Source: Chlorokybus atmophyticus (lineage: Eukaryota > Plantae > Mesostigma and Chlorokybus algae). From it: DNA of 64,000 nt. The position numbers were made by a program, and so were the translations under genes. Positions 1-64,000 of this stretch are shown piece by piece (position 1 is the stretch's first letter; every line of letters begins with the position of its first letter). The stretch lies in the NCBI GenBank assembly GCA_009103225.1, contig RHPI01003587.1, positions 1-64,000 of the forward strand, given 5' to 3'. The notes beneath the pieces were generated by a model, which worked only from the letters and a program-made list of their open reading frames with translations, was not told the DNA's origin and made no database searches.

Positions 1-2
1 AA

Positions 3-2069
3 GACAGTTTGTGGAAGGAGGCGGTACTCACTGCCAACTACATCCGCAACAGGTCTCCGGTGAGCTCAGAGCAGAAGACTCCGTGTAAGCACTTCTATGG
101 AGCCACACCAGATGTGAGTGGTATGCGTGTGTTTGGATGCACGGCATATGCACTAGTGCCTAAATAGCTCAGGCACAAGTTGGAGCCGGTCAGCAAGAAG
201 GGCATCTTCGTTGGCTATGAACCGGGTTCCAAGGCTTACAGGATCTTGCTCGAGGACACTCAGAAGATCATCGTGAGCAGAGAGGTGGTTTTCCACGAGG
301 GATTATCACAACCAGAAGCAGGCTTCTTTCCTGAAGATGAAGCACAGCCGGAGCATCCTGAAACAGTGGAGGCTACAGGCAAGGCCATCATCAACAACAA
401 GGGTGAGCAGGACTCAGCTGTAGCAGGCCAAGAGGAGCCGTACCAACAGCAGGAGCACGCAGCTCGGAGATACCCAGTGAGGGAGAGAAAGGCACCTGAC
501 TTCTTACACAAGGCACACGTCGCCAGTGTGCAGAATGAGGAGCCAAGCACCTACGAGGAGGCATTGTTAGCACCACATGCGGAGCAATGGCAGCGTGCTA
601 TGATTGAGGAGATTGCGTCACTCCATGCCAACAACACTTGGTCACTGGTGCAGTTACCGCAAGGAGTGAAGACCATTCCAGTGAAATGGGTCTTCAAGGT
701 GAAGTGTGATGGTCAGGGCAACATTGACTACAAGGCAAGATTGGTGGCAAAGGGCTTCTTGCAGCAGGAAGGTGTGGACTTCAACGAAGTGTTTGCACCT
801 GCAAGTAAGCATACCACCTTCCGTGCACTGCTAGCTATGGCTGCTACTGAAGACCTAGAGCTGCATCACCTGGATGTGAAGACTGCCTTCCTCCACGGAG
901 AGCTGGAGGAGGAGATCTTCATCGAGCAACCACCTGGATACGAAGAAGGGGAGAGAGGCACAGCGTGCAAGCTGATCAAGGCATTGTACGGGCTGCGACA
1001 GGCACCGCGTATGTGGCACATCAAGCTCACCAAGGAGCTGGAGGCACTTGGCTTCACCGCATCCTCTGCAGACCCTGGGATCTTCATGCATGCAGACAAT
1101 AAGGTCTGGCTGCTCGTGTATGTTAATGATATCATCATCACCGCCAGGCAGGTGCACCACCTGCAGGAGACGAAACTTGCTCTACAGCAAGCATTCTCGG
1201 TTCGTGATCTTGGAGAGGCCAAGTGGTTCCTTGGCATGGTGATTGAGCGCGACATGGCTGCACGCACAATCAAGATCAGTCAGGAACAGATGGTGAGAAG
1301 ACTCGTCACCAAGTTTGGGCTCACTGAAGCGAAGACCAAGACCACACTGTTGGCACTTGGCACTGCCCTCATCAAGGCAAAGGATGAGGAGGTACTCGAC
1401 ACGGCTCAGTATCCATATGGTGAGCTGGTAGGCAGCATGCTCTATCTGGCAGTGTGCACACGTCCCGATGTTGCACATGCTGCGGGAGTACTTGCTCGCT
1501 ACATGTCTGCACCAAGCATGGAGCACTGGAAGGCAGCAAAGGGAGTACTACGCTATGTTGCTGGGAGCGCAACAAATGGCATCAAGTTTGGGAGCGGGAG
1601 CACTGAGTTTGAGGGCTACTGCGACTCGGACTTTGCTGGTGACCTCAACAGCAGGAGGTCCACTACAAGTTACGCCTTCAAGCTGAACGGAGGCGTGGTG
1701 AGCTGGAACAGCAGGCTGCAGCCAACAACAGCAACATCTACATCAGAGGCTGAATACATGGCAGCGGCAGCAGCAGTGAAGAAGGCACTCTGGCTTCGCA
1801 AGCTCATGGCAGACTTGGAGCACCCCATGGCGTGCATCGTCATCAACTGTGACAACCAAGGAGCCATCAAGTTGTTGAAGCACCCTATCGCCTCGGCAAG
1901 GACGAAGCACATTGATGTCATGCATCACTTTGTGCGTGACAGAGTCACAAGGAAGGAGGTGGAGTTCCAGTACTGCAACACTGAGGGCATGCTGGCGGAC
2001 TTCATGACAAAGCCATTGTCACCGCTCAAGTTCAAGACTTGTTGCGCAGGACTTGGCATCTGTGTTTGA
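3..2069 (+). pseudogene. copia pol (IN-RT-RNase H) with disabling changes
   Basis: The frame extends upstream of the ORF at 180 (WKEAVLTANYIRNRSP...RVFGCTAY) but has an in-frame TAG at 165-167. The RT catalytic motif reads YVND instead of YVDD. Confidence 0.9.
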
Positions 2070-2111
2070 CTACAGGAGCAAGCGTTGGAGGTCAAGCTGC
2101 TCGCGTGGGAG

Positions 2112-2536
2112 TGTTGAGAGTCATTCCTACATACGATCAGCATCGACCCTCCACACAGGAGTAGAAGGTCGTAAGGACGAGCACTAGGTCCGGACTTAGC
2201 AAGATGGCGTCGTCGGACCAGACTCCGGACTCCAGACAGGAGCCTTACTAACTGCTTCGTATCTCCGCGTATACTTACTCATATTGAGCGTGTATGAGCT
2301 TGTTGGAAAGCTCTGGTTGTAAGAAAGACAACGCAGCTTAGAGCGCGTCAAAAGGCTGAGTATAGCTTACGCAGTGATTGCAAACGTAGACGTGTGTGTA
2401 ACTGGCTGGTATAAGAACCAGCGGACAACTTGTAATAGATGAATGTGATGTGACTTGTGTATGCTCTGGTGGCGGTAGCTCTGTCTCTGTGTGTCTATGC
2501 TTGCCTCAACTACATGTGTATGCTAGTCCTTCAACA
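2112..2536 (+). repeat. 3' LTR (425 bp) of the copia element
   Basis: Starts TGTTGA directly after the PPT-like GCGTGGGAG and ends TCAACA, giving perfect 6-bp inverted termini. Confidence 0.85.
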
Positions 2537-2697
2537 ACTTGTGTATAGTTGTATAAAGCCTTCCCTTCTCGTCGACTATGTGTGCTTATGCTTGGTGCAA
2601 TGTGCGTGTGCATCGACTGTGCATGGCAGCGAGAACTCATGGCATGACACAAGTGACCATGCATGCACGTTGCTTACACACCCGTACTGTGTCGCAG

Positions 2698-4069
2698 ATC
2701 ATGCAGCCGCACCTGGTCATCGGTGCGCACTTAGCCAAGAACGAGGCGGCGAAACGGCTGAGGAGCATTCCCGCTGTGCAACCCACTTTGGACAGCTTTG
2801 ATGCAGACAAGATGCCTGATCTGCAGCAGACGTCTACGAATTACCTGGACAATATAATCGGGATCTCATCCATCCTAGACGAAGCTGGAGTCTCGCAGGC
2901 GGTGCTTCAACAAATTGCTCCCTGTTCTTTTAAAAGGCGAAAGCTCCCTGATGGCTTTAGCTGAGAAGGGATTGTTCAATGAGAGGAGCGAAGGCTTCAA
3001 GCTGCCTACTACTTCAAAGAGCCTGATTGGCATGTTTGAGCGCATGGGGATGCCTTCAACACTGCATTATTCTGTCTGTGCCTGCGGCCACCTGTTCGAC
3101 AAGCCCTTTCCGAATGCTGAGCTCGTTATGCAGGACGAAGACTCCATGCGCTCCAGCTACCGGCAGTGCGAGAAGGAGCGCAAGGCCATGGCAAAAGAAC
3201 AGTGCCCAGACTGCAGTCAGGAACGCAACGAAGGCACGAGCTTCTACTACCTCCCTCTCAGGCTAAGGTTGCAGCTCATGTTGGGCGTGCCAACCATCTG
3301 TCATCAATGGCTGCAGGCCTGGCTGCACCGGGAGCGGTGGCTTGACAAAGATCTAGCAATACCTCCTGCAAGTCAGCATGAAGTTTGGGATGGAGCTCGT
3401 ATGAGGGAGATCTCCGACTTCTTCAACCCCAAGAAGACATACTGGCTGCCAGTCAGATGCGAGCACTGCCAGACAGTTCACAGACCTTGTCACCACTGCA
3501 CTGAAGGCGACAGTGATGATGGGCCGCAGTGAAGGTTTCGGTGTCGCACCTGCGCGTAGGTCACCTGTCCTTTCAAGCATGTGGCCTGCGGTGACCCGAG
3601 GAATCTCATCTTCATTGGCCACTGGGACGGCTTCACCACAGCCAGCACCAGCCCCCGCAACACGCTGATGATCAACATGGCAATCTTAAACGGAGGCAAG
3701 TTGTTGAGCGCGCAGACGTTGTCGCTTCTTCCTGTGGGTTTTGTGCCTAAAGATCAGATTCCCAAGGGGGTTGACAACATGGACCCCTTTCTAATGCCAC
3801 TTGTAGACGAGCTCGAATCACTGCTGCTTGAGGGCTTCACCTGCAATTACGCCCTCCCCACCTCTGAAGTTTGCCCTGACCTGCACTCTCAAGCAGTCGG
3901 TGCTACCACGCGCTTGCGTGCGATGCTGCTCATCTGGGCTGGTGATCACCCAGCCCAGTGTCAGATACTGAAGATGAAAGATGGTGGCATCTTGGGCTGC
4001 CGCAGATGCTGGTGTAAGGCCCAGCCCTACAAGGAAGAAGCCCAAAGGCCTGTAGATCTATACGGGTAA
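2698..4069 (+). pseudogene. CACTA/EnSpm (Tnp2-type) transposase remnant, 3'-truncated
   Basis: Motifs LPTT...YSVCACGHLF...CPDC, FYYLPL, WDG, DPRN..HWDGF, MDPFLMPLVDEL and WAGDHPA..GCRRC. Frameshift near 2914 and in-frame stops at 3530 (TGA) and 3557 (TAG). An acceptor-like TCGCAG precedes 2698. Confidence 0.8.
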
Positions 4070-4606
4070 ATACGGTAGGTATCTCGAATGCTCTTGTCAT
4101 CATAATGTATACTTTTTCATGTATACATGCATGTTGTGCGCATATGTATGTTATTAAAATTGTATATTGCGTAATAAGTATACTTACATTATTGCAATAT
4201 CAAAAGTATTACAAATGAGAATGTTGGTTGTATATCCGCGTGGATTAGGATATGTCTAACGTAAGATACCTCGAATATGTCGTGACATGTTGCAAATAAA
4301 GACAACTCATCATATGTGGACTCCAAGTGCACTCTTGTTGGACAAGATTCAAAGTGCAACAATAAGTTCATTATTCTTGAATTGTTCGTGAATGCCCATA
4401 CCCAGCTTCAACGTAGCCCCAATTTCAATTCCATGAGGAGGGGCATTAGAAAGCTTTGTTCTGATCTCCTCGCTCGCCGTTGCCCCCGGGAGCGGGCGGC
4501 GGGGGGTGAGGGATATGGTGACAAGTGAGGGTGTGAGGTGTTATACTCGCATACACACGGGAGCAGTTGTTGCGATTGTGTAGCTACTCCCAACAGCTTT
4601 ACTGCC

Positions 4607-4638
4607 NNNNNNNNNNNNNNCCCCCCCCCCCCCCCCCC
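4607..4638. other. assembly gap plus poly-C tract
   Basis: N run followed by a C homopolymer. Confidence 0.95.
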
Positions 4639-6502
4639 TCCCCGAAAATAACTCGTACGAAGACTTCAAAATGTGCATGACGGTAGTGAAAGTCGATATT
4701 GGTCATCAAGACATGTCATTTTGCATAACCTTATGTATAACTCTTGATAAGTTACGAATCGATTGTGTATACGATCTAATATAATGTAATGTGAGTGATT
4801 GTATAATTATATGAACTTGCACAGCACCCCATCATACTGTGGGGGTGTGGCAGGTGCGTTTGCTGCTGCATCTCCTCCATCGCCTCCCTGACTGCCGTTG
4901 CATTCACTTAGTGTTGTTCTAGCCTAGGCCGCCTTGCCCCTGGTGCTAATGTATTGATGTGAGCGGCCTTGTGTTTAAGTTCGTGCTTGGCTTGTGCATG
5001 GGCGTGTACGCCAGAGCACTTGCATTGCACACTATCTGGCCCTTCACGGCTTTAGGTTCATGCTGCATACACGAAGTGTGCAATTCACGTATGACGCATT
5101 GCATGCAACATATCATGTGGTACAAATTTGATGCCCGATTCACTTACGTTAATCGTGTTGCAAACACAGCCACATAATAGCCCGTGTATACATGCGTGCC
5201 CCCAATGGCATACACGTACATACAAAAATGTAAGCGCATCTGAACTATGAAGTTGTAAGTAAATACTTACAACTTCGTAGTCTACTAAATGTGCAACTTG
5301 AATGTTGGGTTATCCCGCTCTTTTACGGGCATATTAACTTAATTTTATTACCTGTATAGGCCCCCAAAAAGGGAAGGGATTGCATTTGTATTGGTAGTCG
5401 TACGTCCATGCTGTTCATGTCAACTTAGCGCCCTCCCTATCTAATAAGGAGGGCATTCATGATACCAGCGTAGCCACGCAACTTGCAAGGGATCCAAAGC
5501 AGATCTGCAGGTCTCCAGCCTAATTGCTAGCCCTGTCATGGAGGTGATTCGCTTACACAGGCATGAAGGGTCACATCATGAGTCGCATGAACATAACTAC
5601 CGGTAGGCGTCGCTCGTAGTCTTCGCACGTGTCAGCATATCGCGCCCCGGATCTCATCGCTTTCAGCGCTTTTGGCCCTTTCCTCAGGGGATCATGGTCA
5701 AATGATCAGGTAAGGTCAAGTTATGGCTTTTAGACCAGTAGCATGATGCCACTGCTCAATCTGCAATAGGCATAATTGGGTACTGATTTCCAGGCAGTGG
5801 ACACAATTGCCTTTTAGCACCACATTGCATCACGCCCGCGCACATGGCGTCAAAATTGCCCCCTGCGCCATGCTGGAAACGCCTACTCAACGAAGCTTCT
5901 CCGCAAGCACGTGAAAATCAGCCGCCGCCGAGTCGGCCGCACACCACCGACACCACAGCCTGTACCACATTGCACTGTCTAGATGCAGTCGGCCTGAAGG
6001 CGCTGACCAACTGGCAAATCACCGGACAGCTGAAGGGAAATATATCGGACATGGCTTGTAGCTCTCAATGATGAATACAAAACCGCGGGAAAATGCGCTA
6101 TCACGCAGCGAAGCGGGTTAGGTGCGCGCCTTATCACGTGGTGCGTTGCGTCCCCCATTAAAGTGGCTGAGCACGGCACCTGTGTGCAACTTCGGGCGAA
6201 GTTTCGGGTACTAAAAGCACACACATGTGCCACGCATGTGTCGCTGTGTGTGAGGGTGTGTGCGTGCAAGGAGGCGTACATCTTGTTTTCCTTGGTATTG
6301 TTGTTGTCGTCGGCGGGCGGGGCGGAGGTGATACGGGGCGACTTGCCCCTTGCTAGCCACGGCATCGGCGCTGCGGAGCGAAGAAGGAGACAGGACGGTT
6401 TGGGCCAGAGAAGACAACGCTCTGACAGTTCTTCCTTCCTCTGACAAGGTGGCACCGCCAGGCCAGTGGAGGAGAAGCGGCCGCCCCCTGCGGTCTCCAG
6501 CC

Positions 6503-9500
6503 ATGGCGGGGGCGGCGGCGGCCGTGCTGTTGTTGCTGGGCTTGGCATCTGTGGCTTCGGCGTTGGAGCCCCCTTCCGACGCAGACCCCTCAGGCTACGG
6601 TCCGTACAGTTGCCCAGACTGCCCCATCAGGCACGACGTCATATCGCCGCCGCATGGGCCCTGGCCCATTGACTGGGAGCAGTTCCCTGACGCCTGCCCT
6701 GCATGCAGAGTAAGTGTGTTGACTTGAGTCGGTCGATCACCCTCTGTCGTTGTTGTCGTGGCATATTGATGTGTGTCCCTGCTCCCAGGATTCAGACCCT
6801 TGCCCGCTGAAGATTGTGCTGGACGACAAGATTATCTACAATGACTGGATGGCATTCAGCAGACTCAACGAGGAGGTATGTGTTTGTGTGACCTGTTCAT
6901 CTGTTTTGGTTGTCTCGGTAAATCTGCCTTGCCAGTGGTCTCATGCGCTTATGTGATGCATCACAGATCATGCCTTACGGGCTCAGCTACCAGCGACTGT
7001 ACTACCACTCCCACAACACGAGCGCATTCACCGCGACCAACACGGGTGCCTCACCCGTCACAATCACGGGGTTTGATCTCACGGGACCCTTTGAGCTGTA
7101 CGATTTCATCCCAGTACCCTACACACTACAAGCCGGTGAGTGAGTGTCACTGCATTCTTGCATGTATTGTGTAAGCTAGTCGTTATGCTCTATTCATGTG
7201 ATGTGATATGGCACACATACAGGCCAGAGCCTGAGGGTGAAGATACTGTTTTACGGGGACAACCCGGACCTGGCGGAGGAACTGTGGCATGGTAGCATCA
7301 ACGTGCGCACCAACGCTGCCTCCTGCACAAGCAATACCATCTGGCTCGCAGGCTTCTTCCAGGTATCATACTCATACAAGTAACATCTGCACTGTATCAC
7401 AACGACTCAAGTGGTGTCATCACTGGGCAAGGTTACAAACATGTCAGTCACTTTTACTTGCAGCGACTATTTGCATAGCCTGGCTGCAAAAAGTGATAGC
7501 CTCTGTTTTTCAAGTGCGATGGCTCTTGTATGTGCTTCTTCCCTGTGTGTGCGTATTCGTTCTGTGTAACTGTGTCCAGTCATACTGAAACGTGTGTATC
7601 AACAGCAAAGTGGTGAGACGTGTCGGGTACTTGGCCGGTACCAATACTGCGAGCCGGACATCTTCCGTTGCCTTGAGGTGTTTGGCATCGCCACCGCCAT
7701 CTGGGCCCCAGACAATGAGGTGTCCCCTTACAGTAAGCGACACAACTTTCACACACTCCCCACCACTCATCACAACCACGCATCTCAGCAACATGTCACA
7801 CGCAGACTCGCCTGCCAACCATTACGGGAGTTGGTTACAGTCCGGGGAGGAGGTTATGAGTGATTGGTGGATGGTAGCGGACCCAACGCAACCCGTGTTC
7901 GTGCAGTACGCCTTAACTCTCCGCCATATGTCACGCTACACATCTTCACCCATCGCGTACTATTACGAGCATTTCGCTGATCCACCCGCACCCATCTTCG
8001 TCACGGATGTTAGCCTGTAAGTGGGGACATGAGTGTTTGGTAACATTACATGTGTGTATGTGTACACCCTGTGACACAACATCCTGTTTGTGTGTGTAGT
8101 GGGGATGCCCAGACGGTTCACCCGAGGCAGACGAATGGTTCGAGTGCTGATGCTTACTTCTCGCCTATTGCGGGGAAGCCGTGGGCTATCGAGATCGGTG
8201 GTGTGCACGGCAACAGCACCAACAACTACCAGCAGAAGACGTGCATCACCAAGAAGAACCCCACGTGCGGGAAGAACGTGCGTTGGTTCCCCTACCGCAC
8301 GCGCTTCGGCAATATCATCCCGGGCACTTTCATCGTGTTCATGGACTACGACCGCGGCAACTGGGACTTCAATGACAACCTCCTTGTTGTACACAATGTA
8401 CGCCCGAAGAATGCCACCCTCATCCCCAATGATCAGCCATGGAGAGTGTCTCCACCTCCACCCAACCCACCACCTCCACCTTCCCCTCCTCCTTCCCCTC
8501 CTCCGTCTCCACCTCCCCCGCCACGTACGTGTACACGCCGTTGAATGTGTCACTCACCGTCATCACCGTGTATGTGGGTTTGTTGTGTTTAACACTCCTC
8601 TCGCCCACATGCAGCCAAGTGTGCCGGCACGGGTTTTGTGTTTGATACAGCGAGCCGCAACTGCTACAAGTTGTTGAGGAACCCTGACGGTAGTGTGGCC
8701 AACCTGACGCTTGCTCAGGCTCAGGCGTATTGCTCGTCTTCGGGTGGCTTCCTCGCCACGATGTTGTCTTCGCAGGACGAGACTGCTGTGAAGTCCCGCT
8801 GCAGCGTGGCCAACGGCACATGTTGGGTCAACCTCGCCCGCCTCAGCAAGTGCACATACAAGTATCCCACCGATTGTGGCGGGGACCGCACGTGTGCGTG
8901 TGCATTCATGTGGGGCAGTCCAGTCAACCAGGCTCTCAACTACAAACCCACATGGGCAGTAAACCAACCTAGTTCTGCGACCGATTATTGCGTGGTGTCC
9001 ACGCCTTCGGGGATGGATGACACATCGTGCACGGGGACTCTCTACCCTGCTGTGTGTCAAGCTGTGGCGCTCGACGACCCAACCCAACCCAAAGGCGACA
9101 TGAACGTGTTCACGCAGCCGATTGTTGGCGCTGTTATGGCTGTCGTGGGTGGGGTGACATATCAATCAAGTGCGGCCACGGGGAAGCTTTACTCACAGGC
9201 TAGGGTGTACTCGTGGTCGGCTGTTACCGCTCAAGATACAGTTACTGTTGGCAACATCACCTACGTGTTCGCCGGATACAACACAGGCAACGGCAACCCA
9301 ACCTACTTCATCACCCCTCCAAACCCACAGTACAGGTATGTGTACGTGTACTGTACTTGTGCTTTGCGTGCGTGCTTGCTTTTGAGCGCATGTGCGTGTG
9401 CATATACAAGTGTGTGCGTGAGCGCGCGTGTGTGTGGGTGCGCAGTCACTCAATATGTTTGTGTGGCCCTAACTGTTATACCTCTCTCTCTCTCAGGTAC

Positions 9501-10163
9501 ATTGCGTGGTACACCATCAAGACACCTGATGTTGGTCAAGTCGGCCGTGCTCCCGGTTTATTCCAGGGTGTTGATGTTGGTGGCGACGGCGGTCTCACCT
9601 CTCGTCCTCTTCCGGGTGGATCTTACGTCCCTGTGGATTCAAGCGGCAACCCTGCGTACTACTACGCGACGGGTGGAGGTGTGGGTTTACCTTCTGGCTC
9701 CACCAAAGACCAGTTCTACTACCTGTTCTACCCTCGCAACATCACCGAGCGCCTCACGGCCGCGGGTACACTCGACATGGTGACGGTGGGGACAGCCGAG
9801 TCCCGGTCCGGCTTCATGTGTCGCACCACGACGGACCCAACATCACCCAACATGTTCATATCGACGGACAGTGAGGGCAACCTGCGCTTTAGCTACAGGT
9901 CCACATACGGTGGTCCCACGAAAGTCATCACGCAGACTGTTAAAGTAACCCTCCCTGTGGCGATCAAGATGACTTGGTCTAAGACCAACTTGGGGATACA
10001 GTACAAGTCCCCGCCATCAGCGAGCACCTTCTCGCTGTTGGCCAATGTGTCCCCGCCGCCGTACGCGCCTTCTCCCGGGTTGTATGGCTTCGCTGTTGCG
10101 GGTGGACAACAAGGAAGGCTCACATATGCTGAGATGGAGGGCATGGGCTCATATGGGGTCTGA
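6503..10163 (+). CDS. Secreted multidomain lectin-like protein (9 exons, 917 aa): signal peptide, Ig-like beta domain, DFND-motif domain, (SP)n stalk, C-type lectin, ConA-like C-terminal domain
   Basis: Exons 6503-6709, 6789-6875, 6967-7135, 7223-7362, 7606-7732, 7806-8016, 8100-8524, 8615-9335 and 9497-10163 join by GT-AG into one 2754-nt frame. Signal MAGAAAAVLLLLGLASVASA; PPPPSPPPSPPP linker; CTLD pattern CYKL..AQAYC...GGFLA...W..NQP...CV...MDDTSC...AVC. Confidence 0.8.
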
Positions 10164-10801
10164 GTTTGAGTATTATTGATTGATTGATAGATAGATAGAG
10201 ATAGGTAATAGGGTGACTGCCGCCTTGTGTGTAGATTTGTTTGCCTGGTTTTTTGTTGTTGTGTAGGTTGTGGTCCTGATACAGACGGCGGTAGACCTCC
10301 TTGAGTTGGTCAAGAAAGAGGTCTAGCATCAATAAGGATAAACAGACAGTACGAAACATCCCCCACTAGCTGGGCTTTGGTCGGTGTGTGTAAGTTATGC
10401 TCCGCGCTTACGCGCGTGTAGCTTGTCAATTGAGAAGGTTATATGCCCAATGTGCCTGTTAACCTGTCTGCTGATGGTATTTGTCTGTGGGCAGCACTGA
10501 TGGGTTGCTTGCATCGGGAGCACAAGTGTGGAGTACCACCCTTAGCATAGGAGCTGACATATGCATGGATAGCGTTGTTGGTGGTTGAGTTGCTTTTGGG
10601 GTGATTACATTGGCTTAATTGTTGGTTATTAACTTTGGTCGGCTTGCACTATCTTGTGGCCCCTTTGTTCTACCCAATGCGTGCTCAACCACATGTTGTT
10701 GTAGTAAAGTGCGCAAGCATAAGTGATGCTTGTTGACATTGACATAATCTGTTGCTGCAGTTTGCTTTCGACAAGCGCGGTTAATACGAATGCCTCCCAG
10801 A

Positions 10802-11490
10802 TCAAAGCTCGGCCTTTTGTTGGCTAGTATCTGCGGATGCTTGCTGCTTCTTTGTAAATTCTGCCCACCACGCGGTTATCGACTGCGCTGCACCTGCCGC
10901 CTTCTCCTGCGCCAAGTCTGCAACCTCCCGTGCTTGCTGCAGTAGTTGCCTGCCTGCAAAAAGGATTCGCGTTGAAGAGCACAACTCAGCACGACTACAA
11001 GTGTCATACGCACACACACATGTGCGCGTGCATGTGCGTGTCATGCACATACTAGCATGAGAACTTACCTTTGGCTTTCCATACGGCGAGCGGGTCAGCT
11101 CGACTGGGAGTAACTTCTTGTTGTTGTTTTCTCTTGGCTTGTTCAGCGAGCTCCTCCTCCGTCGCCAAGCTCCTCCCCAGCTGTTTCTCCAGCTTCTTCC
11201 TCAGTTTCAAAGCGGCCTTCACCTGGTCCGGTGCGAGGCCCTCGTCGGACGGGGGAGTGAAGCCCTTGTTGCCATCGTCGTCGTCATCTTCTTCTTCGTC
11301 GTCGTCGTCCTCGGCGGAGGCAACGGCCAACTTGCGCATGAGGTCCTCCTTGCGGTACATCTCGGACTTGCCCATGCCGGGCATGCTCTGAGCACACACA
11401 ACATGGGATTGGTTGAGCGGAATACTAAGGATCCCAGAGCAGCACACACATGCGTGCTGGCAGACACACGCATGCACACGTACGCTCGTA

Positions 11491-11532
<42 letters not shown>

Positions 11533-12680
11533 TGCGCGCACGCGCACGTTGAATTACCTTCATCTTGGCGAGCATGCGGTTGCGCTCGAGGTCCTCGGCA
11601 GATATCGGCTGGAACGCTGGGCCGGGCACTCTATCCTGCACGTGCGAGAAGGTACATTTGCATTTGCATATGTGCATGCGTGCGTGTTTGACAAACATCA
11701 TCGTAACCAGCTGATGACACAACTACTACTCCCTTACGGCGGGGAGCGGTGGCGGTTTGTGCTTGCATGCGTCTGATAGCCGTCGGCAGAGGAGGTCCGT
11801 AAGCTGCGCGCGACCGTGCTCGCCACGGTGAAGCACCTCCGCATAGTCCACGTCCTCATTACCCAACACCTAATCGCAGGCGGGCAAGGGATGAGACTTA
11901 CTCCGATTCGACACATCAAGGTAACAACATGACGACCACTTGCTCACCTCCTCGCATGCGCGTGCGATAGTTTTGCACTCAGACTTGCATTCGCCAGCCG
12001 AGTCCTGCTCTTCGAGCTGCATACGCGCATCGTCATACAAGCAACAGTGTTACAAGCGTGACACACTCTTGCGTATGCGTGCGTGCGGCAGCAAGTACCG
12101 CGAGGACGTCGCCTTGCTCGACGAGGTCGATCTTCGTAATCCACTCGCCCTCGTCTTTCGTGGGATCGCAAGATTTCTCCACCAGCTCTATCACATCGAT
12201 CTCCTTCACCTGTGCACGGGTGCGTGGGTATGCCTGTGTGCGCGTGTGCACACGTGCAAGGATAACCTACATACTGACACGCGAGCAGTGCAACGACTGC
12301 CGTCGTCACGAGTTGTCATGAACGAAATCCTCAAGTAATCTTGCTGTGCGCAAGCAAGAAAAAGAATACGCGGTGAAAGCATGCGGCGGATAGTTACGCT
12401 GCGCATTGTGGTGAGTAGCTCAAGACACCACCCGCACCTTTCTCCCGCTGTCCCTCCATGCCTTGACCTGTCTCGCAGTATTCCTGACGAGGGTCTCGCA
12501 CACGCCGCACTTGATGAAAGGCACGTCCTCCTTCCTCAGCAGCTTTTCGGACGCAGCATCGGCGCCGATCACCCCCAGCAGCACCACACCCACGATGACG
12601 GCGGCGGTGATAGCGGCGGCGGCGCGCAGCTGCCTCCCGATCCCGCCGCCGCCGTCGCCGCCGCCCCCGCCCCCGCCCAT
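10802..12680 (-). CDS. ER saposin-like/Canopy-type protein, homologue of plant SES1
   Basis: KEDVPFIKCGVCE, EIDVIELVEKSC, WITKIDLVEQG, CKSECKTIARACEEVLG, DRVPGPAF, an acidic tract and C-terminal KAEL*. Seven exons join in frame. Confidence 0.85.
11494..11528. repeat. (CA)n microsatellite in a SES1-like intron
   Basis: Direct observation. Confidence 0.9.
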
Positions 12681-12749
12681 AGCGTTGCCGCTGTAACAGA
12701 CTTTCTTAGCGGTGTTGTTGTTGGTGTCGGCGTTGGGGTTGGCGGCAAC

Positions 12750-15172
12750 ATGCTGTACGACGCCGCTGTGGTGGGCGGCGGCATCGTCGGCGTTGCGGTA
12801 AGCGACTGAGTGCATGGGTGGGTGGGAAAGCGTAGGTGATTGTGGGTGGGAGGCCAGAAACTGGACGCATGCTTGCACGGTGATGCACTCGCGCAGTAGC
12901 ACTGAAGCAGATGCGCACGCGCATCACAGACAAACAGACGCACATGCACACGCGCACACATCATGCACACACTTATACATGCATGCACGTGATACACCCA
13001 CACAAGTGCACGCACACGTGCACGCACACACCCCGGCACATACATGCACACGTGCGCACACCGACATGGAGCGACACACGCACACGCACTTTACTCTGCC
13101 TACACGCGCACGCAGGCAAACGGACGCACACATGCACAGTGCCATACGTACACCCACTCGAACACACCCTTGTGATGTTGCGCACTTAGGTCGCCCGTTC
13201 CCTCCTCCGTTCCCTCCTCTCCCCCCGTCCCCTCTCCCTGCTCCTCCTGGAGTCCGAGCCCTCCCTGGCCCTCCACCAGACCGGTCGCAACTCGGGCGTC
13301 GTCCACTCTGGGTTGTACTATGAGCCGGGGTCCAGCAAGGCGGAGCACTGCGTCGCGGGGGGGAGGGCGCTCTACGAGTACTGCGGGGAGAACGGGGTGG
13401 CATGGGAGAGGTGCGGGAAGGTGGTGGTGGCCACGAGGGAAGAACAGGTAGGGTGGGCGGGTGTGTGTGTGTGTGTGTCTGGGAGTGGGTGATGTGAACT
13501 TGTTGGAGTTGCTGTGGCACGCGCATCCCGTTGTCGTCATCTGGAAAAGTGATCGTGCCATCGTTTACTGCTGTGCTTTGGCTCTATGTGTTTGCCCGTG
13601 AATGCGTACAGGCGTGCACTCACTGGTTCTGTCTTAAACGCATGCATGAAACACGCGAGGATGCGCTACAACACACGCACCCACACGCACACGCACACAG
13701 ATATGTGGCATGCGCACGTACGAACATGAACATGCAGGTCCCGCTGTTGGACGAGTTGGAGGCTCGCGGCCGCGCCAACGGTCTGCGGGGCATCCGGCGG
13801 CTGCGCAGCGCCGAGGAGTTGCGCGAGCTCGAGCCCCACGCAGCAGGCATCTGTGCCCTCCACGTCCCCGATACCGGCATCGTAGACTATGTCGCAGTAA
13901 GACAGACACAACATTCACGCATATCAACAACACACTTTTTCAGTATCGTTGTTTGCCAGATGACGGCGGCTATGGCAAAGGACTTTCAAGAACTTGGGGG
14001 TGATATCCTCACCTCAGCCAGAGTGCATTCCATTCGTTCATCGCCGACGCAGTTCGACCTTGAGACCGAAAGAGGCACCGTGTCAAGGTAGGCACACATG
14101 TGGCATATCATAAACAACAACATGGTATACATCAGATCTTTCTCCTCGTGTGTTGCAGCAAGACAATCATCAACTGTGCGGGCCTGCAGTGCGACCGGAT
14201 AGCGCGCATGTGCGGGGCCGACCTCGACGTGCAGATAGTCCCCTTCCGCGGGGAGTACTACAAGCTGGTACTGGCTGTTGTGTGGGTTGATGATAATCAA
14301 GATGATGTTCTATGCGTGCGTGCTTATGGTGCGTAGCCTAGCTTCCTGGCAGGGAGCATCTGGTGAACAACCTCATCTACCCGGTCCCCAACCCGACGTT
14401 CCCCTTCCTTGGCGTCCACTTCACGCGCATGATCCACGGAGGCATTGAAGCCGGCCCCAATGCAGTACGCGTGGCATCCCTTGCGTAGAGTGTGATGCGA
14501 AGTCGACATCCATTAGTGTGCACCGGCTTTCGCGTGCATACACGCGCGTACGCGTGCGTGTGTGTGCTTGCACGCACTAGTGCACACACGCATACGCCCG
14601 TGTACACACACATGGGTGCACTCGCAAACAGCACACGCACTCACCCACGCGCGTGCGCGTGCATGCGTGTACACACGCAGGTGCTTGCGTTCAAGAGGGA
14701 GGGCTACCGCTTCACTGACTTCTCCCTGCGCGACGTGTTGGAGTACTCGACCTTCGGCGGCTTCTGGAAGGTGGCTCTGAAGCACTGGCGCCCGGGCCTC
14801 CAGGAGATGAGCCGCTCGCTCAGCAAGGCCAGGTTCGTCAAGAGCCTGCAGGAACTCGTACCAGAAATACAGGTAAAGTGGGGTGGGTGTGACACATGTT
14901 GGCATCAACATACCATCCGTGGTGTGAACCAACACTGCATCCAGGTTGAGGATGTGGAGAGGCACGGTGCGGGCGTTAGGGCGCAGGCGGTGCGGCGTGA
15001 CGGTGCGCTGCTGCACGACTTTTACCTGGTGGAGGGTAGCGAGGGCCGCTCCATACACGTGCTCAATGCGCCCTCGCCCGCCGCCACCGCCTCGCTCAGC
15101 ATTGCGGCCTCACTCGCGCGCACAGCTGCACGCAACTTTGGCTGGGAGTTCAAGGAACAAGCAAAGAAGTGA
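12750..15172 (+). CDS. L2HGDH: L-2-hydroxyglutarate dehydrogenase/oxidase (LhgO-like)
   Basis: [81 protein letters not shown] and [14 protein letters not shown] across 8 exons. Confidence 0.95.
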
Positions 15173-15199
15173 AGGCCTCACACATGTACTTGTAGCGAT

Positions 15200-15243
<44 letters not shown>
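15200..15243. repeat. (GT)n microsatellite just 3' of the L2HGDH stop
   Basis: Direct observation. Confidence 0.9.
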
Positions 15244-15245
<2 letters not shown>

Positions 15246-16535
15246 CGTGTCTGTTTGCCCCTCCCTGTGTTGTGTTTGTCGGAGTGCGTAGCAGCACATG
15301 GGCGTGTTGTGGACATTCCGTGTAGTATCCGTTGTTATTGACTTGTGATTATATTATATTATTTGTTAAAGTGGGCCAGCAAACATCTACACTCGTATGC
15401 AGCAGATATTGATGCAAAGGGACTTGTGCTTCGTTATAGCCCAATTAACCCTTTGTGTATCACTTCCCTTGCAACGTCAGCCGTGCAGCTGTTACACTTT
15501 TTCCTTTACAAATTGTTTTTTCTCACTCTCAAATGTGGCCGCCATGCCAAAGCGAATATAGGAGTTGCAACAAGCAATGCTTATTGAGATAGCATTTCCA
15601 GCAGGTATGACATGCTCTTTGCTGATTATCCGCTTCATGCACCAATAATAATGATGCACAACCCAGGCACAAGTACTCGCCATTGGCATTTATAAGTGTG
15701 CAAAAGCCTAGCATCCAAAGCAGTGTGAGCAACAACCAAACATGAACATTCGTGGTGCATGCTCGATGCATGCACCGCTTGCACTGACCGTGCTAATGCA
15801 CATGTATATTGCCGTTGCTATGCCTAACAATGCACTTGCAACTTGTGCTACCTCAAGCCACACATATTGCCATTGTTGCTTGCTTACTAGCCTTGTTCAT
15901 GTCAATCACTTGTCTTGCTACAGTCTTTGCCTATGCATTCAATCAGCAATGTGTCCACAAGCTCAACACCTTGACACAGCTATGCACAAGCTCACGTGCT
16001 GCTCCGAACTGCCTTTCAATCAAGCATTAGGCCAGGCGTCATGGCACAATAACATGGAGTTGCACCGTCTTTGGTTATCGTCAACGTCTGATTGACGACC
16101 AAAACTTGGATGCATGCTCTATGCAGAGTTGCAATGTGATTCTGTCAGACGCTCAATAAGCTGCAATGGAGCTGGCCCATAAACGTCCGCTACGCTCTTC
16201 ACACCTCAGTGCTAATGGAGCTTTCCGTAACACCACGCAAAGCCGCTCTACACCACCTATGCAGGGCCGTCAGCAGCACGACAACGATCTGCTCCGCAGT
16301 GCCTGCCCTGAGCACACAGTCTGATGTGAATCAGTGACAGATCACCACCTTCAATTGCAAAAGAGTTACAGCATGCATCTATACGAACAGGCACGCAAAA
16401 CACACGCGCACTTACGTATCAACGCACAGCCACACTGTGCTGGTCTTACGTGTTGGTGGTGCGGGAGCGTGGTGTGTGCATCGCTTATTTGATTTAGCGA
16501 TGAGTTGTGGTTCGCTGGCTCAACTGAGGTGCACA

Positions 16536-18581
16536 TCAGTGGTGTACATTCTGGGGCTGCGCCATGAGCCACTTCTTCAGCAACGGCTGCAAATGAAGAC
16601 AGATATGTTGTACAATGCTGTTCCATGCAGTGGCGTGGGCACAGACATGCATCAACGAGCTTAGAGCGCCTTACAATCGCCAGCGGATGTGCGTTGATGG
16701 CCTTCTCAAGCCGGGATGGCATCCCAAACACGCGTGCCTGTCTCAGCTCGCGTGGCGCTCGCCTGCACTTGTCTGTGTACGCGAGTATACGTCGATCCAG
16801 TAGCCCCTCATATGCGCGCAGGGCGACCGGCCACGCCTCACCCGCGTCACCACCCGCGTGCGCGTACTCGACGAACACGGCCTCGAAGCTGAACGGCACC
16901 CGGCCGCGACGCTCGAGGCGAAGAGCCGCCGCTAGCACGTACAGTTGCAGCCGCGACAGACCCTCAAGCGGGTGCCATCGCTCGGGGCAATAGGATAGCT
17001 TGCTCGCGGCGTGATCAAAATTTGTCGTGGACAAGACACCTGTGCGCCTGTCCATGGCCAGCAGCGCGTACAACCTGTGCATTGCAGGCATGGTCATAAG
17101 AAATCATGCTACTGCGGTTGTTAAAAAAGTTAGACATGCTATGCGTGCTCACCCGAGGCGTTTGATGGCGGCTTCAGCGTCCACTGTGCTGCCGGCAACC
17201 CGCTGCAACAACTGCACAACCTCCGGCCGCTGCAACACCACCTGGACCAAATGAAAATTGTTGTTGGTTAGGTGGGACTGAGGACTCCACACTCGGCAGT
17301 CTTCACCGCACGAACAAAGGTACTAGCATTGACTACACCACCTCAAGAGAAGTGTTGTAACGCGTGGACACACTGCTGTCTTCAGCTTTTGAGCGCATGG
17401 ATTCCAGCAGCAACCTGCGCAAGACGCGTGCATTGAATCCTGACTAAGGTAAGACGAGCGTGTTTAATGATGGTGACAGTAGAGCAACCTACTGAGCAGG
17501 GGTCTTCTGGTCGGGGTAGCACACCACAGACTTGTGCACAAAGCGCGAGCGCACGCGCTTCTCAAGGTGTTGAACAACCTCCTGTAATGACATCCGTTTA
17601 TAAGCTGCTGTTATTATTTCTGACTGCATCCAGAAGGCGCAACGTGTGTGCCAATGCGGTTGGTATGACTTACTGAGCCCTGCGCTAGGCATATTATGGC
17701 AACGCGTACGTCGCTCGTGGACACGACATCAAACAGGTTGTACAGAAACTCCTGCTGCGGCCGCTGCAAACACCACAATTGCAAACTCAAGTTCACGAGC
17801 TGCGGGTTCCATATGTGATGTGGTATGCACTCACCCGAGGAAAGAGGTCAAACTCTTCAATCACAAACGCTGTCACTATCCCGCTGCTTGTGTTTGACCT
17901 GCACAACAACAGCACACTCTGACACACCTAGAGCTACACACCAAACTGCTGCCCGCAGAAGAGCACGTCATTACCTGAGTTTGAGCCTGAGAAACTTCAC
18001 GCTATCTTGGAAGGTTGGCTGTTTCATCATCATCAATGGTTAAATCAGACAGTACCATTCACAGGTTGGTGAGCAGGCAGTGCCACCCACCTGCGGTGCG
18101 GTTTCGGACCCTTCTAGTCCGGACAACTGCTGAGAAACTGCCTGCGAATAATGCACATTGGACAAAGTCCTCTAACGTGTCGTGACAGTGTGTCGTGTGT
18201 CTACCGCTGGTGTGCATGGGTGTTGTTGTGTGGAACCAATGCGTGAGTGCTTGCAAGGCCAGAGCTTGCCTTAAACGCAGCAGCGTCGTCAGAGTGCAGG
18301 TAGCCGTGCAGCCTCACGACAGCGAGCTTCTTGTTCTTCTCTTTGGCGGCAAGGGCGGCCTCTACGGCAGCCCTGGCCAGCCTACTTGTGGGCCGTCCAA
18401 ACAGCAGCAGGCTTGAGCCTGCCACAGTGGAAGCGGGCCAGTCATCGGCGCAGGCTCGCCGCAGCAGGCCGTCCACCTCCAGCCTGGCGTTGCTGTCATC
18501 TGCTGCAGGCGAGGCGGCCAGCTGCCTCCTCACAGACCGCACCAGCTCGTCCACCTCCGCGGCCGCCGTCGACGCCGCCAT
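16536..18581 (-). CDS. ORC4: Origin recognition complex subunit 4
   Basis: VRLHGYLHSDD, FVIEEFDLF (Walker B), QEFLYNLFD, LEKRVRSRF (Arg finger), LEGLSRLQLYVL and C-terminal PLLKKWL. The Walker A motif is degenerate. Confidence 0.85.
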
Positions 18582-18600
18582 CCTGGCGTGCTGGACAGCG

Positions 18601-18613
18601 TTTCCCGCCAAAA
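18601..18613. promoter_or_regulatory. E2F-binding element (overlapping double site) upstream of ORC4
   Basis: TTTCCCGCCAAAA: TTTCCCGC on + and TTTGGCGG on -, 20 bp upstream of the ORC4 ATG. ORC genes are established E2F targets. Confidence 0.7.
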
Positions 18614-18741
18614 TGGCCACAACCGTTATAAGAACGAAGGACGTATAAGAACCCGTAACGTGTGCGAAACACTTGTTTCCAAGCCCCCCCCGCAGCACCG
18701 CACAGCGGGATTGCAGCCTTATGACTCATGAGGCTTACGAC

Positions 18742-21700
18742 TACCCGTCATATTACCCGATTATTGACCGATTACCCTGACGGTTAATTTTTATTACCCG
18801 TCAACATCATTCTTAAACAACGGGTAACAGGCAGTCAATGACGGGTAATATGCAGTAGCAGTAACCCCTTGTTTTAAGCCTTTCAAGCAATTACATCAAT
18901 AACAAGCATGAGGTTAGTCGTCACTAGTTGCTGCACTTGTGCTGCGAGCTGTATGCGTGTGCGTGTGTGTGGGTGATAGGTGCTGTGCATGCATGTGCTG
19001 TACTTGCTATGCGTGCTGTGCGCAAGTATGCGTTGACGCTTGGTTTTGCTTGCTGCATACTGCCACACGATTTACAACCATTATTCAACCACTGTGCATC
19101 AAGCTTACAAATAATATCGTGCAAACCAATCACGCACGTGTGCGCACATGCACATGTGAACGCGTATGTGCATGCATACATGCGCGCATGCATGTGACAT
19201 GTTTATGCATGTACGCAAGTTTGCATATGTCAAACTGCAGTGTCTAGAACGCTAGATCATAAATTGACAAGAATGGCAGAGCTGCATTGCCCTTGTACAA
19301 GAACAACCGACCAAGGACACACTTCTCCACAACCTCCCGCTCAACAAATGGAACGTCATCATCTGCCAGGCCATCATTGTGACGCTCATTATCCAATGTC
19401 TGCATCCATGAAGCCACAAGCTCCTCCCACTCTGATGCGGAGCTGATGGGGTCTTCATTGGCTACAAGTATGTTCACTGCATGCTCATCAGCAACAGTGT
19501 TGCCCTCCTCTACAATGACAGCGTTGTTGGTGCTGGCTGTGGAGCGTGGGTGCGTCACTACCGCGTCTGATTGCAATGACAGGTACTGCACTTGTGTTTG
19601 CACAGCAACAGCGCTCAGCCCACGCTGCCTCTTCTCTTGCCCTTCCATCTGCACACTTCTTAAGTGGCTCTTAATTTGGGTGATATTTACCGCTTTCTCC
19701 CAAGCTAAGCGATTGCGCAACTTGCTATGCACAACGCCCAATGCAGACCATACTCGTTCTTGATCAGCTACATGTGTCCGCATGGCATACAAGTGAAGGG
19801 CCAGGCGTGCAAGCTCTTTGATCAATGGCTTCATGAGACTCCAGAAAGCGATGGGGTCACAGTCTGGTCGAGTCAAGAAGGCTTTTGTTGATGGAGTGTT
19901 GAAGGGTGCAGAGTCTGCCATGTAGGCGCTGATCTGCAAGTGCATAGTGGTGTCACCTTGCGCTGCGCATAGTTACAGTCAACATGTACCTACAATGAAC
20001 AAGACATGTTGAATGCAAATGCACTACCGTGCTTGCCTGAGTAATGATGTTGTCGGCATCACCATCGGTGAAGAGCTCATCGTACAAGTGAAAAGCAAGA
20101 TCGGATAGGTGGATAGGGTACGCAATTGGCTCATCTTGGTTGAGATGCTTCATGCGCTTGGCTGGGTGCAGCACATACATAAGAAGGTACAGCTGCTGGT
20201 CCATCTTGTGCCAGCGGCTCTGTTTATTTGCAACCAGTTAGCATGCGCAAGCATGCACGGGGATGGTGAGAACCCAATGATGAGTTGTGGTGCAGCTACT
20301 GTCGCTCACTTCCAAGATATCCACAAGGACGCCTTTGACTCTGGCGTTTTCAATTTCTTGAAAATGCAAGCTTAGTCTGCCATAACCCAACAGCACATTG
20401 TCCAACCTGCAGTCTGTGGCTTCAAACTGACGCCCCACCACCTTCAAAGGCATCAGGTGTCTCACAACCTATAACACATGCAAATGCAGGTGTTAGTTGT
20501 TGCATCATCATACTGACCTTGCTCAAACACGGTGGTGCACAAACCTGCTCAATTGTTTGCCAGAACCGTGAGTCCTCCACCCATGATATGACTTCTTTGG
20601 CTTTGTCTTGAGTAGCACGTTGCTTAGAGATTGAGCCTAGAAGATCATCATATCTTTCCAAACACAAGGCGCGCATAGCATTTTTCACCTGCACAGAGTA
20701 CTGAATGCATGCATGCATGCATGCAAGTGAACAACTCGGTACTTGGCATGCACAGCCAGGGGTTGTTTACCTCAAGCAGTCTTACGAGGCTGTCAACTTG
20801 TGAGCCCCATCGAGTTGCCACTGGCAGCAACAGGGCCTTTGCATCAGTACCTAGAGATATCAGCTTGTCTAGCAGCCAGGCGTGCGGCACTGAGTGATTG
20901 TTAAACCAATTGATGACGTCAACAGCCCTCTTCATGGCATCAACAAAGCGCGTCCCTTTCAGCTTCTTGAAGTAGTCGCCAACAAGGAGGTTAACTTGAT
21001 GTGCATGACAAGCCATCACCATAATGTCATTGCGTTCTTCATGCAACTTGCGTCGAGCCCAATTGCATGGTGCTGCATCGTCCGTCACAACTGCCAGAGC
21101 TTGGCACTTGAGAACTGTTTTGACATACTTCACCTCCTCCTTCAGCTGACTGATAATGTACGGCCCGTCCTCCTTAATGCCAGTAACATTTTCAGCTCGC
21201 CTAAAGATCACCTGCACACATAACACATGCTTCAACAAACAACAACAATGCTCTCGTGTAGTGAAAAGTCGCAACATTTGTCAAGCAGCACTTACTTCAC
21301 CGCGGTCGGTGATGAGGCTAATGCCAAATAGCTGTTCTCTTTTGATGTTCGTCCAAGAATCACAAATGATTGTCACCCCTGACAAACTACATGCCATCAA
21401 GACATGGCATCTCAATGTGTGCGTGCGTATGCAAAGACATGCTGACAGTGCAAGCATACAGCAGGTAACTAAATGCACGTACCATAAGCAGCTTCACAAG
21501 ACGCCTTTGTGGCAGCCAGCACATGCTCATGCACTGCCTTCAATACACGACCAGCAAGTTGCTTGCGATCAGTCACACTAATGGACGGGCGCAAGAACTC
21601 TAACAACTTCATCACCCAGTAGTCGTTCACCCACAGAAATGGCAGGTTTGCAGATATTGTGGCCTTCAACAAGAGAAACTCAAGCTGCTTTTTTTCTTGA

Positions 21701-22465
21701 CCTGACATTGGCTTATCTGCATAAGAGTAGCCGCTTGAGATGCGGTGATTGTTGCTGTTGGTCACCTCCTGGCGTGCACGCTTCCTACTTTTGTTCTCCT
21801 TCTTGTTTTTGTCTGCAACTTCTTGCTGAGCCCACTTGCGCACAGCTGCTTCAGTGAAGCGACAGCCGCTGGCAAGGTGACGCAGCATGTCACGCTTGTG
21901 GCTCTTTGTATGCCCTTTTTTATCGGCAGGTATAGACACCCCTGTGCATGTCATAGTTAACAACACAACCAACAACATGCTTACAACTGCAGCAGCCAGC
22001 ACACGTTGCATTTTAACACTTGCATGTGAGACGAAGTGCGGTGCAGGTGAACTCACCGTTCTCAGTGCAGGCATTGCACGTGGCCCACCAAAACTGCTTG
22101 CATGCTCTGACATTGGTTATATAGAAGAGGTCTTCCACCTCATACTCATTGTCGGCGGACTGTTGCTCGTCATCCTCCTCATCTGTAAGCTGAGACGCCA
22201 TGGCCGCCGCCGCCGCCGCCGTCGCCGCCTCTAACACCAGCGTCGCAATGCCAGTGTCTGTGGCGCGAAACTCAGTTGCATCCAAGTTTGCGCGGGAACC
22301 GAAGTGGACGTAACCCGTCGTATTGACTGCAGTTTACCCGCTGTTTATCCGCTGTATTACCTGACATCACCATCATTGACCGTCACGTCTTTATGTAATT
22401 AGCAGTCAATGACCGTCACTTTGTCGGTCAAGCGGTCAACGGTCAAGCGGGTAAGCCCAACCCTA
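18742..22465 (-). mobile_element. hAT-superfamily DNA transposon
   Basis: The terminus at 22465 reads TAGGGTTGGGCTTACCCG on -. TACCCG/TGACCG subterminal repeats occur at both ends. 8-bp flanks CTTACGAC (18734-18741) and TTTACGAC (22466-22473) look like a TSD (7/8). Confidence 0.8.
19244..22201 (-). CDS. hAT transposase with BED zinc finger, spliced (about 7 exons), no disruption seen
   Basis: W..C..C...MLRHLASGC (BED), CDSWT (D), VVTDD (D), CHAHQ (CxxH), VATRWGS, LHP, FWS and QERVWS (E). First in-frame ATG at 22201; the track's 22285 start is TTG. Confidence 0.9.
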
Positions 22466-23298
22466 TTTACGACTCACTCAAGTACCTTAAGTCAAGTTAC
22501 CAATATGCGCACCTGTACACCAATACCTGCAATTACCTTGACAATCATCAATGTGTCATTGCTATCATGTCGCAGATTGCGACTCATAATGTTCCACACG
22601 AAGACCGACGTGGCAGATAGTGGACTGATAACTTTGCGTGCAGCGTGCATATCCGACAAGCACTTGTCAGTGGAGAAATGAAGGGAAACACGCGGGGCGG
22701 GTAAATAAGCATGATAGTGGTATTATCAATAAATTGAAATTGTGTATTGCATATCATAATCCAACTTTCACCTCGCCGTTTTTCAAGCCCCGGTCTTCAC
22801 TTTTGCCCTTTACCTGCAACCTCATGTGTCTGAAAACCAACTTTTGATCTTCATGTGTCTTGCCTGAAACAGCGATGACAAACTTCTGAGTAATAGTTGC
22901 CATAGTTCACTGGTCAATCGTGTAGCGTATTGTGTTGTTGTTGTTAAGTGATGACGTGTGCATATGTGGTCGCTTTTTTTTAGCTGTAATATGATTACAA
23001 TTATTGGCTCCGGCTCCCTTTATTTCCCCCATGCATGCATAGAGTATGGTGGATTGATGGCACTTGAGTGCAACTCCAAGGTATACATCTCAGCACAGCA
23101 TGATCTATTGTATGCATGCGTTATACTCTTCTCACACATACGGCTATGACCTTTACATACAGTTGTAGCAATATTACTTAATGTTCAGATACGATGCTTT
23201 ACCGCACATCACTAATACTTTTTGCATGCAATGTTTGCGTATATTATATTTGCATAAACATAACGCCCCTTCCATTACTGCAGCCCCTCAGAGGGGAA

Positions 23299-23401
23299 GG
23301 GGGGGGGGGGGGGNNNNNNNNNNNNNNNNNNNNNNNNNNNNNNNNNNNNNNNNNNNNNNNNNNNNNNNNNNNNNNNNNNNNNNNNNNNNNNNNNNNNNNN
23401 N

Positions 23402-23436
<35 letters not shown>
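23299..23436. other. poly-G tract spanning an assembly gap
   Basis: G runs flanking an N run. Confidence 0.95.
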
Positions 23437-24114
23437 CGGCATTGTGTTCTTGATAAGCGTAATTTGTTTGCGGTGCCCCCCAAATACAGCTCCCCCTCAT
23501 CGCACAGAGGCACTGTGCACAAAAGGGGGGCGCTCTGCTCAAGTGAATATGGTACCCATGTGTTCGTTGCTTGTACGTGTCAAACTTGCATTTGCTGAGT
23601 TGTACAGCAATAGGCTCTTCGTAATGATATCATGATACAAATAAGAAATGTGCATGGCTACATGTATTTGCACTGATCGGCCCTTGCTTAGGTCAATTGG
23701 ATGATGGACTTTATATTCTTCTCCAACAGTGCAGGGTGTCATGGCTAGTATGCGCCTCTGTTCTTTGTGTAAGGATTGGTCAATAACCGCCCTTTCAAAC
23801 TACAATCCCCCATGTTCAGCGGGTGACTTTCTGCAAGCCATTGTGAATGTATTTCTGTTATGGGATGTCCGACAAACAGAGAAAACACGCACTTACCAGC
23901 ACCTTTTCCGATGTTGTTGTGTCACTGAAGTCCATAGTAACTCACTAGGGCAGCTGCGGCAATGATGATTATTCATGCTTGAGCAAACCACTTGCCAGAA
24001 GCGTGAGATCCCACCAATTGGTGGTTAGATGTTTGCCGCATATGGGTGGGATGTGTATACAACAACATACTAGGAAGAACAACCAATCCAGCGCATGCGT
24101 GAAGTGTCCGTTTT

Positions 24115-27100
24115 CTAGACCCTGTCAAACGAGCGCAGCTGCAGGTACGATTCTCTTGGTCTCTGCTGCACGCTGTTGAACGGCCAGAACGGCAGCCTCG
24201 CGAGGTACCCGCGCTTGTGCGCAAAGTAGCCCGCGACGGCGAGCACCACCACAACGAGAAAGACGAAGGTCCAGCGGCCCGCGGATGATGAAGACTTGGG
24301 CTCGGGGATGTTGCCCGAGGGTGGCACGCCCGTCTTGTCGCCTGAACCCTCACTTCCCGTGACGGGAGGCGGCGCTGCAGGCACCTGATGCATAGACAGT
24401 GCGAGTGTGTGCGTGCGGGCGTGTGCTAATCTCACTGCCAGCACAGTCCAGGTTCCCCCAGCAAGTATGCTTGTGAAACGATGGACCGATAACCAACAGT
24501 AGCCTCACCTGTTCCTGTGGTGGTGGAGAGGGTGCAGGTGAGGGTGGTGGGGGCACAGCGTCTGGTGAAGGGGGTGGAGGCGTGCTCGCGTCGGGTGGCG
24601 GTGCGGCACTGCCAGATTCATCCGGAGGTGGGGCAGCTGCCGGCTCGGGTGATGGCGCCGGCGCCGGCGCTGGTACGGGCACCTCTGCTGAGCCTTCTGG
24701 AGGCGGGGCCGGGGCCGGGGCTGGGGCCATATCCGGCTCTGTTGCTGCCATGAGGGAGTGGTTGTTGCATATGCGGTTCACCACAGACAAGCCATAGAAA
24801 TTACACTGGCAGTTGGCTCTTGTGGTCAAGTTCAACACAATTAACATGCTCACCATTTGTGCTGGCGGCATTGATAACCAAGTCCAGGGCATTCGCGATG
24901 TTCTCCCAGGCAACCTGCATGTCAACAGACATTAGTGCTGCCCTGCAATCTCAACAAGCCTTGTGCTTACAAAGTACAAAGTAGTAGAGTCCTCACCAGC
25001 TTGAAGTTCTGGTTTTTGTTATCGTTGTTGTGGCCATCCTGCGAAACAAACTGGCGACGCACAAGGAGTTGGATCATCACTCACATTCACTCTGCTCTCT
25101 CTCGTGCTCCAAGTCATTTGCAAGTGTGGCACTTACCAGCCCATACGGGTACGCCGGCCCGAGGCTCTTGGAGATCACGTCGATGCCATCCGTGTCTTGC
25201 GTGCCGTCGACGCCAGCGTCCGGATTCTTAACAAGACGGAAACTCCCCAAGTACTCGTTGTTCCCAGTGCGGTTGTACACGGCATACGTGGAGTCCCCTG
25301 CTCAGTAGTGTACACCCCGTCACACATGTCACATGCGTGTGGTGCACTGCACCGAGCCAACAGTATCATCAACACTCACCCTGGCTGCTGGCGATGAGGT
25401 AGCCCATCCCATTGGCCGCATAGTAGATTGTGAGTCCTTCTATGTCGGCAGCTAAGTGGCCGCTGTCATAACCGTCGTCCTCGGGCACGTAGTCCACGGC
25501 CTTGCGCTTGCCATCACTATCTGGCTCAGCACTGTACTGCCACAGCGCCACATTCTGGCAGGCACGCAGTGGGCGTGAGTAAACAAGTAGTGGACACATG
25601 ATGGAGTGTAGAGTGTGTCCAGATCTGCACACGCACCTCTTCCGACACGTACAGTTTGGCGTGCTCGTCATCGGCGACGAGTCCCTCGGCGATGCTGCCA
25701 ACTTCAAACCGGTGAACTTCATTGTGTAGTACTGGATGGTCGTCATAGTAAGTCTCATCAACAATGAGCTCGTACTGAACCACCTGTGGAACATGTGTTG
25801 TTAGTAAGACAACACATTACACGAAATACCCTCTTGTACCTTGCCGCTTTTGGTGGTCACAAAGGCATAGAGCTTGCCCGACACGGGACTCTTGTACAGG
25901 CAGAAGCCGTATATTTCCTCATCACCGTCAAACAGGTTGCTTATGCTGCCGAGTGAGTGCAGGGAACGGTCCTCAGCCCTGATGTGCCACACCTGGACGC
26001 ACAGATGCATGTGTGTGTGTGTGCACATGCGTGTGAGCGTGTGCATGTGTGTGCGTGCGCTCATGCGTGAGCGCGTGTGTGCATGCCAATGCCAGTGCGT
26101 ACGTGCGTGCGTGCATACTCGTGCATGCACAGCTTATGTGTGTATGTATGTAAGCATGAGCGTGCGCAGAGCTTAAAAGGATGATTGAGACTTGAAGGTC
26201 CACCTTACCATGATTCCGTTGTCGGCGCGCGAGGTTGCGGCCACAACGTCCCCGCGCACGTCCACGTTGTTGGGCACGCCTCCGGGCGTAAAGGACAACA
26301 CCGTCCCGTTCAAGTCATACTGCAACCCCGTACGCACACAAGACATGACTCACAGACTGCTCACCACATCACAAGCATGACATCAACTCACCAAGTAGAG
26401 GCCCCCCGTGTCTTTGTTCTTGTCGGTCGCGATGATGAGGCTCTGCGCGGGGTCGGCGGCATTGTACCAGATGGCCGGGTCGTCCGCGCTGTCGCCACTG
26501 CTAGCAACGGGCTCCGTCTCCGCGCTCACAGGCACGCTCTCCTGCACGTCACGCATGGCAATGCCACATTGGGGTTGGTTTTGAGAACCAGTCAGTCTTG
26601 CTTTCTGACATGTGCGTATACGTGTTGCAAGAAGTTTTATTGGATACCATTGGATACCATTTGCAAACAATACAGGTCACCGCTGGTGTGTGCAAATGGC
26701 AAAGTACCCTGGCTCAAGTCATGTAAGTTGTCATGGGCGTTGACAGTCACCATCAGAGAGAGCCAATTAAGCAAGCATGCAAGAGATATAAGTGACACCA
26801 TGCAATGCAATAGCAAATGTTATGAACTTCAATAACACTTGACGTGCCACTTGTAGTGTGCGTGAACATGGGTTGGCGAACTTGTACATAATACACGTCG
26901 ATGGCTTGCTGGGCTTGTGCTCAACGCTCAGCCACATTGCTGCTACTTATCTAACCATCAAACTGTGTCAATGCCACAGTGTGACAACAACAAACGACCG
27001 AGTTGCGACGAAAAGCGCAGCCACCCACCATAAGACGACATTGCACAGGAAGAAAGAAGAGAGGGGTTGGCGGTAGCATTCTTACCAGCACATGCTCAGA

Positions 27101-27169
27101 AAGGCCGTCGTCGCAGCGAGCAACCCCGAGGAATAGCACGAGGCCACAGGCGGCGGCCACCCACGCCAT
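24115..27169 (-). CDS. Beta-propeller (PhyC-type) phytase with signal peptide, Pro/Ala-rich stalk and C-terminal TM helix
   Basis: [63 protein letters not shown] and NQNFKLVAW over about 11 exons, then [13 protein letters not shown] and [19 protein letters not shown]. An alternative upstream ATG is at 27195. Confidence 0.9.
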
Positions 27170-28029
27170 GCGTATCCTCCTCGTGGCGGCCACCATCAGT
27201 AACAAATCACAGGGACAGGGTAGAGAGTAACCTTGGCTCAGCTTGGTTCCTGCCTGTCGTGTATCTCCCTTTTTCTTGGAACGCCTAGCCCGGCCCCATC
27301 ACCAGCAGCAGCAGGCAGGACAGGGGGCGGCCTTGCAAACAAGGCGGCGCCCTTGGCACGCACAGAGAATGTCCTGTCAGCAATGCAATCAATACTTGAG
27401 GCGAAGCATGCTCGGATGTCCCTTTTCTCTCGGATCTGTGGTCGTCCGTGAAACAAAGGCGTCTACGCAACGCTCATTGCTCAATGTGCACAACAGCCTC
27501 AGCAAGGGTGCCGCTGCACGCTGGCTAAGCTAAGCTTCGGCGGAGGTCAGATGGTCACGCACAATCCACAACGGAGTGCATTGGCTAACTAACGAGTGAC
27601 TACTACCACTCGGTTGCGTCCAACTGTTGATTTAGATAGAAAATATCCATTGGGTTGGAGGAGGACGGAGGGTTGGACTGGTCGCTATCAGGCGCGGGAA
27701 CTGCCGCTGGGCTGACGGCGTGGACGGCGGCGGCGGCGGCGGCGGCGGTAGGAGGGCGGTCTAGAGAGCGCCAGGAGGAGGGATAGCTGCCTGCTGTGAC
27801 CTGCTGCGACACGAGATCAAGGTTAAGCGAGGTAGTTGCGGCGTTGGCACGCGCGCAGTACTGCTCTCTGAGACGGTGAGCGCAATGCACGGCCTCTGCG
27901 CAGTGGTCGGTGGTCGTAGTGATCCTGGCCTGGTAGAGCATCGTTAGTCTCTCCTGGTCTAGCATTGGCCCAGTGGCTTCCCTGCTCATGGTGTCCTTGT
28001 CTATTCCATGCAGGTGACCTGTCACCTGA

Positions 28030-28887
28030 AACGCCCATTGCACTAACGAGGGGAATGAGCGGGACGGCGGCGGCCTTCACCCGGCCGACGACGAGGACGT
28101 TACGCTGGAGCGCACGGGAGGCAACTTCCCCACCGCTGCTACTACTCGCACGGATACCAGCGGCAAGAAGAACCACCACGCCGCCCTTGCTGTGACAGCA
28201 CCCTTGACCCCATCCTCCACCTCCACCTCCACCTCGTCCTTCTCCTCCTCGTCCTCCTCCTCGTCCTCGTCCTCCTTTCCGCCTCCTGGTCGTCTCTGGA
28301 GCCATCCTTATAGCTGCTGTGACCCGTCTCATCCTCAGACGCTCCATCAGCAGCTGGAGGACCTCGCGGTGGACGCCCTGCAGGCCCAGCTGGATTCGCA
28401 GCTAGAGGAGGACTTGGACGCGCAGCTGAGCGCACAACTTGAGCTGGAACTTGAGCTGGAGACTGATTTTGAGCTACTTCAGGTTGGTGGTGTGTACAGA
28501 TGTAGCCTGCATCTGCATCCCTAACTTTGTGGTTGGGATGGTTGCGCCTCGTGTGTTGCCAATGGACAGCGTGGTGCATGCGTGTGCGTGCGTTTGTGTG
28601 CGCTCTTGCGTGCGTGCATACATGAATGCTCGTACATGTGCGTGCGCGTGTGTTACTCGTGCCCATCTACTTGTGTATGTGTGCAGTTGTCAGAGCATGC
28701 ATTCCAGCAGCAGGCGGAAGCCGAGTTCGACCCCGAGCCCCAGCTTGCAGCGAGCAAGCAACATACTCACACTCAAAGCGATCAGCTGCCGGATCCTTGG
28801 CCGCTGAAGCACGAGCCACAGCCGCGTCCGGAACCCGTCTGCGTGTCCCCAACGCACCACCAGCATCGCCGCAGGAGACCCAGATAG
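28030..28887 (+). other. Unassigned spliced-looking open frame upstream of ORC5 (no in-frame ATG)
   Basis: Open frame 28030-28482 and 28687-28887 joined by a plausible GT-AG intron. No recognisable domain. Confidence 0.2.
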
Positions 28888-29010
28888 CGCGGCTTCACAC
28901 GGCTTTTGTCTGTGTGTTTCAACAACAGCAATCCCTGCCAAGCGCATCTGCAGCGGAGGGCTGTCACGCGTGTACGCTCGTGCATTGCTGCTCCCTTTGC
29001 GGGTACAGAG

Positions 29011-31208
29011 ATGAGTGACCGGCGGGTCAGCAGCGACAACCACCACGGCAGCAGCTCACATGACCAGTCGCTGTATGATCGTTGGCCAGCTCGCCACTCG
29101 CAGATCAAAGATCTTCTTGACTTGCTCGACCAACCAGGCAAGTCTCATGCCGTGACATATTTTCTGTGCAAGTTGTTGTGCGAGGTTTCTGAGTATGCTT
29201 GTGTCGTGTACAGAGGAGGAGCTGCAGCCACTCATAGTGTATGGCGACCCGTCCACGGGCAAGACTGGGATCGTTCGTGACGTATTGCAGCATCGAGGTC
29301 ATCAGCATGCTTATGTCAGCCTACGCGCCTGCTACAAGCCCTCCATCCTCTACGCAATGGTACTCGACCAGTTGGAGCGAACGACCAACAAGCGTGCACA
29401 AACCAACAGGAGCTGCAACTCGTTGAAGGACTTCTGCGCCGCCCTGCCAAAAGGTGAGCCGCTGCAGATTGTTACTGTTTTGTTTGTGGAATGCTAGGAT
29501 GCTAGGATCTTGTTGCTTATTATTTGTACCGTGTGCAGTGACTGATTCCGAGCGAGCTGCATACATAATCATCGATGACGTGTCGCCCGAGCGCGAGTTG
29601 TTCGAGGAAGAGTTCAAGGGGCTACTGTCCAGGATGTTGAAGCTGCAGCAGTTGTGTGGCCGGCGCATTGCCATCATCTTGCTGACAAGGTGACACTTGA
29701 GCAGACTGCAATATGTGTGTATGCACCATATGGCAACTATACCAGCTTGTTGTTCCTAACTGCTGATGAGCAGGGACAAGAGCTGCGTGTACAGCGAGGA
29801 GGTGGTTCTGGAGATGGAGTTTGGCGCATACACTCGCGAGGAGGTTGAACGCATTGTGACAATTTATAGGCCGCAAGGCGAATCTGTTAAACTCTACCGC
29901 GAATTTGTCAGGTGGGATGGCGTGCGTGCGTGCACACACGCACATGTAGGCATCCTGCTGTAAGGCGATGGTGGTGCACACTAAAGCAACCCAATATAGT
30001 CCTGATGTATCCCATCACAGGCTATTTTTGACCCTGTACTTCAGCATCAGCCGCACCGTGCGGGAGCTGCTGGCAGCCGCGGACCGCCTTTACAAGGTGT
30101 ACGCCAGTGTCGGCACGGTTCAGGAGGCAGGTGCAACATGTTTCACTCAACTCAACGTGTTGACATGGCCATGAGAGCCATCCGTGATGCTATTCGATTG
30201 CAGGTCAGTGCAGACGCGATGATTCGGCGCAACAGGCAATTTCTCAATAAAGCCAAAGAGCACGTGCGCGACGTGTTCTTCTTCAGCGACATCAACGAGG
30301 GGTTGGGCGACTACACCGCCTTCGGCACACCATCAACATCATCTCTACCTGCTGAGGCCGACGGCGATAGTGTGGGTTTTGACCTCCCCGTCTACGGACA
30401 GTACCTTCTCCTCGCGGCCTTCATCGCGTCCCGCAATGACCCCGCTCTGGACGTGGACGTGTTTGGAGCTGCGGGATGCGCGCAGAAAAGGAGAAAGCGA
30501 GCCAAAGCGGTCGTGGCCGAGCGGCAAAAGCGTGAAGCCAATGCGCAGATGAGGAAAACACAGGTCAGTGCTTTGTGTGATGTGTGGTGTGCAATACTGG
30601 GTTCTGTGCATGAGGTTGGTGTGAGAAACACAACATTGTGCCTCGCAGGTCTATGCGAGCTTTCCCATGGCGAGGCTCATCGCGATCTATCAGGCGTTGC
30701 TGGCTGCCGAGCAGGATGATCACACACTGTCGGATGACGAGCTATCCCCACTGGTGAGCCTACAAACATGATGTGTCACATGATGTCATCTATCATCATT
30801 TGTGTATCGTACCCATCTCACATGAAGGCGCATGTGTGCACCTACTATGGCTGTGGCTGCGACTCCTGTTTTGAGTGCCGTAAGCGTGGGTTGATTCGTC
30901 CTGTGTTGTGAGTGCAGGTCTTTGTTTCGGTGCGAGAACTGCTGGCGCTGAACCTCTTGTGCTGCGACGACCTCGCTCATTCCGGCTCAGACGAGTTGCT
31001 CACCGGTACGGCACAGCTGCGTTTCAACGCGACCCCACAACTCGTCGCACAGGTTGGTACACCATCTGAACTGTCAATGTCACACTAGTTGAGTTGCAGT
31101 ATGTATGGTATGCGATGCGGGGATGCGCAACTGCCAACGCTGCCTTGCGTGCATCAGGTGGCGAAGAGTCTGCATGTCGAGCTGCACCGGTACCTGCCTG
31201 GAGGGTGA
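29011..31208 (+). CDS. ORC5: Origin recognition complex subunit 5
   Basis: WPARHSQI, YGDPSTGKT (Walker A), YIIIDD, FGAYT, DLPVYGQYLLLAAFIASRN, FPMARLIAIY and C-terminal VAKSLHVELHRYL over about 9 exons. Confidence 0.9.
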
Positions 31209-31882
31209 TGAGAGTTGTTGTGCACGCGACTCATCTGATGCCGTGCAGCTGCTCACGGCTCTTTGGGCCTCTTTACAGCAATGCAGTTCAGGTAGGAGGA
31301 GGTGACCCAAGAAGCTTCTGTGCAAGGGCAGTTCAGAGCGAGCGCCACATGACGAGCTTTGTGCTTGTGGCAATACACCAACCCAACTGCGGCACAACCA
31401 ATTCTTTTTACGTGTATAGCTTCTTTCTGGTTGGCAAGAACAGCTGCATATTCCATTGCCAGGCTGCAAGCTGCTATGCATATTGATGCACTCGAATGCT
31501 CGGGTTATCCAGTAGTGAACCTCATGAGTCCTATGTTGAGAGTTAAGTTGTTCATCTGGAATCCCGAGATTTCAATTGAAACATCAATCGCCACGCAACA
31601 CAGACCAGCGCTACCAAACAAATGTACAGAAACAAGAAAGGCTAGAACACGCTGAATGCAACGTTCACAACAGATTGTGCGTGGCACACATTGCTCCTTG
31701 TAAACTTGCAGCTGCGGGAAGAGCTAGTCCTAAGCAGCCATGTTGGCTGCGCGACGTTGGTGCCGTAATCAATAAGCAACAGCAAACAAGAACAACACGA
31801 TTAGCTGGAAAAACGCTTCACGACGCGCGACGCCAAGGTGTTTAGTAATCAGTGCGGGCTGCTGCGCAAGTTTCGCAGCCAG

Positions 31883-33338
31883 CTATGATGATGTGACGTG
31901 AACGCCATTGAGGACAGTCGCTTCATCCAGATTGTGCAGCGCGTCCATGAGCCCCGCCCTCAGCGTGCCGGGCCCCTTCGCCTGCTTGCCAGCGATCTCA
32001 GCTGCCAACCTGAGAGAGAGGGAGATGATGGCTTCATAAAAGCACACGCGCGCAATTGCACACACACATGTACGCATGTGAACAGTTGTGTACATGCACG
32101 CTGTGAAGTGTGTGCGTACACGCACACACACCACAGCATGCACGAATACACTATGTGGTGTCCTGACTGACCCGAACACGGCGAGGGCGGTTGCAGTTGC
32201 GTGGAGCGGTGAGTGCGGCGGTACAGAGCAGAAGGCGGTGATGAGAGCGGTGACGCTGCATCCCATGGCGGTTATTCTGGTCAGCAGTGGGTGACCGTTG
32301 GCCACCCGCAGCGTGACAGTGCCATCAGTAACCACATCCACCGCGCCCGACACCGCCACAACACACCCGCGCCCTGACGCCAGCGCCTTGGCGGACTCCA
32401 CCGCATCCTCAACCTGAACTGTGCTGTGTCACATACGTATGATGAGACCCACCACGACCCGGCAGCGTGCGTTGGGTTACAGCTCTCTCGCCTGGTGCGC
32501 GGCATCGACGCCTTTGGTGGTTGCGCCGGCGGCTCCAGCTAGCGCGAGAATCTCCGACGCGTTGCCACGTATCACCGCCGGCCCCATATTCATCAGCTCC
32601 AAGCAAGCCTGTGTATGGTCGCACAGGATGCTGCAACTCACAACACAGTGACTGTGAGAAACCAGCACCTCCTACCTGGGTGCGGTAGGCGGAGGCGCCG
32701 GCTCCAACGGGGTCGAGTACCCAGGGCGTGCTGCGAGCGTTGGCATACTCCGCCGCCATCTTCATAGCAACCAGAGTTTCAGGCAACAGCGTGCCTGTGA
32801 CGCGTGGGATATGCGCGTCAGGTCTGACACATGCAAGAACGTGCGCGCATGAGTGGAGTCTGTCAACAGACTTCTCTGTTCGTGCATGTGGCTGATCACC
32901 GTGCGAGTGCTGGCAAAATATCATACTAAAAAAAAAGGTGCGTCGTCAAGCTGCTTGCATGGAACCTGACAACGCACCTACTACTATTGGAGTTGACGAT
33001 GACAACAACCACCCAAACATGGCAACTTATTGCTCAGTTGTGTATTGGAGTCGTGCCTTCTACTGGTGCACACATGATGCATACATGGCATGCAATCAGG
33101 CGTCCACGCAGCGTGCACAGGTGATTGTGATTGACCGACCTATGTTGATGTAGAGTGCGGACTCGATGGCGGATATGTCCTCAAGCTCGGGTAGGCACGC
33201 GGTCATGAGCGGCGAGGCCCCGGCAGCAAGGAGCACATTGGCTACCGCGTCCATGCTGACGGCGTTGGTGATGCAGTGCGTGAGAGGGGCGCTCTCCCTC
33301 ACCGCCGCGGCGTAGCGCCACACCTCCGCCGCCTCCAT
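31883..33338 (-). CDS. thiM: Hydroxyethylthiazole kinase (stand-alone)
   Basis: PLTHCITNAVSMDAVANVLLAAGASPLM, INIGT, PWVLDPVGAG, IRGNASEI, ITAMGCS and GPGT across 5 exons. Confidence 0.95.
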
Positions 33339-33712
33339 CACCGCCGACACCAAGGAGAAAAGTAAGCTGCTCTCTCTACCTGTACAAGGCCATTGTAGTC
33401 ACCCATCTCGTTTCTGTCCTGCACTTAACTCGAGTGGAAAAGGGAAGTTCCATATTGTCTTTCGTGTCCTAGGAAGATTCCTAGCTGGCTTCCCTATTTT
33501 CTCCGTGCTCCCCCCCCGCCTGACGACACTGACGACAATGGCTGCCATGCCGATCACCAGGACACGAAGGCTAAGCTCAAGGGCAGTGCGCTTACTGAGC
33601 TTTGTGAGTTCACGTAGGTTCTTGCAGAGCTGAGCGTGTGGGCGCAGGCAAGGGCAAGCACACAAGGGCAAAGCGCTGTGCTTGTCATTGCTGTCGTGCG
33701 ATGTGACTGACA

Positions 33713-33901
33713 GGGGGGGGGGGGGGGGGGGGNNNNNNNNNNNNNNNNNNNNNNNNNNNNNNNNNNNNNNNNNNNNNNNNNNNNNNNNNNNNNNNNNNNN
33801 NNNNNNNNNNNNNNNNNNNNNNNNNNNNNNNNNNNNNNNNNNNNNNNNNNNNNNNNNNNNNNNNNNNNNNNNNNNNNGGGGGGGGGGGGGGGGGGGGGGG
33901 G
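33713..33901. other. poly-G tract spanning an assembly gap
   Basis: G runs flanking an N run. Confidence 0.95.
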
Positions 33902-34491
33902 CATGCCTGTGTGGCCATGGGCGTGCGTTTGTGGCCCAGCAGCAGCAGGACCACTGGGATCAGTGCAGCTGAGGGTTTGGAGAGTGTTGTAGACGGCGGC
34001 GGGGACCATCAACGGCAGGAGAAGCGCAGCAGTCTCAGGATAGTTGTGGCCACCGCTTTGCCGCTGCTGCTGTTCACTCTGCTGGCGTCGCTACGTAAGC
34101 GCTGCTCACGCCTGCTGGCCGCCTCACGCCGCCGCAAAGCAGCTACACCGCAGCTCAGCGATCAATCCACGGTGCGGCATTGTGTCATAGCGATTGTCAT
34201 GGCGCTCAGCTTGCATGCAACGCTTGACAATGCTAGCAGTGCTTGGACTGAACAAGAAGCACTTTCGATTGACACATTTCTTGGACAATGCATGCATTTC
34301 GCTTCTTGCGCTTGCTCACACCCACCCCATCATGCTCAGCTGCTATCCATCGTCTCACGCTTTTCTCAGCAGGCCTAATCCTGATTTGACGACTGTAACA
34401 CAGCCTCGCTCATGCTCTGCCTGCATTGGTCACATCCTTGCAGGAGCAGCCAATTGTGGCAGAAGGTGGACCGGCTCGTAAAGGCGTGGTC

Positions 34492-37400
34492 ATGCTGAAG
34501 ATGGCGGATGTCATCGACCTCTGCAGCGATGCCGAAGACCCAGCCGTCCTAAGAAGTTCTCCATCCGCACCGCAGCATGGCAAGACGAAACTGCGCTTGC
34601 CTACCGCTCGTGTGGCAGACACCCGCGTGGCAAGGGCATCGAGCAGCTCCTGGGCGTGCCTAGCATGCACCTTCCAGGTTTGTTCACTCTCCTTAGGTGA
34701 CAGACCGACGGCCAGGACACATGTGTGCGTTTGCGTGCGTGCGAAAGGATCAGCAAATCTCCCTGCTGTGTCATGTGCATGTGTCACGTCTCGGCAACTA
34801 CACTCCACTGCAAAGTGGCTTCTGATTGTGTAACAAGGCATGTGGCAAGCAAGAACCGTGTGACACACTTCACCGTGTGTGTGGCTTTGTTGCAGAACGA
34901 CACGCAGTACATCTTGTGCCAGATATGCGATGCGGAGCGCGAGTGGGGAGACACGCCCGCACCAGCCATCACCTCCAGCCGCGCAGCAGTGAGCTGGGCT
35001 TGCAAGGAGTGCACGCTGGTCAACGATGCCACAAACGCTCGCTGCGAAGTGTGCACGCTGCCGAGGCCGCAACAGACAGGTGTGCAAGCTTTGCCTAAAC
35101 ACCATGAGGCTTTCACCGCTTTTGCATGTGTGCCGATGATTGTTGGCTGACACATCGCTCTCCCTCTGCATGTGTGTGTGTGTGTGTGTGTGTGTGTCAG
35201 GTGTGGCGACAACCAGCACCATGCGCCGTGACGTGAAGCCCGCAACATTTCCAATGTCACACCCTTTGAAGGGTAGTGACAAGAGCAGTGACAAGCTCTG
35301 TACAACAGCATTGACGTGTCAGTTGTGCGGCAGCAAGCAGAGTGCAAGCGAGCTGTACGCGTTGGACCGCTGCAGCCACCGCGCCTGCCGAGCCTGCCTG
35401 CAACGGCGTGTCCATAGACAAGTTGCCGAGAGACTGAGCAACGCACAACAACCTCAAGAGCCGCGCGACACAATCCTCCCAACCTGCTCAGTCTCGGTAA
35501 GGACCCTGGCATTTGTATAATGTAATCTTATTACAATTACTCTTGTACTTACACCTCCCCTACATGCAGGATTGTGGGCAACCGTTGAGCGAGAGAGACA
35601 GCAGGATGTTGTTAAAGCCGCAGGAGTTGGCGGACCTCAACGCGTTCACGCGCAAAGCCCTTGAGCGCTTGTGGGCCCGCAAGACCACCCACACATGCGC
35701 TTCATGCGGCAAGAAGGGCACTGCTGTGCATCCTGAGCGTGCAGACGGGGCGGCATCGTCAAAGAGGAGGAAAAAACTGTCGGCCGCGGAAGCGGAGGGG
35801 GATAAAACCCACGCTGAGCTATTGGCCACGGTGACGTTTGAACTCGCTCACGTGGTGGCTGGTGTGACTCCTGCAATGGCAGCAGGCCCGCAGCCGATAC
35901 CCGTGTACAAGCGCAGCCACTTGGATGCCATGCGCGTTTGCGACTTGCGAGCTCTCGCCGCCAGCAAAGGCCTTGACTCCAACGTGCGTGACCACTGCAT
36001 GTGTTCTTGTTGTTGGTGATTGGCTGCGTTTGCTGCGTGCCAATGCACATGTTACAACAAGTAAACTGGTTTGAACAGGGTCTATCAGGTTGCCAGCAAC
36101 GTCTGAAGTCAATCAGCACGCTTTGTTTTGTTTAGGCAGTGTGTAACGTGAAGTTGACAGCGGGATGTGTGCGTTCAGCGCGTGAAAGCGGAGCTTGTGA
36201 AGGACCTGCTGACCGCACCCTCACGTTCATCGGGTGACGCACCGGCAGCCTCAACCGCGGATGCGGAGCCTCAGGGACACCAACTGAGCGTGCCTCCCCC
36301 GTGGCTGGTATGCACGGCATGCGCGGCGCTGCAGTGCAAGGCCTGCGGGGACCGCATACCAAACGCGAGTCACTGCGCCGACCACCTCCTTGCGTGCGAG
36401 CAACGCGGCCCTTACGTGGCGTTGCAGGTCGTCACCACCATCGAGGCTGCCATGCGTGCTGGGAACGGTGTCCCATCACCCCGTGCGAGTGTAAAGAGGG
36501 CCACTCAGTCGGCGAGGGGGACGAACAGGGGCGGCAGCAGCAAGTGGGCGCGCGGTACCGGATATGGCGGCAATCACTACGAGGCAGTGGACGAGGCCTC
36601 CCTTGATGGCGCGCGCTGGCGACAGCAAACATCCGATTCTCAACTGCAGGTGTGCTGTGTTCACTGCACGTAAATTGTCTCTTCCACCACAAATAACAAG
36701 ACTTTTGGTCGCGCTACACTTACTGATGCACACACATGCGCGCAGGCAGCCGCGGCCGCGCTTACTCAGGTGCTGTCAGAAGCCTCGTGCGATGACGGCG
36801 TTGCGGGTACTGCCTCGCCGTCGAGGCTGCTCTGTGTTGCCATGCAAGCGGGCGGACACGTGGCAGGCATGCTCAGGTCGCTGCTGGCCAACGACTCCAT
36901 GCTCGACGTCGGGGACAGACGCTCACTCTACCTCCAGGCATGTTAAGTTTGTATTGCACTTACCGTACCGCACTGTTCATTGTTATGGTGCATATGTGAC
37001 ATTGTGGGTCCACAGATGCTGGCTCTGTTGCGGGCAATCGGAAGTCACGCCGAACTGCTGCCCATTCTCTGCGAGCGGCAGCGGGCTGATGACGCTAATG
37101 CGGGTGGCAGAGGGGAAGGGGAGAAGGAGGATGAGGACGAGGGGCCTGCGAGCGTTGTGGACGTGCTCAAGGGGTTGCACGTGCAGTCGCAGGTGTTTCT
37201 CAAGGCGCAGGGCTCGCATGACTTGGAGATGGATGAGGTCGGTATCGCTGCCATGGGCGTTGCGCTCGATGTCAGGACCAGCTTTGAACAGGTCAGTGAG
37301 ATGTTGGTTTTGTGTGATTTTGTGTGGCCCAGCAATTGATGAGTAGCAACGCACCTGTCCCTTGCTCGCAGGTGAAAGCCAGTGTGGACGTGTGGAAGGC

Positions 37401-38490
37401 CTCCACCACCCAAGCATTGCAGTCAGATGGTGCCGTTGAGGTGACGGTGAGCGCAAAAGAGCAATAAGCAGTGTGCTTGACTGATGAATGACATGACGTT
37501 ATACGCAATGTCCATTCGCGTGATGAGGACATCTGCGCAGGATGGGCCCAAGCCCAAAGCCGTTGTCAACGCTGCAGCCAGGGAAAAAGTGTACATGGAC
37601 GAGATTCGGGAGCTCCAGTTCGACATGGTGTCATTGCTGGTACGTTGATCAGATTGTTGGCCTTGTAACGATAGACCAGGTGGCGACAGAGTTGCCTGCG
37701 TGTCTCCTCCACCGCTCACACGCACACGTGCGCGCAGGAGAAGGGCCATTACGCGCACTACTTTCGGCAAGAGATTGAGGCCAGTGAGAGCCGTGCAAGC
37801 AGTGGGAACGGGGCGGGGCGGGCGCTGCGTGTGATGCAGGAGATAAGCTCGCTGGCCACAAGCCTGCCGCTGTCGTGGAACTCTTCGGTGTTCTTACGCG
37901 TGGACGAGCGGCGGCAGGACGTGCTGAAGGCGGCCATCGTTGGTCCCGAGGGCACGCCGTATGCCAACGGCGTGTTCGTGTTCGACATATTCCTACCACC
38001 ACAGTACCCGGACGTGCCGCCGAAGGTGCAGCTCCTGACGACGGGTGGGGGTTTTGTACGCTTCAACCCCAACTTGTACGCAAGCGGGAAGGTGTGCTTG
38101 TCGTTGCTGGGCACATGGTCCGGGCCGGGCTGGCGCCCGGGTCAGTCCACACTGCTGCAGGTACTCGTCTCCATCCAGAGCCTCATCTTCGTGGAGCAGC
38201 CGTACTTCAACGAGCCCGGGTGGGAGCCGCAGCTCGGCACGCCCGCCGGCGCCGCCGCCTCCGAACGGTACAACAGCGAGCAGAGGGTCAACACGCTCGC
38301 CGTGGCAATCCTCCCCGCCCTCAACAACCCACCCACGCACTTCTGCGACGTCCTCGCCAAGCACTTCAAGCACAAGCGAGCCGCCATTGAGGCACAGTGC
38401 AACGCATGGTGCAAAGCGCTGCAGCAACAACGACCCGACCTACCTGCCACCGTGGCCTCCATCAAGCAACACCTCGCCAAGTACGCCTGA
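34492..38490 (+). CDS. BIRC6-type ubiquitin-conjugating enzyme with two RanBP2-type Zn fingers, RING-like and SAP-like domains
   Basis: C-terminal UBC: SLPLSWNSSVFLRVDE, GPEGTPYANGVFVFD, RFNPNLYASGKVCLSLLGTW and EQPYFNEPG. Also KWARGTGYG, two W-x-C-xx-CT fingers and CQLC..CSHRACRAC..C....C. About 10 exons. Start at 34492 or 34501. Confidence 0.85.
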
Positions 38491-39301
38491 CCCGCCACGG
38501 TGGTGCGCAGAGTCACTTTGTGTGCGTTGGTTGTGTGCAATATGTGCCTACGCTGCAACTTCCTGGCACACCGCTGGAACACACCACCTGCACACTCCTG
38601 CTGCAAGTGAGGCCTGTGCACATGCGCCAGCTATGTGATAGGTAGCTTGTACAGACAACATGCAAGTCTTGCCGGTGTGCATAATGTGGTTGCTAATGTA
38701 CCAGTAGCAGCACGTGCATCATGCACTCATGAAAATATGGACGTCAATAGTACAGTAGTGTTTTTTGCAACAGTTGTCGTTGGCCATCTACAAAAACTTG
38801 CATGCAACAGAAGTTATACGTAGCGCGGGGGTGAGTTGTACTATTGAATACTACTTGCTCTACTACGTACTGCTTACTTCCTGACATGCATAAGCACATA
38901 TATATATATAATTTCGTTGGTTTCACCGTCGCATGGGAGCGGTGTCCGTAAACCCATTACTGTTGCTGCATGCATGTTGAATGTCAGTTTCGCATACCAT
39001 GTTGTGCAACCTATGGGTGTGAGATCTAAAGGGTCCATGTTCATCACTTGTTGTACATTGATTGTTGATAATAACAGCAATGCACATTATCAGCGCAACC
39101 GAAGTACTGTTACGTGCTGTCTGCAGTCAACAACAGCTGCAACTCCCAAGGGCATGAGTGTCTGTGCACAGTCAACACCAGCTTTCATAAGTTGTAAGAG
39201 TGCAACAGGAACTCCCACCTACAAACAGCTGTACCCTGCATATGCTGAAGCAAACAAAGTAAGCGGAGCATTTAACTGCAGGTGCTCAACGCTGATGACC
39301 T

Positions 39302-42864
<3,563 letters not shown>

Positions 42865-45825
42865 CTTGACTGCCTCTTCTTGCACTGCTCAAGAACAACT
42901 TGCTCACACTCCGCCAGTAGCAGCTCACTTGCTACCGCAGCAATTGCAATGCAGGTGCACAGACGCCTACAGCCCAGAGCGCACAAACATACACACAAGT
43001 ACACAGCGCTGCATGCACCTGCCACAACGGGTGCCGCTGAAGGGAAGTAAGCCTGGAGCGCGAAGCAGCTTGCCAGTAACCGCTTGCAACGACTGAACTT
43101 ATCCCAACACACCCCGTGTTTATGTACACTACACTTGGCATGTGCTGACAACTCCTGCGCGTAGGTGCTTGGTATGCCCGCTCCCCCGCCTGCGGTACAG
43201 CAAGGGCTGAGTCAACGCGGAGTAGGCCTGATGGCTGAGTAAAGGGTACACTGAAAAGCACGGAGACAAAGCGGCGCGCAACAGAGAGTGCTCGGTTCGG
43301 CGCTTTGATTCGTTCCGTGCTGTGAAGGCGAGAGACGCGCATAACGCGCGTGACGATATTGGACATTGCAAACATCGGCCTCCAAGGTTAATGAACCATC
43401 CACGTCTATGCAGATTGCATTGCATTGCGAAAGGTACCATAAAGCATACCAGTAGGTTCAGCCCCTTAAATGCATCCACGACATTGATGCGCGTATAGCA
43501 TATAAATAGACCATGTCACACGTTGACAACACATAAGTATATGTGTTCCACGCAGCTTGCATGACCACTATGAGTATAATAGTGGGGTTGACAAAGAGTT
43601 GTGACGTATCATTATTGTCGAGAGACGATTGCTTGAACATAACATTATTCTGTAATCGTTATGAGTAATACGGTATAATTCTGGAGTCCCTTTTGTAATT
43701 GTCCCTTATCCATGGAAGGTATTGCAAATGAACCTTTACAAAGGGGGGGGGGGGNAAAGTATATACCTTACGTATATATGAGTCGTAGGGCAAGAAGGGC
43801 TAAGCCACCAACGTAGAGTCTATGGAGAATTTGGCACAAGGTTAGAAATTACATGTGTGCAAAAGAACGTTGAGGGTATTGGCTGCGTGCAACGCATACT
43901 ACATACATAACGTACACAGCACTATGCAAGTTAAACTCGCAGCTGCATGCCACCAATTAGCGCCACCAACAGCATGCATGAAATGCATGGAGAGTGTGGC
44001 GGGGAGGGGGCGGGCGTAGCACACAGCATAGCACCACATAATCCACAACACACGTGCTTGCTGTTCGTCTCCACGCCTCTACTACCACACCACTTGTTGC
44101 CGCACTGTGGACTCAAGCTGGTTGGTTGGTGCTTGCTGCTACTGCTATTTTAAGCTTCACCACCGGCACGTGGTGAAGAATTGCATTGCACATAAGTCAC
44201 TTAACATAGTGTAGTGTGATGGCTTCAGGTGTAATGTAAGTATGTTGCCTTGCTTTGTTTGCTTGAGTGCTGCTGTTGTTGTTCGTGTGTGTGCACAGAT
44301 TGCGTATAAAAATGAAAGCTACATATGTGCAATATGATGCATTACCTATGCATGGCAATCACACACACGCACCTTGGACTAGACACGACAATAGTATACC
44401 GGGCTCAACTACGCCCATATTGTCTACTTCTCTCTCCTACTTTAGGATTACAACTACCCCACCCTACTAGTAGTGTATGAGGTTCAGCCCTACCAGACAT
44501 TATGAAACATGCACATTACCCAAGGCAAGAGAGATAATGAATCTAAGCGGAGGATATGATATAAGCTAGCCCTACTCCAACCGCACCACATTACATGATC
44601 CATGTGCATGGCTCATACACAGTGTGCAAATGCATTGCAAGACTAGCTCCCGCACCGTTCTAATAGTAGGTTGCGGTGGGCAAGGCAAGATCTCGCCTTG
44701 TCGACACGGCGAAGAGGGGAACAACATGCATTTATGTAAATTGCATGTTAGATTAGCATACATGACATATGACACTGGTCGCATACCATTTTAGGCAAGT
44801 TATTAATGCCAATTTATTGTTTGGCATGTTAAACAATCTCGTAATTTAAGACAATGCATAGCGCACATGCTTGGTCATTGTCGTCGTCGTCATCCTTATT
44901 GTTATTAACGCGAGGCTAACCGCTGCTTTGGCCTCCCCTGCTCCGCTTTGCAAGTATAGCCCCTTCGGGTGTCGACCACCGTCCCAACCAGCCTGCTTTA
45001 CACATAGTTCCAACCCCCTTAGCACTAGGGTGGTTGTAATTTGCTGCTTGCGCAATGTCATGCTCTATGTGGATGTTACTGGGGGGCCCCTTTACCATAT
45101 GCTTAATGCATATGGTACAGGGCTATATGTTGCCTGTCAATATATGCCGCAACTCTCAAGGGCACTATCGTCTATCATTGTCTTATGTATATCAGAACTA
45201 AGACAAAGCGGTTGGAGCGCAACCCAGTAAAGCACATTGATCGTGCTGTTAGGTAAAGTAAAGTGCAGTAAAGTAAAGTACAGAGCAAGCGAGCTGAATA
45301 TATGAAAGGTATCATAGATATAATTACTTTCAAGTCTTATAAAACGGTTAATATTGGCATAAAAAGAGTAAATAAGTAAAGAATTTAATCAAAGAGTTGC
45401 TCAATTACGCTTTAACAATGCAGTTGGTAATACTAACTTCCTACAACTGCGTTGAGTCTTTTAGATCCTACCACTGCTACATAGTTTTTCAGATAGATGA
45501 TAATCAACTTTATTCTAGCCTTATCAGTCCAATTACGGTGACTTGCACGTACAAACCGTTAGCGTAATTAAGTTGAAGCAAATAAGATTATTAATGAATT
45601 ACATATAATAGACATAAGAGCTGTGCGAGGCACACACTCGCATGTGTAAGTGCTCAACTCCAATGATCTTGATGCACACCGAGGTAGGGTACATCCTCCC
45701 AAAACCTTGTTCCGACGAAGCATATTGTGGAGTGAGATAGCTGCATAGTGCCTCAGCGGTAAGTAACCTATCAAAGTTGGTGAGTTAATACACTCAATTC
45801 ACGCACACACACACCCACACACACC

Positions 45826-45830
<5 letters not shown>

Positions 45831-45909
<79 letters not shown>
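45831..45909. repeat. (AG)n microsatellite
   Basis: Direct observation. Confidence 0.95.
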
Positions 45910-45910
<1 letters not shown>

Positions 45911-45911
45911 N

Positions 45912-46572
45912 GCGATAAGGCATTGCAGGTACAGCAGTGCCATCACATGGCGTTGAGCAGCACCGCCGCAGCCTCACTTGCAAACATATCCGCCCAACAG
46001 ACAACCAACCCAGGCAACCAACCTTCTTCTCATGTTGCAATGAACCAAACCAATAAGTCTCTGAACAGCCAACCAATTTGACTGCTGCGTCTGCGCAGGG
46101 TCTCTGCCTTGGTGCGGTTGTTGTAGAAGCACCTGATGATGGCCGCATCCTGCGTGGTGTGGCTCGCAAACACCAACCAAAGCTGTATGGAGGGCTTGAT
46201 GCCGGTGCGATGCGACCGGGTTAGTTGCTTTGTTGTTGCTGAAAACCGATGTTCACTGTATGGGGGAACCCCGCTGCCCTGCTGCTCTTCCACCAGGGGA
46301 GTTGTTCACGGGGAGCAAGCGTCAGTGCTGTTACAGCTTGAGAGGCAACGCGTGCTGCTATGCGGGCATCTTGACGTACGGGCTTCATGCTGGCTTGCTA
46401 CTCAACGGTTGTGCGGGTGGTATTCAAGGCGCTCATGCTGTTGTGGGTGACTGAGACGGTCATGGTCTGGACTTTCAGGTGCTGTAACGACAGATCCCTT
46501 CTGCCTGCACATGAAACTTGTTGGCTGCAAGCGCTCCCACCGAGGTAGTTTACTTGCAGGCAAGCACGTTCG
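45912..46572 (-). pseudogene. Degenerate partial duplicate of the 3' exons and introns of the NIDO gene (about 40090-40760)
   Basis: Shared blocks include ATGGCGTTGAGCAGC..CCGCCGCAGCCTCACT..AACATATCCGCC, GAGGGCTTGATGCCGG, GGTGCTGTAACGACAGATCCC and CTGCAAGCGCT. The copy has a frameshift/TGA and a TAC>TAG change. Confidence 0.8.
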
Positions 46573-46808
46573 GTACGGACAGCACCAAGACTTGGGTCCT
46601 AAGGCAGTTAGTCAGCTGCCACACTCAGCAAACGTACCTCATGCGCAGCTTGCGGTGTGGAAGCCTAAAACTTTGGGGTAGCCAGTACTTGTGCTGTGAG
46701 CAGTAGACTTGTCGCTTGTTGCGCATGTACTACCGAGCTTGCTCAAGTGCTGCATACAAAGGCAACTCTAAGCAAACCACATTCTTGCTGCGCTCCAGGC
46801 TCAGCAAC

Positions 46809-47908
46809 CTACCTACCTTGTTCAAGTTTCTGGTTGTGCTCGTACTCTTGAAGCTGCAGCATGAACGAGGGGTTTGGTTCCGCAGAGTGCCGAACAGTCC
46901 TCACAGAGGCCAACGCATCTTGCAGTGTCATGTGCTGGCACTTTATAAGGTATGCCATTACAATAGTCACACTGCACAACGGAGCCACCTCTTCAGCATG
47001 TGCGCAGCGGCAAAAAGCATGTCTTGTGAAGCTATAGTCTTCAGCAAGCAGGAGGAATACATCTCGCATTCAAAGGCTGCAAGCTGACATACCTTCTGGA
47101 TCTGCCAGCATAGCAGTGGACCAGTATATTGCCCTTCAACCGCGCTTCGTCGATGAACTTGCATGCGGCATCAAAGTGCTCGTTGATGCGCGTGGAGACC
47201 GCATCCAACACTGCCGAGTTAAGTTGAAACCAGCACATGAGTAACGGTACAACGTCATCTGTTAGGCGTGACAGGCGTCATTGTTGTCACTGGCATCATA
47301 TGTGTGTCGCGTACGAGTACCATGCAACAGTGCGTCAAGCACTTGTTTAACTGCATTTGCGCAGATGAGCTTGTGCAGTTGTGCGAGCGAGCACTTGAGG
47401 GCGCATGTTGGGTTCAGCTGTTGCGCGGTGGACACACCTGGTATGACCATGTGCTCACATCCAGGTAGCTTCAGCTTTCTTTCTACCATGACAGTCACAA
47501 CATGCGTGATGTTGAGCTTCCTTAACACAGTGATGTTCCTGACTGCTCCCACTGCACTAAGGTAGAGGCCCTGCACAGAGTCAGCGAGTCAATGGTCAGC
47601 TTTGTTTTTGCGCAATGGACAAGATTGTCTTCGTGATGTAGGTTGACAGGCACCAACAGTTCGCAACCATGTGCGCTGCTATCAAGTCACAGTGCATACA
47701 TGCACACAGCGCAACTGGTATAAGACATGAAGCCTGCCACAGCATGCCAAAATAAGGTCCGAAGCGCATATTTGCATGCTCGGTTGTCAAAGTGAACTGC
47801 AACTATTTCAGATGCCGCTACACCGGAACTGTGCCACGGCGTACACACATAGTAATAGAGGTGGGTGCATATGCGCACGGGGTGGTGTGTTTGGGGGGGG
47901 GGGGGGGN

Positions 47909-47953
<45 letters not shown>

Positions 47954-48397
47954 CTCGTGGATTGTCTTTGGTACTTCTGCAACCCTAAACTCTGTGTTGC
48001 AAGCATATCACGCAACTAACAGATGCAACTCGTTACGTCTGCGCTACCTCGTGCGCTCTGCTGCAGGTGACTGACCAATGACTGCAATAATACAGCTTGT
48101 ACTCTCTTTTGCAAGTGGTATTACTTGTCACTCGTAGTTTGTACTGTAATGTTGCTGCAGCAACATTGTTGCTGACGATGTTGCTGTAGCAATATTCTAC
48201 AAACTCTCTACAAGTGCATGAGTTTACACACAATCAGCAGGTGGGTAAGCTAGCCCCCTCACCGGTATAACGGCAACAGGGACTTTCCAGCCGCTGCCCA
48301 GCACAGGCCGGCGGGCGGTCATAGTTCCAGCTGCAACAACGGTAGCATGTCCTGCCTCGCCGTCCGTGTTGTCGTTGCTACCACCATCGTCCTCCAT
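46809..48397 (-). CDS. Atypical dual-specificity protein phosphatase (DsPTP1-like), 4 exons
   Basis: PVAVIP|GLYLS, LNITHVVTV, IP|VLD, ILVHCYAGRSR|SVTIVMAYL and EPNPSFMLQL. Exon 1 is 48397-48263. Confidence 0.85.
47893..47953. repeat. poly-G tract with one N, in DUSP intron 1
   Basis: Direct observation. Confidence 0.9.
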
Positions 48398-51300
48398 GCT
48401 GAAGACACCCACCACCACTCTGTACGTTGCAACGAAACCTGAAGCCTACCACCGCCGCCGCCTCCTCCTCATAACATCAACAACATCGACGCCAACGCCC
48501 CTACCGTAACAACAACAACAACTTCCACCGCTGCCGTCGCTGCCGCGGACGCTGACAACGCTGCCGAGCTTTTTGAGGCGGTGGGCGGCAGCGAGGTTGC
48601 TGGCGGCGGCGGCGGCACGTGGCGTGCCTGTAGAGGTGAAGCGTTCGTCGCTGCTACGCATTGCTTGCAACCTTGGTGGTTGGGCGGGCAGGCACCCGCC
48701 TGCAGTGGGTCAGCTCGCCAGCTGACCAGCTAAGCAGCTGGCTTTGTGAAGTGTTGGCCGGAAGCAAGTAAGCAAGCAGCAGCGTACCCAAACAGCGGTG
48801 TTCGGGCTAGCTGCTGTCTGCATGCAGATACCACTTGTTGCGGCAGCTCGCAGGTTAGCTACCGCTGAATCCAACAGTCAACGTCGGGTCACCGGCTGCG
48901 CATGTGATGCTGGCTGCTTGAGACTAGCGCAGCTGCCATGGCATTGAAGAGACACCAAGCGTAGCCAACACAGATCAGAACTACGAAGACGTCTCAGATC
49001 AGAACTCTAAACTCATAAGCGTCTGGCCAGTGGCGTAGCCCAGCACAGCTTGAAGGTGCGTGTATGCTTCTGCTTGTGTGCTTTGTTGTTGCTCCCAGCG
49101 CCGAGCAAGGTGATCCGGGGATGCGGCCAACCGAAAGGTCGCTGTTGGTTGAGGGTATACTCTGTTAGGGTGGCTGTGAGAGGGCTCTCGTGTAGGCCTG
49201 CGGTAGCGAACCATTACAGCTAGCGTGGCCAGCACACAAGTTGATCTGGGACTGTTGCTGTTGCCATGGTAACAATCTGAAGGCTTGTTAGTGGACTCAC
49301 TTCATGACGGCATATCTGGGTATTGTTTGCTATAACAAAGGCCTGACACCTTGGAGCTTAGTCCAACAGCTTGCTCAATTACCCTGGAGTTGCTGCAGTT
49401 GGTTAGAGCTTAGGTTTAACCTGTGGGATGCTGACCGGCTAGGCACATTTCACCCCATTGCCTGGTAGTTTGGTGCGCTTTTGTGGTGTGTGCTTGATGT
49501 GTTACTGAACGAGTTTGTGCTTGCTTGTTTGCATTTACTCGCAGACAGGAGTTTCGTATGTGCTTGATGCGGAGGTTGGAAAAGTTTGGTATGCATATCA
49601 CACTCTACCATAAGCATGCGCATGTCACTTACAAGCAGGAGATCAAAGATACAATGCATGGCGCCCATATTAGCGAAGCTACGGTTGCAATTGCAAAGAC
49701 AACAAAGGTTTGCATAGGGCGTGCAAGTTAAGAGGTTTATCCAACGCAGTGTCATAAAGACTGAGTCGGTCTTTGTGACTGGTTTTGCCTTTCGTACCCA
49801 TATCTATCTAAACTATCTGTCACAGTAGAAACATAACAAAATGTATGATGCAGGTGTTTGGCTACGATTGCATCTCTTTGCAAACTTGCTAATAATGAAT
49901 AGTGTGCACACGGGGCAGGTAGCCCTGTTGCTCAATCATTGCGTAAGCACGTGCGAGTGCAGCTTGCATATGTTGGACCACTTTTTGTTGCCTACGTCTG
50001 AGGGAAATGTTATTCATTGTCTAGCAGTGCTTGCAAACAACACTTGCATGATATTGCTCTTTAATGGCACTGATGGGTGTCATGCGTCGACTTTCATTGA
50101 TGCACCATCAAGTTTATGCTTACTCTCACGTATCGTTCGGCACGAATGGAAGCATTAGGAAGTTATAAATTAAAAGCTCTCTTCTACCCTATGACCATGC
50201 CTCCCCCCCCCACCCACTAGGTGTGGCACACTGCGGTCCACCGCGCAATCAACCACACCTTTACCACTGCCAACCGCCTTAACATCAACCATATTAAGAA
50301 ATATGGATTACGTATTGCTGTACAATGCGCGCTCTCAAGCCTATTCAAGTTAGCTTCTAATAACACGTGCTGATATCAACTTGTATATATCTTGAAGATA
50401 TATTCAGGAGAGCGCATTATACAGCAATACATGCGGTAAACGCATGGCATCCCAACCGCTTAACAGCTGTGAATAAATAAGCATGCGCATATATATGTAC
50501 CATAGTTGGCGTTTTGATTTTACCTATAAACATACTCTCCTTTCCAACATTTGTGATAATGTAGCATCAAATTAAACTCATTATAAAACAGTTGCTAGTG
50601 CTAAACGGCGCGTAGCATGTATTCAATACATATTGATTATATTGTGATTAACAGATAGTTGGTAGGTTATAAAAGTGTAATGTACACTATTGTTACCGAC
50701 TATGTCAACATTGTAAATACTGTACAAAAACTTTGTGTGACATTGACGGTAAGCACGCGCGCGCTAACAAAACGGTCTTATGGGTTGCAAGTAAAAGCAT
50801 GCATCATCATGTCAAGTTGGATCAATGTATTATTCCCTTGCTATAAGAGTGATTGACGTTTATCAATGGTTTTTCCCTTGCAACAGCATGCATGCATGTT
50901 ATGTAGCTTATCTTGTACTCTGACGTATCGTATTTGTGCGAATACAAAACCCCCTTTGGACCCCTTAGCACAACACCCCCGGGGGCGGGGTTCGCATAAA
51001 TACGGTAGTTGGGCCACCAGCACGCCCGATCCACAGAACACAAGGGGATTCGCTCACATCGAGGGACTCTTATACCGCGGGCTGCAGTTTCCTGCCCGTG
51101 CCGTGCCGTGAAGTCGCCCGTTGGACCGCCCCGCCACAAACCAGTCCAGCGGCACGTGACGGAGGGCGAGAATACCGGTAGGCAGCAGGCGCCCGGGGAG
51201 GACATGACCGACATTGCCGCCAAGCGGGGGAGATGACCGCGGGGGTCGCCGCCAGGGCAGAGATGGGCGACGCCAAGGGGCGGGGGCAGGGGCGCACGCT

Positions 51301-51402
51301 CCAATGCTGAGGGACCTCCCCCCTGAAATGAGGCGACGGCGGCGCGCCGCCCCCTCCGTGGGCACGGGGGCGGCGCCCAGGGGAGCGATTAGGGTTACCA
51401 CA

Positions 51403-54400
51403 ATGGCGGCGATGACGGCGATGGTGGTGCTGTTGGTGCTGCCTTTCATGGCAGCTGCAGCAGGTGAGAAAAGGTTTTACTGGTTGACTGAAGTTAGTTA
51501 CTTGCATTGGTTTAGCCAGCCAGGAAAATCTTCAACAACCCATGGGCTTGGTCAACCACAACACAAAAGCAACCGCATCACACAATAAGCAATGGGGCAG
51601 TGTTTCAACATCATCGCGCAAATCGAATATCCACAACGACGCCGCAGCAACACTAGTAACACATACTCAATGCAACGTACATTACTTACTGTGCTTTTAG
51701 TTTGCCACGAACAAGGCAACGATTATCTTGCCAACGTAATGTTTGTGAAGTGCATTGTGACAGTCAGGTAGACATTGCTTCTGAACTTAGTTTACTGTTG
51801 TTTCAACACAATGGGGTACGTGTCTCGGGGTTGGCCATCCACGGAAGACTATCAATTTTTGGGCTTAGACTACAACGCAGGGGCAACCACAACACAATAA
51901 TTGCTAATGTGTTGTTTGAACACCACTGTGTAGTTAGAAACAACACACTGATGTCAATGCACTCAATACAGAGTGAATAGCTTCTGTGCTGTAAAACGTA
52001 CATACGCAGCTGCAATCGTTATCTCTACAAAGTGTGGTGATATAGTCACGTATCAATGCCTTTGTGAGTGTCACAGCATAGAAGCAATGATTACCTCCGT
52101 TACAGTCTTTCATACACCTACATACATAAGTAGCTACAGAAGTTCAGATTTCACTCAGTCTGCAGCAGATTTGCCAAAGTGAGCTTGCAACCTTCCGTTT
52201 CAATATGGCACAAACACACATCCTCAAGAGCCAAGTAGTAGATACGCAATTGGTAGGCCTTGGTACACCTAAGTTGTGATGACACGTACTCCTGGTGTTG
52301 AAGTTTATTCCAAACTCCAAGGCAACAGTCTCACGCATGACATATCGACCTTGGTTTACGCAATGCTCAAGCACTAGATCAGGTGGTTTCCATCATTGAC
52401 ACCAGCCAATGCATCAGTGTCCGTGTCACCATGCCTGCGTGCTGGCCTCGTGTGTACATGTGCATTCTGCATCTTGATACCACACATGGTCACATATGCA
52501 TCTCATGTGGTGATGTGCATTGTGTCACCAGCCGACTTGCAAGGCCCATCGTTGTTGGACTCGATGATGTCGGAGGAGGCTTCGGGTTCACTTCGCGGCG
52601 TGCCGAGCTCCCTGCGCAACATGCTGCTGTACGCGCAGCATCTTGCCGACGGGGGCGGGAGCGAGCGTGATGGTGTGGTCGTATCGGGCGGCGTTCGCAC
52701 GCACCAACACCAACAACAAGATGGAGGAAGGAAGCTGCTCGCGCCGGGAGATGACACAGGGATGGGTTGCGGATTCTATGACGTCTTCTATGAGGGGTGC
52801 ATGCCCTGCTTTTACGGGTAGGTTGTTGTCGCTAGTCAGGTCCGCATACTACCAGTCTACACAATGTGGGTGCTTGTAATACATCAATCACAACATCATC
52901 ATGTGAACGTGTATGTGACTGATTTGCAGGCCTGCGGCGTGTGTGCCTTCGGGGACGTTCTACGATGAGTTTGCAGACTTCTATCAAGGCGAGGTGCGCG
53001 AGTCCTCCACCACCACGTACGAGGACTCCTTCACCGACCCAACTGGTTTCGCCTTCGGTGACCGTTCAGCCTCCAGCCTGTCACCTGTGTATTGGTCCCG
53101 CCGCACGCCCGCAGTTACGCCTTCGGGCGAGCCTTATCTCGGCCACGTCCCCGCACACACACACCTCGACATGGGCGTCACACAACTCCCGTCCAGTCCC
53201 GCGCAAGTGAAGCTGTCGTTTGAGCTTGTTGTTGTTGGCGGCGTGAGCAGCGTGACTGATGTTGTTGTGGAGCTTCTGGGTGAGGAAGGCGGGATGGCTG
53301 TGTTGGTGGCCGAGTCGAAAGAGTACGTGTCGAGACATGTGTTGGGCACCCCGTCGTATCGGTACGAGTACTGGTTCAACCACACGGGATCCAACATGCG
53401 CGTGCGCTTCACCGCGGTGGAGATGGACGAGGACGCAACGTGGGGTCTAGACAACGTGTCGCTGCGCACGCTCGTTGAGAACAACGCGCCCGAGGTGATG
53501 GACAGAGACATCCACACGCTGCCAGACCAACCCGCCACAATCGAGCTGCGTGGCTTCGACGAGGAGTGTGACAACCTCGATTTCGTCATTACGAGTCTCC
53601 CAACAGAAGGACGCCTCTTTTTCTGCGACTGCGAGTCCATATGGAGCGAAGCCCTCACACCCAACATGTTGCCGGCAGTGGTGCCGGGCCCGTGCCAACG
53701 TGTGGTTTATGCGCCTAGGGCAGACTCACCATCGGTCACAACCAACTCTGTCCCCTTCGACACGTTCACATACAAGGCCATTGACTCACTCTCACTGTCT
53801 TCTCCGGCCGGGTGGATTCGCATCTATGTGGAAGCGGACAACACGCCCACGCCAGTTGCTGGTGTGGAGGGCTACGCGTTGGCTTTTGATGGCATCGATG
53901 ACGTGTTGAGCATCGCACGCACACCCGCCACGCTCTCGTCATACTCGTCATTTACGGCTGAGCTGCGCTTCAAGCCCGCGGGCGATATCGGCGAATCCAT
54001 GGCCACATTGATGTCGAGGGTGGGGTCCTTTGCGCTGCGGATATCGCAGGTGGGTGGTATTGGCTTTGAGCTCATCACCGAGGTGGACACGCTCTCTTCG
54101 TGGAGCTTTGCATTGTACAACGATAGGTTGTGGCACCACGCTGCGTTGACCTTCAATGGCACTGTGGCTGCGCTGTATGTTGACGGCGAGTTGATTGCAA
54201 GTGCGGAGAGTGACAGTGATACGGTCATCCTGGCTTCTGACATCGGCATCACGGTTGGTGCGGACTCCAACAGCACACACGCAGGCGTGAACAGCGCCTT
54301 CCAGGGCCACATCGATGAGATCAGGCTGTGGTCCGTGGCTTTGAGTGGCGAGAAGGTGGCTGCATTGTTCAACTACACAACAACGTTGTCTGGGACAGAG

Positions 54401-57400
54401 GAGGGTCTCATAACCTACTTGCCTTGCAACGACAACACGTACACGTCGCCCGTGGTGTACGACAGCACTCCCGCACGCAACGATGGCTTTCTGGGCCTGC
54501 TAAACCGCGACGGGTACTCGGATGGCGTGTCCACGCGCTTCCCGGCGTACGTGGCTTCCACAGCGGTGTTTGGCAACATTGTGGAGACGGTTGAAGACAC
54601 CCCTGTTGTGATCACGCTACACGGCGGTCGGCCTAACGGCGGGGTCACGTTCGACATCGCCACGCTCCCGCTGTCGGGTAAGCTGTATCAGAGCGACGGC
54701 ATGAGCAAGGGGAGGTTGATATCAAGCTCGCCGTGGCCAATCAAGACCCGTTATGTTGTGTACGAACCCGACGTGGGCCTCAGTGGCGCCCCGCTCGACA
54801 TCTTCAAGTACCAGGCTTACGACGGGGAGGAGTTCTCGTATCGACAAGGCGTCGTTATCAACGTCATCTCGAGGAACAGCCCACCCACCCTCACCACGCC
54901 CGTGTTCAACGTATACATTACTCTCAACACGCCCAAGCGCATCAACCTGTTTGCCACCGACACCGACTCCCCCACACCAACATTCATGGTCACGCGCTTG
55001 CCTGCGCGCGGGTGGTTGAGGCAGGCCAACTGGACGGGTGCGGCGTACGTGCCAACATCAGATCTCATCACCTCGGTCAACACGCCTGTGACCAACGCTA
55101 ACGGGAAGCTATTCTACATCACATCTGGCGACACGGCTGATCTTGGCAATGAGGCGTATGACACCTTTGGCTACGTTGCCGTGGACACCGCGGGCGCGCA
55201 GTCCAACGAGGGTATTGTCAACGTGTTGTTTTCCAATGATGACGCCCCGCCCGCACTCGTGGCGGGAGAAGCGGGATACGCACTGCGCTTCAACGGCGAG
55301 CGCGACGAGCTCAACTTAGGTGAACTACCGTCGAACACAACATCTGTCACGTACGAGATATGGTTCCGCACATCTGCACTCCCGTCTGAGACACGCATGG
55401 TGCTGATGAGCGCCGGCCCACACGTTCTGCAGTGGACCAAAGCACAGGGCCTTGTGTTCTCTGTGGGAAACATTGCCACCATTGCTAGCTTTGACACCTT
55501 CAACGACGGGGCGTGGCACCACGTGTCTGCATCTGCCACCCGCGACAACATCTCCCTCGTCGTTGACGGGCAGAGCATTGGCTTCTCTCGCATCTCGAGC
55601 GAGGTGTCCAACATAGGTCCTGTTGTCTTGCGCGTGGGTGCGGATGAAGATAGGGTCGAGGGCACGTTCTTCAGCGGGGTCGTGGACGAGGTAAGGGTGT
55701 GGTCGATGCCACGCAACGCCAGCGAGGTGGCTTCGGACATGCGCACGCCGCTGCGCAACACCACGTGGGGACTCGTGCATTATTTCAGGTTGAACGAGGC
55801 GCAGGGTTCCACCGCGTGGGACTGCGCTCGCTCGCTCCCCGTGAGTGAGGCCCTCGGCTTCAACGGCATGGCTTCCACGCAACCCGAGTGGATCCCGTCC
55901 ACCGCACCCATCAATAATGTTGTCCACGCTGTCGAGGAGGAAGATGTTGTTATTCAACTTGCCGGCTACATGTCCGAGACGGAATCGTATCCTTCTGTTG
56001 TTGTCATGGTGCTTCCAGTCAATGGCACGCTGTACGCCGCGCACACGGACACGCACGGCGTGCGCACGCGCGGGGATGAGATCCTCTTTGCACCGTTCGC
56101 TCTCAGCGGCATGCATGTGGTGTACAACTCTGGACACGGCTACGGCAGCGACTACGACACGTTCACGTATGTCACAAGCGACGCGGAAGGCATCCCATTC
56201 TGGAAGCGACACTTCTACAGCGCAGATGACGGCGAGGGCGAGATTGAGGGCGATGAGGCGCTCTCATACGCACAAGTGGTCACCATCAATGTGCAGTTTC
56301 ATGAAGCCATCATCCAGGTGGACCCCTTTGAGGGTGTTGACGATGATGACCAACATACTGCCCACATCACGCCCGAGAGGCCTATCGCCAGCAGCGCGTC
56401 CTATGCTCTGCTCTTTGACGGCGTTGATGACGTGGCTGTGTTTGGCCCCTATGCTGCTTGCAACTTGACAGAGTCAGCCACCTTTGCTCTCTGGATGAAG
56501 ACAAATGTGTCATGCGCGGATGCGGTCACGGTGGTGTTGTCGGCGGGACCGTACGCCCTTGTGTGTTCAAAGATATACGGCCTCGCATTTGTCGCGAACA
56601 ACAAGACGGCCGCCAGCTACACTTTCATCAACGACGACAAGTGGCACTTTGTTATTGGCGCTTTTGATGGCATGAGTGCCAACATTGCCGTCGATGGTGT
56701 GGCGTATGAGGAGATGGCGGGTATTACGTTGGTTTCCAGCCATGCGGACCTCATCACGGTCGGGCAAGGTGTACACGCCGGAGACGCGTTCAATGGCATC
56801 ATTGACGAGTTCAGCATATGGAACAGCGTGGACGCGCCATCAGTGGTCACAAATGTGTCACTCAACAACAAGCGCACGCTCATGGGCAATGAGATTGGGT
56901 TGCAAGGCTACTGGCGATTCAACAGCGTGTTGGGTTCGCTGCTCGAAAGCGAGGCCCCGTTGCCAGCGGGCACTCTGCCTGAGGACATGCACAAGGGTGT
57001 AGGTGGTGATGTGGACACGCAGCCCGACAGCATCGCCTCCACGCTGCATGTATCAACCCTTGTATTGCTGATGGAGAACACGGAGGCCAAGCTTCGCCTC
57101 GTGGCGGGTAGCGTGTACGAGGACGTGCCGGATATCAAGGTCATTGCGCTGCCAAGAAACGGGAGACTGCTGATATCGCCTTCGGGCCGCACTCTGCCCC
57201 GCAACATGCGCGTGCCTGCGTTGACAAACATCACGTATGTGCCCGACAGGGACTTCAGCGGCAACGACAGCTTCATCTATGTCGTTGATGATGGGAGGGA
57301 CGTGTCTGCACCCGAGAAGGTCCACATAACAGTTGTGAATGTCAACGAGCCCCCTATCGTTAGCGATATCAAGCTCAAGGCTGATTTCTACAACCCCAAG

Positions 57401-60400
57401 GCAGTGATGGTGTGGCTGAAGGGCTCTGATGCGGACCCGGAGGATGATATCGAGCTGTTTATCACCACTCTGCCCGTCAAGGGCCAGCTCTTCCTGCGTA
57501 AGGATTCGCACACGGGAAGGCCAGCTGGCAAGGTGACGGCCATCAACACCCTCATCCCGAACAGCCACGTGTACTACGTGCCGCTGCTCAACACCATCGA
57601 CCCCGTCGACGCCTTTGGCTACCTCGCTCAGGACAGGAGCGGATATCGCAGCATGGAGGGACTTGTTACAATCGACGGCTCGGACTCGATATCTCACCCT
57701 GGCTCGAGCAGAGATACTCCACTCGCGGGAGAGGCGGGTTTGGCGCTCTCATTCGATGGCGTGGACGATGTGGCTCGACTCAGGTCCCTGGCTGACTACG
57801 GTATCCTTGACGGCACAATATCGCTCAGCCTGTGGTTCAAGACCTCGCTGACTGCTGGAGACACCGGCATGGTGCTGATATCGGCGGGAGGGGGCACGTA
57901 CACGCTGTCTTGGACCAAGATTGGTGCACTCCAGTTTACTTTCGGGACAAGCTCAGCAGTGCGCTCCTTCCTCCTGTTGAATGATGGCAGCTGGCATTGG
58001 GTCTCTTGCACTTGGAATGGCACTGTGGCTGAGCTGGGTGTTGATAGTGAAGCCTTTTACAGCGTGCTTGCGGATATCAACACCGAGGCTGCTCCCGCAG
58101 TCAACACCACCTCCCCTATCACCCTTGGCGCTGATATCAACCCCGACAGTGATGGTGGCTTCTTCAGCGGCTATGTGGATGAGTTGACAATAGGTTCTGC
58201 TTATGAGCCCGCTGTTGCACGATATCGCTTCAACGAAGCAGCTGGTGGAGACCTCATCAACGAAGTCAATGGCATGCATGATGGATATCTTGGCGCCGAC
58301 AATGGCAAGGCTGAGGAGATGCCTACTCGCGTGACATCCACTGCACCAATATCGGGCACGCCTTTGTTCATGGGTGATGCACCGATGATTGTGTCCATGC
58401 AGCAGGACTCAGTTGCTACAATCCTTCTGCCAGCTGTTGCATCAGAGTCGTTGAAGTTTTTGCTTTTAACCCTGCCGGAGCTCGGTTACATCAGCAACAG
58501 CCGCGGCGAAATCATTACCAGGGTGCCTCACGTGCTTCGCTCATCTGTCATCACATACACACCCGAGAGACACGGCTTCAGCACCGGGGATCAGCCTTAC
58601 GCATCCTTGATGTACGCGACAAAGTCACACGGGCAAAGGATATTCACATCCTCCCCTGTCAGCGTCGAAATCCGTGTATCAGCACCCTTTGGCAACACCG
58701 GCATCCTCGACATCACGGATGAGTTGGTCGTCACGAACAGCACAGGGAACATGCTCGAGTTTATTGGCGACAGCAAAGCCGCGGCCATCATCAATCTCAG
58801 AGGCATGCTTAGCGACCTGACTTCATTCACCGTTGAGTTGTGGTTCAGAGTCCCCAGCGCATCCACCGAAGCCCTCCTTGGGTTGGGTCCAGTCTCTCTC
58901 CATTGGACTAATGCCGGCGGCCTTGGGTTGCACTTGAACGGCACGACAACGATAGAGAGCGGGGAGGTGTACAATGACGGGCATTGGCACTACGCTTCGG
59001 TGTCTGTGAAGAAGCTTGAGAGCAACGTCAACGTGCCGGTGGAGCAGCCTGGTGACTTGCGCCTAGAACTCTTTATCGATGGACAGTATGTTGGGTCTGC
59101 AATCGGGCCGTATGTGGACTTGGATACCGTTGACTTGCTTATTGGTGCCAGTCTTGAGGACAGCTGGCAGGAGTACGGGCTTCCTCTATCTGGCAGCGTG
59201 GATGATATCCGCGTGTACGGGTACACACGTAACCCCGCTGACATGGAAGACAGGTTCACTACACCCGTACTTGAAGACGTCGTCGCATACTACCCACTTG
59301 ACAACAACTTCACCGACGTCACTGGCAACACCCGTGCCCGCATTGTGGGAGCCGTGGAGTTGCTTGCGAGCACCTCGCCAGCTGGCAGCCAAAGCGACCT
59401 CAGCCAGGATGAAGTTGTTGTTGTAGTATGGGATGAGAGCATGCCGGGTCCACCTATGGATGAGGACTCCAGCGTAGATGATGTAGAGGGTGCCAACCGG
59501 CCGCCCAACGCGCTGCCCGCGGGGTCTGCGCTGGTGTTTGACGGCGTGGACGACAGCGTAGATGTGCCAATACAAGCGGAGGGCTTGAGCGCGTTCACCA
59601 TTGAAGTGTGGCTGAAGACTTCAAGCCCCGCGAGCGAGTTCACCCCAATCGTGTGGGTCGCATCGGACGCCCCCTTCCCCCACATGCACCTCTACATGTC
59701 CCGCCTCGGCCTCGCCTTTGAGGTGTCCAACTCACTCGCTGCTGCCGTGAGCATAGGCCGCATCAACGACGGCATGTGGCACCACGTCGCGGCCTCATTC
59801 GACGGCGAGGCCACTTACGTGTACGTGGACGGCGCGATGACCGCCAACGCCACCCTCGACACGCCTTTGACGACATACCCGATGCCCAAACTGCGCCTCG
59901 GAGCCGTTTACTTCTCACCCGCAGAGTATTATAAGGGCTCTATGGACAACTTGAGGGTGTGGGATTATGCGCGCACGCAAGAGGAGATTGCATCTGACAT
60001 GAATGCGGCTCTGATGGGCGACGAGGAGGGCCTGCTGTTGTACCTTCCCTTTGATGATGTTTCTTTCGGTGGCTCAGCGGTTGTTGTGGACATCTCATCC
60101 CGCCACGCTGACGGTCTCACCACGGGCAAGCCTCGCTATCAGGTGTCCACCGCCCCCATCGACGTGTACAAGGTTGTCACGCAGGAAGAAACGTACGCCA
60201 ACATCACCCTCTTTGCTTCCGACGCAGACGAGTCCGACACGCTCATGTATGAGATCACATCTCTCCCCGCTGGCCAACTTTATGAGTCCGACACAGGCAA
60301 CCAGATTGTTGTCACGCCGATGCGGCTCGCCTCACCGCACGTGTACTTCATCGGGGAGCCATTGGAGTCCGGTGCGCCATACACGTCGTTCACATACGTC

Positions 60401-63400
60401 GCATATGATGACCAAGAGTGGTCTCAGCAAGCCACAGTGTCTATTAACGTCACCCCGGCGATTCATTTGGTCAAGCCTCTGCCCGTAAAGCTGGTGCAGG
60501 CTAGCAGTGATGCGCCCGTGATGATATCGCTGCAGGCATTTGATATCGATCTCACCAATGTGGACTTCAATGACTCGGTCAGCTTCATCATCACGACGGC
60601 ACCGAAGATGGGTCACATGTGGCAGACATATGACGGAGTTAGCTGCGAAGCACAGGATGTGTTGGCTGCGGGCATGAGCATTGTCTTTGTTGTTATCGAT
60701 GGTGTTGATACCGCAAGCGCAGCCGTCTGCTATGCCCCAATATCGAGCTTCAAGCCAGCATCCAGCAGCTACGTGGACACGTTCGGCTTCACCGCTGTCA
60801 ACCATGTGGGCACACCCGGCGCAGAGCAGCTCATCTCAGTCAACGTGACAAGCGCAGGTCCTGCGGGCCCTCAATCCCTTGGGTCCAATGCGTTGGCCGG
60901 AGATGCTGCCGTGTTCGACGGTGTGAATGATGTCATCAGCGTGATGGATGTCGGCGACCTCACGCATGCTGTATCTATCCAAGCTTGGGTCAGGAGCTCC
61001 GCTGCGGCATCAGCCGAGTCAACCATCGTTATCAAACCCGGCAGCTTTGCGCTGCGGCTCAGCAGCATGTCCGGTGTTGTGTTTGAAGTCCACTTTGCTG
61101 ATGAGAACGGCACATTGACAACGCTGTCATGTGCGTGTGGGTTGGAGTGCAACGTGGATGCCAACGATGGCAGCTGGCGCCAACTTACTGGCGTGTGGGA
61201 CCCAAGTGTTGCCACGGCGTCTCTCTACATCGATGGCAGCCTGATTAGCAGCAATGTGTGGGATGGATTTGAGAGCGCGGTTCAGGCGGTTGAAGGCTAT
61301 GAGGTCCTGCTGGTGGGTGGCGATGCCTCACTCATGTTGGGTGGCGATGGAGCTGCCGACCAGTATTTCAATGGTGCACTTGATGAGATTCGCATCTGGG
61401 ATGCGGCCCTGCCAGTTGATCAGATCAGCTCCCAGGTATGACAACCTCTGGTGGCAGTGCACAACGTGCACTTTTTCACATCAAGTCAAATGACACTGTA
61501 GTATTGCACTCATGCATGGTTGCTAGGCTGTTACGAAAACATACCATGCGCATGCACGTGCGTGCGCACACGTGTGTATCTGAGTGCCTGCATGCATACA
61601 TGTGGCTTGTGTGTGTATGCGCGTGCATGTGTGTGTGTTATCGCAAACAGCGTTTCTCTTTCCAACAGATGACTGTGATACTAAGCGGATCAGAAGACCA
61701 CCTTCTTGGCTACTGGAACTTCAACACGCTGGACGAGATCAACGCTGGCGGGGCAGTGTGGCCTTCTGATGAGGCATCCCCAACCCTCGCCGCGTCCTCA
61801 GCACCCGTGTATCACGCCAGCATCGACATCACTGAGACCGTCACCGCCACAATCAAGCTCTATGCTTTCAGCCCTGTCAGCGGCGCCAAATTCATCTTCT
61901 TTATCACCAGCGTCCCCAATATTGGCAGCGTGAAGGATGCAGCTACTGATGCGGAGATATCGGACCTGCCTTACTTGCTCAGCGGCAACAAGCTGACTTA
62001 CATCCCTGACTACATGAAGTATGGCGGCGCCTCGTTCGAGTATATCGCTTGGGATGGGAGCAGCTTCTCACAGCCGGCAACGATTGTGGTCAACGTGGAC
62101 TCGCAGAACCATCGACCTATGGTGCACCCGCAGCAGCTTGATATCACCGCTGCTTCGTCTGCGTTCGTCACTCTCACCGCTGATGACGATGATGCCGAAG
62201 ATGATATCACCTTCATGATCACTACTCTGCCAGCCACTGGCAAGCTGATGTTGCTCACCGGTGATGAAGTGACTGTTCCCGGCACGACATTGGCATCATT
62301 CAACAGGACGGCAGTCTTGTTGTTCACGCCGGATCCAACATTCGCTGTGGATGCGGATGCAAAGGTGGTCTTTGGATACAGCGTGACTGATGGCACTGTG
62401 CTCAGCGAGGAGGCTGTAATCACACTCACCATGCATCGAACGGTTGATGCATCGATGAAGCCGGTGGCCAATCCGGCCGGTTACGCTCTTCTCATGGACG
62501 GCAACGACGACTATGTGCTCATCAACATGGAGACAAACACTGTTGACGAATTCACTGCTGAGGTGTGGTTGAAGACGACGAGCGCGATGACCCACGGCGC
62601 CACGCTGTTTAACGCGGGATACATCTCTCTCTCGTGGACAGATGTGGGTGGCCTCGGCGTGGACGTCACGACCACTGAAGGCGCTGTTGTCACTGTTGGG
62701 AGCGGGAAGCAACTCAACGATGGCGACTGGCATCACGTGGCCGTCACATGGGTCCCGTTGGACCAGTCTGCTAGCGGCGAGAACGTCGTGATGTACATCG
62801 ATGGGGAGGTCACCGCTTCTCAAAGCGTGTCGGGTTACAACGGAAACATGGCACCCGTGGCCTTCATCGGTGCGGGCTTCGCGGATATCAACGCATTGAC
62901 TCCCAAATCCGACAGCTTCTACAGAGGACTGGTTGAGGAGGTGCGCGTGTACTCCCGCGCTCTGAGCCAGGGAGAGATTGAAGCCAACATGCTCGTCATG
63001 TCCCACGCCAACGCTGAGGGCCTACTGGCTTATCTCAACTTCAATGACGCTGCCAACATCATCACACTTCACCAAACCCGTGACTCAGCTGTTGTTGAAG
63101 AGAGGAGTGCAGTTGTGGTTGGCAAGCCCGCGCTGGTGATATCTGCCGTGCCAATGAGTCGTGTGGAGACAGCACAACAAGACCAGTCGCTCGTTATCAC
63201 CCTCAGCAGCGTGGATGTCGGCAGCTCCGTAGCGTATGTCACCGTGCCTCCGGCCAGCGGGACGCTGTATCAGATGTCCGGCGAGCCTATCAACAACGCA
63301 CTCGCCATCGTTACCGACCCCCTCATGCGCGTGGTGTTTGTGCCCGCACGTGAAAAGGGTGATGTGGACATCAATCTACCATACGCGTACACGAGCATGC

Positions 63401-64000
63401 GCTACTTCATCGCCAATACTGATATCAAGCTGCAGTCGGATGAAATTGAGCTTTACATAACGGTGTTGCCAGTGAATCACGCTCCCGAGTTGGCTCAGTA
63501 CCAAGTCATGGACATCATGGCGTTGACAGACACCGCCATCACGCTACCCGCTGTCGATGTGGATGGCAACTTGCTAACGTTCCAAATAACCACTCTCCCT
63601 ACTCAGGGCGTGTTGTACGCTACCGTCGACGGGGTCACACGCGGCGACATCATCACCTCCGCCAACACGCAGCTTCCGGGCCACTCCGGCACAGTCATCC
63701 TCAGCATGTTGGGTGCACAACACGCCAATGGCACCGCCCTCATGGCACCCTACCTGGGCTACAGAGTGTTTGACAGCTTGACGTGGCAGGAGAATGTGCC
63801 CGAGGCCATTGTTGTGTTCAATGTCAGCGAGTCCACAAAGATACCCCTCATTGCCGGTGATGCGGGCCACGCGCTTGAGTTTGATGGCACGGGTGAGGAT
63901 GTTGTTGTTGTGGAGATGTTGTCATCACTTGAGTTAAGTAGCAACAACCATGTCACGGTGGAGGCGTGGATCAAGACACCAGGCGGGGTCGGTCAAGCCG
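51403..64000 (+). CDS. Giant secreted LamG / cadherin-like (Ig) repeat protein, partial (>3,700 aa, runs off window)
   Basis: Exons 51403-51463 (signal MAAMTAMVVLLVLPFMAAAA), 52532-52817, 52930-61435 and 61669->64000 join in frame. At least nine (Y/H)ALxFDGxDD...WHHVA...FxGxxDExRxW LamG units are separated by LPxxGxL...DxFxY Ig-like repeats. Confidence 0.9.

What the first reader, a model, noticed from the sequence alone, without database searches (positions are those of the whole stretch)
51403..64000. Giant bacterial-adhesin-like surface protein: at least 9 LamG domains alternating with cadherin/Ig-like repeats
Seen: one spliced frame of at least 3,720 codons with a signal peptide. LamG starts recur near 53870, 55270, 56400, 57735, 58745, 59520, 60900, 62480 and 63860. 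A full unit is about 450 aa (LamG plus two Ig-like repeats); units 2, 4 and 5 are shorter, as if Ig modules were lost. Known: LamG_3 plus cadherin-like/Big_9 repeats are typical of giant bacterial surface proteins, and animal CSPG4/NG2 also combines LamG with cadherin-like CSPG repeats. Inference: an undescribed algal extracellular multivalent glycan-binding scaffold or adhesin, possibly built from bacterial modules.
Basis: partly seen in the sequence, partly recalled or inferred. Interest (0 to 1): 0.75.

Follow-up and report, generated by a model that had tools for sequence, protein, structure and literature searches.

The report
Giant algal LamG-cadherin-REJ surface receptor
This is the first 60% of a real gene of about 6,170 codons in the alga Chlorokybus, wrongly split in two in the public annotation, that encodes a giant membrane-anchored surface protein shared with other early relatives of land plants.

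Summary
A four-exon frame (51403-64000, 3,728 codons in the window) starts with a signal peptide. It carries 8 complete LamG domains, the start of a ninth, and 13 Ig-like repeats of about 100 residues.

- The gene is already in the JGI Chlorokybus proteome, but split into two models at the unspliced intron 61436-61668. Joined, they give about 6,168 residues.
- The downstream half lies outside the window. It adds 2 complete LamG (11 in all), then a REJ domain, a sub-threshold GPS motif (HHL-TTF), a proline-rich stalk, one membrane helix and a short tail. So the protein is a type I membrane receptor or adhesin, not a free scaffold.
- The same domain order occurs in a Chlorokybus paralogue, in Chara braunii (7,993 aa), in Mesostigma viride (7,527 aa) and in several metagenome proteins.
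- LamG domains group by position across species, so the array predates the split of these lineages.
- Outside the family, all named relatives of the LamG and Ig modules are bacterial. The strict LamG-Ig-Ig alternation, the N-terminal module and the REJ end are family-specific.

I found no paper on it. Glycan binding, cleavage and localisation are untested.

The parts
51403..51463 (+). Exon 1: start codon and 20-residue signal peptide (phase-1 donor GTGAGA at 51464)
   Evidence: identical to the N-terminus of JGI model P0001
51464..52531 (+). Intron 1 (GT..AG, 1,068 nt)
   Evidence: the junction is reproduced in P0001
52532..52817 (+). Exon 2: family-specific motifs VPSSLRNMLLYAQHL and GCGFYDVFYEGCMPCFY (Cys cluster)
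   Evidence: both motifs are near-invariant in Chlorokybus paralogue, Chara and Mesostigma; no Pfam match
52818..52929 (+). Intron 2 (GT..AG, 112 nt)
52930..61435 (+). Exon 3: one 8,506-nt exon (2,835 codons) holding the N-domain, 9 Ig-like repeats and LamG1-7
53051..53494 (+). N-terminal all-beta domain ending in WGLDNVSL; a CBM/MAM-like jelly-roll (tentative)
   Evidence: no Pfam or PDB sequence match; conserved in the 4 full-length homologues; AF2 pLDDT 65-80 in context; best structural matches are CBM27/28/22/4 at Z 6-7.8, which is weak
53495..53851 (+). Ig-like repeat 1 (four conserved Cys)
53888..54361 (+). LamG1
   Evidence: AF2 and Foldseek matches to laminin LG and neurexin LNS
54566..55252 (+). 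Ig-like pair 2-3 (54566-54886, 54905-55252); repeat 2 is the best conserved stretch of the protein
55292..55732 (+). LamG2
55910..56203 (+). Ig-like repeat 4 (followed by an acidic insert up to 56416)
56417..56848 (+). LamG3
57050..57697 (+). Ig-like pair 5-6 (57050-57355, 57383-57697); holds the best Big_9, Cadherin_4/5 and tandem-95 matches
57755..58216 (+). LamG4
58382..58687 (+). Ig-like repeat 7
58781..59245 (+). LamG5 (first of the conserved LamG-LamG pair)
59540..59992 (+). LamG6 (best Pfam Laminin_G_3 match, profile 1-151 of 151)
60167..60862 (+). Ig-like pair 8-9 (60167-60466, 60491-60862)
60917..61435 (+). LamG7, first part; its last strand is encoded after intron 3 (61669-61725)
61436..61668 (+). 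Intron 3 (GTATGA..AACAG, 233 nt, phase 0). It is left unspliced in the public annotation, which ends model P0001 at the TGA at 61439-61441
61669..64000 (+). Exon 4, open to the window end; its 777 codons are identical to residues 1-777 of the next JGI model P0057 (3,217 aa)
61807..62448 (+). Ig-like pair 10-11 (61807-62118, 62131-62448)
62497..62982 (+). LamG8
63157..63846 (+). Ig-like pair 12-13 (63157-63486, 63499-63846)
63883..64000 (+). LamG9, first 39 residues only; it is completed in P0057 residues 739-916

Best explanation
The window holds the 5' 60% of one Chlorokybus gene of about 6,168 codons for a giant type I plasma-membrane glycoprotein.

Order of parts:
- signal peptide
- conserved Cys motif
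- CBM-like beta-sandwich
- one Ig-like repeat
- a fixed array of 11 LamG domains, spaced mostly by pairs of cadherin-like Ig repeats
- PKD/REJ module
- GPS-like motif
- hydroxyproline-type proline-rich stalk
- one TM helix
- a tail of about 60 residues with a conserved R-[ST]-x-A-x-L-[ED] motif

What is shown: the gene structure, the domain order, the topology signals, and conservation with positional orthology across Chlorokybus, Mesostigma and Chara.

What is inferred:
- The LamG and CBM-like domains each bind a component of the extracellular matrix (mucilage, wall or scale polysaccharide, or a partner glycoprotein).
- The Ig pairs are stiff, probably Ca2+-locked, spacers. They hold 11 non-equivalent binding sites along a rod more than 100 nm long.
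- The REJ/GPS module and the glycosylated stalk couple that rod to the membrane.
- The protein therefore tethers and probably senses the matrix. This is the same logic as sea-urchin suREJ1 (lectin domains, REJ, one TM) and the polycystin-1 ectodomain.
For: Gene and merge:
- Exons and introns were read directly from the sequence.
- Exons 1-3 equal P0001, and exon 4 equals residues 1-777 of P0057.
- Splicing restores the LamG7 C-terminal pattern '...DQISSQ|MTVILSGSEDHLLGYWNFN', as in LamG6 and LamG8.
- P0001 aligns to the N-terminal half and P0057 to the C-terminal half of single Chara and Mesostigma proteins. One HSP of 3,416 columns links P0057 to Mesostigma 4095-7377.

Domains:
- Laminin_G_3 scores 5.8e-111.
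- In P0057, REJ scores 4.1e-42, and a GPS motif aligns over 43 of 45 profile positions at residues 3006-3047, at 16.7 bits.
- The membrane helix lies at P0057 3127-3151, followed by RRRRNK.
- The stalk, helix and tail motif align across five family members.

Age and constraint:
- LamG domains cluster by position, not by species. Examples: the L01 clade at 98/95, and CkA_L09+Chara_L10 with CkB_L05+Meso_L10 at 100/98.
- The first 790 residues of exon 3 are 43-47% identical to the homologues.

Secretory and Ca2+ hints:
- There are 31 N-x-S/T sequons.
- N-x-[AP]-P linkers are followed by DxD-type acidic clusters at the Ig_a/Ig_b junctions.

Fold: AF2 gives all-beta domains, with matches to laminin LG, neurexin LNS, PAPP-A, CBM40 and MAM-Ig.

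suREJ1's binding to a fucose sulfate polymer is cited from PMC4700764.
Against: - No ligand, localisation, expression or cleavage data exist.
- The REJ, GPS, TM and tail lie outside the window. They are known only from a public gene model that is itself mis-split.
- The splice of intron 3 is inferred, not seen in RNA.
- GPS is below Pfam's threshold, and the H-L-T triad is absent from the four homologues aligned.
- The N-domain model is of low confidence (pLDDT 57-80), and its CBM matches (Z below 8) are in the range of chance similarity.
- LamG domains bind proteins, steroids and glycans alike, so 'glycan-binding' is a prior, not a result.
- The three host algae have very different surfaces (scales, mucilage packets, calcified walls), which argues against one simple wall ligand.
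Confidence: 0.6

Rival explanations
1. Gamete or zoospore recognition receptor. As in sea-urchin suREJ proteins, the Ectocarpus male-gamete REJ protein and the Cryptosporidium GGC proteins, it would sit on flagellate reproductive cells and recognise a polysaccharide coat of the partner or substrate.
For: The layout REJ + GPS-like + lectin-type domains + single TM is that of suREJ1. REJ proteins are repeatedly linked to fertilisation. All three host genera make scaly flagellate cells (own knowledge).
Against: Sex is unknown in Chlorokybus and Mesostigma (own knowledge). Gamete-recognition proteins usually evolve fast, whereas the N-terminal 800 residues are 43-47% identical across very deep splits. 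No expression data were available.
Confidence: 0.15
2. The public annotation is right: intron 3 is retained, and the gene ends at 61441. That would give a secreted, anchor-less 2,952-residue LamG scaffold, with the downstream model being a separate gene or an alternative isoform.
For: JGI model P0001 ends at the TGA at 61439-61441. Exon 4 begins with ATG. Alternative soluble and anchored isoforms are common for surface receptors (own knowledge).
Against: P0001 would end inside LamG7, lacking its last strand. P0057 would start inside a LamG with no signal peptide. Chara, Mesostigma and the paralogue are continuous across this point.
Confidence: 0.1
3. Bacterial contaminant, recent horizontal transfer, or a decaying pseudogene.
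For: The LamG_3, Big_9 and tandem-95 modules are overwhelmingly bacterial. All named non-family hits are bacterial.
Against: There are three GT-AG introns, a eukaryotic signal peptide, and G+C like the rest of the window. The reading frame is intact for more than 11 kb. Collinear homologues occur in three streptophyte genera, with position-wise orthology. There are no tandem DNA repeats. In the one tree built, algal LamG domains form one clade against the bacterial outgroup, at 100/100 (only one bacterial protein was sampled).
Confidence: 0.02

Closest known systems
Sea-urchin sperm receptor for egg jelly suREJ1 / REJ family (PKDREJ, polycystin-1 ectodomain)
   Same: A large ectodomain with carbohydrate-recognition modules and Ig-like (PKD) repeats, followed by a REJ domain (Pfam 4.1e-42 in P0057) and a GPS motif next to the membrane. 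Like suREJ1, it has a single TM helix and a short tail.
   Different: LamG_3 and cadherin-like repeats replace C-type lectin, EGF and PKD repeats. There is no PLAT domain, no 11-TM part and no channel-like part. GPS scores below threshold. A proline-rich stalk is inserted between GPS and TM. The protein is four times longer than suREJ1. The lineage is plant, not animal.
Bacterial giant 'tandem-95 repeat' / LamG-jellyroll surface proteins (Bacteroidota, Planctomycetota, Verrucomicrobiota, Myxococcota)
   Same: They use the same two module types (Laminin_G_3; Big_9/Cadherin_4/5 repeats of about 95-100 aa). They give the best sequence matches outside the family.
   Different: Bacterial proteins carry runs of one module (IIII... 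or LLLL...), plus T9SS, RTX or RHS ends. The algal family has strict LamG-Ig-Ig alternation, its own N-terminal module, REJ/GPS, a eukaryotic signal peptide, a TM anchor and introns.
Animal LamG surface receptors: alpha-neurexin, CSPG4/NG2
   Same: They are type I proteins with several LamG/LNS domains separated by small spacer domains, one TM helix and a short tail. Neurexin LNS domains are among the best structural and profile matches.
   Different: The spacers are cadherin-like Ig pairs, not EGF or CSPG repeats. There are 11 LamG domains instead of 6 or 2. Cadherin_3 (the CSPG repeat) scores only 18 bits, below its cut-off. No PDZ-type tail is seen.
Dictyostelium Sib (similar to integrin beta) adhesion proteins
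   Same: The Ig_SibA repeat family matches (87 bits in paralogue P0002; 2 of 13 repeats here). They are type I adhesion molecules built partly from bacterial-type repeats.
   Different: No VWA domain and no NPxY talin-binding tail were found. The LamG array and REJ are absent from Sib proteins (own knowledge).

Membership tests
Laminin_G_3 / LamG (concanavalin A-like) domain | Profile match above the Pfam gathering score | tested here: met
   367.8 bits against a cut-off of 27.6, with 7 stretches in exon 3; 89 bits in exon 4. Local jackhmmer finds 8 complete copies and 1 partial copy.
Laminin_G_3 / LamG (concanavalin A-like) domain | Beta-sandwich jelly-roll fold like laminin LG and neurexin LNS | tested here: met
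   In the AF2 model LamG1 has pLDDT 62-83 and is all-beta. Foldseek matches 2jd4, 3qcw, 7zc9 and 2r16 at E 1e-5 to 1e-7. The model is of moderate quality only.
Laminin_G_3 / LamG (concanavalin A-like) domain | Ca2+-dependent ligand-binding rim | not tested
   The invariant residues (ND..WH, VDG, DE.R.W) are core residues. The rim residues were not analysed.
Bacterial Ig / tandem-95 / cadherin-like repeats (Big_9, Cadherin_4/5, NF012211) | Profile match above the curated cut-off | tested here: inconclusive
   Big_9 scores 38.8 bits against 23.6 for exon 3 as a whole. Only 4 of 13 single repeats match at E below 0.1. Cadherin_4 and Cadherin_5 score below their cut-offs. NCBIfam tand_rpt_95 scores 43 bits against 90. 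Paralogue P0002 scores Big_9 91.7 and Cadherin_4 45.7, both above cut-off.
Bacterial Ig / tandem-95 / cadherin-like repeats (Big_9, Cadherin_4/5, NF012211) | Repeat of about 95-100 residues with an acidic DxD cluster and an N-x-x-P linker (Ca2+ junction) | tested here: inconclusive
   The period is about 100 aa. N-x-[AP]-P follows the first repeat of 4 pairs, and DxD-type clusters occur in 5 to 6 of the second repeats. Ca2+ binding itself cannot be tested here.
REJ / polycystin-1 family | REJ domain | tested here: met
   PF02010 scores 144.8 bits against 25 in P0057 residues 2322-2727. This is the continuation of this gene beyond the window. It also scores 143.8 bits in P0002.
REJ / polycystin-1 family | GPS motif with an H-L-[ST] cleavage triad next to the membrane | tested here: inconclusive
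   PF01825 scores 16.7 bits against 22.5, covers 43 of 45 profile positions, and sits at residues 3006-3047 in the expected place. The HHL-TTF sequence is present here but not in the four homologues aligned.
REJ / polycystin-1 family | PLAT domain and multi-pass (11-TM) C-terminus | tested here: not met
   There is one hydrophobic helix only (P0057 3127-3151) and no PLAT or PKD-channel match. It resembles single-pass suREJ1, not polycystin-1.
CSPG4/NG2 | CSPG (Cadherin_3) repeats after two N-terminal LamG domains | tested here: not met
   Cadherin_3 scores 18 bits against 25.5. LamG domains are interspersed along the protein, not N-terminal.
Bacterial RTX/LapA-type or T9SS giant adhesins | Bacterial secretion or anchor signals (RTX repeats, retention module, T9SS C-terminal domain) | tested here: not met
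   None appear in the Pfam scans. Instead there are spliceosomal introns, a signal peptide and a TM anchor.

The most novel reading that the evidence does not exclude
Streptophyte algae carry an ancient family of 6,000-8,000-residue matrix receptors of an 'animal' type, present before the Chlorokybus/Mesostigma-Chara split and already in two paralogous lineages. Each has 11-12 non-equivalent LamG sites on cadherin-like spacers, wired to the membrane through a REJ/GPS module that is autoproteolytic in at least the Chlorokybus copy. If land plants lack it, it would be a lost, polycystin-like way of sensing the extracellular matrix in the plant lineage.
Probability: 0.3. Interest if true: 0.75.

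Novelty: new variant of a known kind. Interest (0 to 1): 0.6.

Why it matters
- It corrects a public annotation: two adjacent Chlorokybus models are one gene of about 6,168 codons.
- It defines an undescribed protein family shared by Chlorokybus, Mesostigma and Chara. The family joins module types otherwise typical of bacterial adhesins (LamG_3, tandem-95) to a REJ/GPS membrane module otherwise known mainly from animal polycystins and sperm receptors.
- The fixed order and position-wise orthology of about 12 LamG domains over very deep divergence imply that each site has its own conserved job. That is unusual for repeat proteins and can be tested with glycan arrays.
- How the earliest streptophytes attach to and sense their scales, mucilage or walls is poorly known. 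Land-plant wall sensors (CrRLK1L, WAK) are unrelated, so this is a concrete candidate.

Tried and rejected
The C-terminus came instead from the representative search.
- Word searches with the N-domain and with REJ-GPS returned only the query. They missed even the known paralogue P0002, so these blanks say nothing about distribution.
- The N-domain gave no Pfam or PDB sequence match. Its fold searches gave only weak CBM, MAM and jelly-roll matches. I call it CBM-like only tentatively.
- The first atlas call matched tandem-95 clusters and, at 0.88, a giant-virus Laminin_B cluster. These are leads only.
- Antisense ORFs of 214-295 aa inside the gene have no family match, and no Rfam family is present. 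There are no tandem DNA repeats.
- The contaminant, recent-HGT and pseudogene readings were rejected (see rival explanations).
- The joined, spliced protein was never sent to any tool. All searches were run exon by exon by reference, or with the public models P0001 and P0057 separately.
- The REJ-to-tail part could not be folded, because it has no window reference and exceeds the size limit as a whole protein.
Full report
**Origin of the window.** Notes of this scan name the genome as Chlorokybus. I confirmed this: exon 3 is 100% identical to the eukprot/JGI protein Chlat1/2678/Chrsp18S02987 (P0001, 2,952 aa).

**Observation.**
- A single open frame runs from 52919 to 61438, and another from 61420 to the window end.
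- Direct reading gives an ATG at 51403 with a hydrophobic signal peptide. The donor is GTGAGA at 51464 and the acceptor AG at 52530-31 (exon 2 = 52532-52817). The next donor GTAGGT is at 52818 and the acceptor at 52928-29 (exon 3 = 52930-61435). The last donor GTATGA is at 61436 and the acceptor AACAG ends at 61668 (exon 4 = 61669 onward). All junctions are in phase.
- P0001 reproduces exons 1-3 exactly.
- That makes 3,728 codons in the window.
- Pfam gives Laminin_G_3 at E 5.8e-111 (7 stretches) for exon 3 and 4.4e-25 for exon 4, plus weaker Big_9, Cadherin_4/5/3 and Pentaxin matches.
It also finds 13 Ig-like repeats of about 100 residues.

**The gene is longer than annotated.**
- P0001 stops at the TGA two codons into intron 3.
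- A search of 1.84 billion representative proteins with exon 4 returned P0057 (eukprot, 3,217 aa). Its first 777 residues are identical to exon 4. P0057 is thus the next annotated gene model downstream.
- Four observations say the two models are one gene:
  1. LamG7 is cut by the intron. Splicing gives '...DEIRIWDAALPVDQISSQ|MTVILSGSEDHLLGYWNFN', the same C-terminal pattern as the other LamG copies.
  2. P0057 has no signal peptide and starts inside a domain. P0001 has no anchor and ends inside a domain.
  3. P0001 aligns collinearly with the N-terminal half, and P0057 with the C-terminal half, of single proteins from Chara braunii and Mesostigma viride.
  4. The Chlorokybus paralogue P0002 is continuous.
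- The whole protein is then about 2,951 + 3,217 = 6,168 residues.
- I did not send the joined sequence to any tool. Every search was made exon by exon or with the two public models separately.

**Architecture.** In the strings below, N is the N-domain, I an Ig-like repeat and L a LamG domain.
- From the order is: signal peptide, then a conserved exon-2 module (VPSSLRNMLLYAQHL and GCGFYDVFYEGCMPCFY), then an N-terminal beta-sandwich, then I L II L I L II L I L L II L II L II L II L L II.
- This is followed by PKD-like/REJ (Pfam REJ 4.1e-42), a GPS motif, a proline-rich stalk of about 70 residues, one TM helix, RRRRNK and a tail of about 60 residues.
- The GPS motif scores 16.7 bits, below the 22.5 cut-off. 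It aligns over 43 of 45 profile positions and reads VVCYSHHLTTFAAF.
- The total is 11 LamG and 19 Ig-like repeats.
- Within Ig pairs, the first repeat is usually followed by an N-x-[AP]-P linker. The second usually opens with a DxD-type acidic cluster. From what is known of cadherins, this is the signature of a Ca2+-locked junction (inference).
- There are 31 N-glycosylation sequons in the window part.

**Structure.**
- AF2 on exon-3 residues 1-790, with a four-row orthologue alignment, gave mean pLDDT 51. The domains themselves scored 60-83 and were all-beta.
- Foldseek matched laminin LG, neurexin LNS, PAPP-A, pikachurin, CBM40 and PTP-mu MAM-Ig.
- A profile of family members against PDB sequences matched LamG proteins, and KIAA0319L PKD domains at the start of the REJ region.
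- The N-domain alone (pLDDT 57) matched many carbohydrate-binding modules (CBM27, 28, 22, 4, 8) at Z 6-7.8, and MAM/CBM6 weakly in Foldseek. These values are within the range that the tool warns may be generic, so 'CBM-like' is tentative.

**Relatives.**
- The same N-domain, the same L/I order (including both L-L pairs), REJ and a C-terminal TM helix occur in four full-length proteins:
  - P0002 (Chlat1/9224, 4,215 aa)
  - P0058 (Chara braunii GBG67786.1, 7,993 aa, 'hypothetical protein' / 'Laminin G domain-containing protein')
  - P0059 (Mesostigma viride Mesvir1 Mv22741, 7,527 aa)
  - the merged gene described here
- Metagenome proteins P0060, P0062, P0067, P0072 and P0113 share the alternating order. 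P0062, P0072 and P0113 also carry REJ.
- Among all 206 fetched proteins, the regular L-I-I alternation occurs only in this family. A few other hits (P0015, P0027) mix the two modules irregularly. Named bacterial hits carry runs of one module; they include tandem-95 repeat proteins of Planctomycetaceae, Chloroflexota and Thalassotalea, and proteins of Pedosphaera, Candidatus Magnetomorum, Bacteroidota and Sorangium.
- I named only about 30 of the 150 best hits, and the word searches for distribution were blank for technical reasons. Absence from land plants and chlorophytes is therefore not shown.

**Age.**
- A maximum-likelihood tree of 41 algal LamG domains shows grouping by position, not by species.
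  - LamG1 of all four proteins forms one clade (98/95).
  - CkA_L09+Chara_L10 joins CkB_L05+Meso_L10 (100/98).
  - The last LamG of all four groups together (98/68).
- At each resolved position this gene pairs with Chara and the paralogue pairs with Mesostigma. Trees of the N-terminal 700 residues (85/92) and, in part, of REJ show the same.
- The array was therefore already assembled, and probably already duplicated, before these lineages split.
- There are no DNA-level tandem repeats, and LamG copies within the protein are only 23-30% identical.
- Contaminant, recent transfer and pseudogene readings are rejected.

**Mechanism (inferred).**
[quoted passage not shown] The polycystin-1 ectodomain has the same layout.
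- REJ proteins are also linked to gametes in Ectocarpus and Cryptosporidium.
- I propose a membrane-anchored, multivalent matrix-binding rod that tethers and senses extracellular polysaccharide or glycoprotein. A conserved tail motif (R-[ST]-x-A-x-L-[ED]) would serve for intracellular coupling.
- A role restricted to gametes or zoospores is the main functional rival.

**Literature.** No paper in the searchable library combines Chlorokybus, Chara, Mesostigma or streptophytes with laminin G, LamG, PF13385 or REJ. Neither of the two genome papers mentions these domains. None of the gene identifiers appears in any paper.

**Earlier notes of this scan.** Another first-reader note in this genome reports a 'polycystin-1-like ectodomain (PKD/REJ + GPS-like) on a single-pass stalked receptor' on another piece. 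I did not examine that locus. It agrees with what I see in P0057 and P0002.

**Verdict.**
- This is a real and well-conserved, but uncharacterised and mis-annotated, giant surface receptor.
Its 'free scaffold, possibly built from bacterial modules' reading needs changing to 'ancient streptophyte-algal, REJ/GPS-anchored type I receptor built partly from bacterial-type modules'.

Noticed in passing
window 61436-61668 and models P0001/P0057: The public JGI Chlat1 annotation splits this gene at an unspliced 233-nt intron. Model 2678 (Chrsp18S02987) ends at a read-through TGA, and the next model starts at the first codon of exon 4.
   Followed up: yes
P0002 (Chlat1/9224, Chrsp99S08484), elsewhere in the genome: A 4,215-residue paralogue has the same N-module, 6 LamG, REJ, a proline-rich stalk and a TM helix. 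In every resolved tree position it groups with the Mesostigma protein, whereas this gene groups with Chara. This suggests two old paralogue lineages with differential loss.
   Followed up: partly
P0057 residues 3006-3047 (beyond the window end): The GPS-like motif here carries a canonical H-L-T triad (HHLTTF). The paralogue, Chara, Mesostigma and metagenome homologues do not. Autoproteolysis, if any, may be specific to this copy.
   Followed up: partly
C-terminal tails of P0057, P0002, P0058, P0059: A short motif R-[ST]-x-A-x-L-[ED] is conserved close to the C-terminus of the cytoplasmic tail, hinting at a conserved intracellular partner.
   Followed up: no
metagenome proteins P0060/P0067 (ENA contig length 42,353 listed for both), P0062 (IMG, 12.9 kb contig), P0072, P0113: Environmental sequences share the family-specific LamG-Ig-Ig order, and P0062, P0072 and P0113 also carry REJ. 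Their organisms are unknown. The nearly intron-free 10.4-kb coding stretch of P0062 resembles the 8.5-kb exon here.
   Followed up: partly
I did not check them. If they are real, proline-rich stalk anchoring recurs in this genome.
   Followed up: no
window 45771-46169 (minus-strand ORF): This ORF translation contains a long (LS)n run and an X, that is, a CT/GA-type simple repeat with an ambiguous base in the intergenic region upstream of the gene.
   Followed up: no
window 52931-53875 (N-domain + Ig1): The protein-atlas feature search put a Laminin_B cluster dominated by giant viruses (Nucleocytoviricota) at rank 2 (score 0.88). This is a lead only.
   Followed up: no
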